Part shown: piece after piece, positions 1 through 64,000 of the stretch
Numbering within the stretch: position 1 is the stretch's first letter
Layout of the letters: each line of letters opens with the position of its first letter
Assembly (NCBI GenBank): GCA_963836075.1
Contig: CAWIIB010000001.1
Coordinates: forward strand, 320,001-384,000
Length of the DNA stretch: 64,000 nucleotides
Direction of reading: 5' to 3'
DNA from: an uncultured Acidobacteriota bacterium
GTDB lineage: Bacteria; Acidobacteriota; JAQAZP01
Program-made: the position numbers and the translations under genes
Notes under the pieces: model-generated
What the model saw: only the letters and a program-made list of their open reading frames with translations
What the model was told of the DNA's origin: nothing
Databases searched by the model: none

Positions 1-1007
1 AAAAAGGTGCGCTGTCTGCGGCCGGCCTGTTGGCAGAAGGAAAGAAAGGCCAGCGGCAGCAGAAAGAGCGGGGTGTAGAAGGTGAGGGTCCAGAAATAGG
101 CGCTGCCGAAATAGCTCCACTGCGGTCCGATGCGGCCGAACAGTTCGGGGTTGACCAGGGTGAAGAAGTGGCGCAGCGGCAGGGAACCCAGCCGGTAGAG
201 CTCGGGGGCCATTTCCGACGAACGGGAGAGCTCGGGCAGCAGCTGCACCGCCGGCAACAGGTGGGCGGCGGCCAGGCCGCAGGCCAGTGTCACGGCCAGG
301 GCGAACTGCAGGCCGGAGAGCAGCCACCGCCGGTCCTCCTTCCCCGCATGGACAAGCCAGGCGAAGTAGAGCGGCAGGATGAACATCAGGTAGAGAAAGA
401 TCTGGGCAAAGGCCGAGAAGAGGATCACTGCCAGCACCAGGGCCAGTGCCGCCACGTGACGCCAGTTCCGCTGAACAGCCAGTCTGGCGGTACAGGCAAA
501 GGCCAGCGGCAGAAAGGGCAGCGTCTCCAGGTGACCCACAAAGCCGTTGGTCAGGTGCCCCATGTTGCGCACCCCGAATCCGTACGCCAGACCGCCGATG
601 ATCGCACCCCGGTTGCGCACACCGATCACCCGCAGAAAATACCAGGCGGCCATGGCGGCACAAAAATGGGTCAGCAGGTAGGTCCAGCTGGCCGCCGGAC
701 CGGTGGGCAGCAGCAGGTAGAGCAGGTGCATGGGGAAGAGCAGAGCGTAGTTCAGATTGCCCAGGATGGGATAGCCGCACATCAGGTGCGGGTTCCAGAG
801 AGGCAATGCCCCGCTGCCCCAAAGCGTGTCCCTGATCAGCATCTTCCAGCCGAAGGTCTGCCCCACCAGGTCGGAGAGCGGAGAGTAGACCATGCCGCCG
901 GGGTACAGGAGCACCGACCGGAAATAGACCAGGGTAAACACGCCGATGATGGCCGCGGCGGCCAGGACGCCCTTTCCCTGCTGCTGCTCTTTTCCGGTGC
1001 TCTTCAC
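1..1007 (-). CDS. YfhO-like polytopic membrane glycosyltransferase (GT-C fold); 3' end lies outside the window
   Basis: Hand translation from GTG at 1007 stays open to the window edge, so it is missing from the ORF track: ...SDLVGQTFGWK...LPLWNPHLMCGYPILGN... followed by many hydrophobic helices. The LPLWNP..GYP motif is typical of YfhO-family proteins. Confidence 0.7.
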   Translation of the reverse strand, partial: MKSTGKEQQQGKGVLAAAAIIGVFTLVYFRSVLLYPGGMVYSPLSDLVGQTFGWKMLIRDTLWGSGALPLWNPHLMCGYPILGNLNYALLFPMHLLYLLLPTGPAASWTYLLTHFCAAMAAWYFLRVIGVRNRGAIIGGLAYGFGVRNMGHLTNGFVGHLETLPFLPLAFACTARLAVQRNWRHVAALALVLAVILFSAFAQIFLYLMFILPLYFAWLVHAGKEDRRWLLSGLQFALAVTLACGLAAAHLLPAVQLLPELSRSSEMAPELYRLGSLPLRHFFTLVNPELFGRIGPQWSYFGSAYFWTLTFYTPLFLLPLAFLSFCQQAGRRQRTF

Positions 1008-1088
1008 GGTTTCCCTGTCCGGGTGTGGTTTGACCACGCCGAGTGTAGCCACGGCGGCCGCACCCTGTCAACGAAGGTCAGCCTGGTC

Positions 1089-1094
1089 TATAAT
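1089..1094 (+). promoter_or_regulatory. Putative sigma70 -10 box (TATAAT) about 10 nt upstream of the ATG at 1104; possibly a leaderless transcript
   Basis: Perfect TATAAT in the divergent intergenic gap; the -35 element is weak (CTGTCA 1065-1070). Confidence 0.4.
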
Positions 1095-1103
1095 CCGGCC
1101 GTG

Positions 1104-2682
1104 ATGAGGTACAGCGCCGGACCAGCCAGGAGACCTGATCACCCGGAACCGCTTTTTCGTTGCGGCCGCCCTGCTGCTGGCCCTCCATGCCCTGCTGCTG
1201 GTCGGCAGTTCCTGGAACAAAAGCCCCACCTACGACGAACCGGAACACCTGAAATTCGGCCTGGTCTACCTGGAGGAGGGGCGGCTCCCCGAGGCCGACG
1301 CCCAGCGCATGCCGGTGACCATGCTCAATGCCCTGGCACTGAAGATGTGCGGCGGCACCGTGAAACAGTTCGAAACCGAACGGCGCTACCTGCTCTGTGC
1401 CCGTCTGCCCACCATGCTCGCCTCGCTGCTGCTGGGCCTGGGCCTGCTCTGCTGGTCCAGCGGCCGTTTCGGCCGTGCCGGCGGCCTGCTCACCCTGGCC
1501 CTCTACAGCCTCTCACCCACCGTCATCGCCCACGGCCGGCTGGTGACCAACGATCTCTACACCGCCCTGGCCGTGGCCGCCGCGGTATACAGTTTCCGGC
1601 GTCTGTGCAGCGAACCTTCGGTCCGCTGGTTCCTGCTGGGGGGAGCGTGTCTGGGGCTGGCCCAGGCCTGCAAGTTCTCTTCGGTGGTGCTGATCCCGGC
1701 CTTTGCCGTAATTCTTCTCTACTCCCCGGCCCGGGCGCCGCTGGCTGCTTACCTTCGTCAACGTCCGGCACGCTGGGGCCTGGTGCCGCTCTACCCGCTG
1801 GGCGCCTTCTTCATGCTCGCTGCCGTGTACGGCTTCGACGGCCTTTTCCTGCCGGCGTCCAGTTTCGAGCATCACAGTTACACCTTCGCCTGGATCAAGG
1901 CGCGGATGCCCTGGCTCCGCCTGCCCCTGCCCCGGGTCTACCTCGAGGGCCTGGACCTCAGCCGCTACATCTCCACCCACCCCCAGGTGATCCGGGGTCA
2001 CAACTATCTCCTGGGCCGGATCAGCGATGACGGTTGGTGGTACTACTTCCTGGTGGTGGGTCTGCTGAAGACGCCGCTGGGCACTCTCGGCATCCTGACC
2101 CTGCGTGCCTGCCGGAGGATCCGGGACGGCCTTTCCCCGTATCTCCTGGTCCCGGCAACGGCTTTTTTCCTCTTCTTCAGCTTCTTCTCCTCGGTGCAGA
2201 TCGGCATCCGCTACCTGTTGCCGGCCTTGCCCCTGGCCTTTCTCTGGGCTGGCGGCCTGCTGCCCCGCGACAAACCCGTCGGCCGGCCGCTGAAGGTGGC
2301 GGTGGCCGTCCTGCTGGCCGCCTTGGCCATCTCCTCCCTCGCCGCCTTTCCCGACTACATCTCGTATACCGGTGAACTGGCCGGCCCGAGGATTCACGCC
2401 TGGCGGCTGATGGCCGACTCCAACCTCGAGTGGGGCCAGGACCGCTGGTATCTCCAGCAGTATCTGCAGCAGCACCCCGAAGCGCTGCTCAATCCCAAAG
2501 AACCCGCTGCCGGCCACCTGGTGGTGCGGGTCAACCTGCTCACCGGTGTGTTCCAGCCCAACCGTTACCCCTGGCTGCGGGAGAATTTCAATCCGGCAGA
2601 CACAATACGCGGATCTTACCTCGTCTACAGGATCAGCCACCGTGAATTGGAAGAACTGAGTCTGACGGGGGAAGCGGATTGA
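1104..2682 (+). CDS. GT39/ArnT/PMT-like membrane glycosyltransferase (GT-C fold); apparent +1 indel at 1108-1109
   Basis: ORF 1309..2682 extends upstream in frame through a TM helix and SPTYDEPEH (DE motif). It also has LVTND and LMADSNLEWGQD motifs. Removing one G from GGTAC at 1108 joins ATG 1104 (MSTAPDQPGDLITRNRFF...). Confidence 0.75.
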
Positions 2683-2970
2683 GAAGACCGGCCTCCTGCC
2701 GGCCAGGACCGGATCATTCAGGCAGGTCCGGCAGAAGGTTGCTCATGACCACCGCTGAGGGAACAGGAGGGAAGGACATGCTGAACCGGTAGCCCAGGAA
2801 TTCCTCGGGGTTATATCCTTCTTGACTGTATAGTGAGTAGATAGAGCTGGTTGACCAGGAATCGGCTGATCCTGCCTTCTCGACTGATCGACGGCATCAG
2901 CCACCATACTTCGGACGGCGCTCCTTGCACTTTTGCTGCGGAGCACCACCGATTGAAAAAGGAGTTCAAG

Positions 2971-4834
2971 ATGTCTCTACGCTCGGTGTTCAGCATGCTG
3001 GCCCTGATCGCCGTTCTCGTGCCGGCGGAGCTTCCCGCCGCACAACATCTGCCCAATGCAATGGGCAAGGTCAATATTCTCGAGAACGGACGTCAACGCG
3101 TCCTGCCGCTCTCCGGTCACCAGGAGGCGGGCAGCGTTCGGGCCGCCTGGGACGTGCTCCCGGGCTGGCCGGTGACCGTTCCCGCCTCAGGAGAGGAAGG
3201 CGGGATTCTCGTCGAATTGGATGGCGACAGCGACCTGGAGCTGGTCTCCACCGCGGGGACCACAATCAGCGCCCACAACCCCGACGGGACCACAGTTACC
3301 GGATGGCCCCGGACCACGGTAAACACCATCGGAGGTGCAGCTGCTGCAGGAGACATAGACGGTGACGGCGATCTGGAAATCGTGGTCAACACCTGGTCCT
3401 ATTCGAGCGCCGGCCAGATCGTGGCCTGGGAGCTGGACGGCACCCTGGTGGCCGGATTCCCGGTGGACAACGGCTATGCCATGCGTTCGGTGACCCTGGC
3501 CGACCTCGACGGCAACGGCACCATGGAAATCATCAGCAACACCAGGCTCTACCCGGTGGGCGAAGTGACGGTCTACCGCGGCGACGGTTCAATCTATCCC
3601 GGATGGCCGCAGCCGATCACCCACGTCCCGGCGGGCAGCGCCGCGGCGGGTGATATCGACGGCGATGGTGACCCGGAAGTGATCGGCATGTCCTACGACG
3701 CACTCTTCGCCTGGCACCATGACGGCACCGCGGTGAGCGGGTTCCCCTTCACCCTCCCGGTCAGCATCACCGTCTCCTACTCCTCGCCGGTACTCGCCGA
3801 TATCGACGGTGACGGCTTGCGGGAAATCGTTTTCGGCGCCTGTCACGAGAGTGGCGGCACCAGCCCGGTCTACGTGCTCAACGGCGACGGCACCGTTCTC
3901 CCCGGCTGGCCGCAGGTACACGCTGTACTGGAACTTTGCCCCGCCGGCGGTCTGCGACCTGGATGGAGACGGCGGCCTCGACGTGGTGTTCGGGGACCAG
4001 GTGCTCAGCGGCAGCGGGCCGGTGGACCGGCTCTATGCCTGGGACGCCTCGGGCACACCGCTGGCCGGATTCCCGGTGACCAACATTGATGCGGTCTTCG
4101 CCCACCCGCTGGCCGCCGATCTGGACGGCGATGCCGACCTGGAGATCCTGCTCACCGACAACGTCACCTATTCGTTTCCAATGGGCAGCGGCCGGCTCCA
4201 CGCCTGGCATCACGACGGCACGGCATCGGCCGATTTTCCGCTGGTGGTGATGGGCGGCACGACGTTTCTCAATGCCCCCTGTCTCGGTGACATGAATGAC
4301 GACGGTCTGCTCGACCTCGCTGCCCGGGCCAGCGATTTCAATAATAACCTGTCAAACATCTCCGTCTTCGGGTCCGACGTGGCCTGGGATCCGGCGAACG
4401 TCATCATCCCCTGCTTCCAGTACAACGTCCGGCACGACGGCCTCTATCCCGCAGCCGAATCGGTCGGGACAGTGGCGGCCACCTTCACCTGCGACCCGCC
4501 AAGCGGGACTCTGCCCTTCAGTTCGACCTTTTCGGTCAGCCTGGAGAACCTTTACGGTGGGGCCACGCGGCGCATTGCCGCCCGAGTCAATGTGACCACG
4601 GGCAGTGGTGGCTTCTACGGCAACTGGCGCAGCGGCTACACCAACGTGGCGGCCGGCAGCGCGTACACCAAAGCCTGGAACCAGGTGATTCCGGCTCTAG
4701 GTTCGCTGGTCGGCGACAATATCTTCACCCTGGCCGCCGAGGACGTGACCCCGGCACCCTACAACCAGCCGCCTTATCCAGCAGCCGGCGACACGGCAAC
4801 CGCGGGATGCACGGTGACCGGGTTGTCCCCGTGA
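2971..4834 (+). CDS. Secreted FG-GAP/VCBS repeat protein with an uncharacterised 121-aa C-terminal domain; +1 indel at about 3915
   Basis: RBS AAGGAG at 2959 and ATG at 2971. Signal peptide MSLRSVFSMLALIAVLVPA. Repeated D(L/I)DGDG..EIV....(A)W..DGT...G(W/F)P units run across ORFs 2851..4089 and 3809..4834, which join by removing one G at GGTAC 3915. Confidence 0.8.
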
Positions 4835-4844
4835 CTTGCGGTAA

Positions 4845-4879
4845 ATAAAAAACGGGCAGGTCCGACCGGGCCTGCCCGT
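4845..4879 (-). terminator. Intrinsic terminator for ppdK (may also act on the convergent gene)
   Basis: Stem ACGGGCAGG 4852-4860 / CCTGCCCGT 4871-4879, followed on the minus strand by a T tract. Confidence 0.75.
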
Positions 4880-4908
4880 GAGATTGCTTCGCTGCGCTCG
4901 CAATGACA
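4880..4908. repeat. Fragment of a palindromic REP/RPE-like element (GAGATTGCTTCGCTGCGCTCGCAATGACA)
   Basis: Imperfect hairpin whose antisense frames translate to VIASAAKQS and CHCERSEAIS, resembling the widespread GTCATTGCGAG...GAAGCAATC palindromic elements. Confidence 0.5.
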
Positions 4909-4912
4909 GCGA

Positions 4913-7642
4913 TCAGTCGTTGAGCGTGGCGATGGCCGCGGCCAGCCGGGCCACCGGGACACGGTAGGGCGAGCAGCTGACGTAGTCCAGGCCGGTCTTG
5001 TGGCAGAAGTCGACCGAACGGGGGTCGCCGCCGTGCTCGCCGCAGATGCCCACCTTGAGGTCCGGGCGGGTGGCGCGGCCCTTCTTCACCCCCATCTCCA
5101 CCAGCTGGCCCACGCCGCTCGATGTCGAGGGTCTGGAACGGATCGTCGGGCAGCACCTTCTTCTCCACGTATTCGGGCAGGAAGACCCCGGCGTCGTCAC
5201 GGCTGTAGCCGAAGGTCATCTGGGTCAGGTCGTTGGTGCCGAAGCTGAAGAACTCGGCGTTCTCCGCCACCTGGTCGGCGGTGAGGCAGGCCCGGGGGAT
5301 CTCGATCATCGTGCCGACGAGATACGGCGTCTCCACGCCGGCCTCCTTGAACACCTGCTGCACCACCTCTTCGGCCTGGTCCCGCAGGATGTCGAACTCG
5401 GCGGCGGCGCCGGTCAGCGGGATCATGATCTCGGGGAAGACGTCGACCTTCTCCTCCTTGACCAGGTAGCAGGCCGCTTCGATGATCGCCCGCACCTGCA
5501 TCTGGTAGATCTCGGGGTAGGTGATGCCCAGGCGGCAGCCGCGGTGGCCCAGCATGGGGTTCGACTCGCTGAGCTGGCTGACCCGGGCGGCGATCTTCTC
5601 CGGGGTCACACCCATCTCGGCGGCGATCTCCTCCTGGGCCTTCTTCTCGTGGGGCAGGAACTCGTGCAGCGGCGGATCGAGCAGCCGGATGGTCACCGGC
5701 AGGTCGTCCATCGCCCGGAGGATGCCGACGAAGTCCTCGCGCTGGATCGGCAGCAGCTTGTCCAGGGCCCGCTGGCGGTCGTCCAGGGTGTCGGCCAGGA
5801 TCATCTCGCGCATCTCCCGGATGCGGTCCTCGCCGAAGAACATGTGCTCGGTGCGGGTCAGGCCGATGCCCTGGGCGCCGAAGGCCCGGGCCACTTCGGA
5901 GTCGTGGGGCGTGTCGGCGTTGGTCCGCACCTTCATCCGCCGCACGTCGTCGGCCCATGACATCAGCTTGGCGAAGCGCTGGAACACCGGGGAATCGGCG
6001 GCGTCGAGGCTCTTCTCGGCCAGCACCTGGATCACCTCGGAAGGCCTGGTGGGCAGCTCGCCCAGCAGCACCTCGCCGGTGGTGCCGTCGATGGAGATGA
6101 AGTCGCCCTCCTTGACCACGGAGTCACCGACACTGAAGGAGTTCGACTTGTAGTCCACGTTGAGCGCCCCGCAGCCGGCCACGCAGCGCTTGCCCATGCC
6201 CCGGGCCACCACGGCGGCGTGGGAGGTCATCCCGCCCTTGGCGGTGAGGATGCCCTCGGCGGCGCTCATCCCGGCGATGTCCTCCGGCGACGTCTCCAGG
6301 CGGACCAGGATCACTTTTTTACCTTCCTTCTCCACCATTTCCACGGCGCGCTCGGCGGTGAAGGCCACCTGGCCGCAGGCCGCGCCGGGGCCGGCTTGAG
6401 GCCCCGGGCCAGTTTCCGGCCCTGATCCACCGCCTCCTGTTTGGCCACCGCCTCGAACACCGGGGCGAGGAACTGAACCAGCTGTTCGGGGTCCATGCGC
6501 AGCAGCGCTTCCCGCTGGTCGATCAGCCCTTCCTCAACCATGTCCACCGCGATGCGCACGGCGGCGAAGCCGGTGCGTTTTCCGGTGCGGGTCTGCAGCA
6601 GGAAGAGCTTCCTGTTCTGGATGGTGAACTCCAGGTCCTGCATCTCCTTGTAGTGGTTCTCCAACTGCAGGTAGGTCTGCTCCAGCTCCTTGTAGACCTC
6701 GGGCATCTCCTCTTCCAGGGAGGGCAGCGAGTCGTCACGTTTCTGGCTGATGTTGATCGGCTGGGGGGTGCGGATGCCGGCCACCACGTCCTCGCCCTGG
6801 GCGTTGACCAGGAACTCGCCGAAGAAGACCTTCTCGCCGGTGGCCGGGTCGCGGGTGAAGGCCACGCCGGTGGCGCAGTCGTCACCCATGTTGCCGAAGA
6901 CCATGGTCTGCACGTTCACCGCGGTGCCCCAGTCGTCGGGCAGGCGGTTCAGTTTCCTGTAGGTCACCGCCCGGGGCACGTTCCAGGAGGAGAACACCGC
7001 GCGGATCGCACCCCAGAGCTGCTCTTTCGGGTCGTCGGGGAACGGCTGGTTGGCATGCTTGTTGATACAGGCCTTGTAGCGGGAGATCAGCTCGATGAGG
7101 TGCTCCTCGTTCAGCTCGTTGTCCACTTCCACGCCGACCCGTTCCTTCAGCTTGGTCAGGATCTCCTCGAAGTGTTCGCCGTCCACGCCCATCACCACGT
7201 TGCCGTACATGTGGATCAGCCGGCGGTAGCAGTCGAGCACGAAGCGCTCGTTGCCGGTCTTCTCGGCCATGCCCACCAGGGTACGCTCGGTGAGGCCGAT
7301 GTTGAGCACCGTGTCCATCATTCCCGGCATGGAGGCGCGGGCACCGGAGCGGCAGGAGACCAGCAGCGGATCGTTCTCGTCGCCAAAAGTCTTGCCCATG
7401 GAGCGTTCCACCCGGGCCAGGTTGTCCATCACCTGCTGTTCAACGCCCTCGGGGAAATCCTCGTTGTTGGCCAGGAAGTGGATGCAGGTCTCGGTGGTGA
7501 TGGTGAACCCCGGGGGCACCGGGATGCCGAGGTTGGTCATCTCGGCCAGATTGGCGCCCTTGCCGCCCAGAAGGTTCTTCATCTCGGCCTTGCCTTCGGC
7601 CTGGCCGTCACCAAAGTAATAGACATATTTTGAACTGGTCAT
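4913..7642 (-). CDS. ppdK: Pyruvate, phosphate dikinase; two apparent indels (about 6396 and 5117)
   Basis: [37 protein letters not shown] (phospho-His), [16 protein letters not shown] and [10 protein letters not shown] are spread over three frames (6311..7678, 4725..6368, 4913..5200). Confidence 0.95.
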
Positions 7643-7781
7643 GATTTGCGGGCTCCTCGAATCTCTCCTGATGGACACATGGTTCCGTGTTCAGCCGGCT
7701 AACCGGCAAGTTTCCGTTCGCTAACTTGAATCAAGCGAACCGTGATTCTAACGAGACTCGGCACATTGTGCAATGCCTTAT

Positions 7782-8573
7782 TCAGGATTGGGGGGTCGTG
7801 GAGGCCCGCAGGGCGGAAATGGCGGACAGCGAGCGGATCTCCCGGCCCAGGTGGTGCCGCAGGCAACTGACCAGGGGCTTTTCAAGGCGCGCATCAAGCT
7901 TCAGCCCGGCGGCGGTGGTCCCGCCGAGCAGTTTGAGCAGCCCGAGACTGGAAAAGAGGCGCAGACGGCCCACCATGTCGCCGTCCAGCCGGTGGCCACC
8001 GGACGCCGTGGACTGGCAGGCCGCGCAGCGGAAGCCCTCTTCGGGATGGAGCCAGACGGTCGTGCCGGGCGGCAGCCGAAGACCGCAGCCGGCACAGCTG
8101 TCGTCCCCGGGGAAGAGACCGGAGAGCCGCAGCAGCCAGAACTCGAAGTAGCGCCGGACGGTGCCCAGCTGGGGCCCGGCGGAACAGGCCTGCTCCAGAC
8201 AGAGCCGCAGCAGGCGGTAGAGACCGTCGTGGGGATCCTGGGATTCGGTGAAACCGTCGGTCAGCTCGAGGAAGTAGGAGTGGAGAAACGAGAGGTCGAT
8301 ACTGGCCGAAACATCGCTGAAATAGGAGCGGACGATGGTGCACTCGTCGATGCGCACCAGCTCTCCCCGGCGGTTGTCGAACCAGTCCAGGGCCACCACG
8401 GTGGCCGGGAGGAAAACCCCGCCGAATCGCCGCACCCGCCCGCCACGGGCGCCGCGGGCCACGGCGCGCAGCTTGCCAGCCGTGCGGGTGAAGAAGACCA
8501 CGATCAGGTCCCGCTCGCGCAATTCATAGGTCCGAAGGACAAGGGCCTCGCTTTTTCCGCTTATCGGAGCCAT
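7782..8573 (-). CDS. recO: DNA repair protein RecO
   Basis: N-terminal OB fold (ALVLR..E.DLIV.FFT...GK..AVARGAR), YFEFWLLRLSG and a CxxC...CxxC zinc site; lies downstream of era. Confidence 0.9.
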   Translation of the reverse strand: MAPISGKSEALVLRTYELRERDLIVVFFTRTAGKLRAVARGARGGRVRRFGGVFLPATVVALDWFDNRRGELVRIDECTIVRSYFSDVSASIDLSFLHSYFLELTDGFTESQDPHDGLYRLLRLCLEQACSAGPQLGTVRRYFEFWLLRLSGLFPGDDSCAGCGLRLPPGTTVWLHPEEGFRCAACQSTASGGHRLDGDMVGRLRLFSSLGLLKLLGGTTAAGLKLDARLEKPLVSCLRHHLGREIRSLSAISALRASTTPQS

Positions 8574-8589
8574 TTTAAGGAACCATTGA

Positions 8590-10000
8590 CTAGCCGGCGA
8601 GGGGCACCACCAGGGGGACAAGGTAGTAGGCCATACCCAGGTAACAGAGCACGCCGAGGATGTCCACCGCGGTGGCCACGAACGGGGTGGCGGCCACGGC
8701 CGGATCGATCCCCGCTTTTTGCAAAGTCATGGGGACGATCGAACCGATGGTGCCGGCGATGATCATCGACGCCGAGAGGGCGATGCCAACCATGAGGCCG
8801 AAGAGCAGCGGACTGCTCAGGGACGGCTCCTGCAGCAGGCCGAGAGAGTAGGCGATGACGCCCAGCAGCAGGCCGTAGGACAGGCCCAGAACCACCGCGA
8901 TCCGGATCTCCTTCACCGCCACCCGGCCCAGCATGGAGAGCTCGATGCGGCCGGTGGCCAGGCCGCGGACGATGATGGTGGACGACTGGTTGCCGATGTT
9001 GCCGCCCATGCCCATGATGATCGGCAGGAAGTAGGTCAGCATGACAAAACTGGAAAGGGTGCCCTCGAACCGGGAGAGGATCGCCGTGGCCACGATGCCG
9101 CCGAAGAAGCTGGCCAGCAGCCAGGGCAGCCGGATCCGTGCACTCTTGAACACCGACTTGGTCAGGATCTCCTCGTCGCTGGTCCCGGCCATCTTGTAGA
9201 AGTCCTCGGTGGCTTCCTCCTTGATCACGTCCACCACGTCGTCGATGGTCACCACGCCCACCAGGCGGTTGTTCTCGTCGGTCACCGGGATGGCCAGCAG
9301 GTTGTACCGCGAGACGATGCGGGCCACCTCCTCCTGGTCGGTGTCGGTGGTGGCGCTGATCAGGTCGGTCTGCATGAACTGCTTCAGCGGCAGCTCGGGG
9401 TTGGAGAGCAGCAGCTGGCGCAGGGAGCAGACGCCGATCAGGTGGTTGCGGTCATCTACCACGTAGAGGTAGAAGATCATCTCCGTTTCCGCCGCGTCGC
9501 GCAGCGAGGAGATGGCGTCCTTGACCAGGGTGTCTTCGTCCAGGGCGAAGAACTCGGTGGTCATGATCCGGCCGGCGGTCTCCTCGTCGGTACTGCAGCA
9601 GGTCCTGGACGTCCTGGGCATCCTCGTCCCGCATCAGTTCCAGGATGCGGGCCGCGGTCTCTTCCTCCATGGCCGCGATATACTCGGTGGCATCGTCCGG
9701 TTCCAGTTCCTGGAGCAGACCGGCCGTATGTTGGTCATTGAAGCTGGACAGCAGTTCGACGCCGATGGTCGGGGGCATCTCGCTGAGCACCTCGGCGGCC
9801 AGTTCCTTATCCCGCTCCACCAGGAGGGTGAAGACGAAATTCTTCTCCGAGGTGTTGAGGTGGTTGAAGAGGTCGAAGATGTCCACCGCGCGCATCTGTC
9901 CCTTGACCAGCATGTTGTGGATGTGGCCGCGGGCCTGACGGCGGATCAGCCGCCGAAGCGAATCGATCATCACTTCGAGTTTGCGTCCCTGCATCGCCAT
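8590..10000 (-). CDS. mgtE: Magnesium transporter MgtE; +1 indel at about 9589
   Basis: The N domain (LEPDDA) is in ORF 9452..10000. ETAGRIMT, the CBS pair, RLPWL, MGGNIGNQ and IDPAVA are in ORF 8590..9621. Confidence 0.93.
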
Positions 10001-10092
10001 ACCTTGCGTGATGGTGCGTTGAATCTGATCCCGGATGCAAATAGTAGCAAAAACAGGAGAGACAAAGCAAAATCGGCGCCCGCGGACCCTGG

Positions 10093-11007
10093 TCAGTCGC
10101 GGTCGATGCCCAGCTCGTTGAGCAGGCGGCCGTCTTCACGCCAACCGGGGCGGACCTTGACAAGCAGCTGCAGGTAGATCCGGACGCCCAGCAGCTGTTC
10201 CATGTCGCGGCGGGCAGCGGTCCCGATCTGTTTCAGCTGTTGTCCGCCCTTGCCGATGACGATGCCCTTCTGGGATTTCCGCTCCACCAGGATCACCGCG
10301 CCGATATGCAGCGTGCCGCCCTCGTTCTCCGGCTCCGCGAAAGTCTCCACCAGCACCGCGGTGACGTAGGGCAGTTCCTCCCGGGTCATGGTGATCACCT
10401 TTTCCCGGATGATTTCGGAGACCAGGCGCCGTTCGGGCTGGTCGGTGTAGATCTCTTCGTCGGGATAGAGTGCTGGGCCCGGCGGCAGGGCCGCCACCGC
10501 GGTCTCCAGCAGCAGCTCTTCGTTTTCGCCGGTGAGCGCGGAGAGCGGGATCACGGCACTGAAGGGGTAGAGCCCGCGGTAGGTGTCGATGAGCGGCAGC
10601 AGGCGCTGTTTCTCCAGCAGGTCGATCTTGTTCAGCACCAGCACCACCGGCGCCTTGCAGCGCTGCTCCAGGGTCTCGATGACGAACTGGTCACCCTTGC
10701 CGTAGGTCGTGGAGGCATCCACCAGCAACAGCACCAGGTCCACGTGTTCCAGGGCGTCCAGGGCCAGGGCCATCATCTGCCGGTTCATGCGGTAGAGCGG
10801 CTTGTGCACCCCGGGGGTGTCGAGGAAGATGATCTGGTGCGGACCGATGTTGCGGATGCCGCGGATCCGGTTGCGGGTGGTCTGCGGTACCGGGGTGACG
10901 ATGGCCACCTTCTCCCCCACCAGCCGGTTGATCAAGGTGGACTTGCCGGAATTGGGCCGTCCCACCAGGCTCACCACACCGCAGCGCGGTTCCTCGCCCC
11001 CGGTCAT
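10093..11007 (-). CDS. era: GTPase Era
   Basis: GRPNSGKST, PQTTR, DTPG, NKID and a KH domain with GIVIGKGG. Confidence 0.97.
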   Translation of the reverse strand: MTGGEEPRCGVVSLVGRPNSGKSTLINRLVGEKVAIVTPVPQTTRNRIRGIRNIGPHQIIFLDTPGVHKPLYRMNRQMMALALDALEHVDLVLLLVDASTTYGKGDQFVIETLEQRCKAPVVLVLNKIDLLEKQRLLPLIDTYRGLYPFSAVIPLSALTGENEELLLETAVAALPPGPALYPDEEIYTDQPERRLVSEIIREKVITMTREELPYVTAVLVETFAEPENEGGTLHIGAVILVERKSQKGIVIGKGGQQLKQIGTAARRDMEQLLGVRIYLQLLVKVRPGWREDGRLLNELGIDRD

Positions 11008-12278
11008 CGGCTCTCCTCCGCCAGCGGCCCGTTGAGCCTCAGCCGGTGGATCCTCCGCTCGTCAGCCTCGACGATTTCGATGGTCACGCCGTGGAAATCA
11101 AAGGTTTCGCCGGCTTCGGGGAAGTGGCCCAGCTGGGCGATGGCCAGGCCGCCCAGCGTATCGTAGTCGCCTTCGGTGTCGGGGAGACCGAACAGGTCGG
11201 TGAACTCGTCCACGTCGAGCATGGCGCCGGCGAGGAAGGAATCGTCGTCCTGACGCACCAGCAGCGGGTCCTCCTCGTCGTACTCGTCCTGGATCTCCCC
11301 CACGATCTCCTCCAGCAGGTCCTCCAGGGTCACCAGGCCGGCGGTGCCGCCATACTCGTCCACCACCACGGCCAGTTGCACCCGGTTCTCCTGAAACTCC
11401 TTGAGCAGCTCGTCGATCTTCTTTGTCTCGGGGACGAAGAGGGGCGGACGCAGCAGGTCGCCCACCGGCTCGTTATCCCGTCCCTCGCGCCAGGCCTCCA
11501 GCAGATCGCGGGCGTAGGCCACGCCGATGATACGGTCCATGGTGTCCTGGTAGACCGGGACCCGCGAGTGTTTCTCTTCACTCACCAGGTCGCGCAGGTC
11601 GGCAATGGTGGTCTCGCTGGAGGTGCAGATCATGTCGGTGCGCGGGGTCATCACCTCGCTGACCTGGGTCTCGCCGAAATCGACGATGCTGCGCAGCAGC
11701 TGGCTATCGTCCTCCTCCAGGATGCCCTCCTCTTCGCCCACGTCGATGAAGGCCTCCACTTCAGCCTCGCTGGGCTGGTCGTCCTCCCCGCCCTCGGCCG
11801 AGAAGTACGCCTGCAGTTTAAGCGGGACCAGGGTCAGGGGCATCAGGGCGAGGTAGAACGGCCGGACAAGGAACAGCGAACCGCGGAAAATCTGGTCGGC
11901 CCGGGCCGAGGCCACGGCCCGGGCCAGCAGGAACTCCACCACGAAGACCATGGCTGCCGAGCCGGCCAGCAGGCCGGCCACCCGGCCGGGGGTGATCTGA
12001 CCACCGGGGCAACCCACAAAGACCAGGGCCAGCAGCAGCAGGAAGAGCAGCTGCCGGGTCAGCCGGAGGGAGAGCTGCACTCGGTAGCCGTCGGCCACCA
12101 TGGCGGCCAGTCGGGGCTGAGCAGCGGCCAGATTTTCCTGCAGCTGTCGCTGCCGGATCCGCCAGCCGGCCCCGGTCCAGGCGGCGCAGATGGTGCTGAA
12201 TACAAGATAGGCCAGCAGGAGCAGCGACAGTCCGATCCACTGCAGCGGGGTGAATTGAATGAACACGCTGTTCACCAT
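11004..12278 (-). CDS. CNNM/CorC (hemolysin/TlyC family) CBS-domain membrane protein
   Basis: N-terminal TM domain, EVMTPR, HSRVPVY, VVDEYGGTAGLVTLEDLLEEIVGEIQDEYD and a C-terminal CorC domain. Confidence 0.88.
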   Translation of the reverse strand: MVNSVFIQFTPLQWIGLSLLLLAYLVFSTICAAWTGAGWRIRQRQLQENLAAAQPRLAAMVADGYRVQLSLRLTRQLLFLLLLALVFVGCPGGQITPGRVAGLLAGSAAMVFVVEFLLARAVASARADQIFRGSLFLVRPFYLALMPLTLVPLKLQAYFSAEGGEDDQPSEAEVEAFIDVGEEEGILEEDDSQLLRSIVDFGETQVSEVMTPRTDMICTSSETTIADLRDLVSEEKHSRVPVYQDTMDRIIGVAYARDLLEAWREGRDNEPVGDLLRPPLFVPETKKIDELLKEFQENRVQLAVVVDEYGGTAGLVTLEDLLEEIVGEIQDEYDEEDPLLVRQDDDSFLAGAMLDVDEFTDLFGLPDTEGDYDTLGGLAIAQLGHFPEAGETFDFHGVTIEIVEADERRIHRLRLNGPLAEESR

Positions 12279-12730
12279 TACGGCTGGCCCTCTACGAGAA
12301 TCTTCCGCAGGCGCGCTTCCTCACGTTCCATCTCCGATTCCTCTCCCCCGCCGTCGTGCTCCGGGTGATCCCGCCCCAGCAGGTGCAGAAACCCGTGGAG
12401 CAGCAGTATCCGCAGCTCGGTCCAGAGCGTGTGTCCTGCCTCTTCCGCCTGCTCCGCGGCCCGGGCGGGGCAAAGCACCAGGTCGCCGAGGTTCTGGATG
12501 CCGTCCGCTCCTGGCTCGCCGCCGAGGCCGAAGGAGAGCACGTCGGTCACCCGGTCGATATCCCGGTAGGTCCGGTTGTATTCCCGGATTCGGGCCTGAT
12601 CCACGAAAGCCACGCTCACCTCGTCGGCCGCGCAGTCCAGCTCCCGGGCCACCCGGCCGACATAATCGGCCGTGGCGTCACAATCCACCGGGTGATCGGA
12701 CTGCAGGTCGGTAACCGTCACCTCGATCAT
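12278..12730 (-). CDS. ybeY: rRNA maturation endoribonuclease YbeY
   Basis: N..YR..D..TDVLSF, LGDLV and HGFLHLLGRDH. Confidence 0.95.
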   Translation of the reverse strand: MIEVTVTDLQSDHPVDCDATADYVGRVARELDCAADEVSVAFVDQARIREYNRTYRDIDRVTDVLSFGLGGEPGADGIQNLGDLVLCPARAAEQAEEAGHTLWTELRILLLHGFLHLLGRDHPEHDGGGEESEMEREEARLRKILVEGQP

Positions 12731-15192
12731 GGCAGGTGCTTCCCTCCGGCGGTGCGCTGTTCGGCACCCGCCGCCGCTTCGCCGTTCCTGTTGCTCATCG
12801 GTTGAAAATTGAACCCCGGATAGTCGAGGCGCTGGTGGAAGATCCCGCCCAGGATGCGGAGGAACTGTCCGGAGATGGTCTCCAGATCCTTGAGCGTGAG
12901 GTTGCAGCTGTCCAGCTGGCCGTCCAGGGCGATGGTGCTGACGATTTTCTGCACCAGCCCCTTCAGACGGCTGGGGGACGGGTCGGTGAGCGTCCGGGAA
13001 GAGGCTTCCACCGCGTCGGCCAGCATGATCACGGCGGCTTCGTTGGACAGCGGCTTGGGACCGGGATAGCGGAAGTTCATCTCGTTGACCGCCTGGTCCT
13101 CTTCGCCGGCCTGTTCCTTGGCCTTGTTGAAAAAGAAGGTCATCAGCCGCGTCCCATGGTGCTGGGGGATGATGTCGATGATCGCCGGGACGATATTGTG
13201 CCGCGCCGCGATCTCCATGCCCTCCTTGACGTGGGCCACCAGGATCAGGGCGCTCATCCGCGGCGCCAGCCGGTCGTGTTTGTTCTCGGCGCTGCCGATG
13301 TTCTCGATGTAGTACTCCGGCTTGAGCATCTTGCCCACGTCGTGGTAGTAGGAGGCCACCCTGACAAAGAGGGCGTTGGCTCCGATGGCTTTGGCCGCCG
13401 CTTCGGCCAGGTGCCCGACGATCACGCTGTGGTGGTAGGTGCCAGGGGCGCGCAGGGCCAGCTCGCGCAGCAGCGGCGAGTCGAGGTTGGAGAGCTCCAG
13501 CAGCCGGAAGTCGGTCACCAGGTGGAACAGCGTCTCGAACAGCGGCAGGAAGACAAAAACCAGCAGGATGGCCAGGGCCCCGCCGGCAAAGGCACAGGCC
13601 ATCTCGAAAGGCAGCTGGAGGGAGAAGGTGAAATCGGGCTGCAGCATGGACAGCGTGCCCACCAGCAGCGCGTTGACCAGGCCCAGCACCAGCCCCGAGC
13701 GTATCAGCGCCGTGCGGCTGGTGTAGGCGATAGGCCCGTAGATGGCCATGAAATTACCGGCCAGCGAGAAAGCGGCCAGCGGAAAACTGCCGTCCAGCAG
13801 CAGCGCGGCCAGCAGGCTGTAGGCCACGGCAAACATCAGCGCCAGATTGCGGTTGGTGATCAGGCTGAGCAGCAGACCACCGAAGCTGAAGGGAATCATG
13901 TAGTAGTAGGATGAGAGGTTGTTGTATGGAAAACGGCTCAGACTCCCCCCCACGGCGTCGAAGATGAACAGGCTGAGTCCGGTGAGGGCCAGGGAGAGGG
14001 TGAGGACCATGAAGAGCAGGGAGTCGAGGTTGCGGAACTGGCTGAAGGCCTGGCGGTGGCTCTCCATGAAACGGAGCAGCGCGGCGAGGATCATCACCAG
14101 GATGAACGAGATCCCCAGCAGGTTCAGACCGCCCCACTGGAACTTCTGGACCTGGCGCATGGCCTCCAGCTGTTCCAGGACCCGCTCGGTGATCAGGTCG
14201 CCCTCGCGGACGATAATCTTGTTCCGCGGGATGTTGTAGGTCACTTCCGGTATGGCCGCCGCGGCCATTTCCTGCCGTGCCCGGGTTTCATTGCGGTTGT
14301 AGGTCAGCGGCGCCGGCAGTGTCTCGGCCAGAAAGTGCAGCAGGGTGTCCAGGTCCGAGGCCTGGAAACCGTCCAGCCGCTGCCCCACCGACACCAGCCG
14401 GCTGCGCAGGTTGGCCCGGTCGCCGATGGCGTTGATGTCCCCATAGAGCACTTCCCCCCCGGTGAACACATCGATGGCGGTGAGCCCCCGCTCCCCTCCA
14501 CGGCGGCGCAGTGTTTCCCGGTCCTCCACAAAGGGGACGGCCAGCCCGAACGCCCCGGCCTGCTGCGCGGCATCCAGCAGACGCTGGTCGAAATCGTACT
14601 GGTAGAAGAGGGTCAGCGTGGTGTCGCCCAGGGAGAACGGCGACATCTCGTCGAGAATGTTGAGCAGTTCGGCAGTCAGCGGGATTTTTCCGCTGGCTGC
14701 GGAGTCCGGGTCGCCGAGGTCAGCGAGCGGCTCAGCCGGGGTGCCGGGAACGGTGATGGTCAACGGGTCGGAGGTGACCCCGCGGGCCGACTGCAGGAAG
14801 TCATCCAGCCGGGCCAGGTAGCCGTCCAGGGCCCGGCTGTCCAGGTCGTAGACCGGCTGCACTTCACGACGCGCTTCGTCACGGCGCTCGTCGGTGATGC
14901 CGGGGTCGGGAACGGCGAAGGCCACCGGCGCCCGCACGTCCTCCCGGGCCACCTGCCCCACCTGGTATTCCGGGTAGTTGGGCCGGTAATGCAGGTAGAA
15001 CAGCCCCAGGCTGCCGATGAGAAAAACCATCATCCAGATGGGGCCCAGGGCCACGCCCCGCTGGACCAGCCGCTGCACGGAATTCCGCAGGCGTCCGGCC
15101 AGAGTCCGGGGTTTGAGGGTCCGGGAGCGTTCCGCCGGCCGCGTCTTCTTCTCCGACCCGCCGCCCTGGTTTTTTCGTTTCTTTTCGGCCAT
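12727..15192 (-). CDS. 7TM receptor with HD domain, PgpH-like c-di-AMP phosphodiesterase
   Basis: Extracellular 7TMR-HDED domain, seven TM helices, APGTYHHS, YYHDVGK, QHHGT, FRYPGPKP and MLADAVEA; sits between phoH and ybeY as pgpH does. Confidence 0.88.
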   Translation of the reverse strand: MAEKKRKNQGGGSEKKTRPAERSRTLKPRTLAGRLRNSVQRLVQRGVALGPIWMMVFLIGSLGLFYLHYRPNYPEYQVGQVAREDVRAPVAFAVPDPGITDERRDEARREVQPVYDLDSRALDGYLARLDDFLQSARGVTSDPLTITVPGTPAEPLADLGDPDSAASGKIPLTAELLNILDEMSPFSLGDTTLTLFYQYDFDQRLLDAAQQAGAFGLAVPFVEDRETLRRRGGERGLTAIDVFTGGEVLYGDINAIGDRANLRSRLVSVGQRLDGFQASDLDTLLHFLAETLPAPLTYNRNETRARQEMAAAAIPEVTYNIPRNKIIVREGDLITERVLEQLEAMRQVQKFQWGGLNLLGISFILVMILAALLRFMESHRQAFSQFRNLDSLLFMVLTLSLALTGLSLFIFDAVGGSLSRFPYNNLSSYYYMIPFSFGGLLLSLITNRNLALMFAVAYSLLAALLLDGSFPLAAFSLAGNFMAIYGPIAYTSRTALIRSGLVLGLVNALLVGTLSMLQPDFTFSLQLPFEMACAFAGGALAILLVFVFLPLFETLFHLVTDFRLLELSNLDSPLLRELALRAPGTYHHSVIVGHLAEAAAKAIGANALFVRVASYYHDVGKMLKPEYYIENIGSAENKHDRLAPRMSALILVAHVKEGMEIAARHNIVPAIIDIIPQHHGTRLMTFFFNKAKEQAGEEDQAVNEMNFRYPGPKPLSNEAAVIMLADAVEASSRTLTDPSPSRLKGLVQKIVSTIALDGQLDSCNLTLKDLETISGQFLRILGGIFHQRLDYPGFNFQPMSNRNGEAAAGAEQRTAGGKHLP

Positions 15193-15200
15193 GGTTCAGA

Positions 15201-16256
15201 TCACCCGTCATCTCCGGAATGTTCCTCCCGGGGCGGCCTGTTGTGGGCCGGTCGGGCGCGTCGACGCCGGTCATGGAGGCTCGAACGGGGTTTGCGTCCT
15301 GCCGGGGGCGAGGCTTGATTGATCCCCGCTTCGTAGGCCAGAATAATCTTTTGCACCAGCGTGTGACGCACCACGTCCGATTCATCGAAATGGACGAAAC
15401 CGATACCCTCGATCCCCCCCATCAGGTCCCGGGCCTCCACCAGACCGGACCGCTTGCCCCGGGGCAGGTCAACCTGGGTGATGTCGCCGGTGATCACCGC
15501 CTTGGAACTGAAACCCAGGCGGGTGAGAAACATCTTCATCTGTTCGCTGGTGGTGTTCTGCGCCTCGTCGAGGATCAGGAAACTGTCATTGAGCGTCCGG
15601 CCGCGCATGTAGGCCAGCGGCGCAATCTCGATCACCCCGCGGTCCAGCAGCCGGTGGGCCCGTTCGTTCTCCATCAGGTCGTTCAGCGCATCGTACAGCG
15701 GACGGAGGTAGGGATCGATCTTTTCCGAGAGCGTACCCGGCAGATAGCCCAGCCGCTCCCCGGCTTCCACCGCCGGGCGGGTGAGCACGATGCGCGACAC
15801 CTCGTTGCCGTTGAGATGGGCCACGGCCATGGCCATGGCCAGGTATGTCTTGCCGGTGCCGGCGGGGCCGATGCCAAAGACCATGTCGTTGGAGCGGATC
15901 GACTCCAGGTAGCGTTTCTGATTGGGACTCTTGGGGTGAACGATTTTTTTCATTGAAGGCTGGAGCGGGGACTCCACCAGCATCTGGCGCAGGGAGGCAT
16001 CAGGGTCCCGCTGCAGCAGTTGGACGCTGGTCTCGAAATCCGCCCGCTTCAGCGGGTAGCCTTCCTGTACCAGGGCGGACAGCTGCCGCAGCAAGCTCTC
16101 CACCCGGGCCACCTGTCCGGCCTCTCCCTCAAGGAAGATATTGGGACCCCTGGCGGAGATGGACACCCGAAAGGCCTCTTCGATCTGCTTGAGGTTGCGA
16201 TCGAAGCTGCCGAACAGGGTGGCGATACCTTCTTCGGAAACCAGTAATTTTTCCAT
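15201..16256 (-). CDS. phoH: PhoH-family ATPase (YbeZ-like)
   Basis: [33 protein letters not shown] and DVVRH. Confidence 0.93.
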
Positions 16257-16305
16257 GCGCGCTTCTGTTGGCGGCGCCGTTGCGAACCGCTACGTCCCGA
16301 AAAGT

Positions 16306-16334
16306 ACAGTAACAGGCACTGTCGACCGAGTCAA
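16306..16334 (-). promoter_or_regulatory. Putative sigma70 promoter for the phoH operon
   Basis: Minus strand TTGACT-17 nt-TACTGT with an extended -10 TG. Confidence 0.55.
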
Positions 16335-16347
16335 CGGAGCGCTCCGC

Positions 16348-18183
16348 TCACCCTTTCGTGCTGCCTCCCCCCCCGTCCAGGCCAAGCTCGGCCAGTTGCC
16401 CGCGGTTGGCCCCCGCCGGAGCCCCGGTGAGCGGGCAGATCCCGCTGGTGGTTTTGGGGAACGGGATCACCTCACGGATGGACGATTCTCCGGCCAGCAC
16501 CATCACCAGGCGGTCCAGGCCCAGGGCGATACCCCCGTGGGGCGGGGCCCCGTATTTGAGAGCGTCGAGCAGGAAGCCGAATTTTTCCTGTGCTTCAGCT
16601 TCGCCGATGCCCAGCAGGTTGAATACCCGCTGCTGGACGTCGGGGCGGTGGATCCTTATCGAACCGCCGCCGATCTCCAGACCGTTGACCACAATATCGT
16701 AGGCCATGGAACGCACGGCAAGCGGGTCTGACTCGAGCAGGGACATGTCTTCAGGCATGGGTGCGGTAAAGGGATGGTGCACCGCCACGCAGCGCTGTTC
16801 CTCATCGTCGTAGTCGAAGAGCGGGAACTCGGTGACCCAGAGAAAGGCGAAGCTGTCCGTATCGATCAACCCGCGCTCCTCGGCCACGGTCAGGCGCAGT
16901 TCGCCCAGCACCCGCTGGGCCACGGGCCGGCGGTCGGCCACCAGCAGCAGCAGGTCGCCTTCAGCGGAGCCGCAGGCCCGGGCCAGGGCCCCGGCGCCCT
17001 CCTCGCCGATGAACTTGAGCACCGGCGAGGCATACTGCCCACCCTCGGCGATTTTGAGCCAGATCAGTCCACCGGCACCCGATTTCTTCGCCTGGTCGGT
17101 GAGACGGTCCAGTTTGCTCCGGGAGAGGTCGGCGCCGCCGGGGACCGGCAGGGCAACCACGGCCCCACCGCCGGAAACGGTGTCGCGGAACAGACGGAAG
17201 TCAGAACCGCAAACCGTGTCGGAGACGTCCACCAGCTGCAGCGGGTTGCGCAGGTCGGGCCGATCGGTGCCGTAACGTTCCATGGCCTCGCGGTAGGTCA
17301 GCCGCAGCAACGGGGCGTGCGGATCGACATCCACCAGCCGGAACAGCACGTCGAGCAACTCCTCCACCGTGGTGATCACCTCATCGGGGGTCACGAATGA
17401 CATCTCCATATCCAGCTGGGTGAACTCCGGCTGCCGGTCCGCACGGAAATCCTCGTCCCGGAAACACTTGACCACCTGGTAGTAGCGGTCGAGGCCGGCC
17501 ACCATCAGCAGCTGCTTGAACAGCTGTGGAGACTGCGGCAGGGCATAGAACCGCCCGTCGTGCAGTCGCGAGGGAACGAGGAAGTCCCGCGCCCCCTCGG
17601 GGGTGGCCTTGGTCAGGGTGGGGGTCTCCACCTCCACAAAGCCCTTTTCCCGCAGGCGCTGCCGGATGGTGTGGGAGACCTCGTCCCGCAGCAGCAGGTT
17701 GCCCAGCATCCGCTTGCGCCGGAGGTCGATGTAGCGGTAGCGCATGCGCAGTTCGTCAGACTCGTCCTCCTCCTTGGTCACCAGAATGGGCGGCGGCAGG
17801 GAGACGTTGAGCACAGCCAGCTGGTGCACCTGAACCTCCACTTTGCCGGTGGCCATGTCGGGGTTGGCCATGCCCTCGGCCCGGGCGGCCACCACGCCGC
17901 CCACCGCCACCACGAATTCCGGCCGCAGCTGCCGGGCCCGGGCGTAGAGGTCAGGGTCGCCTTCGCGGTCGAAGACCACCTGAACGATGCCGCTGCGATC
18001 ACGGAGGTCGATAAAAATCAGCGAACCGAGGTCCCGGCGGCGGGCCACCCAGCCCATCAGCTGAACCGCCGCTCCCATGGTCTTCTCGCCCAGCTCACCG
18101 CAGTGGTGGGAGCGCCGCAGATCGCCCAGGTCCTGGATGGCGATATCCTCGTGCACCTTGTCCTTGGCCGCGTCTTCACCCAT
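16348..18183 (-). CDS. aspS: Aspartyl-tRNA synthetase
   Basis: RSHHCG, RRDLGSLIFIDLRD, TPEGARDF, ALPQSPQLFKQ, FRDED.RADRQPEFTQ and GAPPHGG.A.GLDR. The start could be 18183 or 18192. Confidence 0.97.
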   Translation of the reverse strand: MGEDAAKDKVHEDIAIQDLGDLRRSHHCGELGEKTMGAAVQLMGWVARRRDLGSLIFIDLRDRSGIVQVVFDREGDPDLYARARQLRPEFVVAVGGVVAARAEGMANPDMATGKVEVQVHQLAVLNVSLPPPILVTKEEDESDELRMRYRYIDLRRKRMLGNLLLRDEVSHTIRQRLREKGFVEVETPTLTKATPEGARDFLVPSRLHDGRFYALPQSPQLFKQLLMVAGLDRYYQVVKCFRDEDFRADRQPEFTQLDMEMSFVTPDEVITTVEELLDVLFRLVDVDPHAPLLRLTYREAMERYGTDRPDLRNPLQLVDVSDTVCGSDFRLFRDTVSGGGAVVALPVPGGADLSRSKLDRLTDQAKKSGAGGLIWLKIAEGGQYASPVLKFIGEEGAGALARACGSAEGDLLLLVADRRPVAQRVLGELRLTVAEERGLIDTDSFAFLWVTEFPLFDYDDEEQRCVAVHHPFTAPMPEDMSLLESDPLAVRSMAYDIVVNGLEIGGGSIRIHRPDVQQRVFNLLGIGEAEAQEKFGFLLDALKYGAPPHGGIALGLDRLVMVLAGESSIREVIPFPKTTSGICPLTGAPAGANRGQLAELGLDGGGGSTKG

Positions 18184-18212
18184 GTTCCTCATTCCTTACA
18201 CGGGGGCGGATC

Positions 18213-18740
18213 TCAGATCTCGCCCCGCAGAGCTTTTTTCGTGTGTTCCAGATACCTGTCCGTGATCCGGGAGACCAGCTCCCGCTGCTTGCGGTCCAGC
18301 GGCCCCTTGATCCGCCCCGGCAGACCGGCCACCAGGGAACCGGGGGGCACGATCATTCCCTCGGTCACGACGCAGCCGGCAGCAACCAGCGACCCCCGTC
18401 CCACGGTTGCGCCGTCCAGCACCATGGCGCCGATGCCGATCAGGCAGCCGTCCTCGATGACGCAACCATGAACCATGGCGCCGTGGGCCAGGCTCACCCG
18501 GTCACCGATGCGCACCGGGTGGACCCCGCCGGTGACGTGGATCACGGCTCCGTCCTGGACGTTGCTGTCCCGGCCGATGCGGATGTAGTCGATATCGCCG
18601 CGGACCACCGCGTTGTGCCAGACGCTGGCCCCGTCACCCAGCACCACGTCACCGGTGACCACGGCGCTGGGCGCCACATAGACGCCGCTGCCCAACCGGG
18701 GGCGGGCCGCCGGGTCAAAGACCGGAGTCCGCCCGCTCAC
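18213..18740 (-). CDS. Gamma-carbonic anhydrase family hexapeptide-repeat protein
   Basis: AVVRGD, SNVQDG.VIH and HGAMVHG. The GTG start overlaps the upstream stop. Confidence 0.88.
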   Translation of the reverse strand: MSGRTPVFDPAARPRLGSGVYVAPSAVVTGDVVLGDGASVWHNAVVRGDIDYIRIGRDSNVQDGAVIHVTGGVHPVRIGDRVSLAHGAMVHGCVIEDGCLIGIGAMVLDGATVGRGSLVAAGCVVTEGMIVPPGSLVAGLPGRIKGPLDRKQRELVSRITDRYLEHTKKALRGEI

Positions 18741-19294
18741 AGGCCGATCTCGCCGCTGACGCCCTTCATCGCCTCGAGGCTCAGTTCGATGAACTCGTCC
18801 AGCGGCACGCCGGCCTTCTCGCATTCCCTGATCTGGTCCCTGCTGACGTTGCGGGCGAACGCCTTTTCCTTTATCCGCTTGCGGATCGACTTCGGTTTGA
18901 CCCCCTCCAGCTTTTTGTCAGGCCTGACCAGGGCCGCGGCCACGATCAGCCCGGTGATGCTCTCACTGCAGCTGAGGGCGAAATCCAGCTCGCTCTCCCG
19001 CTGCAGCCCCAGCGATTCAGCGTTGTGCGCCCGGATGGCCTGCAGCGCCTCGGCGGGCAGCCCGCTCTGCTCCAGCCACTGGGTGGTCCGCAACCCGTGA
19101 ATTTCAGGGGTTTCCTTGGTCTGGTCAAAATCGAGGTCGTGGAGCAGCCCCACCAGGCCCCACAGCTCCTCGTCCCGTCCCAGTCGCCGGGCCATGGCGC
19201 GGATCACCGCTTCGGCGGCCAGGCAGTGCTTGACCAGCCAGTCGGTATCGGTTTTCGAGGTCAGCAGTTCGAGGGCCCCGGCTCTGTCGATCAT
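18737..19294 (-). CDS. HDIG-domain metal-dependent hydrolase
   Basis: KHCL, GLLHDLD, AIRAHN and KEKAFARNVSR. Confidence 0.85.
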   Translation of the reverse strand: MIDRAGALELLTSKTDTDWLVKHCLAAEAVIRAMARRLGRDEELWGLVGLLHDLDFDQTKETPEIHGLRTTQWLEQSGLPAEALQAIRAHNAESLGLQRESELDFALSCSESITGLIVAAALVRPDKKLEGVKPKSIRKRIKEKAFARNVSRDQIRECEKAGVPLDEFIELSLEAMKGVSGEIGL

Positions 19295-19315
19295 CGATGG
19301 TCTCCCAGGTTCGGT

Positions 19316-19654
19316 TCAGCTGGACCGGAGGAACTCGGCGAAATCGATTCCGCTGCGGTCGTGGAAGCGCTGCCCGCAGGAGGGCAGCGTTCCGGCCGGT
19401 TCGTCGAGGAGGATCCGTTCGATGCGCATGGCCGGGATGAACATGGTGGAGAGCACCGGCCCGAAACCCTCGTCAGCACTGCCCGCCGCTGCCTGGCTGA
19501 CCAGGTCGTCGAAGGAATTGATGTCGATTCCCCGCAGCTGCGCCCCCAGGCTGTCCAGTTTGAGGAGCAGGCCGAGAAACTTTTCCCGCGGCTGCTGCAG
19601 ATTGACAATCACCACCGAACCGGCGGAGATGGTGTGGTCCTGTGGATCGGTCAT
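19316..19654 (-). CDS. Hypothetical small beta-rich protein (possibly Sm-like)
   Basis: 112-aa ORF coupled to mce by an ATGA overlap; no family recognised. Confidence 0.7.
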   Translation of the reverse strand: MTDPQDHTISAGSVVIVNLQQPREKFLGLLLKLDSLGAQLRGIDINSFDDLVSQAAAGSADEGFGPVLSTMFIPAMRIERILLDEPAGTLPSCGQRFHDRSGIDFAEFLRSS

Positions 19655-20067
19655 TCCGCCTCCCCCTCCGCAGCGGGCTGGCTCAGTTCCACCAGCACGC
19701 CGGAGGCCGATGCCGGATGGACAAAAGCCACCCGGCAGCCGCCGGCACCCGCCACCGGCTCACTGTTGATAAGACGAATGCCGGCCTTTTTCAGTTCGGC
19801 CAGGCGGCCTTCGAGGTCCTCGACCTGCAGGCAGACGTGGTGGACGCCCTGGCCCCGTTTGATGAGAAACCGGGCGATGGGCGACTGGGGGCCGGTGGGC
19901 TGCAGCAGCTCGATGCGGCTCGGCCCCACGTCGATGAAGGCCACCTCCACCTGCTGGCTGGCCACGGTCTCCCGTCCGGTGCAGACGAGGCCCAGTGCCT
20001 CGTAGAACCCCAGCCCCTCCTCCAGCGAAGGCACGGCGATGCCGATGTGATCGATCTTGCGAACCAT
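19651..20067 (-). CDS. mce: Methylmalonyl-CoA epimerase (VOC family)
   Basis: IDHIGIAV, IELLQP, G.HHVC, VAFVHP and GVLVEL. ATG at 20067 follows an RBS. Confidence 0.9.
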   Translation of the reverse strand: MVRKIDHIGIAVPSLEEGLGFYEALGLVCTGRETVASQQVEVAFIDVGPSRIELLQPTGPQSPIARFLIKRGQGVHHVCLQVEDLEGRLAELKKAGIRLINSEPVAGAGGCRVAFVHPASASGVLVELSQPAAEGEAE

Positions 20068-20075
20068 GGCCGTCC

Positions 20076-21215
20076 TCAGGAAAAGAGCTTGCGGGCGATG
20101 ACCAGCTTCTGGATTTCGGAGGTGCCCTCGCCGATGGTGCAGAGTTTGCAGTCGCGGTAGATCTTCTCCACCGGATAGTCCTTGGACATGCCGTAGCCGC
20201 CGAAGATCTGCACCGCCTTGTTGGAGTTGCGCACGCTGCACTCGCCGGCGTAGTACTTGGCCATGGCCGATTCCTTGTTCACTTCCTTGCCCTGGTCCTT
20301 GAGCTGGGCCGCCTTGAGGGTCAGCAGGCGTGCGGCGTCGGCCTCGGTGGCCATGTCGGCCAGCATCCACTGGATGGCCTGGAAGGAGCCGATGGGCTTG
20401 CCGAACTGCTCCCGTTCCTTGGCGTACTTGATCGAGTGGGCCACCGCCCCCTGGGCCAGACCCACGCCCAGCGCGGCGATGCTGATCCGGCCGCCGTCGA
20501 GGATGCGCAGGGCGTCGATGAAACCCCTGCCCCGCTGGCCCAGCAGGTTCTCCTTCGGTATGCGGCAGTCCTCCATCACCAGCTGGGCCGTGTCGCTGGA
20601 ACGCATGCCCAGCTTGTTCTCCTTGCCGGCATAGCTGAACCCCGGAGTGCCGGACTCGATGATGAAGGCCGAGGCCATCTTGCTGCCGGCGTCGGGGTCG
20701 GTCACCGCCAGCACCACCGAGATCTTGCCCACGGTGGCGTGGGTGATAAAGGTCTTGTTGCCGTTGAGCACCCAACTGTCTCCGTCCTCCACGGCGGTGG
20801 TGCGCATGCCGCCGGCATCGCTGCCCGAACCGGGTTCGGTGAGGGCCCAGGCGCCGATGCTCTCCCCGCTGCAGAGCCGGGGCAGGTACTTCATTTTCTG
20901 ATCTTCGGTTCCGCAGAGATTGATGTGATTGGTGCAGAGCGAATTGTGGGCGGCAATGGTGAGCCCCACCGACCCGTCCACCCGGGCCAGCTCCTCGAGG
21001 ATCAGGACGTAGTGGATGTAACTCATTCCCGCCCCGCCATATTTCTCATCGAAGATGATGCCGAACATGCCCAGCTCGGCCAGCTTTTTGGCGATGGGCC
21101 AGTGGAACTCCTGGGACTCGTCATACTCCATGATCACCGGGGCGATCTCTTTCTCCGCGAACTCGCGGACCATGTCCCGGATCATCAGGTGGTCTTCGGT
21201 GAGGTTAAAATCCAC
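20076..21215 (-). CDS. Acyl-CoA dehydrogenase (short/branched-chain type)
   Basis: ALTEPGSGSDA, NGNKTFIT, KLGMRSS, REQFGKPI, QIFGGYG and TIGEGTSEIQ (catalytic Glu present). GTG start follows GGAGG. Confidence 0.93.
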   Translation of the reverse strand: MDFNLTEDHLMIRDMVREFAEKEIAPVIMEYDESQEFHWPIAKKLAELGMFGIIFDEKYGGAGMSYIHYVLILEELARVDGSVGLTIAAHNSLCTNHINLCGTEDQKMKYLPRLCSGESIGAWALTEPGSGSDAGGMRTTAVEDGDSWVLNGNKTFITHATVGKISVVLAVTDPDAGSKMASAFIIESGTPGFSYAGKENKLGMRSSDTAQLVMEDCRIPKENLLGQRGRGFIDALRILDGGRISIAALGVGLAQGAVAHSIKYAKEREQFGKPIGSFQAIQWMLADMATEADAARLLTLKAAQLKDQGKEVNKESAMAKYYAGECSVRNSNKAVQIFGGYGMSKDYPVEKIYRDCKLCTIGEGTSEIQKLVIARKLFS

Positions 21216-21271
21216 GACGTCCTCCGTAAACGTATGATAAATAAACACCTCTATTCAATTGCAATGGCAGG

Positions 21272-21301
21272 ATTATAGAGGATTTCCGGCCGCCCCGTCA
21301 A
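21272..21301 (-). promoter_or_regulatory. Putative sigma70 promoter for the acyl-CoA dehydrogenase-mce operon
   Basis: Minus strand TTGACG-18 nt-TATAAT. Confidence 0.6.
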
Positions 21302-21309
21302 CGAGGGGG

Positions 21310-22563
21310 TCAGCCGGCCCGGCGATCGAGGTACGAGCCCTGTTTCATCTCGATGGCCTTGAGCCAGATGGCGAAGAGCAGGCCCACCACGGCGCAACCG
21401 CTGAACATCAGCATGGTGGAATAGTAGTTTCCCGAGCTGTCGCGCAGAATGCCGGCCAGCAGCGGGAAGGCAAAGAGCCCGATGTTCTGTACCATGGCGA
21501 TCACGCCGTAGGCCGTGCCGATGTTCTCGTCTTTCACCATCAGCGGCAGTGCCGGCCAGAGGGCGGCGGGCACCAGCGAGAACGAGATACCGAGGATCAC
21601 CATGGGGATCCAGGGCGAAATGTCGGTGAGTACCAGCGAGGCGTGGCAGGGGACCATCATCACCGAGCCGATGATCATCAGCGTGGCCCGTTTCCCGAAC
21701 TTGTCCACCACCAGGCCGAAAATCCAGGTGGTGAACATGGAGAGCAGGATAATCACACCGGTGACCTTTCCGGCCTCCACGTCTCCCATCCCGTAGTGTT
21801 CGATAAAGAAGCGGGGGGCGATGGCGATAAAGGGGAAGATGGCCGAGTAGTAGATCATGCAGAGGCCGCTGATGACCCAGAAGGCCAGCGGCAGACGGAG
21901 GGCTTCGCGAAGGTTGAACTCGACCTCCTCTTCCTCGACGATGGCGGTGATGGCATTCCGTTCGCCAAAGCGGTCGAGAAAGACGTAGAGCACCATGGCC
22001 GCCACCGAAAAACAGCACACGGCAGCGGCGACCCAGAGGGTCAGCGTCCAGGAGCCGAGCACGTCCATCAGCCAGGCGCCAAAGGCCAGGGCAAGAAAGG
22101 AACCGGCGCGGCAAAGAAAGAGGTTGATACCGAAGGCGGTGGCCAGGATCTTGTCCTTGAACCATTTGGCCAGCACTTTGTTCATCACCACATAGAAGCA
22201 CTCGGCACCGATGCCCAGCAGCACCCGGCCGGCCAGCATCACGTAGTAGTCGTTCACCGCGGTGAGTACCGCACCCACGGAAAAAACCACGGCAAACAGG
22301 ATACCCGAACGGCGCACACCGATCTTGTCGGCCAGCAGTCCGCCGAAGACAACGAAGATGATCACCGGGATGCTGTACACGCTGTAGAGGAAGTTGACCC
22401 GGGTGGAACTGAGCCCCATCCCACCTTGCTCCACGGACATCTCCAGCTTGTCGGCGATGGGGGCGATGATGTCGTAGGCCAGGTATGAGGTGGCCGCGCT
22501 GAAACTGACCAGCAGCAGCGCCGCAAAGGCAAACATGTAGGCCTGTTTCCGGGTTATGGCCAT
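21310..22563 (-). CDS. MFS transporter
   Basis: About 12 TM helices, with motif A GLLADKIGVR and its C-domain copy GLVVDKFGKR. Confidence 0.9.
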   Translation of the reverse strand: MAITRKQAYMFAFAALLLVSFSAATSYLAYDIIAPIADKLEMSVEQGGMGLSSTRVNFLYSVYSIPVIIFVVFGGLLADKIGVRRSGILFAVVFSVGAVLTAVNDYYVMLAGRVLLGIGAECFYVVMNKVLAKWFKDKILATAFGINLFLCRAGSFLALAFGAWLMDVLGSWTLTLWVAAAVCCFSVAAMVLYVFLDRFGERNAITAIVEEEEVEFNLREALRLPLAFWVISGLCMIYYSAIFPFIAIAPRFFIEHYGMGDVEAGKVTGVIILLSMFTTWIFGLVVDKFGKRATLMIIGSVMMVPCHASLVLTDISPWIPMVILGISFSLVPAALWPALPLMVKDENIGTAYGVIAMVQNIGLFAFPLLAGILRDSSGNYYSTMLMFSGCAVVGLLFAIWLKAIEMKQGSYLDRRAG

Positions 22564-22651
22564 GTTTATTCCGCTCCTTGCAGCACCTGAGAACCATTGA
22601 TTACTTGTGGATTGGATTTACGTATGTGCCGCGAGATTAGCACGTTCACCC

Positions 22652-25600
22652 TCATTTCTCAATACGCTGAACGGCTTCCCCGAAGCGGCCCACCGCCAGG
22701 ACCACACCGCCGCCGTTCTGCTGGTAGGCATGGAAACCGACGCCGTCAACACGGACCAGGGACGACCCGGCAAGCCGCCAGGCCCGCACCAGTGAGCTGG
22801 CGTCACTATCGGGCCCCGCTGAGGCCACCAGCTCGTCCCGGCCGTCGCCATCCAGGTCGCCGCAGGCGATCCGGGCGCCGCGTCCCCCCGGCAGATCGGC
22901 CAGCAGTTCGGCAACCAGTTCCACCCCGGATTCCGTGCCGCTGAGTTTCCAGACCCTGATCTTCGGACCGTACCCCTCACCGGGGCCCGGGGCGGTGACC
23001 AGCTCGTCCCGGCCGTCGCCGTCCAGGTCGCCGCAGGCCAGCTGGGCGCCATAGCCGTGGTTCGGGCCGTAGGCCAGGAAATTAACCTGGGGCAGAGGGA
23101 TCATCCCTCCCTCCCCGGGTCGCCAGCCGCGGATGTGGGCCCCGTTGGCCGCCAGCGCTCCCGGGGCGGTGACCAGTTCGTCCCGGCCGTCGCCGTCCAG
23201 GTCGCCGAAGGCGGGCCGGGCGCCCCCGCTCACCGCTGGACCATAGGCAAAAAAGACCGGAATCCCAGGAAGCCGGGCCCAGCCCGGCCCGCCGCCCTGG
23301 TAGCTGTGGAGGGAGACCACGGCACCGTAGGAAGGCCCGGGGCCGGGACAGGCCGCCAGTTCGTCGGCCCCGTCACCGTCCAGGTCGCCACAGGCAATCA
23401 GTGCACCATACCCCGAGTGGGAGAAGGCGAGCGTACTGCCATCGACCAGGGGCCCGCCCAGCGGGTCAAAGGCCCTGATCTGCGGCGCAAAGGAAGGGGC
23501 AGGACCGGGACCGGCAACGATCTCGTCCACCCCGTCGCCATCGAGATCGCCGCAAGCGGTTTCCAGCCCGAAATTTACCGTGGCAAAGGGGGTGATGCGC
23601 CCGGACGAGACCTCCCGGCCTCCGGGGAGGAAACACCTGATCCGCGCCGGGTTGCCGGGGATCTGCCCGGTTCCGGTGACGATCCAGGTGGGCGGAACCG
23701 ATTCGACTATCCGGGCCACCCGGTTCACCGGCTGGGCGTCCACCGTCTGCAGGGTCCCGCTGGACCAGCCGACCTGGATGCGAACCGTTTCACCGGCATA
23801 CCCGCCGAGCCCCACCAGCAGCCGGCGGTCCCCCTTGCTGCGCGGGCCGCACAGGTCACCGCTGTGCCGCACCATGGTCCGCTCCCCCGCTTCCACCCGC
23901 ACCACGGCCCCGGCGCCGCTGCGCGGCGCCGCCCGCCCTTCGAGGTCGATGGCGACCCAGGCCGGCCCGTCGCCCTCCGGCGTGCGGGCCAGGTCGTTGC
24001 GCAGCAGGCGCAACAGGCCGGAACCTTCGGCCAGGGCCAGGTCGGGGTCTCCGTCCAGGTCGTGGTCGGCCCAGGCATAGGCGGTCCACTGACCTTCTTC
24101 CTCCAGCCCGGCTTCGATGGAAATGTTGTGGAATGTGAAATCACCTCCGCCCAGCAGCAGGCGGTTGCCGGCAGCCCCGGGACGGAGGATGAAGAGGTCC
24201 AGCAGACCGTCCAGGTCGGCGTCGATCCAGCAAACGCCCCGGGCAGTGTCGTCCGACCTGAGGCCGCTGCCCGCGGTGACGTCGGTGAAACGGCCGCCGC
24301 CGTCGTTGCGCAGCAGCGTGTCGTAATCCACGCCGCCGATGAAAAGGTCGGGGTCGCCGTCGTTGTCCGCGTCACCCCAGGCGGCGCAGAGCGATCTGTT
24401 CAACGACTGCAGCCCGGCTGTGGCGGCCAGGTCCTCGAATCTGCCGCTACCCAGGTTGCGGTAGAGGTGGTTCTTCCTCGGGCTGCCCGGGAATTCGTCC
24501 ACCACCACCAGCAGGTCCACCAGCCCGTCGCCGTCCATGTCACAGGGGACGGCGGCGGCCGCGGCCTCGTCGACATCGCCGGTGACACCGGCCTCTGCCG
24601 CAGCTTCATGGAAACGGCCGTCACCACTGTTGAGGAACAGGGCGTCCGGCTGAAAGAGGTTGACCACAAAAAGGTCAACAAAACCGTTGTTGTCGAAATC
24701 GGCCCAGCAGCTGTCGATGCCCTCCGGCGGGTTGACCAGACCCAGTTGCACGGCGGCATCGCGGAAGATCCCGCCGCTGCCGTCGCTCTTCAACAGGGCG
24801 TCGGGAAAGGTGCTGCCAAAGGGGCCGTAGCGCGGCAGGTGAAGTTCCGACGCGCCGTCGTTGTTCAGGTCGGCGGCTGAGACCGCGGTTTTCAGACCAC
24901 CGGCGGCCGCCCCGCGCTCCAATGTGACATCGACGAACAGTCCGTCCTCCGTGTCGTTGCGCAGCAGCCGGCAGCGGCCGTTGGCCGGCGCCGCGAAGAG
25001 GTCAGGGTCGCCGTCAGCGTCGAGGTCGCGCCAGCACAGGCCGTAGACCGGCGACCCCAGCGGCCGGGCCAGATCGGGTGATGCGGCGCTGAGGTCGGCA
25101 AAGGTGGTGGGCCGCAGGGAGAAATCCACCGGGGACAGCTGCTGATCACCGGTGAGTTCGAGCCACTGGGCGTCCAGCGGGCTCTCCCCGCCGGGATAGG
25201 TACTGGCGGCGGTGTCCCACGGCACTGGCCGCCGACACGCGGTAGGCTCCCGAGGGCAGATCGCCCAGCAGGTAGCCACCGTCAACGCCGCTCACCGCCT
25301 GGCGCTGGAAGCCGGACTCCCGGCCCAGGGCCTGCACTTCGATGCCCGACAGCGCGGTCCCGTCGGTCTGGCGGACCATGCCGCTGATGGCCCCGCCGTG
25401 CCTCTTCAGGGACACGTCCACCCCCCCGGTGTCGTTATCGTTGTAAACCTGCACGGCGGTGGCCGTGTCGATGGAGCCGGCCTCGTCGTAAAACCGCGGG
25501 ACAAAGCGCCGTTCGGAGTGCCGGGCGCCGATGAAGTAGTGCTGCTCGATGAGGTTGGTAAAGCGGTAGCCGCCGTCCGAGCCGCTGATGCTTTCGCGCA

Positions 25601-27752
25601 TCAGTGTCCCGGCGGGATAGTAGATGGACACCGTGGCCCCGGACACCGGCGCACCCGTTTCCCGGCTGGTGATCACACCGCTGATCGAGCCCCGGCGAGA
25701 GAGGGAGAAATCGATGCCGCCGGTTTCCTCCGCGGCACGGACCTCCACCGCCTCGGCGCCGGCCAGGCTGGTCGACCCGTCGAAATACTGGGGAATGACA
25801 TCGGTGAACCCGCTGCCCGCGCGCACATAGTAGAAGCCGGCGGGCAGCCCCTGCCCGAAGAGGTAGCTGCCGTCGGAGGCGCTGCGCACCACGCCGGCCG
25901 GGACCAGCGTCTGAGCGTCCAGAGCGGTGACTTCAACCGCCGTCAGCGGGCCGCCGGCAGCGGCGGAAAGAATGGTTCCCCCCAGCAGGCCCCGGCTGTT
26001 ATCGATCACCAGGCTCACCCTTTCCTCGTATGACGGGAGCAGGGACGGCCGCCAGGCCTGCAGACGGACGGTGTAGATGCCGGGGTCCAGGCCGGAGGTG
26101 GGCATGGACGCGGAGACCAGCGTCTGGCCGTGGACCACTGTGTCCGACCGGGCCAGGGTCTGGAAACGATCCGGGAACTGGCCCGCACCCCAGTCGAGAC
26201 GCCAGTGGAACGGCTCCTTGGAGGAGGCTCGGCCGGCCACCTGCAGCGGAGCGTTGCCAAAGATCACCTGGCCGCGCCCCGGACTGGTCAACCGCAACCC
26301 CACCGTCTGCTCCAGCCCCAGCAGCGCGCCGGCGTCCAGCAGGCCGTACCCGGCGTCGGCGGTGAACCGCGCTCCGCCGGCCAGCGGGGCCGCCGTGGCC
26401 CGCAGGGCGGTGCGCACCGCATCGGCGGAAAGGGTCCGCCGGGCCAGCAGCAGACCGGCCGCCGCAGCCACGTGGGGTGCGGCGCTGCTGGTTCCGCCGG
26501 AGCGGAAGAAGCTGTCGCCCACAAAACGGCTGCCGTTGCCGGCGGGGTCGCTGTAGGCAGCGCGGGTGGTGAGGATGTCTATGCCGGGGGCCACCATATC
26601 CAGCGCCGGGCCATGGTTGGAGAACTGGTAGACCGCACCTCCCGGCTCCACCGCCCCCACGGCGATTGTTTCGGCATAGCCGGCAGGGATCACGGTAGCC
26701 ACCGGCAGGCCGCTGTTGCCGGCGGCGCAGACGATCACCACTCCGGCCGAATCGGCGGCCTCGATGGTCTGCCGCAGCAGGTCCGACGAACCCGAGGCGC
26801 CCCAGCCGAGACAGATCACCCGGGCCCCGTTGTCCACGGCGTACTGGATGCCCCGGCTGAGGTCGAAGAGGGTGCCGGTGCCGTCATCCCCCAGACCTTT
26901 GACCGGAATGGTGCGGCAGTTGAAGGCCAGGCCGGGGATTCCGTAGCCGTTGTCCCAGGTGGCGGAGATGATGCCGAAACTGTTGGTCCCGTGTCCGGAG
27001 ACGTCCAGCGGCCGCCCGCTGCCCGGAGAACCGTCGGGGATGGTGAAATCGTAGCCCTGCACATCGTCCACAAATCCGTTGCCGTCGTCGTCGATGCCGT
27101 TGTCCGCGATCTCTCCCGGATTTCTCCAGACCCCCGCCCCCACATCCGGATGGCCGAAGTCGAGGCCACTGTCCACCAGGCCGATCAACAGTTCGGAACC
27201 CGGTTCGGAGAGCGACCAGGCCTCGGAGGCCCCGATGGCGTATAGCCCCCAAAGATCCCGGTAGGGCTGCTTCCAGCTGCCGCTGGATGAATAGAAAGGA
27301 TCGCCGGGTGGCGAGGCAAAACCGCTGAACAGCAGGTTCGGTTCCGCGGAAGCCACCAGGCCGCAGCCCAGATAGGCCCGCTGCATGTCCCTGACATCGG
27401 CTCCGCTCGCCTCAAAACCGAGCAGGAAAACCCGGCCATTGCCGTCCCGTCCCAGGGGGGTCCCCTTCACGGCACGGATGAGGCCATACCGGTCAGCGAG
27501 ATCGTCCAGGGCCGGTTCGCCGGCCAGTTCGATGGTGCGCCGCAGCAGAAAGTGCTCGACCTCCAGTTCCAGCCCGGGAACCAGCCGGAGCACCAGTTGA
27601 TTCGCCACGTGGGTTTCCGGTTGGGGAGGGGCCGAAACGGTTTCCGCCCCGCCGGGGAGGCCGGTAGGAGAGAGCGCCAGCCAGGCCAGGGGCAGGAGGA
27701 GCAGAAGGGCCGGAAGCCGTGCCCCGGGAGCATGCTGGCGGACTGTTTTCAT
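22652..27752 (-). CDS. Secreted multidomain protein of about 1700 aa: S8 subtilase, carboxypeptidase-regulatory-like repeats, ASPIC/UnbV-type FG-GAP domain and a C-terminal FG-GAP-like propeller; +1 indel at about 25199
   Basis: Signal peptide; triad motifs VDSG, GHGT and GTSSAAPHV with oxyanion AAGN; G.ISG.V...G.Y repeats; D.DNDG..DLF repeats; GA.VRV...GLG UnbV-like motif. ORFs 25146..27776 and 22652..25285 join by removing one G at GGTAC 25199. Confidence 0.8.
22820..23560 (-). repeat. Five intragenic repeats of about 55 aa, (A)CGDLDGDG.DELV..PG.G
   Basis: Near-identical DNA units (ACCAG(C/T)TCGTCCCGGCCGTCGCC(G/A)TCCAGGTCGCCG) near 22827, 22998 and 23172, with diverged copies near 23355 and 23520. 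Confidence 0.8.
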
Positions 27753-27789
27753 GGTTCTCCTCCGGTGATCTGACACCGATTATAGTATC

Positions 27790-29175
27790 ATGACCCCATT
27801 GGGAGACGTGATGACAAGGGCACACCCGGAACCGTATCAACGATTGCGGCAGGCAGCCCGCCGGATATTCGACGCCGCCCTGGGTGCGGCTGAACCGGGG
27901 CGGCTGACCCGGAAACTGCTGGCCGTCAAGGACCGCACCCTGATCATCGACAATGTGCCGTTTCCCCTGGAGGAGACGGCCCGGGTGATCGTGCTGGCCG
28001 CCGGCAAGGCGGCTGCCCCAATGTCTCGCGCGGCATTGGAGATCCTGGGGCCGCTGGCCGCGGATGGACTCACCGTTGTGCGGGACCTGCAGGAGGAGCC
28101 CCCCGGCGGTCTGCCGCTGCTGGTGGCCGGGCACCCGGTCCCCGATACACGGAGCAGCACCGCCGCGCAGCGGATGCTCTCACTGGCCCGCAGCGCCGGC
28201 CCCGGCGACCTGGTGCTCGCCCTCTTCTCCGGCGGCGCTTCAGCCCTGCTCAGTGCCCCTGCCCCGCCGCTGGACCTGGAGCAGTTGCGGGGCACCACCG
28301 CCCTGCTGATCAACAGCGGAGCCGGCATCCACCAGATCAACTGCGTGCGCAAGCACCTCTCGGCGATCAAGGGCGGGTTGCTGGCCCGGGCGGTACAACC
28401 TGCCGGCCTGGCCACCCTGCTGCTCTCCGACGTGGTTGGCGACCGCCCCGAGGTCATCGCCTCCGGGCCCACAGTCCCCGACCCCACGACCTATGGCCAG
28501 GCGCTGCGGGTGCTGGAGACCCGCGGTCTTGACCGAACGGTGCCTGCTGCGGTGATGCTCCGGCTCCGCCGCGGCGCCGCGGGGGAGCTGGACGAGACTC
28601 CGGGGCCCGACGATCCCTGTTTTGCAGACTCCATCGTCCGCCTGGTGGGCTCGAACAGGGATGCGCTGGACGGGGCAGCGGCCGAGGCACGAAATCTTGG
28701 TTTTACCGTGGAGGTCCGGGAGCGGCCGGTCACCGGGGAGGCCCGGGAGGCCGCCACCATATTCGGTAACCTGGCCGGCTCTGTGACCGCCCGGGACAGG
28801 AACGGGTTGCCTGTCTGCTTCCTCTCCGGAGGTGAAACCACCGTGACACTGCCGCCCGATCATGGCCGCGGCGGCCGGAACATGGAGCTGGCCCTGGCCG
28901 CCGCCCCGCTGCTTGCGAAAATCCCCGGCACCCTGCTGCTCAGCGCCGGCACCGACGGCAGTGACGGCCCCACCCCAGCCGCCGGAGCACTGGCGGACAG
29001 CCGGACCATGGACCGGGCCCGGCAGGCGGGGCTGGATCCGGAATCCGCCCTGCTGGAGCACGATTCATTTCACTTTTTCCAGGCACTGGGCGGCCTGGTG
29101 GTCACCGGTCCCACGGGAACCAATGTGATGGACCTCCAGATCCTCCTCTCCGACCCGGCTTCAGCAGAAAAATAA
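27790..29175 (+). CDS. Glycerate 2-kinase (TtuD/MOFRL family)
   Basis: GKAA, GHPVPD, SGGASAL, RKHLS.IKGG, SDVVGD, IASGPT, GGETTV, GGRN.E, GTDG.DG and TGPTGTNV.D. Confidence 0.92.
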   Translation: MTPLGDVMTRAHPEPYQRLRQAARRIFDAALGAAEPGRLTRKLLAVKDRTLIIDNVPFPLEETARVIVLAAGKAAAPMSRAALEILGPLAADGLTVVRDLQEEPPGGLPLLVAGHPVPDTRSSTAAQRMLSLARSAGPGDLVLALFSGGASALLSAPAPPLDLEQLRGTTALLINSGAGIHQINCVRKHLSAIKGGLLARAVQPAGLATLLLSDVVGDRPEVIASGPTVPDPTTYGQALRVLETRGLDRTVPAAVMLRLRRGAAGELDETPGPDDPCFADSIVRLVGSNRDALDGAAAEARNLGFTVEVRERPVTGEAREAATIFGNLAGSVTARDRNGLPVCFLSGGETTVTLPPDHGRGGRNMELALAAAPLLAKIPGTLLLSAGTDGSDGPTPAAGALADSRTMDRARQAGLDPESALLEHDSFHFFQALGGLVVTGPTGTNVMDLQILLSDPASAEK

Positions 29176-29183
29176 ACAGATAC

Positions 29184-29213
29184 TTGACCTATATCATCAT
29201 AATTCTGTAGTAT
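29184..29213 (+). promoter_or_regulatory. Putative sigma70 promoter for the metalloprotease gene
   Basis: TTGACC-18 nt-TAGTAT in an AT-rich intergenic region. Confidence 0.45.
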
Positions 29214-29360
29214 TAAACACACATAACGATCGGAAGTCACTTTTCGCCAACCTGACTTTCCGGGATTCATTTTCCAATACAGTGCCATCTCCGTTGCGTG
29301 CTGGTGGAATCTCTGGCAGCAACGGAAACCGTTCCACTCTCACAGGAGGCTCAGTCCACG

Positions 29361-32345
29361 ATGAAACGAAGCATTTCCCTGATCGCCGTCGTTCTTTTTA
29401 CGGTGGCGGCCCTCTCCGGCTTCACCAGCGACCTTTCCGCGTTCACCAACCATGGTCACCAACCTGGCGTTTTCGCCAGCCAGCCGCTGGTGGACTCTGT
29501 TCACGCCAAGGGCATCCAGCGCTACGTGCCCGACCCGCTGGTGCAGGCGGCCCTCTCCGAGAGGCCGCTGTGGCAGGACTTTCTCGCCCGCCACGGTGAG
29601 AACTGGCAGGTCCGCTGGTATCCCGGCACCGGCACCCCGCACATCGTCTGGGGTGAAGGGCTTCCCCTGCTGCCCGACGGCGAGCCGACCTTGGCCCAGG
29701 TGGAAAAGATCAGCCGTGATTTCATCCGCGAGAACAGCGAACTGTTCATGGTGGACGAAGCCGAACTGGTGCTCAAGGACAAGTCGGTCAACCTCGGCAA
29801 CGACAACGAACTCTGGTTTGTCCACTTCCAGCGGGTGGTGGACGGTATCCCGGTCTATGCCAGCGACGTTTACCTGCGCTACAAGTTCGGCCGCCTGGTG
29901 CAGTTCGGCTCCGACTGCTTCCCCGATCTCGCCGCCACCCCGCGGCCGGAGATCGACGGCCTGGAAGCCCTGGAAATCGCCCAGGCCGACTGCGGCTTCA
30001 AGCATGGTGTGGACTCCCTGGAATCGGCCGGCGACCTGCTCTACTTCCCGGTGCAGCACACGGTGGGCGGCGCCTTCGAGTACCGCCTGGTGCAGCGGGT
30101 GAACATCCGCCGTATCGACGGCCCGATGAACCTGCACTACTTCATCGACGCCCACGACGGTTCCATCGTCGCCCGCTGGGACTATGTCTTCCGCACCATC
30201 TCCGGCACCGTCACCGCTGAAGTCTATGAACGGCACGTGGCCAACCCGGTGACCGAACGTCCCATGCCCTACCTCACCGTGGACTTCAGCGGCTCGGCCA
30301 GCGTCGAGACCGACATCGACGGCTTCTACACCTCGCCGGCCACCGGCGACCAGACCATCTCCGCCGAGCTCTATGGCCCGTACTGGAACCTGAACAACCA
30401 GGCCGGGGCCGATGGCTCCGTCTCCTTCAGCGGTTCCGGCGCCGGCCAGGACATCATGTGGGAGGACACCAACTCCACCATGGCCGAGCGCACCTCCTAC
30501 CACGCTCTGGACCGCATCCGCACCCTGGCCCTGAACTATATTCACCCCTCGTGGTTCGACCAGCGCCTGCCGGTGAACGTCAACATCAACGACACCTGCA
30601 ACGCTTACTACGACTACAGCTCGGTGAACTTCTTCCTCGCCGGCGGCGGCTGCAACAACACCGGTGAGCTGTTCGACGTGGTGGCCCACGAGTGGGGGCA
30701 CGGGCTGGACGACAATATCAGCGGCATCTATGACGGCGCGTCCTCCGAAGGCTGGAGCGACATCACCGCCATGATGCAGACCGAGGACTGCCTGGTGGGA
30801 CCCTACTTCCACACCGACGGTTCGCCGGTGCGCAACATCTGCGACGACTACACCTACCCCGAGGACACCGGTGAGGTGCACTACGAGGGGCAGATCATCG
30901 GCTCCACCAACTACGACCTGCTGGTCTACCTCCGGGCCTCCCTGGGCGACAAGCCGGCGATCAGCAAGCTCCAGGAGCTCTTCTTCCTGCACATGTACAC
31001 TTCGGACCACTACCTCGACGACTACATGGCCTACCTGGTGATCGATGACGATGACGGCAACCTGGCCAACTACACTCCCAATTTCGTCGACATCAACACC
31101 GCCTTCTCCGAGCACGGGCTCACCGAATACGTGGTCCCCACCGGTGTGCTCTTCACCCACACTCCGCTGCCCGACACCCCGGACACGGTCAGCCCCTACG
31201 AAGTGATCTCGCTGGTCACCTCGATCACCGACACCCTGGACACCGGATCGCTGGAAATCCGCTACCAGGTGGACGGCGGTTCGTTCAACAGCGTGGCCAT
31301 GACCACCACCGGCCAGCCGGACGAGTACCATGGCTTCATACCCGCCCAGGGCGTGGGCGCCGAGGTGAGCTACTATCTCTACGGCGAGGACGACGAGGGC
31401 CCGGGCACCCTGCCCCAGACGGCCCCCGGTTCCACCTTCAGCTTCCTGGTCGGTTTCAGTACCATCTTCTTCGACGACATGGAGAGCGGTGAGGGCGGCT
31501 GGACGCACTACGAAGTGGCGGCCCAGGACGACTGGATGCTCGGCTCGCCGGGCCCCAACGCCTACGACCCCTCCAGCGCCTACTCCGGTTCCAACATCTG
31601 GGGCAACGACCTTGCTCCCGACGGCTGGAACGGCAACTACTACGCCAACGTCCACAACTACATCCAGTCCCAGGTTATTGACTGCAGCGGCTTCAGCGGC
31701 GTGCGGCTGCGCTACATGCGCTGGCTCACCGTGGAGGATGCCATCTACGACCAGGCCACCATCTACGTCAACGGCACCCAGGTCTGGCAGAACGCCGTGG
31801 GCGCCGACCACATGGATACCGCGTGGACTGTGCACGACATTGACATCTCGGCCCTGGCCGACGACAACGCCTCGGTGGTCATCGAGTACCACATGGAGAG
31901 CGACGGCGGCGTGGAATTTGGCGGCTGGAACTTCGACGACTTCAAGCTGCTGGGCACCACCTCGGTGGTCCCCCAGGACACCATCGAAGTTTCCCTCGCT
32001 GCCGACCCGGCTTCCGGTGTCGTACCCTTCACCACCCAGTTCACGGCCATGCTGACCAACCTGCTGGCCGGCGAGCAGCGGCAGGTAGCCGGTCGGGTGG
32101 ACGTGGTCACGGCCGGCGGGACGCCCTACACCAACTGGCGTGCCGGCTGGACCAACCTCAGCGGCGGCGAAGTCTTCAGCACGGTCTGGAACCAGAACAT
32201 CCCGGCCCTCGGTTCTCTGCTGGGCGACAACGTCTTCACCTTCCACGGTTTTGACGTGACCCCCGCCCCGTTCAACCAGCCGCCCTACGCGCCGTCCGGC
32301 GACACGGACAGCGAGAGCGCCACGGTGACCGCCACGGCTCCCTGA
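29361..32345 (+). CDS. Secreted gluzincin metalloprotease (M4/M36-like) with propeptide, Ig-like and beta-sandwich domains and an uncharacterised 121-aa C-terminal domain
   Basis: RBS AGGAGG; signal peptide MKRSISLIAVVLFTVAALSG; FTP/PepSY-like propeptide (VHFQRVVDGIPV, YFIDAHDG); CNAYY, HEWGH, EGWSD and EVHYEG. Confidence 0.85.
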   Translation: MKRSISLIAVVLFTVAALSGFTSDLSAFTNHGHQPGVFASQPLVDSVHAKGIQRYVPDPLVQAALSERPLWQDFLARHGENWQVRWYPGTGTPHIVWGEGLPLLPDGEPTLAQVEKISRDFIRENSELFMVDEAELVLKDKSVNLGNDNELWFVHFQRVVDGIPVYASDVYLRYKFGRLVQFGSDCFPDLAATPRPEIDGLEALEIAQADCGFKHGVDSLESAGDLLYFPVQHTVGGAFEYRLVQRVNIRRIDGPMNLHYFIDAHDGSIVARWDYVFRTISGTVTAEVYERHVANPVTERPMPYLTVDFSGSASVETDIDGFYTSPATGDQTISAELYGPYWNLNNQAGADGSVSFSGSGAGQDIMWEDTNSTMAERTSYHALDRIRTLALNYIHPSWFDQRLPVNVNINDTCNAYYDYSSVNFFLAGGGCNNTGELFDVVAHEWGHGLDDNISGIYDGASSEGWSDITAMMQTEDCLVGPYFHTDGSPVRNICDDYTYPEDTGEVHYEGQIIGSTNYDLLVYLRASLGDKPAISKLQELFFLHMYTSDHYLDDYMAYLVIDDDDGNLANYTPNFVDINTAFSEHGLTEYVVPTGVLFTHTPLPDTPDTVSPYEVISLVTSITDTLDTGSLEIRYQVDGGSFNSVAMTTTGQPDEYHGFIPAQGVGAEVSYYLYGEDDEGPGTLPQTAPGSTFSFLVGFSTIFFDDMESGEGGWTHYEVAAQDDWMLGSPGPNAYDPSSAYSGSNIWGNDLAPDGWNGNYYANVHNYIQSQVIDCSGFSGVRLRYMRWLTVEDAIYDQATIYVNGTQVWQNAVGADHMDTAWTVHDIDISALADDNASVVIEYHMESDGGVEFGGWNFDDFKLLGTTSVVPQDTIEVSLAADPASGVVPFTTQFTAMLTNLLAGEQRQVAGRVDVVTAGGTPYTNWRAGWTNLSGGEVFSTVWNQNIPALGSLLGDNVFTFHGFDVTPAPFNQPPYAPSGDTDSESATVTATAP

Positions 32346-32368
32346 GCGGCCCCATAACATGGCAAACC

Positions 32369-32406
32369 GCCCCTCCCGGCCTCCGTGCCCGGAGGGGCTT
32401 TTTTTT
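32369..32406 (+). terminator. Intrinsic terminator
   Basis: Stem GCCCCTCC / GGAGGGGC followed by 8 T. Confidence 0.8.
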
Positions 32407-32439
32407 AGTGTTTTTCAGGGACAGTGACCATTTCGATGC

Positions 32440-34680
32440 TCAGAGCAGGTGGTAGGGGTCCACATCAATCTGCAGGGCGGAGGGGCTGTAGCGCGGCAGA
32501 CGGGCAGCCTGGTCCAGGGCCCGGCGGAGAAAGGCGTGCAGCCGGCCGCGATGGGGGGAGCGGAGAATGATCTGGTGCCGGTACCAGGTCTTGATCTTCC
32601 ACAGCGGGGCCGGCACCGGACCGAGGATGCGCACCCCTCCTGGCGGGTGGAGGCTGCGCAGCAGACGTCCCAGGTCACCGGCGAACTCGCCGGCCCTCAG
32701 CGGGTCGCGGCCGCGAACCACGATAGAGCACATGCTGGATGCCGGCGGGTAGCCGATACTGCGCCGGCTGCGTATTTCCCGGCGATAGAAGGCCGGGTAG
32801 TCCTGCTCGCTGGCGCAGCGGATGGAGAAGTGATCCGGGGTGAAGGTCTGGATCACCACCTCCCCCCGCCGGCGCCCGCGTCCGGCCCGGCCCGCCGCCT
32901 GGGTCAGCAACTGGAAGGTGCGTTCGCCGGTGCGGAAGTCGGGAATACCGAGGCTGCTGTCGGCGTTGAGGATACCCACCAGGGTGACATTGGGAAAATC
33001 GTGACCCTTGGCAATCATCTGGGTTCCCACCAGCACCGAGGTGGCCCCGGCGGCAAAATCACCCAGAATGTTCCATGACCGGGTTCCCCGGGCCGTGTCC
33101 TGGTCCAGCCGGTCCACCCGCCGCTCGGGAAAAAGGAGCCGCAGCTCCTCCTCCACCTGCTCAGTCCCGCAGCCCATCTGCTGGAGAAAGGTACCGTTGC
33201 AGGCCTCGCAGGTGCCGCTGTATGGTTTCTGGTGACCGCAGTGGTGGCAGCGCAGCCGGTCGTCGCCCCGGTGCCAGGTCAGCTTGACGCTGCAATTGCT
33301 GCACCCGGCCACGGCGCCGCACTCGCGGCAGACCAGGAAGGCGGCGTAGCCCCGGCGGTTGAGCAGGATCATCGCCTGCTCCCCCCGGGAAACCGCACTC
33401 TCCAGTTTTTCGATCAGCCGTTCGGAGAGGATCACCTGCTTCCCGCGGCGACGGAACTCGTCGGCCATGTCCACCACCTCGATGGCGGCCAGCGGACGGC
33501 GGTGAATCCGGTGCTCCAGTTTCAGCAGGCTGTATTTCCCGCTCTCAGCGTTGAAATACGACTCCATGGAGGGTGTGGCCGATCCCAGAATGGCCACGGC
33601 CTTTTCCCGCTGGGCGCGGACCAGGGCCATGTCCCGGGCGTGGAACCTGGGGCTGTCACCGGCCTTGTAGGTGGTCTCGTGCTCCTCGTCCACCACCACC
33701 AGGCCGAGGTCGCGCAGCGGGGCGAACAGGGCCGACCGGACCCCCAGCACAACCCGCACCTTCCCCGCCCGCACCTGGCGCCACTGCTCCCGCCGCTGGG
33801 CCGTGGTCTGCCCGCTGTGGATCAGTCCGGCCAGGCTGCCGAAGCGGTTGTTGATCTCCCGGGCCAGCAGTGGCGTGAGTGCGATCTCGGGCACCAGGTA
33901 GAGGACGCTCTTTCCAGCTGCCAGCACGGCCTCCGCCGCCCGGAGGTAGACTTCGGTCTTGCCGCTGCCGGTGACCCCGTGGAGCAGAAATGCGGCGAAT
34001 CCACTCTGCCCCACGGCTGCGGACAACTGGTCCACAGCCGCCGACTGTTCGGGGGTAAGCTCCAGTGGCCCGGTGCCGGCTGGCGTTTCAACGTCCTGGT
34101 CCACGGCAACGGTGCGGATGTGGACCAGCCCTGCAGCGGCCATCTGCCTCAGCACCGCCAGGGGGACCCGGCAGGCCTCGCGCAGCTCTCCGGCCTCCGC
34201 TTCGGACCGCGGACGCTGCTCGAGATACTCCAGCACCCGGCGGCGTGCCTTCTGGTTCGCCGGCATGCTGTCCGCCGGCCGTGCGTCCGGCAGCCGGCGC
34301 ACCAGGGTGGTTTCCAGCGGTGGCGGCAGCTTGCCGCCGGGGGGCAGGGCCGCGGCCAGCAGTTCACCCCAGGCGCAGAGGTAGTAGTCGGCCATCCAGC
34401 GGGTCAGCGACATCATTCGCCGGTCCACCAGCGGTTCACCGTCGATCAGTTCCAGAATCGGCTTGACCCGCGAGGGATCGATGTCCGGCTCGTCGACGAG
34501 GCTGGTGACAAAACCCACTGCGGTGCCCGTGCCGCGGCCCAGGGGCACCCGTACCCGGGCCCCGGTTCTCACCTGGCTGGCGATGAGGGGTGGAACGCTG
34601 TAGGTGAAGAGCCGGGGGACCGGACGGACAAGAGCGATGCTGGCGTACCGCTCCGGTGGATCGCGCCGCTCACCCTTCAT
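32440..34680 (-). CDS. priA: Primosomal protein N' (helicase PriA)
   Basis: GVTGSGKTEVY, VPEIALT, DEEH, SATPS, LNRRG, two zinc CxxC pairs, GTQMIAKG.DFP and QAAGRAGR. Confidence 0.97.
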   Translation of the reverse strand: MKGERRDPPERYASIALVRPVPRLFTYSVPPLIASQVRTGARVRVPLGRGTGTAVGFVTSLVDEPDIDPSRVKPILELIDGEPLVDRRMMSLTRWMADYYLCAWGELLAAALPPGGKLPPPLETTLVRRLPDARPADSMPANQKARRRVLEYLEQRPRSEAEAGELREACRVPLAVLRQMAAAGLVHIRTVAVDQDVETPAGTGPLELTPEQSAAVDQLSAAVGQSGFAAFLLHGVTGSGKTEVYLRAAEAVLAAGKSVLYLVPEIALTPLLAREINNRFGSLAGLIHSGQTTAQRREQWRQVRAGKVRVVLGVRSALFAPLRDLGLVVVDEEHETTYKAGDSPRFHARDMALVRAQREKAVAILGSATPSMESYFNAESGKYSLLKLEHRIHRRPLAAIEVVDMADEFRRRGKQVILSERLIEKLESAVSRGEQAMILLNRRGYAAFLVCRECGAVAGCSNCSVKLTWHRGDDRLRCHHCGHQKPYSGTCEACNGTFLQQMGCGTEQVEEELRLLFPERRVDRLDQDTARGTRSWNILGDFAAGATSVLVGTQMIAKGHDFPNVTLVGILNADSSLGIPDFRTGERTFQLLTQAAGRAGRGRRRGEVVIQTFTPDHFSIRCASEQDYPAFYRREIRSRRSIGYPPASSMCSIVVRGRDPLRAGEFAGDLGRLLRSLHPPGGVRILGPVPAPLWKIKTWYRHQIILRSPHRGRLHAFLRRALDQAARLPRYSPSALQIDVDPYHLL

Positions 34681-35407
34681 CGGCGCCTCGCGGCTGGTTG
34701 AGCAGGTCGCGCACCAGCTGCATGTCCTCCCAGACCGGCCGCTTGGCCTGCGGGTTGCGCAGCAGGTAGGCGGGGTGGTAGGTGGGCATCAGCAGTCTGC
34801 CGCGGTACTCGTGGAACCGCCCGCGCAGTTTGGAGATGGGACGTTCCGTATCAAGCAGTGTCCGGGCGGCGTAAGCGCCCAGGGCGACGATCACCCGGGG
34901 CTGTATCGATTCGATCTGGCGGAAGAGAAACGGCGAGCAGGTCGTCACCTCCTCCGCTTCAGGGTCCCGGTTGCCCGGCGGGCGGCATTTAAGAATATTG
35001 GCGATAAATACGTCCTCGCGGCTCAGGCCGATGGCTTCGATGATTTTGGTCAGCAACTGGCCGGCCCGGCCCACAAATGCCTGCCCCTGAAGGTCCTCGT
35101 CACGACCCGGGGCCTCGCCGACAAACATCAGGTCGGCAGCGGGGTTCCCCTGGCCGAACACCAGTTTTGTCCGGCCCTGGGCCAACTGGCAGCGCTGGCA
35201 GTCACCCAGGTCCACACGAATCATATCCAGGGTTTCCATGTCCGAATCCTGTTCCGCCGGCGTTTGCTCGACAGTGGGGTGTGGCGCAAGGGGAGCCAGG
35301 CCGGGACAACCGGTATGATCGAGAAACTCGAGCCAGCCCCTGACCTGGCCCAGCAGGTCTCCTGCCGCCGGATCACTCTTCTTTTCGACTTTCTTTTCGA
35401 CGGTCAT
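34670..35407 (-). CDS. Uracil-DNA glycosylase family 4 (4Fe-4S)
   Basis: C..C.L, VGEAPG..ED, FVGRAG, KCRPP.NR.P and YHPAYLLR. Confidence 0.93.
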   Translation of the reverse strand: MTVEKKVEKKSDPAAGDLLGQVRGWLEFLDHTGCPGLAPLAPHPTVEQTPAEQDSDMETLDMIRVDLGDCQRCQLAQGRTKLVFGQGNPAADLMFVGEAPGRDEDLQGQAFVGRAGQLLTKIIEAIGLSREDVFIANILKCRPPGNRDPEAEEVTTCSPFLFRQIESIQPRVIVALGAYAARTLLDTERPISKLRGRFHEYRGRLLMPTYHPAYLLRNPQAKRPVWEDMQLVRDLLNQPRGADEG

Positions 35408-36620
35408 GGAGTAGCGCTCCGGCCTGTCTGAGGATGACCAGGGCCATCCGGTCCTTGGTCATCCGCTCGATCTCCGTGCGGCTCCCGTCGCGGTCCAGCA
35501 GCACACCAGCGTTCTCGTCGGTCCCGAAGCCGGTACCCGGCTGCCCCACCCGGTTGGCCAGGATTAGATCCAGGCCCTTGCGGTGCAGCTTGTCCATGGC
35601 CGCCGGCTCAAACTCTTTCGCAGTCTCGGCGGCGAAACCCACCAGCACCTGGCTCCCGGTGCGGATGGCCCCGGCCTCGGCCAGGATGTCCCCTGTTCGC
35701 CTGAGGTCCAGGCGCATCGGCCCATCCCCCTTGCGGATCTTTTCCCCGGCCACGCACTCCGGCCGGTAATCGGCAGGAGCGGCGGCCATCAGCAGCAGGT
35801 CGGTGTCGGGGAAAACCCGCAGCACTTCGCGGTGCATCTCCTCGCAACTGACAACGCTGACCAGCTGGACACCGGTCGGCGGGGGCAGGGCCACCGGGCC
35901 GCTGACCAGGGTGACCCGGGCACCCAGGCGGGCCGCCTGCCGGGCCAGAGCGTAGCCCATTTTTCCGCTGGAATGGTTGGTCAGGAACCGAACCGGATCG
36001 ATGGCTTCTCGGGTGGGCCCGGCGGTGACCGTAACCCTGAACCCGGCGAGCAGGTTGCTCTCTCCTTCACCACCAAGCGCACCGAGCAGCAGCCGGACCA
36101 CCCGTTGAGGTTCGGCCAGACGGCCGGGGCCGATGTCGCCGCAAGCCAGAAACCCGCTCTCCGGTTCGATGATCTCAACGCCCCGCCGGCGGAGAACATC
36201 GAGATTGTGCCGCACCGCCGGGTGCTGATACATCACGGTGTTCATCGCCGGGGCGATGTAGACCGGGCCGTCGTAGGCCGTGTAGAAGGTGGAGAGGAAA
36301 TCGTCGGCGATCCCGCAGGCGAACTTGCCGATGATGTTTGCCGTGGCCGGCGCCACCAGCAGGCAGGAGGCCTGTTTGGCCAGCGAGACGTGCTCCACGT
36401 CCCACTCCCGGTTGACGCCGTCGAACTGCTCGAGGAGCACCCGGTTTCCGGAGAGGGTCTGCAGGGTCAGGGGGGTAATGAACTGCGTGGCGTTGGCGGT
36501 CATCAGCACGGTGACCGCCGCACCGCCGGTCCGCAGTCCCCGCACGATCCCCGCCGCTTTGTAGGCCCCGATACCACCGGAAACCCCCAGGGCCACGTGG
36601 ATGGTCGCCTCCTCAGTCAT
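35373..36620 (-). CDS. coaBC: Phosphopantothenoylcysteine decarboxylase/ligase
   Basis: GVSGGIGAYK, APATAN, PAMN, LACGD.G.GR, TAGPTRE.IDPVR, SSGKMG and VGFAAET. Confidence 0.96.
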   Translation of the reverse strand: MTEEATIHVALGVSGGIGAYKAAGIVRGLRTGGAAVTVLMTANATQFITPLTLQTLSGNRVLLEQFDGVNREWDVEHVSLAKQASCLLVAPATANIIGKFACGIADDFLSTFYTAYDGPVYIAPAMNTVMYQHPAVRHNLDVLRRRGVEIIEPESGFLACGDIGPGRLAEPQRVVRLLLGALGGEGESNLLAGFRVTVTAGPTREAIDPVRFLTNHSSGKMGYALARQAARLGARVTLVSGPVALPPPTGVQLVSVVSCEEMHREVLRVFPDTDLLLMAAAPADYRPECVAGEKIRKGDGPMRLDLRRTGDILAEAGAIRTGSQVLVGFAAETAKEFEPAAMDKLHRKGLDLILANRVGQPGTGFGTDENAGVLLDRDGSRTEIERMTKDRMALVILRQAGALLHDRRKESRKEE

Positions 36621-36999
36621 CGTCTTCGTCGTTGTCCACCAGATCCAGGTCTTCCTCGTCGGACGACACCAGGGCTTTCGCCTTTTTGGCCTCCGGTACC
36701 GGGTTGTCATCCTCGTCGCTCTCGGTGATGATCACCAGCGGCGGATCGATGTCCAGTGGGGCGGCCATGTCACCTTCGAGGAATACGTCGCTGTCGTAAT
36801 TTTCAACCTGGGTATCCAGTGCCTCCTCGATGATCTCGAAATCGATCATTCCCCGCCGGACTTCCTCCAGCGCCACATAGGCCCACTTCTTCGAGGTGGT
36901 TTCAAACTTCGGCCGGGCGCCGCGATGCAGTTGCTCGCAACGCTTGGCCGCGATGGTAATCAGTCTAAACTTGCTGTCCATTTCATTCTGCGGCACCAT
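36613..36999 (-). CDS. rpoZ: RNA polymerase omega subunit with a long acidic C-terminal extension
   Basis: SKFRLITIAAKRCEQL and ALEEV; lies between gmk and coaBC. Confidence 0.88.
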   Translation of the reverse strand: MVPQNEMDSKFRLITIAAKRCEQLHRGARPKFETTSKKWAYVALEEVRRGMIDFEIIEEALDTQVENYDSDVFLEGDMAAPLDIDPPLVIITESDEDDNPVPEAKKAKALVSSDEEDLDLVDNDEDDD

Positions 37000-37055
37000 G
37001 TTCACCCCTTTCCTCCTCCGGTATCCCGAAGCGGCGGCGGCTTCCCCGGGCACGG

Positions 37056-37694
37056 TCACCGTGCCGGAAACAACGCGCCGATCTCGCCCATCATCCTCCG
37101 CGACCGCGTCCGGGCGGCGCTGACGATGCAGGCGAACTGTTGATAGCAGACATCCAGGTCGTCGTTGATCAGTACGTGGTCAAACTCACCGGCGCGGGAG
37201 ATCTCGTCCAGCGAGTTCTCCAGCCGCGTCCGAATGTTTTCCTCCGAGTCGGTCTCGCGAAGCCTCAACCGTCGTTCCAGTTCCGCCAGGTCCGGCGGAG
37301 CGACAAAAATGCTGATCGCCTCCAGTCCCCCCCTGCGGTCCAGTTGCCGGCGAACCTGCTCGGCGCCCTGGACGTCGATGTCCAGCAGCACGTCGTCTCC
37401 GCGCCGCAGCAGCCGTTCCACCTCTTCACGGGAGGTGCCGTACAGATTCCCGTGGACCGTGGCATATTCCAGAAAGAGTCCCTGGTCCACCGCCTCCTGG
37501 AAACGCTCCCGGCTGACAAAACAGTAGTCCTTGCCCTCCGTTTCCCCGGCCCGCGGCGTTCTTGAGGTCCAGGAGACCGAAAAGGCCAGCGAGGGCAACC
37601 GTTCAAGGGCCCGGGTGACCAGGCTGGTTTTTCCCGACCCGGACGGGCCGGCCACCACCATCAGATTTCCCCGCCCCCCGTTGATCAGGCCCAT
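37056..37694 (-). CDS. gmk: Guanylate kinase
   Basis: GPSGSGK, SVS.TSR.PR.GE, YGT and LDIDVQGA. Confidence 0.97.
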   Translation of the reverse strand: MGLINGGRGNLMVVAGPSGSGKTSLVTRALERLPSLAFSVSWTSRTPRAGETEGKDYCFVSRERFQEAVDQGLFLEYATVHGNLYGTSREEVERLLRRGDDVLLDIDVQGAEQVRRQLDRRGGLEAISIFVAPPDLAELERRLRLRETDSEENIRTRLENSLDEISRAGEFDHVLINDDLDVCYQQFACIVSAARTRSRRMMGEIGALFPAR

Positions 37695-37706
37695 GGGCCG
37701 CTTCCC

Positions 37707-38597
37707 TCACTCGAGGTTGAGCACCTGTTCCCGGACTTTCTCCAGGTCGGACTTCATTTCGATAACCATGGCCGAAAGCTCCGGCATACGGACCTTCGAC
37801 CCGGTGGTGTTGACTTCGCGGTGGATCTCCTGCAGCAGGAACTCCAGGCGTCGTCCGGCGGGGCTGCCCCCCTCCAGGGCCTGGCGGAAGGCCTGGAAAT
37901 GACTCTCCAGTCGCACCAGCTCCTCGGTGACGTCTCCACGGTCAGCGTAGAAGATCACCTCCTGCATCAACCGTTCCTGGTCCAGGTCCACCTCCGCGTC
38001 CAATTCGCTCAACCGCTGGCGCAGGCGCTCCAGCAGCAAGCGGGAGACATCGGCGGCCATCTCCTTCAGCCGGCCGAGACCCTGTTCCAGACTGTCCAGC
38101 CGCTGCAGCAGATCTGTGGCCAGAGCCTGGCCCTCCACGGCCTTGGAGTCCTCCAGCGATATCACGCCCTGGTCGAGGGCCTGGAATACCGCCGGCAGGT
38201 CGTCCGCCGAGAACTCGGCGGAACCGCTCTCCTGCTGGACGACTCCGGGCAACCTGAGCAGCGTGCCCATATCCAGTGTTCCCTCGAGGCCCAGTTCCGC
38301 TCCCAGATCGCCGGCCGCGGACAGCATCTTCAAGGCCTGCTCACGGTTGATCGACGGCAGGTCCGCCGTCCCGGTCTCCCGGACCAGACGCACCGAGACT
38401 TCGAGCTTTCCCCGTCGCGAGTCGCGACCCAGGTGCCGGCGGATCGCCGGCTCGTGCAGCGACAGGTCGGAGGGCAGCCGCAGCTGCACTTCGGAGTGCC
38501 GATGGTTGATCGATCGCATGATGACCCGCACTTCGAAAACGCCAGTTTTTTCGGCCCGGCCCTCGCCGAAACCGGTCATGCTCCGAATCACCGACAT
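37707..38597 (-). CDS. yicC: YicC/YloC family endoribonuclease
   Basis: SMTGFG, SINHR, EELVRL.SH, GRRLEFLLQE..RE.NT.GSK and REQV.N.E. Confidence 0.93.
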   Translation of the reverse strand: MSVIRSMTGFGEGRAEKTGVFEVRVIMRSINHRHSEVQLRLPSDLSLHEPAIRRHLGRDSRRGKLEVSVRLVRETGTADLPSINREQALKMLSAAGDLGAELGLEGTLDMGTLLRLPGVVQQESGSAEFSADDLPAVFQALDQGVISLEDSKAVEGQALATDLLQRLDSLEQGLGRLKEMAADVSRLLLERLRQRLSELDAEVDLDQERLMQEVIFYADRGDVTEELVRLESHFQAFRQALEGGSPAGRRLEFLLQEIHREVNTTGSKVRMPELSAMVIEMKSDLEKVREQVLNLE

Positions 38598-38654
38598 CGC
38601 TACCCCTCCGGCCGTTGTCCCACCCTGGACAGGACACATGGTTCAAAACGATGC

Positions 38655-38683
38655 AGTTTATGACAGTTTGGTTGAAAGGTCAA
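38655..38683 (-). promoter_or_regulatory. Putative sigma70 promoter for the yicC-gmk-rpoZ operon
   Basis: Minus strand TTGACC-17 nt-TAAACT. Confidence 0.6.
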
Positions 38684-38703
38684 ACAAAATAACGGCTTTT
38701 GGG

Positions 38704-39834
38704 TCATTCGCCGGAGCGCAGCAGCTGTCTGGCGATCAACCCCCGCTGAATCTCCGATGGGCCGCCGTAGATGGTGGTGACCCGGGCGTCCCGCCAGTAA
38801 CGGGAGGCCGGGTGCCGGTCCCGGCAGGCGCCGGTGCCGGCGTCGGCCAGGCTGGCCTCGGCGGCCCGTATTGCGGACTCTGAACAGAAGAGCTTGGCCA
38901 TGGAGGCTTCGCGCACCGGTGGGGGACCGCCCTGGTCCACCAGCCAGGCGGCCCGCAACATCATCAGGTTTGCCGCTTCCACCCCGGCGGCAGCGGCGGC
39001 CAGCGGCAGGCGGGCGTGCGGTTCGCCCGGTCGTTGCGCTGCATGCTCCAGGGCGCCGCGGCCGATTCCCACACTCTGTGCCGCCACCCCGATCCGTGAG
39101 GCCTGCAGCGCCTCCAGGGCCAGTTTCATCCCCGAGGTTTCGTCACCAAGCAGGCACGAACCGGGCACCGGGGTGTGTTGCAGGGTGAGCCCGGTGACCA
39201 TGGCGGAGCGGAGCCCAAGGGTGCGCTCCGCCGGACCGATGGACAGGCCGGGACTATCCGCGGCGACGATAAAGATCCCGGTGTCCGTGCCGCCCTCGCC
39301 GCGGTCAACCCGGGCCACCACCAGAAAAGAGGAGGCCAGCGTCCCGTTGGTCACCCAGGCCTTCTGCCCGGTCAGACGGTAGCCCGATCCCTCGGGACAG
39401 GCCGCGGCACTGATCCGTGAGGGGTCGGAACCGGCGTCGGGCTCGCTGAGAGCGAAGGCCCCCATCAGGCGGCCCGCCGCCGCCGGGGCGAGGAAGGTCC
39501 GTTTCTGCTCCTCGCTGCCGCAACGCTGCAGCGGCGCGCAGTAGACGAAATTGTTTACGTGCACGGTCACCGCGGTGGAGGGGCAGGCCCGGGCCAGCTC
39601 GCGGATGGCCAGGCAGGCGCTGACCGTGTCCAGCCCCCGGCCGCCGTATTCCCGGGGGACAGCGATACCCATCAGCCCCAGCCGGGCCAGCCGGGGCAGC
39701 AGGACGCGGGGAAAGCGGGACAGCGGCTCGCAGGCGTCGGCCGCCGGCCGGACCTCGCGCTGGGCAAACTCCCGGACCTCGTCGCGAAAGGCGGTCTGCT
39801 CGGCGGTGAGCTCCAGGTTCAATCGCGGCCTCAC
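38704..39834 (-). CDS. Divergent acyl-CoA dehydrogenase-like protein lacking the catalytic Glu
   Basis: FALSEPDAGSD, GQKAWVTNG, ASMAKLF and WRDARVTTIYGGPSEIQR. The GTG start overlaps the upstream stop. Confidence 0.8.
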   Translation of the reverse strand: MRPRLNLELTAEQTAFRDEVREFAQREVRPAADACEPLSRFPRVLLPRLARLGLMGIAVPREYGGRGLDTVSACLAIRELARACPSTAVTVHVNNFVYCAPLQRCGSEEQKRTFLAPAAAGRLMGAFALSEPDAGSDPSRISAAACPEGSGYRLTGQKAWVTNGTLASSFLVVARVDRGEGGTDTGIFIVAADSPGLSIGPAERTLGLRSAMVTGLTLQHTPVPGSCLLGDETSGMKLALEALQASRIGVAAQSVGIGRGALEHAAQRPGEPHARLPLAAAAAGVEAANLMMLRAAWLVDQGGPPPVREASMAKLFCSESAIRAAEASLADAGTGACRDRHPASRYWRDARVTTIYGGPSEIQRGLIARQLLRSGE

Positions 39835-40475
39835 TCCTTCTCCAGGTGATCGAGATACTCCTTGTCGATCAACTCCAGGAATTGCCGCAGCCGCTCCGGC
39901 CGCTCTTCCCCGCGGTACGCCTCGGCGATGATCACATGCTGCAGCTCGCCCACATCCACGTAGGTTTCGTGGGATTCCAGATCGCGGAAACAGCAGTGCC
40001 GGCTTTCTCCGCGGCGGCACCAGGTGATGTCCTTGAATCCGCAGGCCTCCAGTGCCCGGCCCAGCAGTTCCCGGTTCCAGAGGAAGCGGTGGCCCCAGCC
40101 GTGGAAGGCCCTGTTGATCCCCAGGGCCTTCATCCGCTTCTCCTCCTCGTCGAGATCCAGGCGGTAATGGGTGGCCCAGACCCACTCGAGGTTCGGGGTG
40201 GTGATGCGCAGCAGCCCGCGGGGACCGAGGACACGGCGCACCTCCACCAGAAAATGGACCGCCGGCTGCAGGGGCAAATGTTCGAGAAAATGCTCGGCGT
40301 AGACCGCGGCGGCGTCCCGGAAATGCAGGCCCCGGGTCACGTCGGCCACCAGGTCGATACCCGGCCCGTGGTTGCGGTCGATATTGACCCAGCCGGGCAG
40401 GGCCTTGTCCCCGGCGCCGATGTGCAGCAGCAGGCCCGGCCGGCGAAATTTTCTGCGCAGTCTGGAGATGAACAT
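39831..40475 (-). CDS. Class I SAM-dependent methyltransferase-domain protein (glycan-associated type)
   Basis: LHIGAG...PGWVNID, EHFLEHL and RRVL.P.G.LRITTP. Confidence 0.8.
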   Translation of the reverse strand: MFISRLRRKFRRPGLLLHIGAGDKALPGWVNIDRNHGPGIDLVADVTRGLHFRDAAAVYAEHFLEHLPLQPAVHFLVEVRRVLGPRGLLRITTPNLEWVWATHYRLDLDEEEKRMKALGINRAFHGWGHRFLWNRELLGRALEACGFKDITWCRRGESRHCCFRDLESHETYVDVGELQHVIIAEAYRGEERPERLRQFLELIDKEYLDHLEKE

Positions 40476-40688
40476 TGAGCCCCCGCCCCGCTGCCGATGA
40501 ACCGCTGTCAGAGGGTGGACCCTTTGTAGATGATTTCGGCTCAACTTTCAAATGGGTCCAACGTCCGGGTTCACTTGCCCGGGGCCGGTTCCAGCGGCCC
40601 GGACGATGTGCTACACTTCCCGGGCAGGGGCCGAGAAAACGGGCGACGATCACAAACTGCTCTATTCAGTAGACTTTTCAACACCACA

Positions 40689-41843
40689 ATGCGAATCGCC
40701 ATCGACATCAGGCCGTTCCTCAGCCAGAGCACCGGCGTCGGTGTGCTCTTTGAAAATCTGCTGACCCAGCTGGGCCGCCTGGACAGCATCACCGAGTACC
40801 TGCTCTTCTCCAGCTCATGGAGCCAGCGCCCCCCGCGCGGTCTGTTTGCCGGCTTTCCCAACTTTCTGGTGAGCGACCACCGCCTGCCGGTGCGCCTGCT
40901 CAACCGGTTGTGGCACAACCACCGCTTCCCGCCGCTGGAACTGCTGCTGGGCCGGGTGGATGTGGCCCACTCCCCCCACCCCCTGCTGCTCCCCAGCCGC
41001 CGTGCCCGCACGGTGGTGACGATCCACGACCTGCACTTCCTCGAGCACCCGGAGCAGGTCAGCGGTGAGATCCGCCGCGACTACCCCCGCCTGGTCCGCA
41101 GGAGCGCCGAGGAGGCCGACCTGATCCAGACCGTTTCGGGGTTCACCCGCGACGCCATCATCCGGCTGCTGGGGGTGGCGGAAAACAGGATCCGCATCGT
41201 CGGTCCCGGTGTCACCCCGCCGGAGAACTGTGCCGAACTGCGCCGCCGGCCGTTGCCCGGGCTTGCGGCCGGCGACTACCTGGCCTTTGTGGGCACCCTG
41301 GAACCGCGGAAGAACGTGCCTGCGCTGATCAGGGCCTACGCCAGGCTGGTGGAGGATCTGGGCGACGCCGCACCGGCCCGGTTGGCCCTGGCCGGCGGCG
41401 GCCGGCCGGAGTATGTGCGTACACTGCAGACGCTGGCCCGCGACCTGGGTGTGCTTCAGCGGACCTCCTTTCTCGGGTATTGTTCCCGGGACGACATCTG
41501 GCGCTTCTACGCCGGGGCCGCGGCCCTGGTGATCAGTTCGTCGGTGGAGGGCTTCTGCATCCCCCTGCTGGAAGCCATGGCCGCGGAGATCCCGGTGGTG
41601 GCCGTGGCCACGTCGGCGATCCCCGAGGTGGCCGGGGATGCGGCGCTGCTGGTGCCCGAGGGGGACGATGCGGCTCTTGCCGGGGCCCTGTCCACACTGC
41701 TCGACGACAGCTCGCTGCGCCGGCAGCTGGTTCGCCGCGGGCGGGACCGCTGCCGGCAGTTCACCTGGCAAGGATCCGCGGAAAAGCTGCTGGAACTCTA
41801 CCGGGAGCTGGGCGCAGCGGCAGAGGGAGGGACCGTCCGATGA
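40689..41843 (+). CDS. Glycosyltransferase family 4
   Basis: MRIAID, TGVG, VVTIHDL, VGTLEPRKN and EGFCIPLLEAMA. Confidence 0.92.
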   Translation: MRIAIDIRPFLSQSTGVGVLFENLLTQLGRLDSITEYLLFSSSWSQRPPRGLFAGFPNFLVSDHRLPVRLLNRLWHNHRFPPLELLLGRVDVAHSPHPLLLPSRRARTVVTIHDLHFLEHPEQVSGEIRRDYPRLVRRSAEEADLIQTVSGFTRDAIIRLLGVAENRIRIVGPGVTPPENCAELRRRPLPGLAAGDYLAFVGTLEPRKNVPALIRAYARLVEDLGDAAPARLALAGGGRPEYVRTLQTLARDLGVLQRTSFLGYCSRDDIWRFYAGAAALVISSSVEGFCIPLLEAMAAEIPVVAVATSAIPEVAGDAALLVPEGDDAALAGALSTLLDDSSLRRQLVRRGRDRCRQFTWQGSAEKLLELYRELGAAAEGGTVR

Positions 41844-42998
41844 AGCTCGCCGTCGACGCCAGGGAAGCAGCCGGCGCACCCACCGGTGTTGGCCGTTACC
41901 TGGTGAACCTGCTGCGCTGCTGGAACCGACCCTCAGGCCCGGATCAGGGCCACCGGATTACACTGTACATGGACGACCGGACCGGCGTCGCCGGAGCTCT
42001 TCTTTCCGGTGAGCGCCATCCGCCGCTGGCCCGAATTCGTTCCCGGCCGCGACACGCTGTGGCAGCAGGTCATCCTTCTCGCGGCGGCTCTTCCGGGACC
42101 GGCCCGATGTGGTCTTCTCCCCGGCCTACAGCCTGCCCTACCGCCGGCCCTGCCCGGCGGTGGTCACGGTGCACGACATCTCCTTCGAGGCGCACCCCGA
42201 ATGGTTTCCCCGGCGTCAGGCGATGCGGCGGCGCCAGACCTGCCGCCGGGCCTGCCGCTCGGCCCGGCTGGTGCTCACCATCTCCGAGTTTTCCAGAAAC
42301 GAGCTGATCAGCCGCTACCACCTTCCCGACGGACCGGGTGGTGACCGTACCCCTGGCCGCCGACCGCCGTTTCCGTCCCCAGGAGCATCCGGCGGCGCCC
42401 GGTCGGCTGCGCCGGCAGTACGGCATCAAGGGCCGCATGGTTCTTCACGCCGGCACCATCCTCAACCGGCGGATGATTCCCCTGTTGCTGGAAGCCTTTG
42501 CCCAGGTCCTGAAAGCAGACCCCGACCTGACCCTGGTCTTTGCCGGTGAAAACAGGAGCTGGCCGCCCATCGACCTGTTCGGTCTGGCCGCGCACCACGG
42601 CATCGACGACCGCATCGCGGCCCCGGGGTATGTCGAGCGACGACGATCTGGCGGCGCTGTACAACGCCGCGGCCCTCACCGTCTACCTCTCCGAGTACGA
42701 GGGCTTCGGCCTCCCCCCGCTGGAAGCCCTGGCCTCCGGGTGCCCGGTGATCACCACCGATGGCCACGCACTGCAGGAGAATTTCAACGGCCTGGCCTGC
42801 CTCTACCCGGGTCGCGAACCGGGAGCGCTGGCCCAGTGCATGCTCGACCAGCTGGCCCGCTCGGCGTCCGAAACGTGGGCCTCGAGACTGGAACGGAGCC
42901 GCCTGGCCGGTGAGCGCTTTTCCTGGGAGCGCACCGCGGACCGGACCTTGGCCCTGATCGCCGGGGCGGCCGGGCCCACTGAGAAGGGAGCGTGCTGA
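41840..42998 (+). CDS. Glycosyltransferase family 4, split by about four indels (probably sequencing errors)
   Basis: MKLAVDAR..TGVGRY, VVTVHDISF, GTILNRR and EGFGLPPLEALA are spread over ORFs 41480, 42009, 42109, 42338 and 42540. Confidence 0.8.
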
Positions 42999-44152
42999 GG
43001 GTCATGGGCAGAATCGGCATCGACGTGCGCAAGGCGGCCGATTTCGGCATCGGCCGTTACATCGAACGGCTGGTCCACGGCCTGGCCGGGCAGCCGCAGA
43101 CCGAACACACCTTCTTCCTCTTCGGCGGCCCCCGGGCCCTGGAGGTCTGCCGCGGCGCCGCCGGGGGCGACCCCCGGTTCACCATGGTCCCGCAGACCAG
43201 CAGGTCCTACTCCCTGGCCGAGCACTTCTCCCTGCCCCTGTCCCTCCGCCGGGCGGGGATTGACCTCTATCACAGCACTCACTACGTCCTGCCCCACGGC
43301 CCGCTGCCCCGCCGGGTGGTGACCTCGGTACACGATCTGATCCACCTGATCCTCCCCCGTTACCTGCCATCCCGGGCGGCGCTGCTCTACGCCCGGCACT
43401 TCATCGGCCGCGCCGCCCGCCGATCGGACGCGGTGATCACCGGTTCCGCGGCCACCCGCGACGACCTGCTGCGCCACTTTCCGGGGACCGCCCCGCAGAA
43501 GATCAGCATCATCCCCTACGGGGTGGATCACCGCTTCCGTCCGGCGGTCTCCGGGGAGGATCGTGCCGCGGACAGCGCGGAACTCCGCCGGCTGGGCATC
43601 GAAGGGCCCTATCTCCTCTTTGTGGGCAATTTCAAACCACACAAGAATCTCGCCGGCGTGCTGGAGGCCTTTGGCCGTTGCCAGGCCGCGAGAGAAGGGT
43701 GGGACCGCTCCCTGGTGCTGGTGGGCCGGGACCTCTCCTTCCAGCAGGGGCTGGTCCAGCACGCCTCCGGCCTGCGGCGCCCCGAGAAACTGGTGGCCCT
43801 GGGCCATCAGCCGGACAGCCTGCTGCCCGTGCTCTACCGCGGCGCCGACCTCTTCCTCTTCCCTTCGCTCTACGAGGGTTTCGGCCTGCCTCCGCTGGAG
43901 GCCCTGGCCTGCGGCGCCCCGGTGCTGGCCTCCCGCAGCGGAGCCCTGGGCGAAGTGCTGGGGGACGCCGCCGACTATTGCGATCCCGGCGATCCGGAGG
44001 ATATGGCCCGGGCCATTCTCCGTCTCGGCGATGACCCGCACACGGCGGAGCGAGCGGCGCACCGCGGACCTCAAAGGTCTGCCCTCTACCCCTGGTCCGA
44101 AACCGCGCGCCTGACCCTGGCCCTCTATGACCGGCTCCTGGGCCAGGGGTGA
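42992..44152 (+). CDS. Glycosyltransferase family 4
   Basis: IGIDVR..GIGRY, VHDLIH, VGNFKPHKN and EGFGLPPLEALACG. Confidence 0.92.
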   Translation: MLRVMGRIGIDVRKAADFGIGRYIERLVHGLAGQPQTEHTFFLFGGPRALEVCRGAAGGDPRFTMVPQTSRSYSLAEHFSLPLSLRRAGIDLYHSTHYVLPHGPLPRRVVTSVHDLIHLILPRYLPSRAALLYARHFIGRAARRSDAVITGSAATRDDLLRHFPGTAPQKISIIPYGVDHRFRPAVSGEDRAADSAELRRLGIEGPYLLFVGNFKPHKNLAGVLEAFGRCQAAREGWDRSLVLVGRDLSFQQGLVQHASGLRRPEKLVALGHQPDSLLPVLYRGADLFLFPSLYEGFGLPPLEALACGAPVLASRSGALGEVLGDAADYCDPGDPEDMARAILRLGDDPHTAERAAHRGPQRSALYPWSETARLTLALYDRLLGQG

Positions 44153-44212
44153 GCTGGCGCAGGCGGCCGCCCTTCGTTGATCGGTGCGGACCCGAACATA
44201 TAGAATGGCCGG

Positions 44213-45354
44213 ATGAAGATCGCCCTGGTCCACGACTGGCTCACCGGGTTTCGCGGCGGCGAGCGTGTGCTGCTCTCGCTCTGCCGCCTCTACCCCGAGC
44301 GCAGTGGTGCATCACCCTGGTGCACCGGCCGGGAAGCCAGCCGGAGGAGATCGAGCGGATGGAGATCCGCACCTCCTTTGTCCAGCGGTTGCCCCTGGCG
44401 CTCAGCAAATACCGCCACTACCTGCCGCTGATGCCCACGGCCATCGAGCGGTTCGACCTGCGGGGTTTCGACCTGGTGATCAGTTCCAGCCACTGTGTGG
44501 CCAAGGGGGTGCGGGTTCCGGACGGGGATACCCCACGTCTGCTACTGCCACACACCCATGCGCTACGTCTGGGACATGTACCAGGACTATTTCGGTCCGG
44601 GCCGCGCCGGCCCCCTGACCCGCCTGGTCATCCCCTTCGCCGCCCGCTACCTGCGGTCCTGGGACCGGTCCAGCAGCAGCCGGGTGGGCTGGTTCGTCGC
44701 CAACTCGGCTTACGTTGCCCGAGCGGATCCGCCGGCATTACGGCCGCAACGCCGAGGTGATCCACCCGCCGGCGGATGTGGAGACCTTCACTCCCGGCAA
44801 CAGCGCCCCCGGCAACTATTACCTGCTGGTCTCTGCCCTCTCGCCCTACAAACGCGTTGAACTGGCCATCGAGGCCTTCAACCGCTCCGGCGCCGAGCTG
44901 CGCATCATCGGCTTCGGCCCGGAGGAGCAGCACCTGCGCAGCCTGGCCGGCCCAACGGTGAAATTCCTCGGCACCCTGCCGCTGGACCAGCTGGTTGAGC
45001 AGTACCGCGGTTGCCGTGCCTTTGTCTACGCCGCGGTGGAGGATTTCGGCCTGGCCCTGGTGGAGGCCCAGGCCTGCGGCCGACCGGTGGTGGCCCTGGG
45101 CAAGGGAGGCGCCCTGGAAAGCGTGGTGGATGGAAAAACCGGCGTCCTCTTCCCCGAGCAAACCGCTGACGCTCTGCTGGCCGCTGTTGACAGGCTTGAG
45201 GGGTTGCAGTTAAATACCGACGAAATCAGGGAGAACGCCCTGCGCTTCTCACACCGCTCCTTCGAGCGGAAGATGGCTCAGTTCGTGGACCGGAGCCTGG
45301 ACAGCGGGGGGCAGGCGGAATCCGAAAGAGGGGAGCTGGACCAAGCGAAGATGA
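44213..45354 (+). CDS. Glycosyltransferase family 4 (WbaZ-like), split by indels; its last segment reads in frame into the next gene
   Basis: MKIALVHDWLTG.RGGERVL, DLVISSSHCVAKG, CYCHTPMRY.WD, YKRVELAIEAFN and EDFG...VEAQACG.PV. Confidence 0.82.
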
Positions 45355-46790
45355 TCAAGAGCAGAAACCGGCTCATCGCCCTGACCTATCTTGCCGGCGA
45401 CCTCGGGGCCACCCTGCTGGCCTATCTCTCTGCCTACGTCCTGCGGTTCTACCTCTTCCCGGTGCACAAGGGCGTTCCGGCCTTTTTGGAATACCTCAAG
45501 CTGGTCCCCTTTATCCTGCTCATCTGGCCGCTCTGTTTCTATCTCAACAGCCTCTACCGCCTGTCCCGGGGCCGGTCGCGGGTGGAAACCTTCCTGCTGA
45601 CCACGGTCAGTGTCGTGCTGGCCGGGGCGCTGCTGCTGCCCTTCGACCTCTTCTACCGCGTCTACTTCCTGCGGGTGGAAAACATCCAGTACCAGCACTC
45701 GCGGTTCGCCCTGGTGATCTTTCTGATCCTCGACGTGATCCTGGTCTTCGCCACCCGTCAGATTTTCCGTGGTTACCTGGAGTACATCCGCACCCGCGGG
45801 TACAACCTGATCCGGATCGTGGTGGCCGGGGCCGGCGTGGTGGGCCAGAACCTGGTGGACAAGATCTCCCAGCACAGCGAACTGGGCTACCGGGTGGAGG
45901 GCTTCATCGACGATGACCCGGAGAAGCAGTCGCTGGTCTACCACGGCGTTCCGGTGCTGGGCACCCTTGATCAGCTGGAGGATATCCTGCGCGAACGACA
46001 CGTGGACCAACACGTGGACCAGATCTACGTGGCCCTGCCCCTGACGGCCCACGACCGGATGCTGCAACTGTTCGGTGTGGCCCGGGAGCAGATGGTGGGG
46101 ATCAAGGTGGTCCCCGACCTGATGGAGTTCATCACCTTCCGGGCCGGCGTGGAGGACCTGGACGGCCTGCCCATCGTCGACCTCGACCGCTCGCCGCTGC
46201 ACGAGTTCCACTACCTGATCAAACGTTCGGTGGACGTGGTCTTCGCCCTGCTGGCCCTGGTGCTGCTCAGCCCGCTCTTCCTCCTGGCCGCCATCGGTAT
46301 ACGGCTCAGCTCCAAAGGGCCGGTTTTCTATTCCCAGGAACGGATGGGAATGGACGGCAAACCATTCGTGATGTACAAATTCCGAACCATGAACATCGAT
46401 GCCGAGTCGGCCACCGGCCCGGTGTGGGCCCGTGAGGACGACCCACGGCGCACCGCCATCGGCTCCTGGCTGCGACGCTTGAGTATCGATGAACTGCCCC
46501 AGTTTTACAACGTGCTCAAGGGCGACATGAGCGTGGTGGGGCCGCGTCCGGAGCGGCCCAATTTTGTCCAGGAATTCAAACGCAAGATCCCGCAGTACAT
46601 GCTGCGGCACAAGGTCAAGTCGGGCATCACCGGCTGGGCCCAGATCAACGGCTGGCGCGGCAACACGTCGGTGACCAAGCGTATCGAGTACGACCTCTAC
46701 TACATCGAGAACTGGTCGCTGGCCCTCGACTTCAAGATCATGTGGCTCACCATCTGGCGCGGCCTGTTCCCCCAGAAAAACGCCTACTGA
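45351..46790 (+). CDS. Undecaprenyl-phosphate sugar phosphotransferase (WcaJ/WbaP family)
   Basis: Four N-terminal TM helices, a Rossmann-like region, KRSVD, F.MYKFRTM, DDPR, SIDELPQ..NVLKGDMS.VGPRPE, GITGWAQ.NG and DLYYIENWS. Confidence 0.92.
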   Translation: MIKSRNRLIALTYLAGDLGATLLAYLSAYVLRFYLFPVHKGVPAFLEYLKLVPFILLIWPLCFYLNSLYRLSRGRSRVETFLLTTVSVVLAGALLLPFDLFYRVYFLRVENIQYQHSRFALVIFLILDVILVFATRQIFRGYLEYIRTRGYNLIRIVVAGAGVVGQNLVDKISQHSELGYRVEGFIDDDPEKQSLVYHGVPVLGTLDQLEDILRERHVDQHVDQIYVALPLTAHDRMLQLFGVAREQMVGIKVVPDLMEFITFRAGVEDLDGLPIVDLDRSPLHEFHYLIKRSVDVVFALLALVLLSPLFLLAAIGIRLSSKGPVFYSQERMGMDGKPFVMYKFRTMNIDAESATGPVWAREDDPRRTAIGSWLRRLSIDELPQFYNVLKGDMSVVGPRPERPNFVQEFKRKIPQYMLRHKVKSGITGWAQINGWRGNTSVTKRIEYDLYYIENWSLALDFKIMWLTIWRGLFPQKNAY

Positions 46791-46804
46791 CTGTATATGC
46801 AGTA

Positions 46805-46882
46805 CGGGCCATTGGTCTGTTGCTTCCGAGCGGCGTTGGAGCGCTTCGCGCCCGGAGCGAGGAGTGACAGACCAATGGCCCG
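46805..46882. repeat. Long intergenic inverted repeat (REPIN-like hairpin)
   Basis: Perfect 16-bp arms CGGGCCATTGGTCTGT (46805-46820) and ACAGACCAATGGCCCG (46867-46882). Confidence 0.75.
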
Positions 46883-46886
46883 ACAA

Positions 46887-46914
46887 TTGATCTTTACCGC
46901 GGTTGGTCTATAAT
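46887..46914 (+). promoter_or_regulatory. Putative sigma70 promoter
   Basis: TTGATC-16 nt-TATAAT upstream of the ATG at 46959. Confidence 0.55.
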
Positions 46915-46958
46915 GTTTTTTTCGTCAAAACACCTTGGCTAACAGGGAGAGGAATCTG

Positions 46959-47915
46959 ATGCAGATCGAAGGTAAAAAAATACTTATCACTGGCGGTTCC
47001 GGTTTCATCGGGTCCCATCTTTCCGAATATCTCCTGGACAAGGGTTGCCAGGTGATCGTACTGGACAACCTGAGCACCGGTGACATCGACAATGTGGCGC
47101 ATCTGATGAAGAACGAGAATTTCCTCTTCATCAAACATGACATTACCAACTATATCCATGTCCCCGGGGAACTGGATTTCATCCTGCACTTCGCCAGCCC
47201 GGCCAGCCCCATCGACTACCTCGAAATGCCGATCCAGACGATGAAGGTGGGGTCCCTGGGCACGCACAAGGCCCTGGGCCTGGCCAAGGAAAAAAAGGCC
47301 ACTCTCCTGCTGGCTTCCACTTCCGAAATTTATGGCGACCCGCTGATCCACCCCCAGAAGGAAGACTACTGGGGAAACGTGAACCCCATCGGGCCCCGCG
47401 GGGTGTATGACGAGGCCAAACGTTTCTCGGAAGCGCTGACCATGGCCTACCACCGCTATCATGGCGTCAATACCCGTATCGTGCGGATCTTCAACACCTT
47501 CGGCCCGAGAATGCGGATCAACGACGGCCGGGCGGTGCCCACCTTTGCCGCCCAGGCCCTGCGTGACGAGGACGTCACCGTCTTCGGCAAGGGCGACCAG
47601 ACCCGCAGCTTCTGTTACATCAGTGACCTGGTGGAAGGGATCTGCCGGCTGCTGGTTTCCGACCGAGTGGAGCCGATGAATATCGGCAACCCGCGGGAGA
47701 TGACCGTACTGCAGATCGCCGAACAGATCATCGCCCAGACCAACAGCAAGAGCCGGATCATCTTCAAGGACCTGCCGGAGGACGACCCGAAGACCAGGCA
47801 GCCGGATATCACCGAAGCCAGGCGGGTTTTGAACTGGGAGCCGGTGGTGGGGCTGGAGGACGGCCTGCACCGGACCATCGAGTATTTCAAGGAAAAGCTG
47901 GGTGTGAAGGACTGA
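46959..47915 (+). CDS. UDP-glucuronate decarboxylase (UDP-xylose synthase-like extended SDR)
   Basis: [45 protein letters not shown] and [13 protein letters not shown]. Confidence 0.9.
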
Positions 47916-47926
47916 CGGCCCGTCCC

Positions 47927-48424
47927 CTATTTCTCCGCCGCTGCCGCCTGCCGCGCCGCCAGGGCATCGGCCAGTTCGGGAAACTCGCCGTATTCCGCCT
48001 CCGGTGGAAGCAGCTCGAGGTCCACGGTCAGGCCGTCCAGGGAGCCGGGCACGAACCCCGGTACCTCGACAATGATTTCCGCCGAGCGGTTGGTGACGAT
48101 ATCGCTTACATCAAGGGTCAGACGCCGGGTCTCCAGCGCCTCCTCCTCGTTCCCCGGGCCGAAACGGCGCAGCCGCACTGTCAACTGCCCCAGGGTGACA
48201 TCGGAGTCATTGATCACAAAGATGGAGAGCAGCGTGCCCACCGTCTCGTCCCACTGCCCGCGCTTCTCGGTGAACCCCTTCAGCTCCACCGCGTAGTCGG
48301 CTCTGGCGGCCAGCACTTCCAGCACCGGGTCCTGCTCTCCCGAACAGTTTAACCCGGCGGCGGCCGCCGCCAGTACCAGCATCATCAACACCGACCGGCG
48401 GCACCTCGTCATACGGATTTTCAT
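47927..48424 (-). CDS. Hypothetical lipoprotein downstream of the MCE gene
   Basis: Basic N-terminus, hydrophobic stretch and a lipobox-like GLN-C; beta-rich mature domain. Confidence 0.65.
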   Translation of the reverse strand: MKIRMTRCRRSVLMMLVLAAAAAGLNCSGEQDPVLEVLAARADYAVELKGFTEKRGQWDETVGTLLSIFVINDSDVTLGQLTVRLRRFGPGNEEEALETRRLTLDVSDIVTNRSAEIIVEVPGFVPGSLDGLTVDLELLPPEAEYGEFPELADALAARQAAAAEK

Positions 48425-48473
48425 CTGCAACCGAACCTCCTGGTGAAGCGGCGGGGCCGGCCCCGTCAGCGCA

Positions 48474-49616
48474 CTATCCGTTGTCGTCTCCAGCGGCCTG
48501 CGCCTTCTCGGCCCGGACCTCTGCGCCCTTTTTCGCTTTGCGGGCGATGAGCCAGCTGAGGAAACTGCTGTCGTTGACCCCGGCCACCACATCCCGCATG
48601 CCCTCGTAGACCGAGGGGTCTTCGATCAACAGCCCCAGGGTCCCCTCCCCGCGGTCGATTTTTTCCAGGATCGAGGCCAGCGACACGGTGATGGAGTCGA
48701 GGTTGGCCAGCACCCGGTCAGCGTATTCCTCGTCGTGGAGCAGCCGCGGAGCCAGACCCTGGCCCGACTCCAGTTGCCGCGCCGTGCGCTCCAGCGAGCG
48801 GGAAGCGGAGACCAGGTTGTCCACCAGCTCCGTCCCCTCGGGCCGGTCGGCCAGCAGCGCACCGGCCACCCCATCCCCGTCCTCCAGCCGCGACATCAGC
48901 CGGTTCAGACTGCTCACCGTCTGTTGGAGCTCCCGGGTGACCTGTTCACCGTACTCCCCGTCGTGAATCAGCCGCCCGGCCAGCCCGTCACCGCTTTCCA
49001 GCTGGGCCAGCAACAGTTCCAGCCGGCCGGTGAAATCGTCGAAGCGCTGCAGCAATCCCTGGGAGAACTGCTCGTCGGAGAGCAGCTTGCCCAGCAGGGT
49101 CTCGCCCTCGTTGATCCCCTGGAGCAGCACCACCGTCTCATTGAGGATGGTGGCCAGCTGCTCGGCCACCATCTCGCCAGTCCCGGCGATCTGCTCCAGG
49201 TTGACCCCCTCGCGCACCGGAATCTCGGCACCCGGCTGCAGTGCTTCGGTGTCCCGGCCCAGGGACAGTTCGATGTATTTCTCGCCGGAGAGGATGCTCA
49301 GGCTCCGCGCCGTGGCCACCGTGTCCCGCCGGATACGGTTGGCCAGCTCGCTGCGCACGCTGATGGTGACCATGATGTAGCTGGCCACCGGGTCGTCGGA
49401 GAAACGGATCGACCGTACCCGTCCTGCTTCCAGGCCGCCCAGCTTCACCGGCGCCTGCTCGTTGAGGTTGACGATGGTGGGGAAACGGAGCTCGTATTCC
49501 ACGGTCCGGGCGAAGAAGCCCTCCCGGCTGCCCAGCATCAGCACCGCGGCCATGAAGAGCACCACGATCACCGAGACCACGGCACCCACACGAAGATTTT
49601 GTTCCCTCTCACCCAT
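48474..49616 (-). CDS. mlaD: MlaD/MCE-family protein with a long helical C-terminal region
   Basis: N-terminal TM anchor, L...APVKLGG..AG.V, ILSGEKYIEL and repeated G.GLAG.L..D helical units. Confidence 0.85.
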   Translation of the reverse strand: MGEREQNLRVGAVVSVIVVLFMAAVLMLGSREGFFARTVEYELRFPTIVNLNEQAPVKLGGLEAGRVRSIRFSDDPVASYIMVTISVRSELANRIRRDTVATARSLSILSGEKYIELSLGRDTEALQPGAEIPVREGVNLEQIAGTGEMVAEQLATILNETVVLLQGINEGETLLGKLLSDEQFSQGLLQRFDDFTGRLELLLAQLESGDGLAGRLIHDGEYGEQVTRELQQTVSSLNRLMSRLEDGDGVAGALLADRPEGTELVDNLVSASRSLERTARQLESGQGLAPRLLHDEEYADRVLANLDSITVSLASILEKIDRGEGTLGLLIEDPSVYEGMRDVVAGVNDSSFLSWLIARKAKKGAEVRAEKAQAAGDDNG

Positions 49617-49622
49617 GGTCGG

Positions 49623-50366
49623 TCACATCTCCCTGGCCTGCAGAAATTCATGCAGCGGCCCCGGCGGTTCCGCCCGGGCCTCGTCCATGGTCCCGACGAA
49701 ATCAATGACTCCCTCGTGGAGCCAGGCTATTCTATCACCCACCAGCGCCGCGCTGTCGATGTCGTGGGTCACCACCACCGAGGTGATTCCCAGCCGGCTC
49801 TGCAACCCGCGGATCAGCCGGTTGATCCAACCGGCCACAACCGGATCGAGACCGGCGGTGGGTTCGTCATAGAGGATAACTTCCGGCTCCAGGGCCACGG
49901 CCCGGGCCAGGGCCACCCGCTTCTTCATGCCACCGCTCAGCTGGGCCGGCAAGAGGTCCACGGCGCTTTCCAGGTTGACCATGGAGAGGCACTGGTCCAC
50001 CCGCCGGCCGATGGCCTCCTCGTCCATGGCGGTGTGCTCCCGCAGCGCGAAGGCCACATTATCGCTCACCGTCATGGAATCGAAGAGCGCCCCGCCCTGA
50101 AAGACCATGGACACCTTCCTGCGCACCTGGCGCAGTTTCTCCTCGGACAGTCCGCTGATCTCCTGCCCCACCGCCCGGATCATCCCCCGGTCGGGCCGCA
50201 GCAGTCCCACTGCCAGCTTGAGGATCACGCTCTTGCCCGAACCGCTTGGTCCCAGCACCACCAGGGTTTCACCGGCACGCACATCCAGGGAGAGGCCGCG
50301 CAGCACACGGTTTTCGCCAAAGGCCTTGTACACGTCCTCGAAGGCCAGGATCGGTTGTTCGGTCAT
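49623..50366 (-). CDS. mlaF: MlaF-type ABC ATPase
   Basis: GPSGSGKS, FQGGALFDS, LSGGMKKR, YDEPTAGLDP and VTHD. Confidence 0.9.
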   Translation of the reverse strand: MTEQPILAFEDVYKAFGENRVLRGLSLDVRAGETLVVLGPSGSGKSVILKLAVGLLRPDRGMIRAVGQEISGLSEEKLRQVRRKVSMVFQGGALFDSMTVSDNVAFALREHTAMDEEAIGRRVDQCLSMVNLESAVDLLPAQLSGGMKKRVALARAVALEPEVILYDEPTAGLDPVVAGWINRLIRGLQSRLGITSVVVTHDIDSAALVGDRIAWLHEGVIDFVGTMDEARAEPPGPLHEFLQAREM

Positions 50367-50382
50367 CCGCTGTACCCACAGG

Positions 50383-51168
50383 TCAGAACATGATGAACAG
50401 CTTGGTCAGGAAAAAATTGGCCACCAGTATTGAGATCGAGGCCGCCACCACGGTGTTGGTGGTCATGCGCCCCACCCCGTCGGCCCCACCGCTCACCGAC
50501 AGCCCGTTGTAACAGCCGATGAAAGAGATAAAAAAGGCGAAAAAAAGTGATTTCCCGATCCCGCTGAACACATCGTGAAGACTCACCGCCTCCAGCACGT
50601 GCTCGAAATAGAAATTGGCGCTGATCCCCATCTCGGTGACCGCGATGAACAGGCCGCCGAGAATTCCCAGCAGGTCGGCAAGGATGGTCAGCAAGGGCAG
50701 CATGATTATCGTCGCCACCACCCGGGGCAACACCAGCCGGTGCACCGGGCTGGCCCCGAGGGCGCGCAGGGCGTCGACCTGCTCGGTGACCTTCATCGTC
50801 CCGATTTCGGCAGTGATTCCAGCGCCCACCCGGCCGCCCACCATCAACGCCGTGAGCACCGGGCCCAGCTCGCGAACCAGGGAAAGAGCCACCGCCTCGC
50901 CGATGAAATACTTCACCCCCAGCCGCCCGAGGGTGTAGTAGGTCTGAACCGCCATCACCATCCCGGTAAAAATGGCGGTAATATTGACGATGGACAGCGA
51001 TTTGACCCCCAGCTGGTCCAGCTGCACCAGCAGGAGCCGCCAGGGGAAACGGCGGGTGAACAGTGTCCGCAGCGTCTCCTCCAGCAGGCTGGTGAACGCA
51101 CCGATGTGCCGAATCAGCCGCACCGGCCCTGTACCCTGAACATCCTGCTGCCGCACTCCGCTCCTCAC
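50383..51168 (-). CDS. mlaE: MlaE-type ABC permease
   Basis: RELGPVLTAL...GRVG, EIGTM.VTEQ.DAL, PRV and GADGVG..TT..VV. Confidence 0.9.
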   Translation of the reverse strand: MRSGVRQQDVQGTGPVRLIRHIGAFTSLLEETLRTLFTRRFPWRLLLVQLDQLGVKSLSIVNITAIFTGMVMAVQTYYTLGRLGVKYFIGEAVALSLVRELGPVLTALMVGGRVGAGITAEIGTMKVTEQVDALRALGASPVHRLVLPRVVATIIMLPLLTILADLLGILGGLFIAVTEMGISANFYFEHVLEAVSLHDVFSGIGKSLFFAFFISFIGCYNGLSVSGGADGVGRMTTNTVVAASISILVANFFLTKLFIMF

Positions 51169-51305
51169 TGATGCGCCGCGCCGGCGGTGGTGCGGCTGGT
51201 GCTCCCGTTGTTCGATGATATCGGTTCGCCGATCAGGAAATCAAACCGGTCGTTCCATTTCCGTGCGGTGCGTGATGGCCGGCGCCATGCCCTGACCCGA
51301 AAATC

Positions 51306-51335
51306 TTGACAAAAACCGGCCCCGATGCTAACAAT
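51306..51335 (+). promoter_or_regulatory. Putative promoter for ileS
   Basis: Perfect TTGACA; the -10 region is imperfect (TGCTAACAAT). Confidence 0.4.
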
Positions 51336-51438
51336 ACCGCTTCCCCGGGGCCTTTCCGTCTCCAGTGATCCGGATCCCGTCCGTGCCCCGCACCGCTGGG
51401 TGACCGCGCCTCAAAATTCTGTCTCAAGGACGACGAAC

Positions 51439-54255
51439 ATGAGCAGCTCGAGCAAGAAGCTGAAAGAAACGCTGAATCTGCCCAACACCGCCTTCCCGAT
51501 GAAGGCCAACCTCCCCATGCGTGAGCCGGCGCTGATCGCCCGCTGGGAAGAGCAGGACCTCTACCGCGCCATCCGGGAGGCGCGCAGGGGTGAGCCCACC
51601 TTCGTGCTTCACGACGGCCCCCCCTACGCCAACGGCAACATCCACACCGGGACGGCGCTGAACAAGGTGCTCAAGGACATCGTGGTCAAATACAAGACCA
51701 TGAGCGGTTTCGATGCCGCCTACCGTCCCGGGTGGGACTGCCACGGCCTGCCCATCGAGCTGCAGGTGGACAAGCTGGTCAAGGACCGGGAGGAACCGCT
51801 GCCCCTGTACAAGTTTCGCCGAAAATGCCGCGACTACGCCGAGAAGCATGTCAAAATCCAGCGCAAGAGCTTCCGCCGGCTGGGCATCCTCGGTGAGTGG
51901 GACGATCCGTATCTGACCATGAGTTACGGGTACCAGGCTGAAATCGTCAGGCGCCTGGGCAAATTCTTCGAGAAGGGCGCGGTATATCGCGGCCTGAAGC
52001 CGGTCTACTGGTGCGCCGACTGCCGCACCGCCCTGGCCGAGGCGGAGGTGGAATACCACGACCACACATCGCACTCGATCTACGTCAAGTTCCCCCTGGA
52101 TGGCGATCCGGCCGATCTCGACCCGGCGCTGGCCGGCCGCTCGGTATCGGTGGTGATCTGGACCACCACCCCCTGGACCCTGCCGGCCAACCTGGCCATC
52201 GCCGTGCACCCTGATTTCGAGTACGTGGCGGTGGAAACCGGTGGCCACGTGCTGATCGTGGCCCGCGAGCGGCTCTCCGCCACCCTCGAAGCCTGCGGGC
52301 TCCCGGCAGCGGCTGAACTGGTGTCGTTCAAGGGTTCGCAGCTGGAGAACTTCCGCTGCCGCCACCCCTTTATCGACCGCGAATCGGTGATTCTCACCGC
52401 CAGGTATGTCACCCTGGACCAGGGCACCGGCTGCGTGCACACCGCGCCGGGGCACGGCCAGGACGACTACGTGCTCGGCTCGCAGCACGGCCTGGAGATC
52501 CTGGCCCCGGTTGACGATGCCGGCCGCTTCACCAGCCGGGTGCCCCAGTTCGAGGGCCTTCAGGTTTTCGAGGCCAACCCGGGAATCGTCGACTTGCTCC
52601 GCGAGAAGGGCATGCTCCTCTCCGTCGCCGATTTCGAGCACTCCTACCCGCACTGCTGGCGCTGCAAGGAGCCGATCGTCTTCCGCGCCACCGAACAGTG
52701 GTTTATCTCCATGTCCGATACCGGCCTGCGGCAGCGGGCCGAGGAGGCGGTGGAGAAGGTGACCTGGATTCCCGGCTGGGGACGGGACCGGATCCTGGGC
52801 ATGATCAGCAACCGGCCCGACTGGTGCATCTCCCGGCAGCGGCAGTGGGGCGTGCCGGTGGCCGTGATCTACTGCGAGGACTGCGACCACGTTTTCAGCG
52901 ACGAGGCGCACTTTGACCGGGTGTGCGACATCTTCAGCCGTGAGGGCGCCGACTCCTGGTTCAAGCTGGACGCCGCAGATTTCCTGCCCGAGGACGGCAA
53001 GCAGTGTCCGGGTTGCGGCGGCACCCGCTTGCGCAAGGAAAACGACATCCTCGATGTCTGGTTCGACTCCAGCTCGAGCCACGCGGCCGTCCTGGGCCAC
53101 CGGGAGGACCTCCCCTGGCCCTCCGACCTCTACCTCGAGGGAAGTGACCAGCACCGCGGGTGGTTCCAGCACTCGCTGCTGGTGGGCCTGGAAACCTGCG
53201 GCGCACCGCCCTTCCGCCAGGTGCTGACCCACGGCTTCGTGGTGGACGGCGAAGGGAAGAAACTCTCCAAGTCGCTGGGCAACGCGGTGGACCCGCAGGA
53301 AATCTTCGACAGCCGCGGGGCCGAGATCGTGCGGGTCTGGGTTTCCATGTCCAACTACCAGGAGGATGTGAAAATTTCCGGGGAGATCCTGCAAAGCGCC
53401 TCCGAGGCCTATGTCAAGGTGCGCAACACCTGCCGTTTCCTGCTGGGCAACCTCGCGGACTACCAGCCGGACGGGGCGCTGCCCGACCTGGAACAGGGGG
53501 CCCTGGAACCACTGGACCGCTGGATCCTGGGCCAGACCTCGAAGATGACCGAAAAGCTGCTCCAGGCCTACGAGCGCTATGAGCTGCACACGGTCTACCA
53601 CTCAATCTACCATTTCTGTGCGGTGGAACTTTCGGCGATCTATCTCGACATCATCAAGGACCGTCTCTACGTGGAATCCCCGCAGTCGGTATCCCGGCTG
53701 GCGGCCCAGCACACGCTGCACACGGTGCTCAACTGCCTGGTGCGGCTGATGGCCCCGATCTTCTGCTTCACCGCCGAAGAGATCTGGGAACACATGCCCC
53801 GGTGGGAGGGCAAGGAGCCGAGCGTCCACCTGGCCCGGTTCATCCTGTCCGGCGATCTGCCGCAGGACGCTGAACTGGAGGAACGCTTCCACGGCCTGCT
53901 GCAGGTGCGGGGGGAGGTGCTCTCCGTGCTGGAAACGGCAAGGCGGGACAAGGTGATCGGCAACTCCCTCCAGGCTCGCCTGGAACTGCATGCCGGCGGC
54001 CCGCTGTTGGAACTGCTGCAGCTGGAACAGGACCGCCTGGCAGATTTTTTCATCGTTTCCGCGGTGACCGTTTCCGGCACCCCGGGAGGGGCCGTGGTCT
54101 CGGAGAAAGTGGACGGCCTGGGCATCACCGTGCTGCCGGCCTCCGGTGACAAGTGTCCCCGCTGCTGGCACGTCACCGAAGACCTGGGGCAGTGCGCCGA
54201 CCAACCCGAGGTGTGTGGGCGCTGCGCCGGCATCCTCAGCTCTCTCGGTATCTGA
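51439..54255 (+). CDS. ileS: Isoleucyl-tRNA synthetase (type 1)
   Basis: [61 protein letters not shown] and a C-terminal zinc finger KCPRCW. Confidence 0.98.
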
Positions 54256-54261
54256 GCGCAG

Positions 54262-54759
54262 ATGAACCTTCGACTCTACCAGGCCGGTCTGGTCCTGCTG
54301 GTGGTACTGGCCGACCAGCTGACAAAAATGCTGGCCGCGGCCTCGCTCAGCCTCCACCAGTCGAAAATGGTCATCCCCGGCCTGTTCAATCTCACCCTGG
54401 TGCACAACAACGGCATGGCCTTCGGAATCATGGCCGGAGCCCCCTCCGCTCTGCGCTCGGGGCTGCTCACCGCGCTCTCCGCTGCCGCCCTGCTGCTGAT
54501 CATCTACTACTGCGCCAGCATCCCGCGGTCCCGGCTCTGGCTGCAGTTCGGGTTGAGCCTGATCATGGGCGGCGCCCTGGGCAACATCATCGACCGGCTG
54601 CGGTTGCAACACGTGGTGGATTTCCTCGATTTCCACTGGCAGGGCCACAGCTGGCCGGCGTTCAACCTGGCGGACAGCTGTATCTCCATCGGCATGGCGA
54701 TGCTGGTTCTCGATTTCCTCCTCGGCTTCAGAAAGCGGGGTCAGGCCCTAACCGGTTAG
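54262..54759 (+). CDS. lspA: Lipoprotein signal peptidase II
   Basis: DQLTK, N.GMAFG, GGALGNIIDR, VVDF and FNLAD. Confidence 0.96.
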   Translation: MNLRLYQAGLVLLVVLADQLTKMLAAASLSLHQSKMVIPGLFNLTLVHNNGMAFGIMAGAPSALRSGLLTALSAAALLLIIYYCASIPRSRLWLQFGLSLIMGGALGNIIDRLRLQHVVDFLDFHWQGHSWPAFNLADSCISIGMAMLVLDFLLGFRKRGQALTG

Positions 54760-54790
54760 CAACCGGTCCGGCCGGAGGGTTCACGTCCGG

Positions 54791-55567
54791 ATGCATCCCA
54801 TACTCGTCGACCTCGGCTTCGCCACCATCGGCACCTACGGATTTGCCCTGGTGCTGGCCTACCTCTCCGCCATCTGGCTCGGAGTGCACCGGGCCAAAAA
54901 GGAAGGTATACCCCCGGGGCAGATCCTGGACCTCTCGGTCTGGTTGCTGGTGGGAGCCATCATCGGGGCCAAACTGCTGCTGGTGATCGTCGACTGGCGG
55001 CAGTATGCAGCCCAGCCCCGGCTGCTGCTGGGCATCGTCCGCCTCGGTGGTGTCTTCTACGGCGGCCTCATTCTGTCCGTGATCACCGGCCTGTGGTATA
55101 TGAGGAGAAAGGGACTCGATACCTGGCAGGTATGCGACATCCTTGCCCCTTCCATCGCCCTGGGCCAGGCCGTGGGCCGGGTGGGCTGCTTCATGGCCGG
55201 CTGCTGCTACGGCAAGGTCTGCCATTTGCCCTGGGCGGTGACCTTCACCGACCCGGTGGCCCACGACAACGTGGGGGTGCCGCTGCACACACCGCTCCAC
55301 CCGACCCAGATCTACAGCTCGCTCAGCGCCCTGGCCATCTTCGCACTGCTGCTCTGGATCTCCCGGCACAAACGGTTCCCCGGCCAGGTCTTCTGGAGCT
55401 ACGTCGCCATCTATTCGGTTTCCCGGGCCCTGATTGAATTCCTGCGCGGCGACCACCGGGGCTCCCTCTTCAACGGGACTGTCTCCACCTCACAGTTTGT
55501 CAGCCTGCTGCTCTTCCTCACCGCGGTGACCGCATATACCCTGTTGAGGAAACGGGCGGATCGCTGA
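54791..55567 (+). CDS. lgt: Prolipoprotein diacylglyceryl transferase
   Basis: YG, GVFYGG, GRVGCF.AGCC.G, HPTQIY and R.LIEFLR. Confidence 0.93.
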   Translation: MHPILVDLGFATIGTYGFALVLAYLSAIWLGVHRAKKEGIPPGQILDLSVWLLVGAIIGAKLLLVIVDWRQYAAQPRLLLGIVRLGGVFYGGLILSVITGLWYMRRKGLDTWQVCDILAPSIALGQAVGRVGCFMAGCCYGKVCHLPWAVTFTDPVAHDNVGVPLHTPLHPTQIYSSLSALAIFALLLWISRHKRFPGQVFWSYVAIYSVSRALIEFLRGDHRGSLFNGTVSTSQFVSLLLFLTAVTAYTLLRKRADR

Positions 55568-56544
55568 TGCAGATCACCGCTTCCAGCGAGGAGATCACCC
55601 GCCTCTCCCCCGATGGTGAAGTGCGGCTGGACCGCTTCCTCAGCAACAGACCCGGAGAAGGCAGCCGGCAGCAGTATGCCCGGGCCATCAAGGATGGCCT
55701 GGTGCAGCTGAACGGCCGAAAATCCAAGCCCTCCAGTATGGTACGGCCGGGCGACCGGATTGATCTTCCGCGGGTCTGTTTTCACGCGGAGTCCCCGGAA
55801 GTTTCTCCCGGCGCCGAACCATTGCCCCTGGAGATAATCCATCGGGACAAGCAGTTGCTGGTGATCGACAAGGCGGCCGGGATGAGCGTTCATCCCGGCG
55901 CGGGTCGGTCCAGCGGCACCCTGGTCAATGCCCTGCTGCACCACTTCCCCGGTATCGAAGGCGTTGGCACCTCGGGCCGACCCGGTATAGTCCACCGGCT
56001 GGACAAGGACACCTCGGGCCTGATCCTGGTGGCCCTCGACCCGAAAACCCACCGGGCCCTGTCCAGGCTCTTCCTCACCAGGGAAATCTCCAAGGAGTAC
56101 CTGGCCCTGGTCTGGGGCTGCCCTACCCCGGAACAGGGTATCATCGAGGCTTCCATTGGCCGCAGCCCCTCGGACCGGAAGAAGATGTCGGTGCTCAGTG
56201 CGGGGGGACGAGAAGCCACCACCCGCTACCGCGTGATTGTGCGGGCGGGCGCCTTTGCCCTTCTCTCCTGCGAGCTGCTCACCGGCAGGACCCACCAGAT
56301 CCGGGTCCACCTGGCCCACCGGGGCCACCCCATCGTTGGCGATCCGCTCTATGGCGGCCGCCGCTGGAAGAACATCCCCGACCCGGCCTTCCGCGCCCTG
56401 CTGCGCGCCTTCCCCCGTCAGGCCCTCCACGCCCACCGGCTGGCCTTCGTCCACCCGGCCCACGGCGCCGCCGTGGAATACCGATCTCCTCTCCCCGACG
56501 ATATCCGGGAACTGCTGGACAGCATTTCGGGTGATGTGGACTGA
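55567..56544 (+). CDS. rluD: RluA/RluD family pseudouridine synthase
   Basis: S4 domain RLDRFL, GIVHRLDKDTSG, TGRTHQIRVH, GDPLYG and QALHA. Confidence 0.9.
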   Translation: MQITASSEEITRLSPDGEVRLDRFLSNRPGEGSRQQYARAIKDGLVQLNGRKSKPSSMVRPGDRIDLPRVCFHAESPEVSPGAEPLPLEIIHRDKQLLVIDKAAGMSVHPGAGRSSGTLVNALLHHFPGIEGVGTSGRPGIVHRLDKDTSGLILVALDPKTHRALSRLFLTREISKEYLALVWGCPTPEQGIIEASIGRSPSDRKKMSVLSAGGREATTRYRVIVRAGAFALLSCELLTGRTHQIRVHLAHRGHPIVGDPLYGGRRWKNIPDPAFRALLRAFPRQALHAHRLAFVHPAHGAAVEYRSPLPDDIRELLDSISGDVD

Positions 56545-56695
56545 TCACTCCCGCTCCGGCGTCCATATCCGGTCAAATATTAGTAATTCCGCTATCCTGA
56601 CGGTGCAAACATTTACATTCCAATCCGCTTGTGATACATAGACTTTTATTGAAAAGTCCTTTTTCGACAGCACCGTTTACCGATTGGGAGGAGAT

Positions 56696-57403
56696 ATGCC
56701 TCAGGATTTCAGCGGGGATATCATCAGTCTGATTCTGCAGTCCGGCCCGATGGCAAAATTCGTCCTGCTCATCCTGCTGGTCTTTTCCGTGGTCTCCTGG
56801 GCCATTATGGTAGAAAAGCATTTCCTTATCAGGAAGGCCAGGCGGGAGTCGAGGGAATTCCTAACGGTTTTCCGTAAATCGAGCAAGTTTTCAGAGGTCA
56901 AGGCGATCTGCGACGACCTGAAGCACAGCCCGCTGGTGGGCCTCTTTCTCGCCGGATTCAATGAGCTGAATTTTCAGTTGCGGGCCAGCCTCAAGCACCA
57001 GGGCGGCGGCTCCGAAGACCCCCAGGGGCGGGCCACCATCCACAACATCGAAGGGATCAGCCGGGCCCTGCTGCGCGCCACGGCGGTGGAGATCAACAAG
57101 CTCGAGCGAACCCTCAACTTTCTGGCCACCACCGGGGCCATAACCCCTTTTATCGGGCTGTTCGGAACGGTCTGGGGCATCATGTCCTCGTTCCATATGA
57201 TCGGCCTCACCGGTTCGGCCAACCTGGCGGCGGTGGCCCCCGGCATCTCCGAGGCGCTGATCGCCACCGCCGCCGGGCTGGCCGCGGCCGTGCCGGCGGT
57301 TATCGGGTACAACTACTTCATCAACAAGATCCGGGTGGTGGATTCGGAAATGGAAGACTTCGCTTTGGAGTTCCTCAGTATTTCCGAACGGAACTTCACC
57401 TGA
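56696..57403 (+). CDS. tolQ: TolQ (MotA/ExbB family)
   Basis: PFIGLFGTVWGIM and VAPGISEALIATA; first gene of the tol-pal cluster. Confidence 0.93.
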   Translation: MPQDFSGDIISLILQSGPMAKFVLLILLVFSVVSWAIMVEKHFLIRKARRESREFLTVFRKSSKFSEVKAICDDLKHSPLVGLFLAGFNELNFQLRASLKHQGGGSEDPQGRATIHNIEGISRALLRATAVEINKLERTLNFLATTGAITPFIGLFGTVWGIMSSFHMIGLTGSANLAAVAPGISEALIATAAGLAAAVPAVIGYNYFINKIRVVDSEMEDFALEFLSISERNFT

Positions 57404-57428
57404 TCCGGCAGCAGGATTACCAGAGTCC

Positions 57429-57902
<474 letters not shown>

Positions 57903-57905
57903 CGG

Positions 57906-57938
57906 GAAAGGCCGCCCGTCCGCAGGCGGCGGCCTTTC
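57906..57938. other. Strong intergenic hairpin without a U tract (possible mRNA stability or processing element)
   Basis: 11-bp perfect arms GAAAGGCCGCC / GGCGGCCTTTC between tolR and the tolA-like gene. Confidence 0.55.
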
Positions 57939-57950
57939 GGGACCGGCACC

Positions 57951-58736
57951 ATGACCGATGAAATGAACAGCTTGCTGGAGAAACGGGCGGTGTCCAGCCG
58001 CGCCGGCCGTCCCCTTGCTCTCTTCTTCTCCGGCGCGGTTCACCTGGGTGCCGTTTTCTGGCTCTTCTTTCCCGCCCTTGGTGACGCTTCGGCCATCGAA
58101 GTGGTTTCCGCGCCGGGGTTCGTCCATGTGCGGATGGTCAGCGGCCCGCCGGAGGAGCAGGGGGAGACCCAGCCGGCGGTGGTGGTTGAGGCGCCCGTCC
58201 CGCCACCCGAGCCGGAGAGCGAACCCGCACCGCGCCTGGTGGAGACCATTCCGGAAAAGAAGCCGCCGGTGCAAAAACCGGTGGAAAAACCGAAGCCAAA
58301 ACCGCCGCCCGCCCGTCGCCCACCGGCGAAAACCGTGGAGACCGCAAAGGCGGCCACCAGGGCCGGCAGTGCCGCATCCTCGGGAAGCGTGGGCCTGGGC
58401 AGTGGCGCGGGGCAGGGCGGCCTGGTGGGGATGGACGGCCTGGATACCCGGTTCAGCTGGTATCTCGACCTGGTGGTCAAACGGATCAGCTCCGTCTGGC
58501 AGGAACCCTATCTCGACTCCAGGTTTGGCAAAACATACACGGTGACGGTATACTTCATCATCCACAGAAACGGATCGTTGAGCGATGTGCGAGTGGAGGA
58601 GACCAGCGGGGTCGATATGCTCGATCTCTCAGCGGTCCGTTCCATACGGGAAGCCGCTCCCCTCCCCCCACTGCCGCAGGATTTCAGAGGCGATCAACTT
58701 GGTGTCCATTTCTGGTTCGAATACAAGAGGGATTGA
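57951..58736 (+). CDS. TolA/TonB-family energy transducer
   Basis: TM helix with S...H, Pro/Lys-rich linker and TonB C-terminal domain (SG...LD.SA.R); occupies the tolA position. Confidence 0.85.
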
Positions 58737-58737
58737 C

Positions 58738-60078
58738 GTGTTCTACTCTGCACCGGGAATCCGTCGCGGCCTGCTCCTGCCGCTGCTGCTGATCGCGGCG
58801 GCGCTGGTTTCGGGTTCTGCCGCGGGGCAGGACGAGGTGACCATCGGAACCTCGCGTCACGGGATCAGCCTGGTGGACCTGGCCCTGCCCAAACTCCTCA
58901 ACCCCGGCGCTGACCCGGCCCTCGGCCAGGTGATCGAGGAACTGCGCGAAGTGATCTGGAGCGACCTCGATTTCAGCGGGCTGTTCCAGATGGTGGACAA
59001 GCGGTTCTACGGCTACATCCCGCCATACAACCTGCAGCGGCCGGTGTACGAGGACTGGGAAGGAATCGGCGCCCAGGCCTTCCTGCTGGGTTCGCTTCGG
59101 TTGGCTGGCCGTGAACAGGGCCGGACGATCTACTCGGCCGACATCATTCTCTACGATGTGAAATCCCGGCAGCGGATGCTGGGGAAGAAATACGACAGCT
59201 CGCGGCCGCTGCTCCTGGCCCACACCATCGCCGACGAGATCATCCGCCACTACACCGGCACCGCCGGCATCGGGTCGAGCAAAATCGCCTTCATCTCCGA
59301 TCGTGACGGCAACAAGGAGCTGTACGTGATGGACTGGGACGGCCGGCGCCAGGTGCGGCTCACCGCCAATCGCAGCCTGGACCTCTCCCCGTCATGGGAA
59401 CCGGACGGCAAACGGATCGCCTACGTCTCGTACAAACGCGGCAGCCCGGAGATCTTTGTCATGGATGCCTATGCCGGTCAGGAGGTCGTCTTCGCCGGCG
59501 GCCGCGGGGCTTCCTTCTTCTCTCCGGAATGGACGCCGGACGGGCGGAGCATCGTCTTCAACTCCAGCCTCGACGGGGAGAGCGAGCTCTACATCCGCTC
59601 CGGGGCCGGTGAAGAGATGCGGCGTCTGACCTTCAGCCGGGGGATCGATACGTCGCCGTCCTTCTCTCCCGACGGCCGGCGGCTGGCCTTCAACTCCAGC
59701 CGCGCCGGAACGCCGCAGATTTACATCATGGACGCCGACGGCCTCAATGTCGAACGGGTGTCCTTCGGTGAGATGCTCGGCCGCTACAACAGCTGTCCGG
59801 CCTGGTCCCCGGACGGCTCGCGGGTGGCTTTCTGTTCCCGCAAAAATGGGTTTTTTCACGTGTTTACCATTGACGTGGCCGACGGCCGTCTCAGACGCCT
59901 GACCAGCGGCCCGTCAAACAACGAGGAACCAAGCTGGTCCCCTGACGGTCGGCACATCGCCTTCACCTCCGACCGTGGAGGGGCAAAGCAGATTTTCATT
60001 ATGAATGCCGATGGCGCCCGGCAGCGGGCGGTGACCTCCACGGGAACGAACGCGTCACCGTCATGGTCTGGTCGCTGA
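58738..60078 (+). CDS. tolB: TolB beta-propeller protein
   Basis: Signal peptide, DL.FSG.F, AH.IAD.I and PD40 repeats P.WSPDG. Confidence 0.92.
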
Positions 60079-60156
60079 GTGTCCTGCCGACGGCAGGTCA
60101 CTCGTCCGAGAACAAGGTCAACAATGTCCGTTTATTTTAAGGAGGTACGCGCAACC

Positions 60157-60741
60157 ATGAACAGATTCGAAGCACACCGCAACCCCGGCCTTTCCACTTT
60201 CCTTGTCCTGCTGATGGTCCTGGCCCTGGTCCTGGTCCCCTCGGGCTGTAAAAAGAAGGCGCCGGCAGATATGGATACCGCCGACGACGCCGCCGATCAG
60301 GCCGGAGGGCAGAGCGAAAGCCGCGAGGACCTCGATTCCGGCGACATCATCGGCCTCGGTTCCGAATCGCTCCTGGACAGCGAACTCGGCGCTCTGCTTA
60401 CCGATCTCGAGCTCAAGGACGTGCACTTCGCCTTTGACCGCTACGACCTGACCATCACCGCCCAGACCATGCTGCGGGAGAATGCGGAGTGGCTGCGCGC
60501 CAATCCAGGCATGCAGATCATCGTCGAAGGCCACTGCGATGAACGGGGGAGCAACGAGTACAACCTGGCGCTGGGCGAGCGGCGTGCCGAGACGGTAAAA
60601 AATTACCTGGTCTCCCTGGGGATCGACGAGTCGCGGATGAGAGCCATCAGCTACGGCGAGGAGATGCCCCTCGACCCGGCGAGCAACGAGGCGGCCTGGG
60701 CCAAGAACCGCCGGGGCCACCTGCTGGTGGTGTCCCAGTAA
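60157..60741 (+). CDS. pal: Peptidoglycan-associated lipoprotein
   Basis: Lipobox-like [33 protein letters not shown] and KNRR. Confidence 0.95.
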
Positions 60742-60791
60742 GGGACTGCGGTCCCAGGACGGCGCCGCGCCGTTGAAGGAGGTTTCTGGCT

Positions 60792-61655
60792 TTGTGGCAT
60801 AACAACAAAAGAGGAAGCTGGTCGGTCACCGGAGCAGCGGCCCTGACGGCCGCGGTGCTGATGATCGGCCTCGGGCTGGCGCAGCTCACGGGCTGCGCCC
60901 CGAACGAACAGATGGTCAACCTGGAGTCGCAGATGGACCGTCTGACCACCGATGTGGAGCAGTTGCAGCAGTCGGGAGCCGCCAAGGACGGCGCGCAGGA
61001 CCGCGCGCTCAGGCTGCTGGAGGAACGGATCAACACCGTTCAGCAGGAAAACGCCACCCGGGAGGTCAACAGTGAATCGCTGATGAACCAGCTGTCGGCC
61101 CTCTACTCCAGGATGGACGACCTGGAATCACAACTGGCCCTCAGCCTCCAGAAGATGGAGGTGCTGGGCAATTCCATGCAGCGCATGGAACGGCCCGAAG
61201 CCGCGGTGCCGCTGATGGAAGGCACGGAGGAAGGGTCGCTTGAGGACTCCCCGGGCATCCAGGAAGCCGGCTCCCCGGAAGAGCTCTACCGCTCCGCTTT
61301 TGCCGATTACCGCCGGGGAAACTACGAACTGGCCGTGGTGGGGTTCAAGGCCTTCCTCGAGCAGTTCCCGGGGAACAGCGCCGCCGGTGACGCGTACTAC
61401 TGGCTCGGTGAATGCCACTACGCCAACGGAGAGTTCCAGCAGGCGATCAAGTCCTACGACCGGGTGATCCAGAACCACCCGCAGAATTCGCACGTCAGGG
61501 GCGCATATCTGAAAAAGGGCTACGCCTACATCGAATCGAACCAGGTGGCCCTGGGAGTGGTCCAGCTGTACCACATCATCGACAACTTCCCCGGAACCAG
61601 CGAAGCGAACCTCTCCCAGCAGCGGCTGGAGAAGATGGGGCTGCGCCGGCCTTGA
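60792..61655 (+). CDS. cpoB: CpoB/YbgF TPR protein (lipoprotein)
   Basis: LTG-C lipobox, coiled coil and TPR repeats (LY..A, AYYWLGE); follows pal. Confidence 0.88.
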   Translation: MWHNNKRGSWSVTGAAALTAAVLMIGLGLAQLTGCAPNEQMVNLESQMDRLTTDVEQLQQSGAAKDGAQDRALRLLEERINTVQQENATREVNSESLMNQLSALYSRMDDLESQLALSLQKMEVLGNSMQRMERPEAAVPLMEGTEEGSLEDSPGIQEAGSPEELYRSAFADYRRGNYELAVVGFKAFLEQFPGNSAAGDAYYWLGECHYANGEFQQAIKSYDRVIQNHPQNSHVRGAYLKKGYAYIESNQVALGVVQLYHIIDNFPGTSEANLSQQRLEKMGLRRP

Positions 61656-61684
61656 GAACCGTTGTTCCGCGGGGGGGAATGTTG

Positions 61685-61713
61685 TTGACACGGTGGGATA
61701 GGCTCCCTATAAT
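61685..61713 (+). promoter_or_regulatory. Consensus sigma70 promoter for rpsT
   Basis: TTGACA-17 nt-TATAAT, a perfect consensus. Confidence 0.88.
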
Positions 61714-61784
61714 ACGCAACTTGCCGTGAAGTGTGCCCGAATAACGACACTGACCAGTGTTTTGCTGACGGAGTTTACGAGAGA

Positions 61785-62051
61785 ATGCCCAGTCATAAAT
61801 CATCAGAGAAGCGGATGAAGCAGGAGGTGGTGCGGCGCCAGCGCAACCGTTCCAACAGCTCGAGCCTGCGCACCCAGATCAAAAAGCTGCGCAGCGCGAT
61901 CAGCGAAGGCGATGCCGCGAAGTGCGGCGAACTGCTCACGCCCACCACGTCGCTGATCGACAAATCGGTGCAGAAGGGTGTGATCCACCGCAACGCCGCC
62001 GCCCGCTACAAATCGCGGCTGACGAAACAGGCGTCCAAGGTGGGTGACTGA
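61785..62051 (+). CDS. rpsT: 30S ribosomal protein S20
   Basis: KS..KR, RN...S.LRT.IKK and KGVIH.N.AAR.KSRL. Confidence 0.96.
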   Translation: MPSHKSSEKRMKQEVVRRQRNRSNSSSLRTQIKKLRSAISEGDAAKCGELLTPTTSLIDKSVQKGVIHRNAAARYKSRLTKQASKVGD

Positions 62052-62075
62052 TCGCGGATTCCACCGGGCCGGGAA

Positions 62076-63104
62076 TCATTTTTCCAGCGATTCCCGGCCT
62101 TGCTGTGTACGGCTGGTGATCAGCCTGGCGGCCAGGGCCACCAGCACCACCGGCGCGATGGCCTTGTCAGTACGCTTGAGATAGGCGTCGGCCCAGGCCA
62201 GGTTGGGAAAGCTCTCCGCCAGCCGGTGGTCGTCGAGGCTGCGCAGGTCATTCAGCAGTTTCCTGGCCAGCCATTGCGGGAGGTTCAGTGCCGCCGGCAA
62301 CCGTGATTCGCTGCCATCTTCCTCCAGAGCCGCCCGAACCGACAACAGCCGCCGGTAGTGCCCGGCGATCAATCCCAGCAGCGGTATCGGCTCTTCCCCG
62401 CTCTCCATCAGCCGGCCCAGGAGCTTCAGGGCCTCCTTCTTCTCCCCGCGGGCCAATAGCGGGGGCAGCGCGAACACCGACTCCTGTGCAGTCCGCCGGA
62501 GCAGTTCCTCCAACCGCTGGACGGTGATCGGGCCGTCACTGCCGGCGTGGAACAGTTCGATCTTCTGCAGTTCGGTCTTCAGACGGTGCAGGTCGGAGCC
62601 CAGATACTGCACGACGGTATGTGCCGCACCGGGCTGCAGAGCCATCCCGCGCTGCCGGAAGTAGTTCTCGACCCAGGAGACCAGCTTGCGGTCCTCGGTG
62701 GGCGTGAACGACCTGCACTGCCCGGCCTTTTTCTCCAGATTCTTGATATATTTCTTTTTTCTCTCCGGCTTGGCGCCGTAACAGAGGATCAGGCACGTGT
62801 CCGGTGAAGGGTCGGAGAGGTATCCGTCAGTCAGTTCAGTGATGCTGTTCCACTTCCACTTCTCCATCCGTTTGAGCACCACCACTCGTTTCTCGGACAT
62901 GACGGGGAGGCGGTTGGCCGAGGCGGCCACCTCTTCCGGCCCCACCTCGTCGGCATAGAGGACCTCCAGGTCGAAGGGGCGCGACTCCTCTTCGCAGAGG
63001 GCGTCAATGGCGTCCCGCACCTCCTTCTCCATCATGAAGCTGTCTTCGCCGTAGAGATAGGTTACCGGGGGATACCCTCCTGCGGCCTGTCCTGCACCAC
63101 TCAC
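62076..63104 (-). CDS. holA: DNA polymerase III delta subunit
   Basis: YLYGED, P.MSEKRVV.LK and ELQK; downstream of lptE and convergent with rpsT. Confidence 0.88.
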   Translation of the reverse strand: MSGAGQAAGGYPPVTYLYGEDSFMMEKEVRDAIDALCEEESRPFDLEVLYADEVGPEEVAASANRLPVMSEKRVVVLKRMEKWKWNSITELTDGYLSDPSPDTCLILCYGAKPERKKKYIKNLEKKAGQCRSFTPTEDRKLVSWVENYFRQRGMALQPGAAHTVVQYLGSDLHRLKTELQKIELFHAGSDGPITVQRLEELLRRTAQESVFALPPLLARGEKKEALKLLGRLMESGEEPIPLLGLIAGHYRRLLSVRAALEEDGSESRLPAALNLPQWLARKLLNDLRSLDDHRLAESFPNLAWADAYLKRTDKAIAPVVLVALAARLITSRTQQGRESLEK

Positions 63105-63646
63105 TAGAAACCCTCCAGCACCGCGGTGACCAGACTTTCGGCAAAATCCTCGGCCAGTTCCTCGAGGGTTTCCCTCTCCCGGGGAGAAAACTGAAGGTTG
63201 GCGTCATCGGGGAAATTGTAGCTGTCGCTATACTCGAAATATTTGTTCTCGTACAGGATGCGGTTTTCCACCATGTCGGCCAGGGCCACCTTGACCCGGA
63301 CAAAGACTTCGTAGGAGGTGGCCTGCCCCGGTTCGCTGAACGAGGTGGGTATGGCGTAGTACGAGGTGATTTCCCCGATCAGCACGGCGTCGACGCCGTC
63401 CTCTTCGGGCAGCACCTCGAAATCCCCGCGGGTGATCAGGTTGTTGATCACGTGGGAGGTGAAGATCTGTTCCAGGCGGAACTTCCGTGTCTTGTTCTTG
63501 AACATCGGCACGCCGATGCTCTTGATATGGTCGGGGAGGAAAGATCCGTACCCCACCAGCGCATAGCCGCAACCCAGCGACTGGCTCAGCAGAAACAGGG
63601 ACGCCAGCAGCAGCACCGCCACCCGGGTAGTGGTCCGAATCTTCAT
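63104..63646 (-). CDS. lptE: LPS assembly lipoprotein LptE
   Basis: Lipobox LG-CGY, LP.HIK.I.VP.F.N.T and DAVL.G.I; upstream of holA. Confidence 0.82.
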   Translation of the reverse strand: MKIRTTTRVAVLLLASLFLLSQSLGCGYALVGYGSFLPDHIKSIGVPMFKNKTRKFRLEQIFTSHVINNLITRGDFEVLPEEDGVDAVLIGEITSYYAIPTSFSEPGQATSYEVFVRVKVALADMVENRILYENKYFEYSDSYNFPDDANLQFSPRERETLEELAEDFAESLVTAVLEGF

Positions 63647-64000
63647 CGGCGGTTCACCTCATCCCCCAGCTCGAAACGAACCGTGGGGGCCCCGCGGGTG
63701 GGGCTTTGGACCCGTGTCCGGCGCTCCCCCATAAAGGAGCCGTCGTTGAAAAAGCACAGACGGTATTCACCCTCCTCCAGATCGGTGAAGGAGAAGACTC
63801 CCCGGCGCACGGCAGCCACCCTTGCGGGACAGACCCAGGTTGGATCCGCCGGGAGAAGGCGCACCTCGTCGGGCGCGGGAACCCCGCTGCCCGGGCGCAC
63901 GGAGACCTGTCCGATACAGCAGGGTTTGTACTGCACCGGTTCGTTCCGGCGCACCGCCATCCCCTGCCGAGCTTCCAACCCGGGCAGCACGTCGGTCTCC
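63643..64000 (-). CDS. Hypothetical protein, C-terminal part (beta-sandwich, carboxypeptidase-regulatory-like); 5' end outside the window
   Basis: Open frame to the window edge with G.FSF.DL..GEY.L; its stop overlaps the lptE ATG. Confidence 0.55.
   Translation of the reverse strand, partial: ETDVLPGLEARQGMAVRRNEPVQYKPCCIGQVSVRPGSGVPAPDEVRLLPADPTWVCPARVAAVRRGVFSFTDLEEGEYRLCFFNDGSFMGERRTRVQSPTRGAPTVRFELGDEVNRR

What the first reader, a model, noticed from the sequence alone, without database searches (positions are those of the whole stretch)
4469..4834. Unrecognised 121-aa C-terminal domain shared by two unrelated secreted proteins: candidate new protein sorting/anchoring system (copy 1)
Seen: the last 121 aa of the FG-GAP protein (4469-4831) align without gaps to the last 121 aa of the metalloprotease (31980-32342), with about 60/121 identities by hand count. 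Shared blocks are DP.SG..PF, R..A.RV.V, Y.NWR.G.TN, WNQ.IPALGSL.GDN.FT, DVTPAP(Y/F)NQPPY...GDT and a terminal TVT...P-stop. The rest of the two proteins is unrelated, both have Sec signal peptides, and the domain ends exactly at the C-terminus with no TM helix or basic tail. Established: this layout (diverse cargo plus one conserved terminal beta domain) is how T9SS CTD, FlgD-Ig, dockerin and SLH tags look, while LPXTG, PEP-CTERM, GlyGly-CTERM and MYXO-CTERM need a TM segment that is absent here. I cannot match the motifs to any of these families. Inference: a lineage-specific export or surface-attachment tag, probably present on many proteins in this genome and read by machinery encoded elsewhere.
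Basis: partly seen in the sequence, partly recalled or inferred. Interest (0 to 1): 0.9.

Follow-up and report, generated by a model that had tools for sequence, protein, structure and literature searches.

The report
Lineage-specific C-terminal tag on exported proteins
About 217 otherwise unrelated exported proteins of this uncultured sediment Acidobacteriota bacterium end in the same uncatalogued 121-residue beta-sandwich domain, which behaves like a shared surface-anchoring or sorting tag, but no partner machinery could be identified.

Summary
In detail: window 4469-4831 and 31980-32342 encode 121-residue C-termini with 60/121 identities, no gaps and E 5e-38.

- The genome holds 225 domain hits at 217 loci, and 203 hits end within 5 residues of a stop.
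- Cargo is diverse: S8, C25, M28, M14 and M36 peptidases, beta-helix, FG-GAP and propeller proteins.
- 111 of 135 long carriers look signal-peptide-bearing.
- The domain was found only in a three-genome GTDB class. It matched 502 of 1.84 billion representative proteins.

Pfam, NCBIfam and PDB sequence searches gave no family. The AF2 model (pLDDT 96) is a generic Ig-like sandwich, with weak CARDB-like leads only.

PorV was found in none of 41 Acidobacteriota genomes, and no T9SS CTD match passed its cut-off. Homologues of the metalloprotease carry MYXO-CTERM or dockerin in the same position.

The best reading is a surface-retention or docking tag. Machinery is unproven: one PorU-like peptidase is a lead.

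The scan found this same domain before in two other windows of this genome (e1-366787, e1-1902832). The FG-GAP gene is frameshifted in this assembly.

The parts
4469..4831 (+). C-terminal tag domain, copy 1 (121 aa; stop codon 4832-4834)
   Evidence: 60/121 identical to copy 2 with no gaps, E 5e-38. It scores 233.9 bits against the two-copy profile and 198.1 bits against the 30-copy profile. It has both conserved cysteines, Cys8 and Cys114.
2971..4834 (+). FG-GAP repeat protein gene that carries copy 1. It is split in this assembly by one extra G at 3915/3916.
   Evidence: ORF 2851-4089 holds the signal-peptide-like start (MSLRSVFSMLALIAVLVPA... from 2971) and FG-GAP repeats. ORF 3809-4834 is one frame over and holds further FG-GAP repeats and the tag. 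The run X1 contig spanning 3600-4191 leaves out 1 base at 3915. The run X2 contig stops at 3915 and continues with the bases that follow 3916.
31980..32342 (+). C-terminal tag domain, copy 2 (121 aa; stop codon 32343-32345)
   Evidence: 238.2 bits. It lacks both cysteines (Ala at both columns), as do all six orthologues.
29361..32345 (+). M36 (fungalysin)-like metalloprotease gene that carries copy 2: signal peptide, propeptide-like region, HExxH catalytic part, MAM-like domain, then the tag
   Evidence: The ORF is listed. The 994-aa form starting MKRSISLIAVV... is the database record P0151. There are weak PepSY/FTP propeptide and thermolysin-type hits. Homologues are named M36 family, immune inhibitor A or MYXO-CTERM proteins by their sources.

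Best explanation
The 121 residues are an autonomous, uncatalogued Ig-like beta-sandwich domain. One deep-branching, uncultured Acidobacteriota lineage has attached it to the C-terminus of about 217 Sec-exported proteins, mostly proteases, beta-helix proteins, FG-GAP and propeller proteins.

Proposed mechanism:
1. The cargo is exported by Sec through an N-terminal signal peptide (sequence-level evidence).
2. The tag folds in the oxidising periplasm, and in about two thirds of copies a Cys8-Cys114 disulphide staples its first and last strands (inferred from covariation).
3. The protein crosses the outer membrane by a general route. A type II secretion / type IV pilus-like apparatus is encoded (shown), but its use by these proteins is inferred.
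4. The tag stays on the mature protein and docks it to one shared ligand on the cell surface or matrix. The docking face would be the invariant surface made of W53/R54, W70 and the rigid Pro/Tyr-rich loop DVTPAPYNQPPYPPAGDT (inferred).

The tag therefore works like a dockerin or SLH-type retention tag rather than a cleaved export signal. My odds that it is a shared-fate tag of either kind (anchoring or export) are about 0.65. The stated confidence of 0.45 is for the retention/docking version.
For: Copy number and position:
- 225 hits at 217 loci in a 6.2 Mb genome. 172 end exactly at the stop and 203 within 5 residues.
- 144 of the best 150 database representatives are terminal.
- The N-terminal boundary is sharp, with only a 4-6 residue small/Pro linker upstream.

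Cargo and export:
- I scanned 65 of the 150 best representatives against Pfam. Eleven had beta-helix/NosD, 9 had peptidases (S8, M28, M14, C1, C25), 5 FG-GAP, 5 propeller-type, 1 GH5, 6 other families and 28 none. A substrate-specific binding role is therefore unlikely.
- 111/135 carrier ORFs of >=500 aa have signal-peptide-like N-termini, against 486/1361 control ORFs. So do 83/99 representatives of >=400 aa.

Same position as known tags:
- The M36-like protease has six orthologues at 80-88% identity, and all carry the tag.
- Among its more distant homologues, 6 of 30 scanned end in MYXO-CTERM over its cut-off, and one carries a dockerin.
- NCBIfam has separate myxosortase-, rhombosortase- and T9SS-dependent M36 families.

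Features favouring retention over cleavage:
- Cys8/Cys114 are both present in 127 and both absent in 28 of 188 copies, with only one present in 33.
- 8 of 150 representatives carry two copies and 4 carry only an internal copy.
- No T9SS translocon or PorV was found.

Fold and general route:
- The model is confident: pLDDT 96, pTM 0.84, with the conserved loop well ordered.
- A T2SS/T4P-like operon with a secretin is present.
Against: - No ligand or receptor was identified, so nothing shows binding to anything.
The 'binding face' is therefore inferred from sequence alone.
- Terminal placement in about 96% of cases is stricter than for most binding modules.
- Position -1 is D, S or G in 108/178 copies, which would also suit a processing site.
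- A PorU-like C25 peptidase is encoded.
- The Cys pair is imperfect: 33/188 copies have only one cysteine, and 28 have none.
- In orthologues the tag evolves slightly faster than the cargo, 64-86% against 80-88% identity. It is therefore not under unusually strong constraint.
- The lineage has no close tag-less relatives, so co-occurrence tests are impossible.
Confidence: 0.45

Rival explanations
1. The tag is a cleaved export or attachment signal analogous to the T9SS C-terminal domain. An outer-membrane pathway that is not yet recognisable reads it. A C25-family 'sortase', the PorU-like protein at G000:C1:1027244-1030054, then removes it and may attach the cargo covalently to a surface glycolipid.
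For: - The layout is that of T9SS cargo: signal peptide, diverse hydrolases and adhesins, and one Ig-like terminal domain.
- Of seven C25 proteins lacking the tag, one scores 201.8 bits (E 1.4e-59) on NF033707 'T9SS sortase PorU'. The match covers its residues 318-934 and profile positions 106-733 of 1095. The other six score 17-61 bits.
- Small residues dominate position -1.
- The genome holds about 22 C25 genes.
- An earlier scan note (e1-2474186) saw a CARDB-like terminal tag beside a C25 peptidase in an archaeon.
Against: - PorV was not found in any of 41 Acidobacteriota genomes, and the B. thetaiotaomicron control matched.
- No SprA or GldM was found, although those controls matched nowhere over the cut-off.
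- The best TIGR04183 hit in the genome is 19.5 bits, under the cut-off of 23.
- The PorU-like score is under half the curated cut-off of 420.
- Similar PorU-like proteins occur in 19 of 41 Acidobacteriota genomes, most of them without this tag.
- No orthologue was found in G002, one of the three tag-bearing genomes.
- The gene's neighbours are housekeeping genes.
- Tandem and internal copies and a conserved disulphide are not expected of a disposable signal.
Confidence: 0.2
2. The domain is an ordinary Ig-like (CARDB/PKD-type) adhesion, spacer or stabilising module with no sorting role. It spread through the exoproteome by 3'-end domain shuffling and gene duplication. Each protein would use it to bind environmental particles or polymers, or simply for stability.
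For: - The nearest language-model clusters are named CARDB, at 0.86-0.89.
- A weak profile-profile match covers the CARDB-like 'V.V.N ... L..GES ... G.N.F.L' layout, with probability 20.9% over 63 columns.
- Other Acidobacteriota genomes use canonical CARDB domains as last domains.
- 121 of 217 loci sit within 6 kb of another, against a random mean of 75, so part of the expansion is tandem duplication.
- The tag's evolutionary rate in orthologues is ordinary.
Against: - Generic Ig-like modules are usually internal, repeated and variable in position. This one is last and single in about 96% of carriers.
- It sits on more than 20 unrelated cargo families, with one invariant surface motif set kept at a median 48% pairwise identity.
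- It occupies the position of known sorting signals in homologues.
- No member matches CARDB or PKD profiles even at E <= 10.
- The CARDB model finds nothing in the three genomes.
Confidence: 0.25

Closest known systems
T9SS type A C-terminal domain (TIGR04183 / Pfam PF18962 Por_Secre_tail) with PorU/PorV
   Same: A single folded Ig-like beta-sandwich sits at the extreme C-terminus of many signal-peptide-bearing, otherwise unrelated hydrolases and adhesins, including gingipain-like C25 peptidases. It has hundreds of copies per genome. A PorU-like C25 peptidase is encoded.
   Different: There is no profile match. The domain is longer, at 121 aa against a 72-position model. It has a conserved Cys pair and a Pro/Tyr-rich loop. 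Tandem and internal copies exist. PorV, SprA and GldM were not found in the genome, and PorV was found in none of 41 genomes of the phylum.
CARDB domain (Pfam PF07705; PDB 3idu)
   Different: No member hits PF07705 at E <= 10. The model finds no match in the three tag-bearing genomes at E <= 1e-5. The hhalign probability is only 20.9% (0.3-0.4% with the other two alignments). The CARDB C-terminal E.NE.NN-type ending seen is replaced by the PAPYNQPPYPPAGDT loop.
Dockerin-cohesin and SLH-type retention modules
   Same: This is how I think it works: a mostly terminal module, occasionally tandem or internal, shared by many exoenzymes and docking them to one partner. One homologue of the metalloprotease carries a dockerin in the same position. 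The genome encodes cohesin-like domains, one of them on a secretin.
   Different: The tag is all-beta, whereas dockerins are calcium-binding helical modules (recalled). There is no Pfam dockerin or SLH hit. No partner is known.
MYXO-CTERM / PEP-CTERM / GlyGly-CTERM sorting signals
   Same: The tag occupies the same C-terminal position on homologous cargo. Six of 30 M36 homologues end in MYXO-CTERM. The cargo repertoire is similarly diverse.
   Different: Those signals are 20-35 residue motif + transmembrane helix + basic tail signals cut by intramembrane or membrane sortases (recalled; abstract of bioRxiv 10.1101/2023.06.07.544157 seen in the listing). This tag is a 121-residue soluble fold with no hydrophobic segment.
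Soli_cterm (TIGR03437), the multi-copy C-terminal domain of Solibacter usitatus (Acidobacteriota)
   Same: It is a lineage-restricted, multi-copy C-terminal domain of unknown role in the same phylum (its biology is recalled).
   Different: It is a different family, with a 225-position model. It gave no hit to the tag and no match in this genome.

Membership tests
T9SS type A CTD (TIGR04183 / PF18962) | Sequence matches the family profile over its cut-off | tested here: not met
   NCBIfam gave no family for either copy at E <= 1. Pfam gave none for the two copies at E <= 1 or for 30 members at E <= 10. The best genome-wide TIGR04183 hit is 19.5 bits, under the cut-off of 23, and it lies elsewhere.
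T9SS type A CTD (TIGR04183 / PF18962) | Terminal position on signal-peptide-bearing, diverse cargo | tested here: met
   203/225 hits lie within 5 residues of the stop. 144/150 representatives are terminal. 111/135 long carriers have signal-peptide-like starts. Cargo families are listed.
T9SS type A CTD (TIGR04183 / PF18962) | Genome encodes PorV | tested here: not met
   NF033710 gave no match. PF19572 gave no match in the own genome or in 41 Acidobacteriota genomes, while the B. thetaiotaomicron control matched over the cut-off.
T9SS type A CTD (TIGR04183 / PF18962) | Genome encodes the SprA/Sov translocon and the GldKLMN/PorKLMN motor | tested here: inconclusive
   TIGR04189, PF14349 (SprA) and PF12081 (GldM) gave no match. 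No control genome matched over the cut-off, so sensitivity is unproven. GldK, GldL and GldN were not searched.
T9SS type A CTD (TIGR04183 / PF18962) | PorU sortase present | tested here: inconclusive
   One protein scores 201.8 bits on NF033707 (cut-off 420) over profile positions 106-733 of 1095. An orthologue is present in G001 but was not found in G002.
T9SS type A CTD (TIGR04183 / PF18962) | CTD is cleaved and cargo attached to anionic LPS | not testable with these tools
   This needs proteomics or biochemistry.
CARDB (PF07705) | Sequence matches the family profile | tested here: not met
   No CARDB hit for the two copies or for 30 members at E <= 10. PF07705 found 0 matches in G000-G002 at E <= 1e-5, although it found matches in 7 other Acidobacteriota genomes and 4 controls.
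CARDB (PF07705) | Profile-profile or fold relationship | tested here: inconclusive
PKD (PF00801 / PF18911) | Sequence matches the family profile | tested here: not met
TM-type sorting signals (LPXTG, PEP-CTERM, MYXO-CTERM, GlyGly-CTERM) | Short motif followed by a hydrophobic helix and basic tail at the C-terminus | tested here: not met
   The sequences end ...C-T-V-T-G-x-A-P directly after a beta strand, with no hydrophobic stretch. NCBIfam gave no hit.
Dockerin (PF00404) | Profile match and duplicated calcium-binding helical fold | tested here: not met
   No Pfam hit. The model is all-beta with 8 strands.
Soli_cterm (TIGR03437) | Sequence matches the family profile | tested here: not met
   No NCBIfam hit for the tag. 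No match in the genome.

The most novel reading that the evidence does not exclude
The tag is the address label of an undescribed outer-membrane export and attachment pathway in a phylum without type IX secretion. About 217 folded, disulphide-stapled cargo proteins would be recognised through the tag's invariant Pro/Tyr-rich face. A PorU-like C25 transpeptidase, working without PorV or SprA, would process them and fix them to the cell surface. PorU-like proteins in 19 of 41 Acidobacteriota genomes, and the canonical CARDB domains that end proteins in other families of the phylum, would then be other versions of the same hidden system.
Probability: 0.15. Interest if true: 0.85.

Novelty: new variant of a known kind. 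Interest (0 to 1): 0.6.

Why it matters
Folded C-terminal tags that give many unrelated exported proteins a common fate are known mainly from type IX secretion in Bacteroidota and from cellulosomes. Here a tag of the same logic marks roughly one gene in twenty-five of a diderm bacterium that shows no type IX secretion genes.

If its partner can be found, it would reveal how a major but uncultured sediment lineage of Acidobacteriota displays its proteases and polymer-degrading enzymes.

In practice:
- The profile gives a one-step predictor of this lineage's exoproteome.
- It justifies a new domain family entry.
- It offers a compact, confidently folding 121-residue candidate display tag.

The family is confined to a very small clade and its function is untested, which limits its importance for now.

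Tried and rejected
- **Cohesin-on-secretin as receptor.** Complex prediction with the secretin's C-terminal cohesin-like domain (alignment A3) and the tag (A2) scored 0.00 in both runs. The verdict was 'no answer', so it counts neither for nor against. The cohesin-like domain also occurs in 24 of 41 Acidobacteriota genomes, so it is not specific to the lineage.
- **PDB sequence search** with the 30-copy profile gave only a chance hit at E 0.94.
- **T9SS CTD structures** are not among the 50 rows shown by Foldseek or VIA. This does not exclude similarity.
- **Operon context of the PorU-like gene** shows housekeeping neighbours, with a small S24-like gene directly downstream and no barrel or translocon gene.
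- **RNA evidence.** No RNA holder was listed for the stretch.
- **Earlier-notes look-up by sequence** found nothing.
- **Literature.** Six full-text searches found no description of this domain: Acidobacteriota + C-terminal domain + sorting; secretin + cohesin domain + type II secretion (0 papers); choice-of-anchor + sorting domain; Acidobacteria + PorU + type IX; CARDB + C-terminal + surface anchoring. I read only passages of PMC4793230. Supplements were not opened.
- **Carbohydrate-binding-module reading** was considered and set aside, because only 1 of 65 scanned carriers has a glycoside hydrolase domain.
- **Gene conversion as the cause of conservation** was set aside, because median pairwise identity is 48% (range 21-99%).
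Full report
**1. Observation**

The two ORFs overlapping the given coordinates are 3809-4834 (+, 341 aa) and 29298-32345 (+, 1015 aa; probable start 29361). BLASTP aligns their last 121 residues with 60/121 identities, 81/121 positives, no gap and E 5e-38. All other local alignments have E >= 1.1. Both domains end at the residue before the stop and have no hydrophobic tail.

There is one correction. The FG-GAP gene is split in this assembly. The signal peptide and first repeats are in ORF 2851-4089, and the rest plus the tag are one frame over. The frames meet at about 3905-3916. When public contigs were laid on 3600-4300, run X1 left out one base at 3915. That contig spans 3600-4191 with 5 substitutions. 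The run X2 contig stops at 3915 and continues with the bases that follow 3916. With one G fewer, 2971-4834 is a single ORF: signal peptide, FG-GAP repeats, tag.

The neighbouring pyruvate phosphate dikinase gene is also split. Its PEP-utilizers_C profile positions 6-221 lie in ORF 4725-6368 and positions 233-289 in ORF 4913-5200. I therefore read these as assembly indels rather than pseudogenes. Each supporting contig is a single low-depth record.

**2. How many, where and on what**

A profile of the two copies found matches across the window's own genome (6.23 Mb, 10 contigs, 64% GC). All 150 scored candidates of 282 had E <= 1.1e-37. My own six-frame hmmsearch with an iterated profile gave these figures:
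- 225 domain hits in 224 stop-to-stop ORFs.
- 172 hits end exactly at the stop and 203 within 5 residues.
- The rest are mostly fragments of frameshifted genes, plus two genuinely internal copies.
- Merging adjacent fragments gives 217 loci, and 195 of them cover >= 105 of 121 profile positions.
- 121 loci have another within 6 kb, against a random mean of 75 and a maximum of 101 in 200 trials.
- Only the two reported copies lie in this window.

Among 188 near-full copies the median pairwise identity is 48% (5-95%: 32-61%). Twenty-one columns are >= 90% conserved. They include W53, R54, G56, P75 and G82, together with the loop D92-T94-P97-N99-Q100-P101-P102-G107.

Conservation starts abruptly at residue 1 (T-[VI]) after a 4-6 residue small/Pro linker. 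Position -1 is D, S or G in 108 of 178 copies.

A divergent, Cys-rich subfamily lacks the Pro/Tyr loop but is also terminal. Examples are at G000 C9:2392206 and C1:1708557.

**3. Cargo and export**

I scanned 65 of the best 150 database representatives against Pfam:

| Cargo type | Number of 65 |
|---|---|
| Beta-helix/NosD | 11 |
| Peptidase domains (S8 x5, M28, M14, C1, C25) | 9 |
| PPC only | 1 |
| FG-GAP | 5 |
| Propeller-type (PQQ, SBBP, BNR) | 5 |
| GH5 | 1 |
| Other binding domains (F5/8C, LTD, PA14/LamG, PKD, DUF362) | 5 |
| No family | 28 |

A crude signal-peptide rule was met by the following shares:
- 111/135 tag-bearing ORFs of >= 500 aa.
- 10/19 ORFs of 350-499 aa.
- 4/30 ORFs shorter than 350 aa. 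Many of these short ORFs are probably 3' pieces of split genes, like the one in the window.
- 486/1361 long control ORFs.
- 83/99 representatives of >= 400 aa.

**4. Distribution**

- The profile matched in 3 of 41 genomes in the relatives search. These were the window's genome and the two other genomes of its genus. It matched in 0 of the 38 genomes of other Acidobacteriota families.
- The GTDB class holds only these three genomes.
- A pattern scan of 185,579 species genomes gave 131 stretches, of which 124 were confirmed. The 80 kept all lie in two MAG record sets, one titled Acidobacteriota bacterium.
- Against 1.84 billion representative proteins there are 502 hits at E <= 1e-3 and 366 at E <= 1e-30.
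- Of the best 150 representatives, 144 are terminal, 4 carry only an internal copy, 2 have 7-8 residue tails and 8 carry two copies (sequences seen).
- The runs that I laid and that hold the stretch are labelled freshwater sediment and sediment metagenomes.

**5. What the domain is**

- Pfam found nothing at E <= 1 apart from a 13-bit chance hit.
- Pfam found nothing relevant for 30 members at E <= 10.
- NCBIfam found nothing at E <= 1.
- A PDB sequence search with the profile found nothing.
- AlphaFold2 on the 30-copy alignment gives pLDDT 96.0 and pTM 0.84. The model has eight strands and an ordered, non-regular loop at 93-108.
- Fold searches return many Ig/FnIII-like sandwiches with no stand-out:

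|---|---|
| RbmA | 11.9 |
| AlkC Ig-like domain | 11.2 |
| CARDB 3idu | 10.1 |
| PKD 4xed | 9.4 |

- The protein-atlas neighbours are clusters named CARDB, at 0.86-0.89, which is below the level where such hits are reliable.
- The CARDB Pfam model finds no match in the three genomes, while it finds matches in seven other Acidobacteriota genomes.
- My hhalign comparisons reach at best 20.9% probability.

I therefore treat it as a new family with a generic Ig-like fold, possibly a very distant CARDB-like relative.

Cys8 and Cys114 lie on the first and last strands. Both are present in 127 of 188 copies, both absent in 28, and only one present in 33. Window copy 2 and all six of its orthologues lack both. 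This suggests a stapling disulphide.

**6. Same position as known tags**

The cargo part of the metalloprotease has six orthologues at 80-88% identity. All end in the tag, and the tag itself is 64-86% identical. The next homologues, at <= 38% identity, come from records named Planctomycetota, Myxococcota and Deltaproteobacteria. Of 30 homologues scanned, 6 end in MYXO-CTERM over its cut-off. One carries a dockerin, and others carry PKD, Ig or IPT domains.

NCBIfam holds separate myxosortase-, rhombosortase- and T9SS-dependent M36 families, as well as 'choice-of-anchor' domains. The tag therefore occupies a position where sorting or anchoring signals are exchanged. This agrees with the earlier scan note e1-1902832.

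**7. Machinery**

*T9SS.*
- PorV was not found with NF033710.
- PorV was not found with PF19572 in this genome or in 41 Acidobacteriota genomes, while the Bacteroides control matched.
- SprA (two models) and GldM gave nothing, but had no positive control.
- Passages of PMC4793230 state that T9SS was detected only in Bacteroidetes in that survey.

*C25 peptidases.*
- The genome has 25 Peptidase_C25 matches in 24 ORFs, which correspond to about 22 genes.
- Nine ORFs carry the tag in frame, and three more have it just downstream in another frame.
- Of seven C25 proteins without the tag, one (C1:1027244-1030054, 937 aa) scores 201.8 bits on the PorU sortase model over profile positions 106-733. 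The others score 17-61 bits.
- That score is below the cut-off of 420.
- Similar proteins occur in 19 of 41 Acidobacteriota genomes.
- G001 has a 65% identical orthologue, but none was found in G002.
- The gene's neighbours are housekeeping genes.

*Secretins.*
- The genome has three secretin matches.
- One secretin sits in a T2SS/T4P-like operon with T2SSE, T2SSF, PilM, PilN and pseudopilins.
- It ends in an acidic linker and a Cohesin domain (33.5 bits; cut-off 24.1).
- That domain is widespread in the phylum, in 24 of 41 genomes.

No machinery is established.

**8. Reading**

The evidence strongly supports a portable, lineage-specific C-terminal tag on the Sec-exported proteome.

I favour a retained docking or anchoring module over a cleaved export signal, for three reasons:
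- No translocon was found.
- Tandem and internal copies exist.
- The domain is built to last, with a disulphide and a rigid conserved loop.

The preference is moderate. Terminal placement in about 96% of carriers, small residues at -1 and a PorU-like peptidase keep the cleaved-signal rival alive. A plain adhesion or spacer Ig-like domain is the third option.

**9. Novelty**

No family library, solved structure or searched paper describes the domain. The kind of thing, a folded C-terminal tag on diverse secreted proteins, is known.

This scan had already reported the same domain from two other windows of this genome (e1-366787, e1-1902832), and it has reported analogous lineage-specific tags elsewhere.

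- the full count of 217 loci;
- the restriction to one three-genome class;
- the Cys-pair covariation;
- the phylum-wide PorV-negative and PorU-like-positive pattern;
- the cohesin-bearing secretin;
- the MYXO-CTERM position equivalence;
- the frameshift in copy 1's gene.

Noticed in passing
window 3915-3916 and window 4913-5200 / 4725-6368; genome-wide: The assembly carries single-base indels in coding regions. There is an extra G in the FG-GAP gene, which two other runs lack. There is also a frameshift splitting the PEP-utilizers_C domain of pyruvate phosphate dikinase. About 30 tag-bearing ORFs are shorter than 350 aa, and only 4 of them have a signal-peptide-like start. Several C25 genes are likewise split. 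Gene calls on this genome will be fragmented.
   Followed up: partly
G000:C1:2169995-2172496 (locus L153:8995-11496, minus strand): An 834-aa lipobox-bearing secretin sits in a T2SS/T4P-like operon (T2SSE with MshEN, T2SSF, PilM, PilN, two pseudopilins). It ends in a roughly 120-residue acidic Gly-rich linker and a Cohesin (PF00963) domain. The cohesin-like domain is 92-96% identical within the genus and is found in 24 of 41 Acidobacteriota genomes, often in ORFs of 750-970 aa. A full-text search for secretin + cohesin domain + type II secretion found no paper.
   Followed up: partly
G000:C1:1027244-1030054 (locus L162, minus strand): A PorU-like C25 peptidase scores 201.8 bits on NF033707 (cut-off 420) in a phylum sample where PorV was found in 0 of 41 genomes. 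Similar proteins occur in 19 of 41 Acidobacteriota genomes. A 164-aa S24-like gene lies directly downstream.
   Followed up: partly
loci L116, L129, L132, L134, L136, L138, L140 (G011); L123, L127, L130, L133, L135, L137, L139, L141 (G014); L119 (G012): In three other Acidobacteriota families, canonical CARDB domains (PF07705 over its cut-off) end 4-10 codons before the stop of many different ORFs. Within G011 they are close paralogues. This may be an analogous terminal-domain expansion built from a catalogued family.
   Followed up: partly
G000 genome-wide (one search list): About 22 gingipain-like Peptidase_C25 genes occur in one 6.2 Mb genome. At least 12 carry the tag. Four others end in FG-GAP repeats instead.
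   Followed up: partly
G000 C9:2392206-2392532, C1:1708557-1708889, C1:1910808-1911143, C9:1050501-1050833, C1:997674-998030, C9:2390488-2390844: A divergent, cysteine-rich subfamily of the tag (CNG...CNCDL...C.(I/V)TT.C) lacks the PAPYNQPPYPPAGDT loop but is still the last domain of the protein.
   Followed up: no
proteins P0157, P0158, P0160 (homologues of the window metalloprotease, source names Planctomycetota/Planctomycetes where given): After the same MAM-like domain, these homologues end in a different, unassigned C-terminal stretch of about 105 residues (ending ...VAP / ...TIQ). It may be another lineage's terminal tag. An earlier scan note (e1-5118628) describes a planctomycete beta-sandwich tag that I did not compare.
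   Followed up: no
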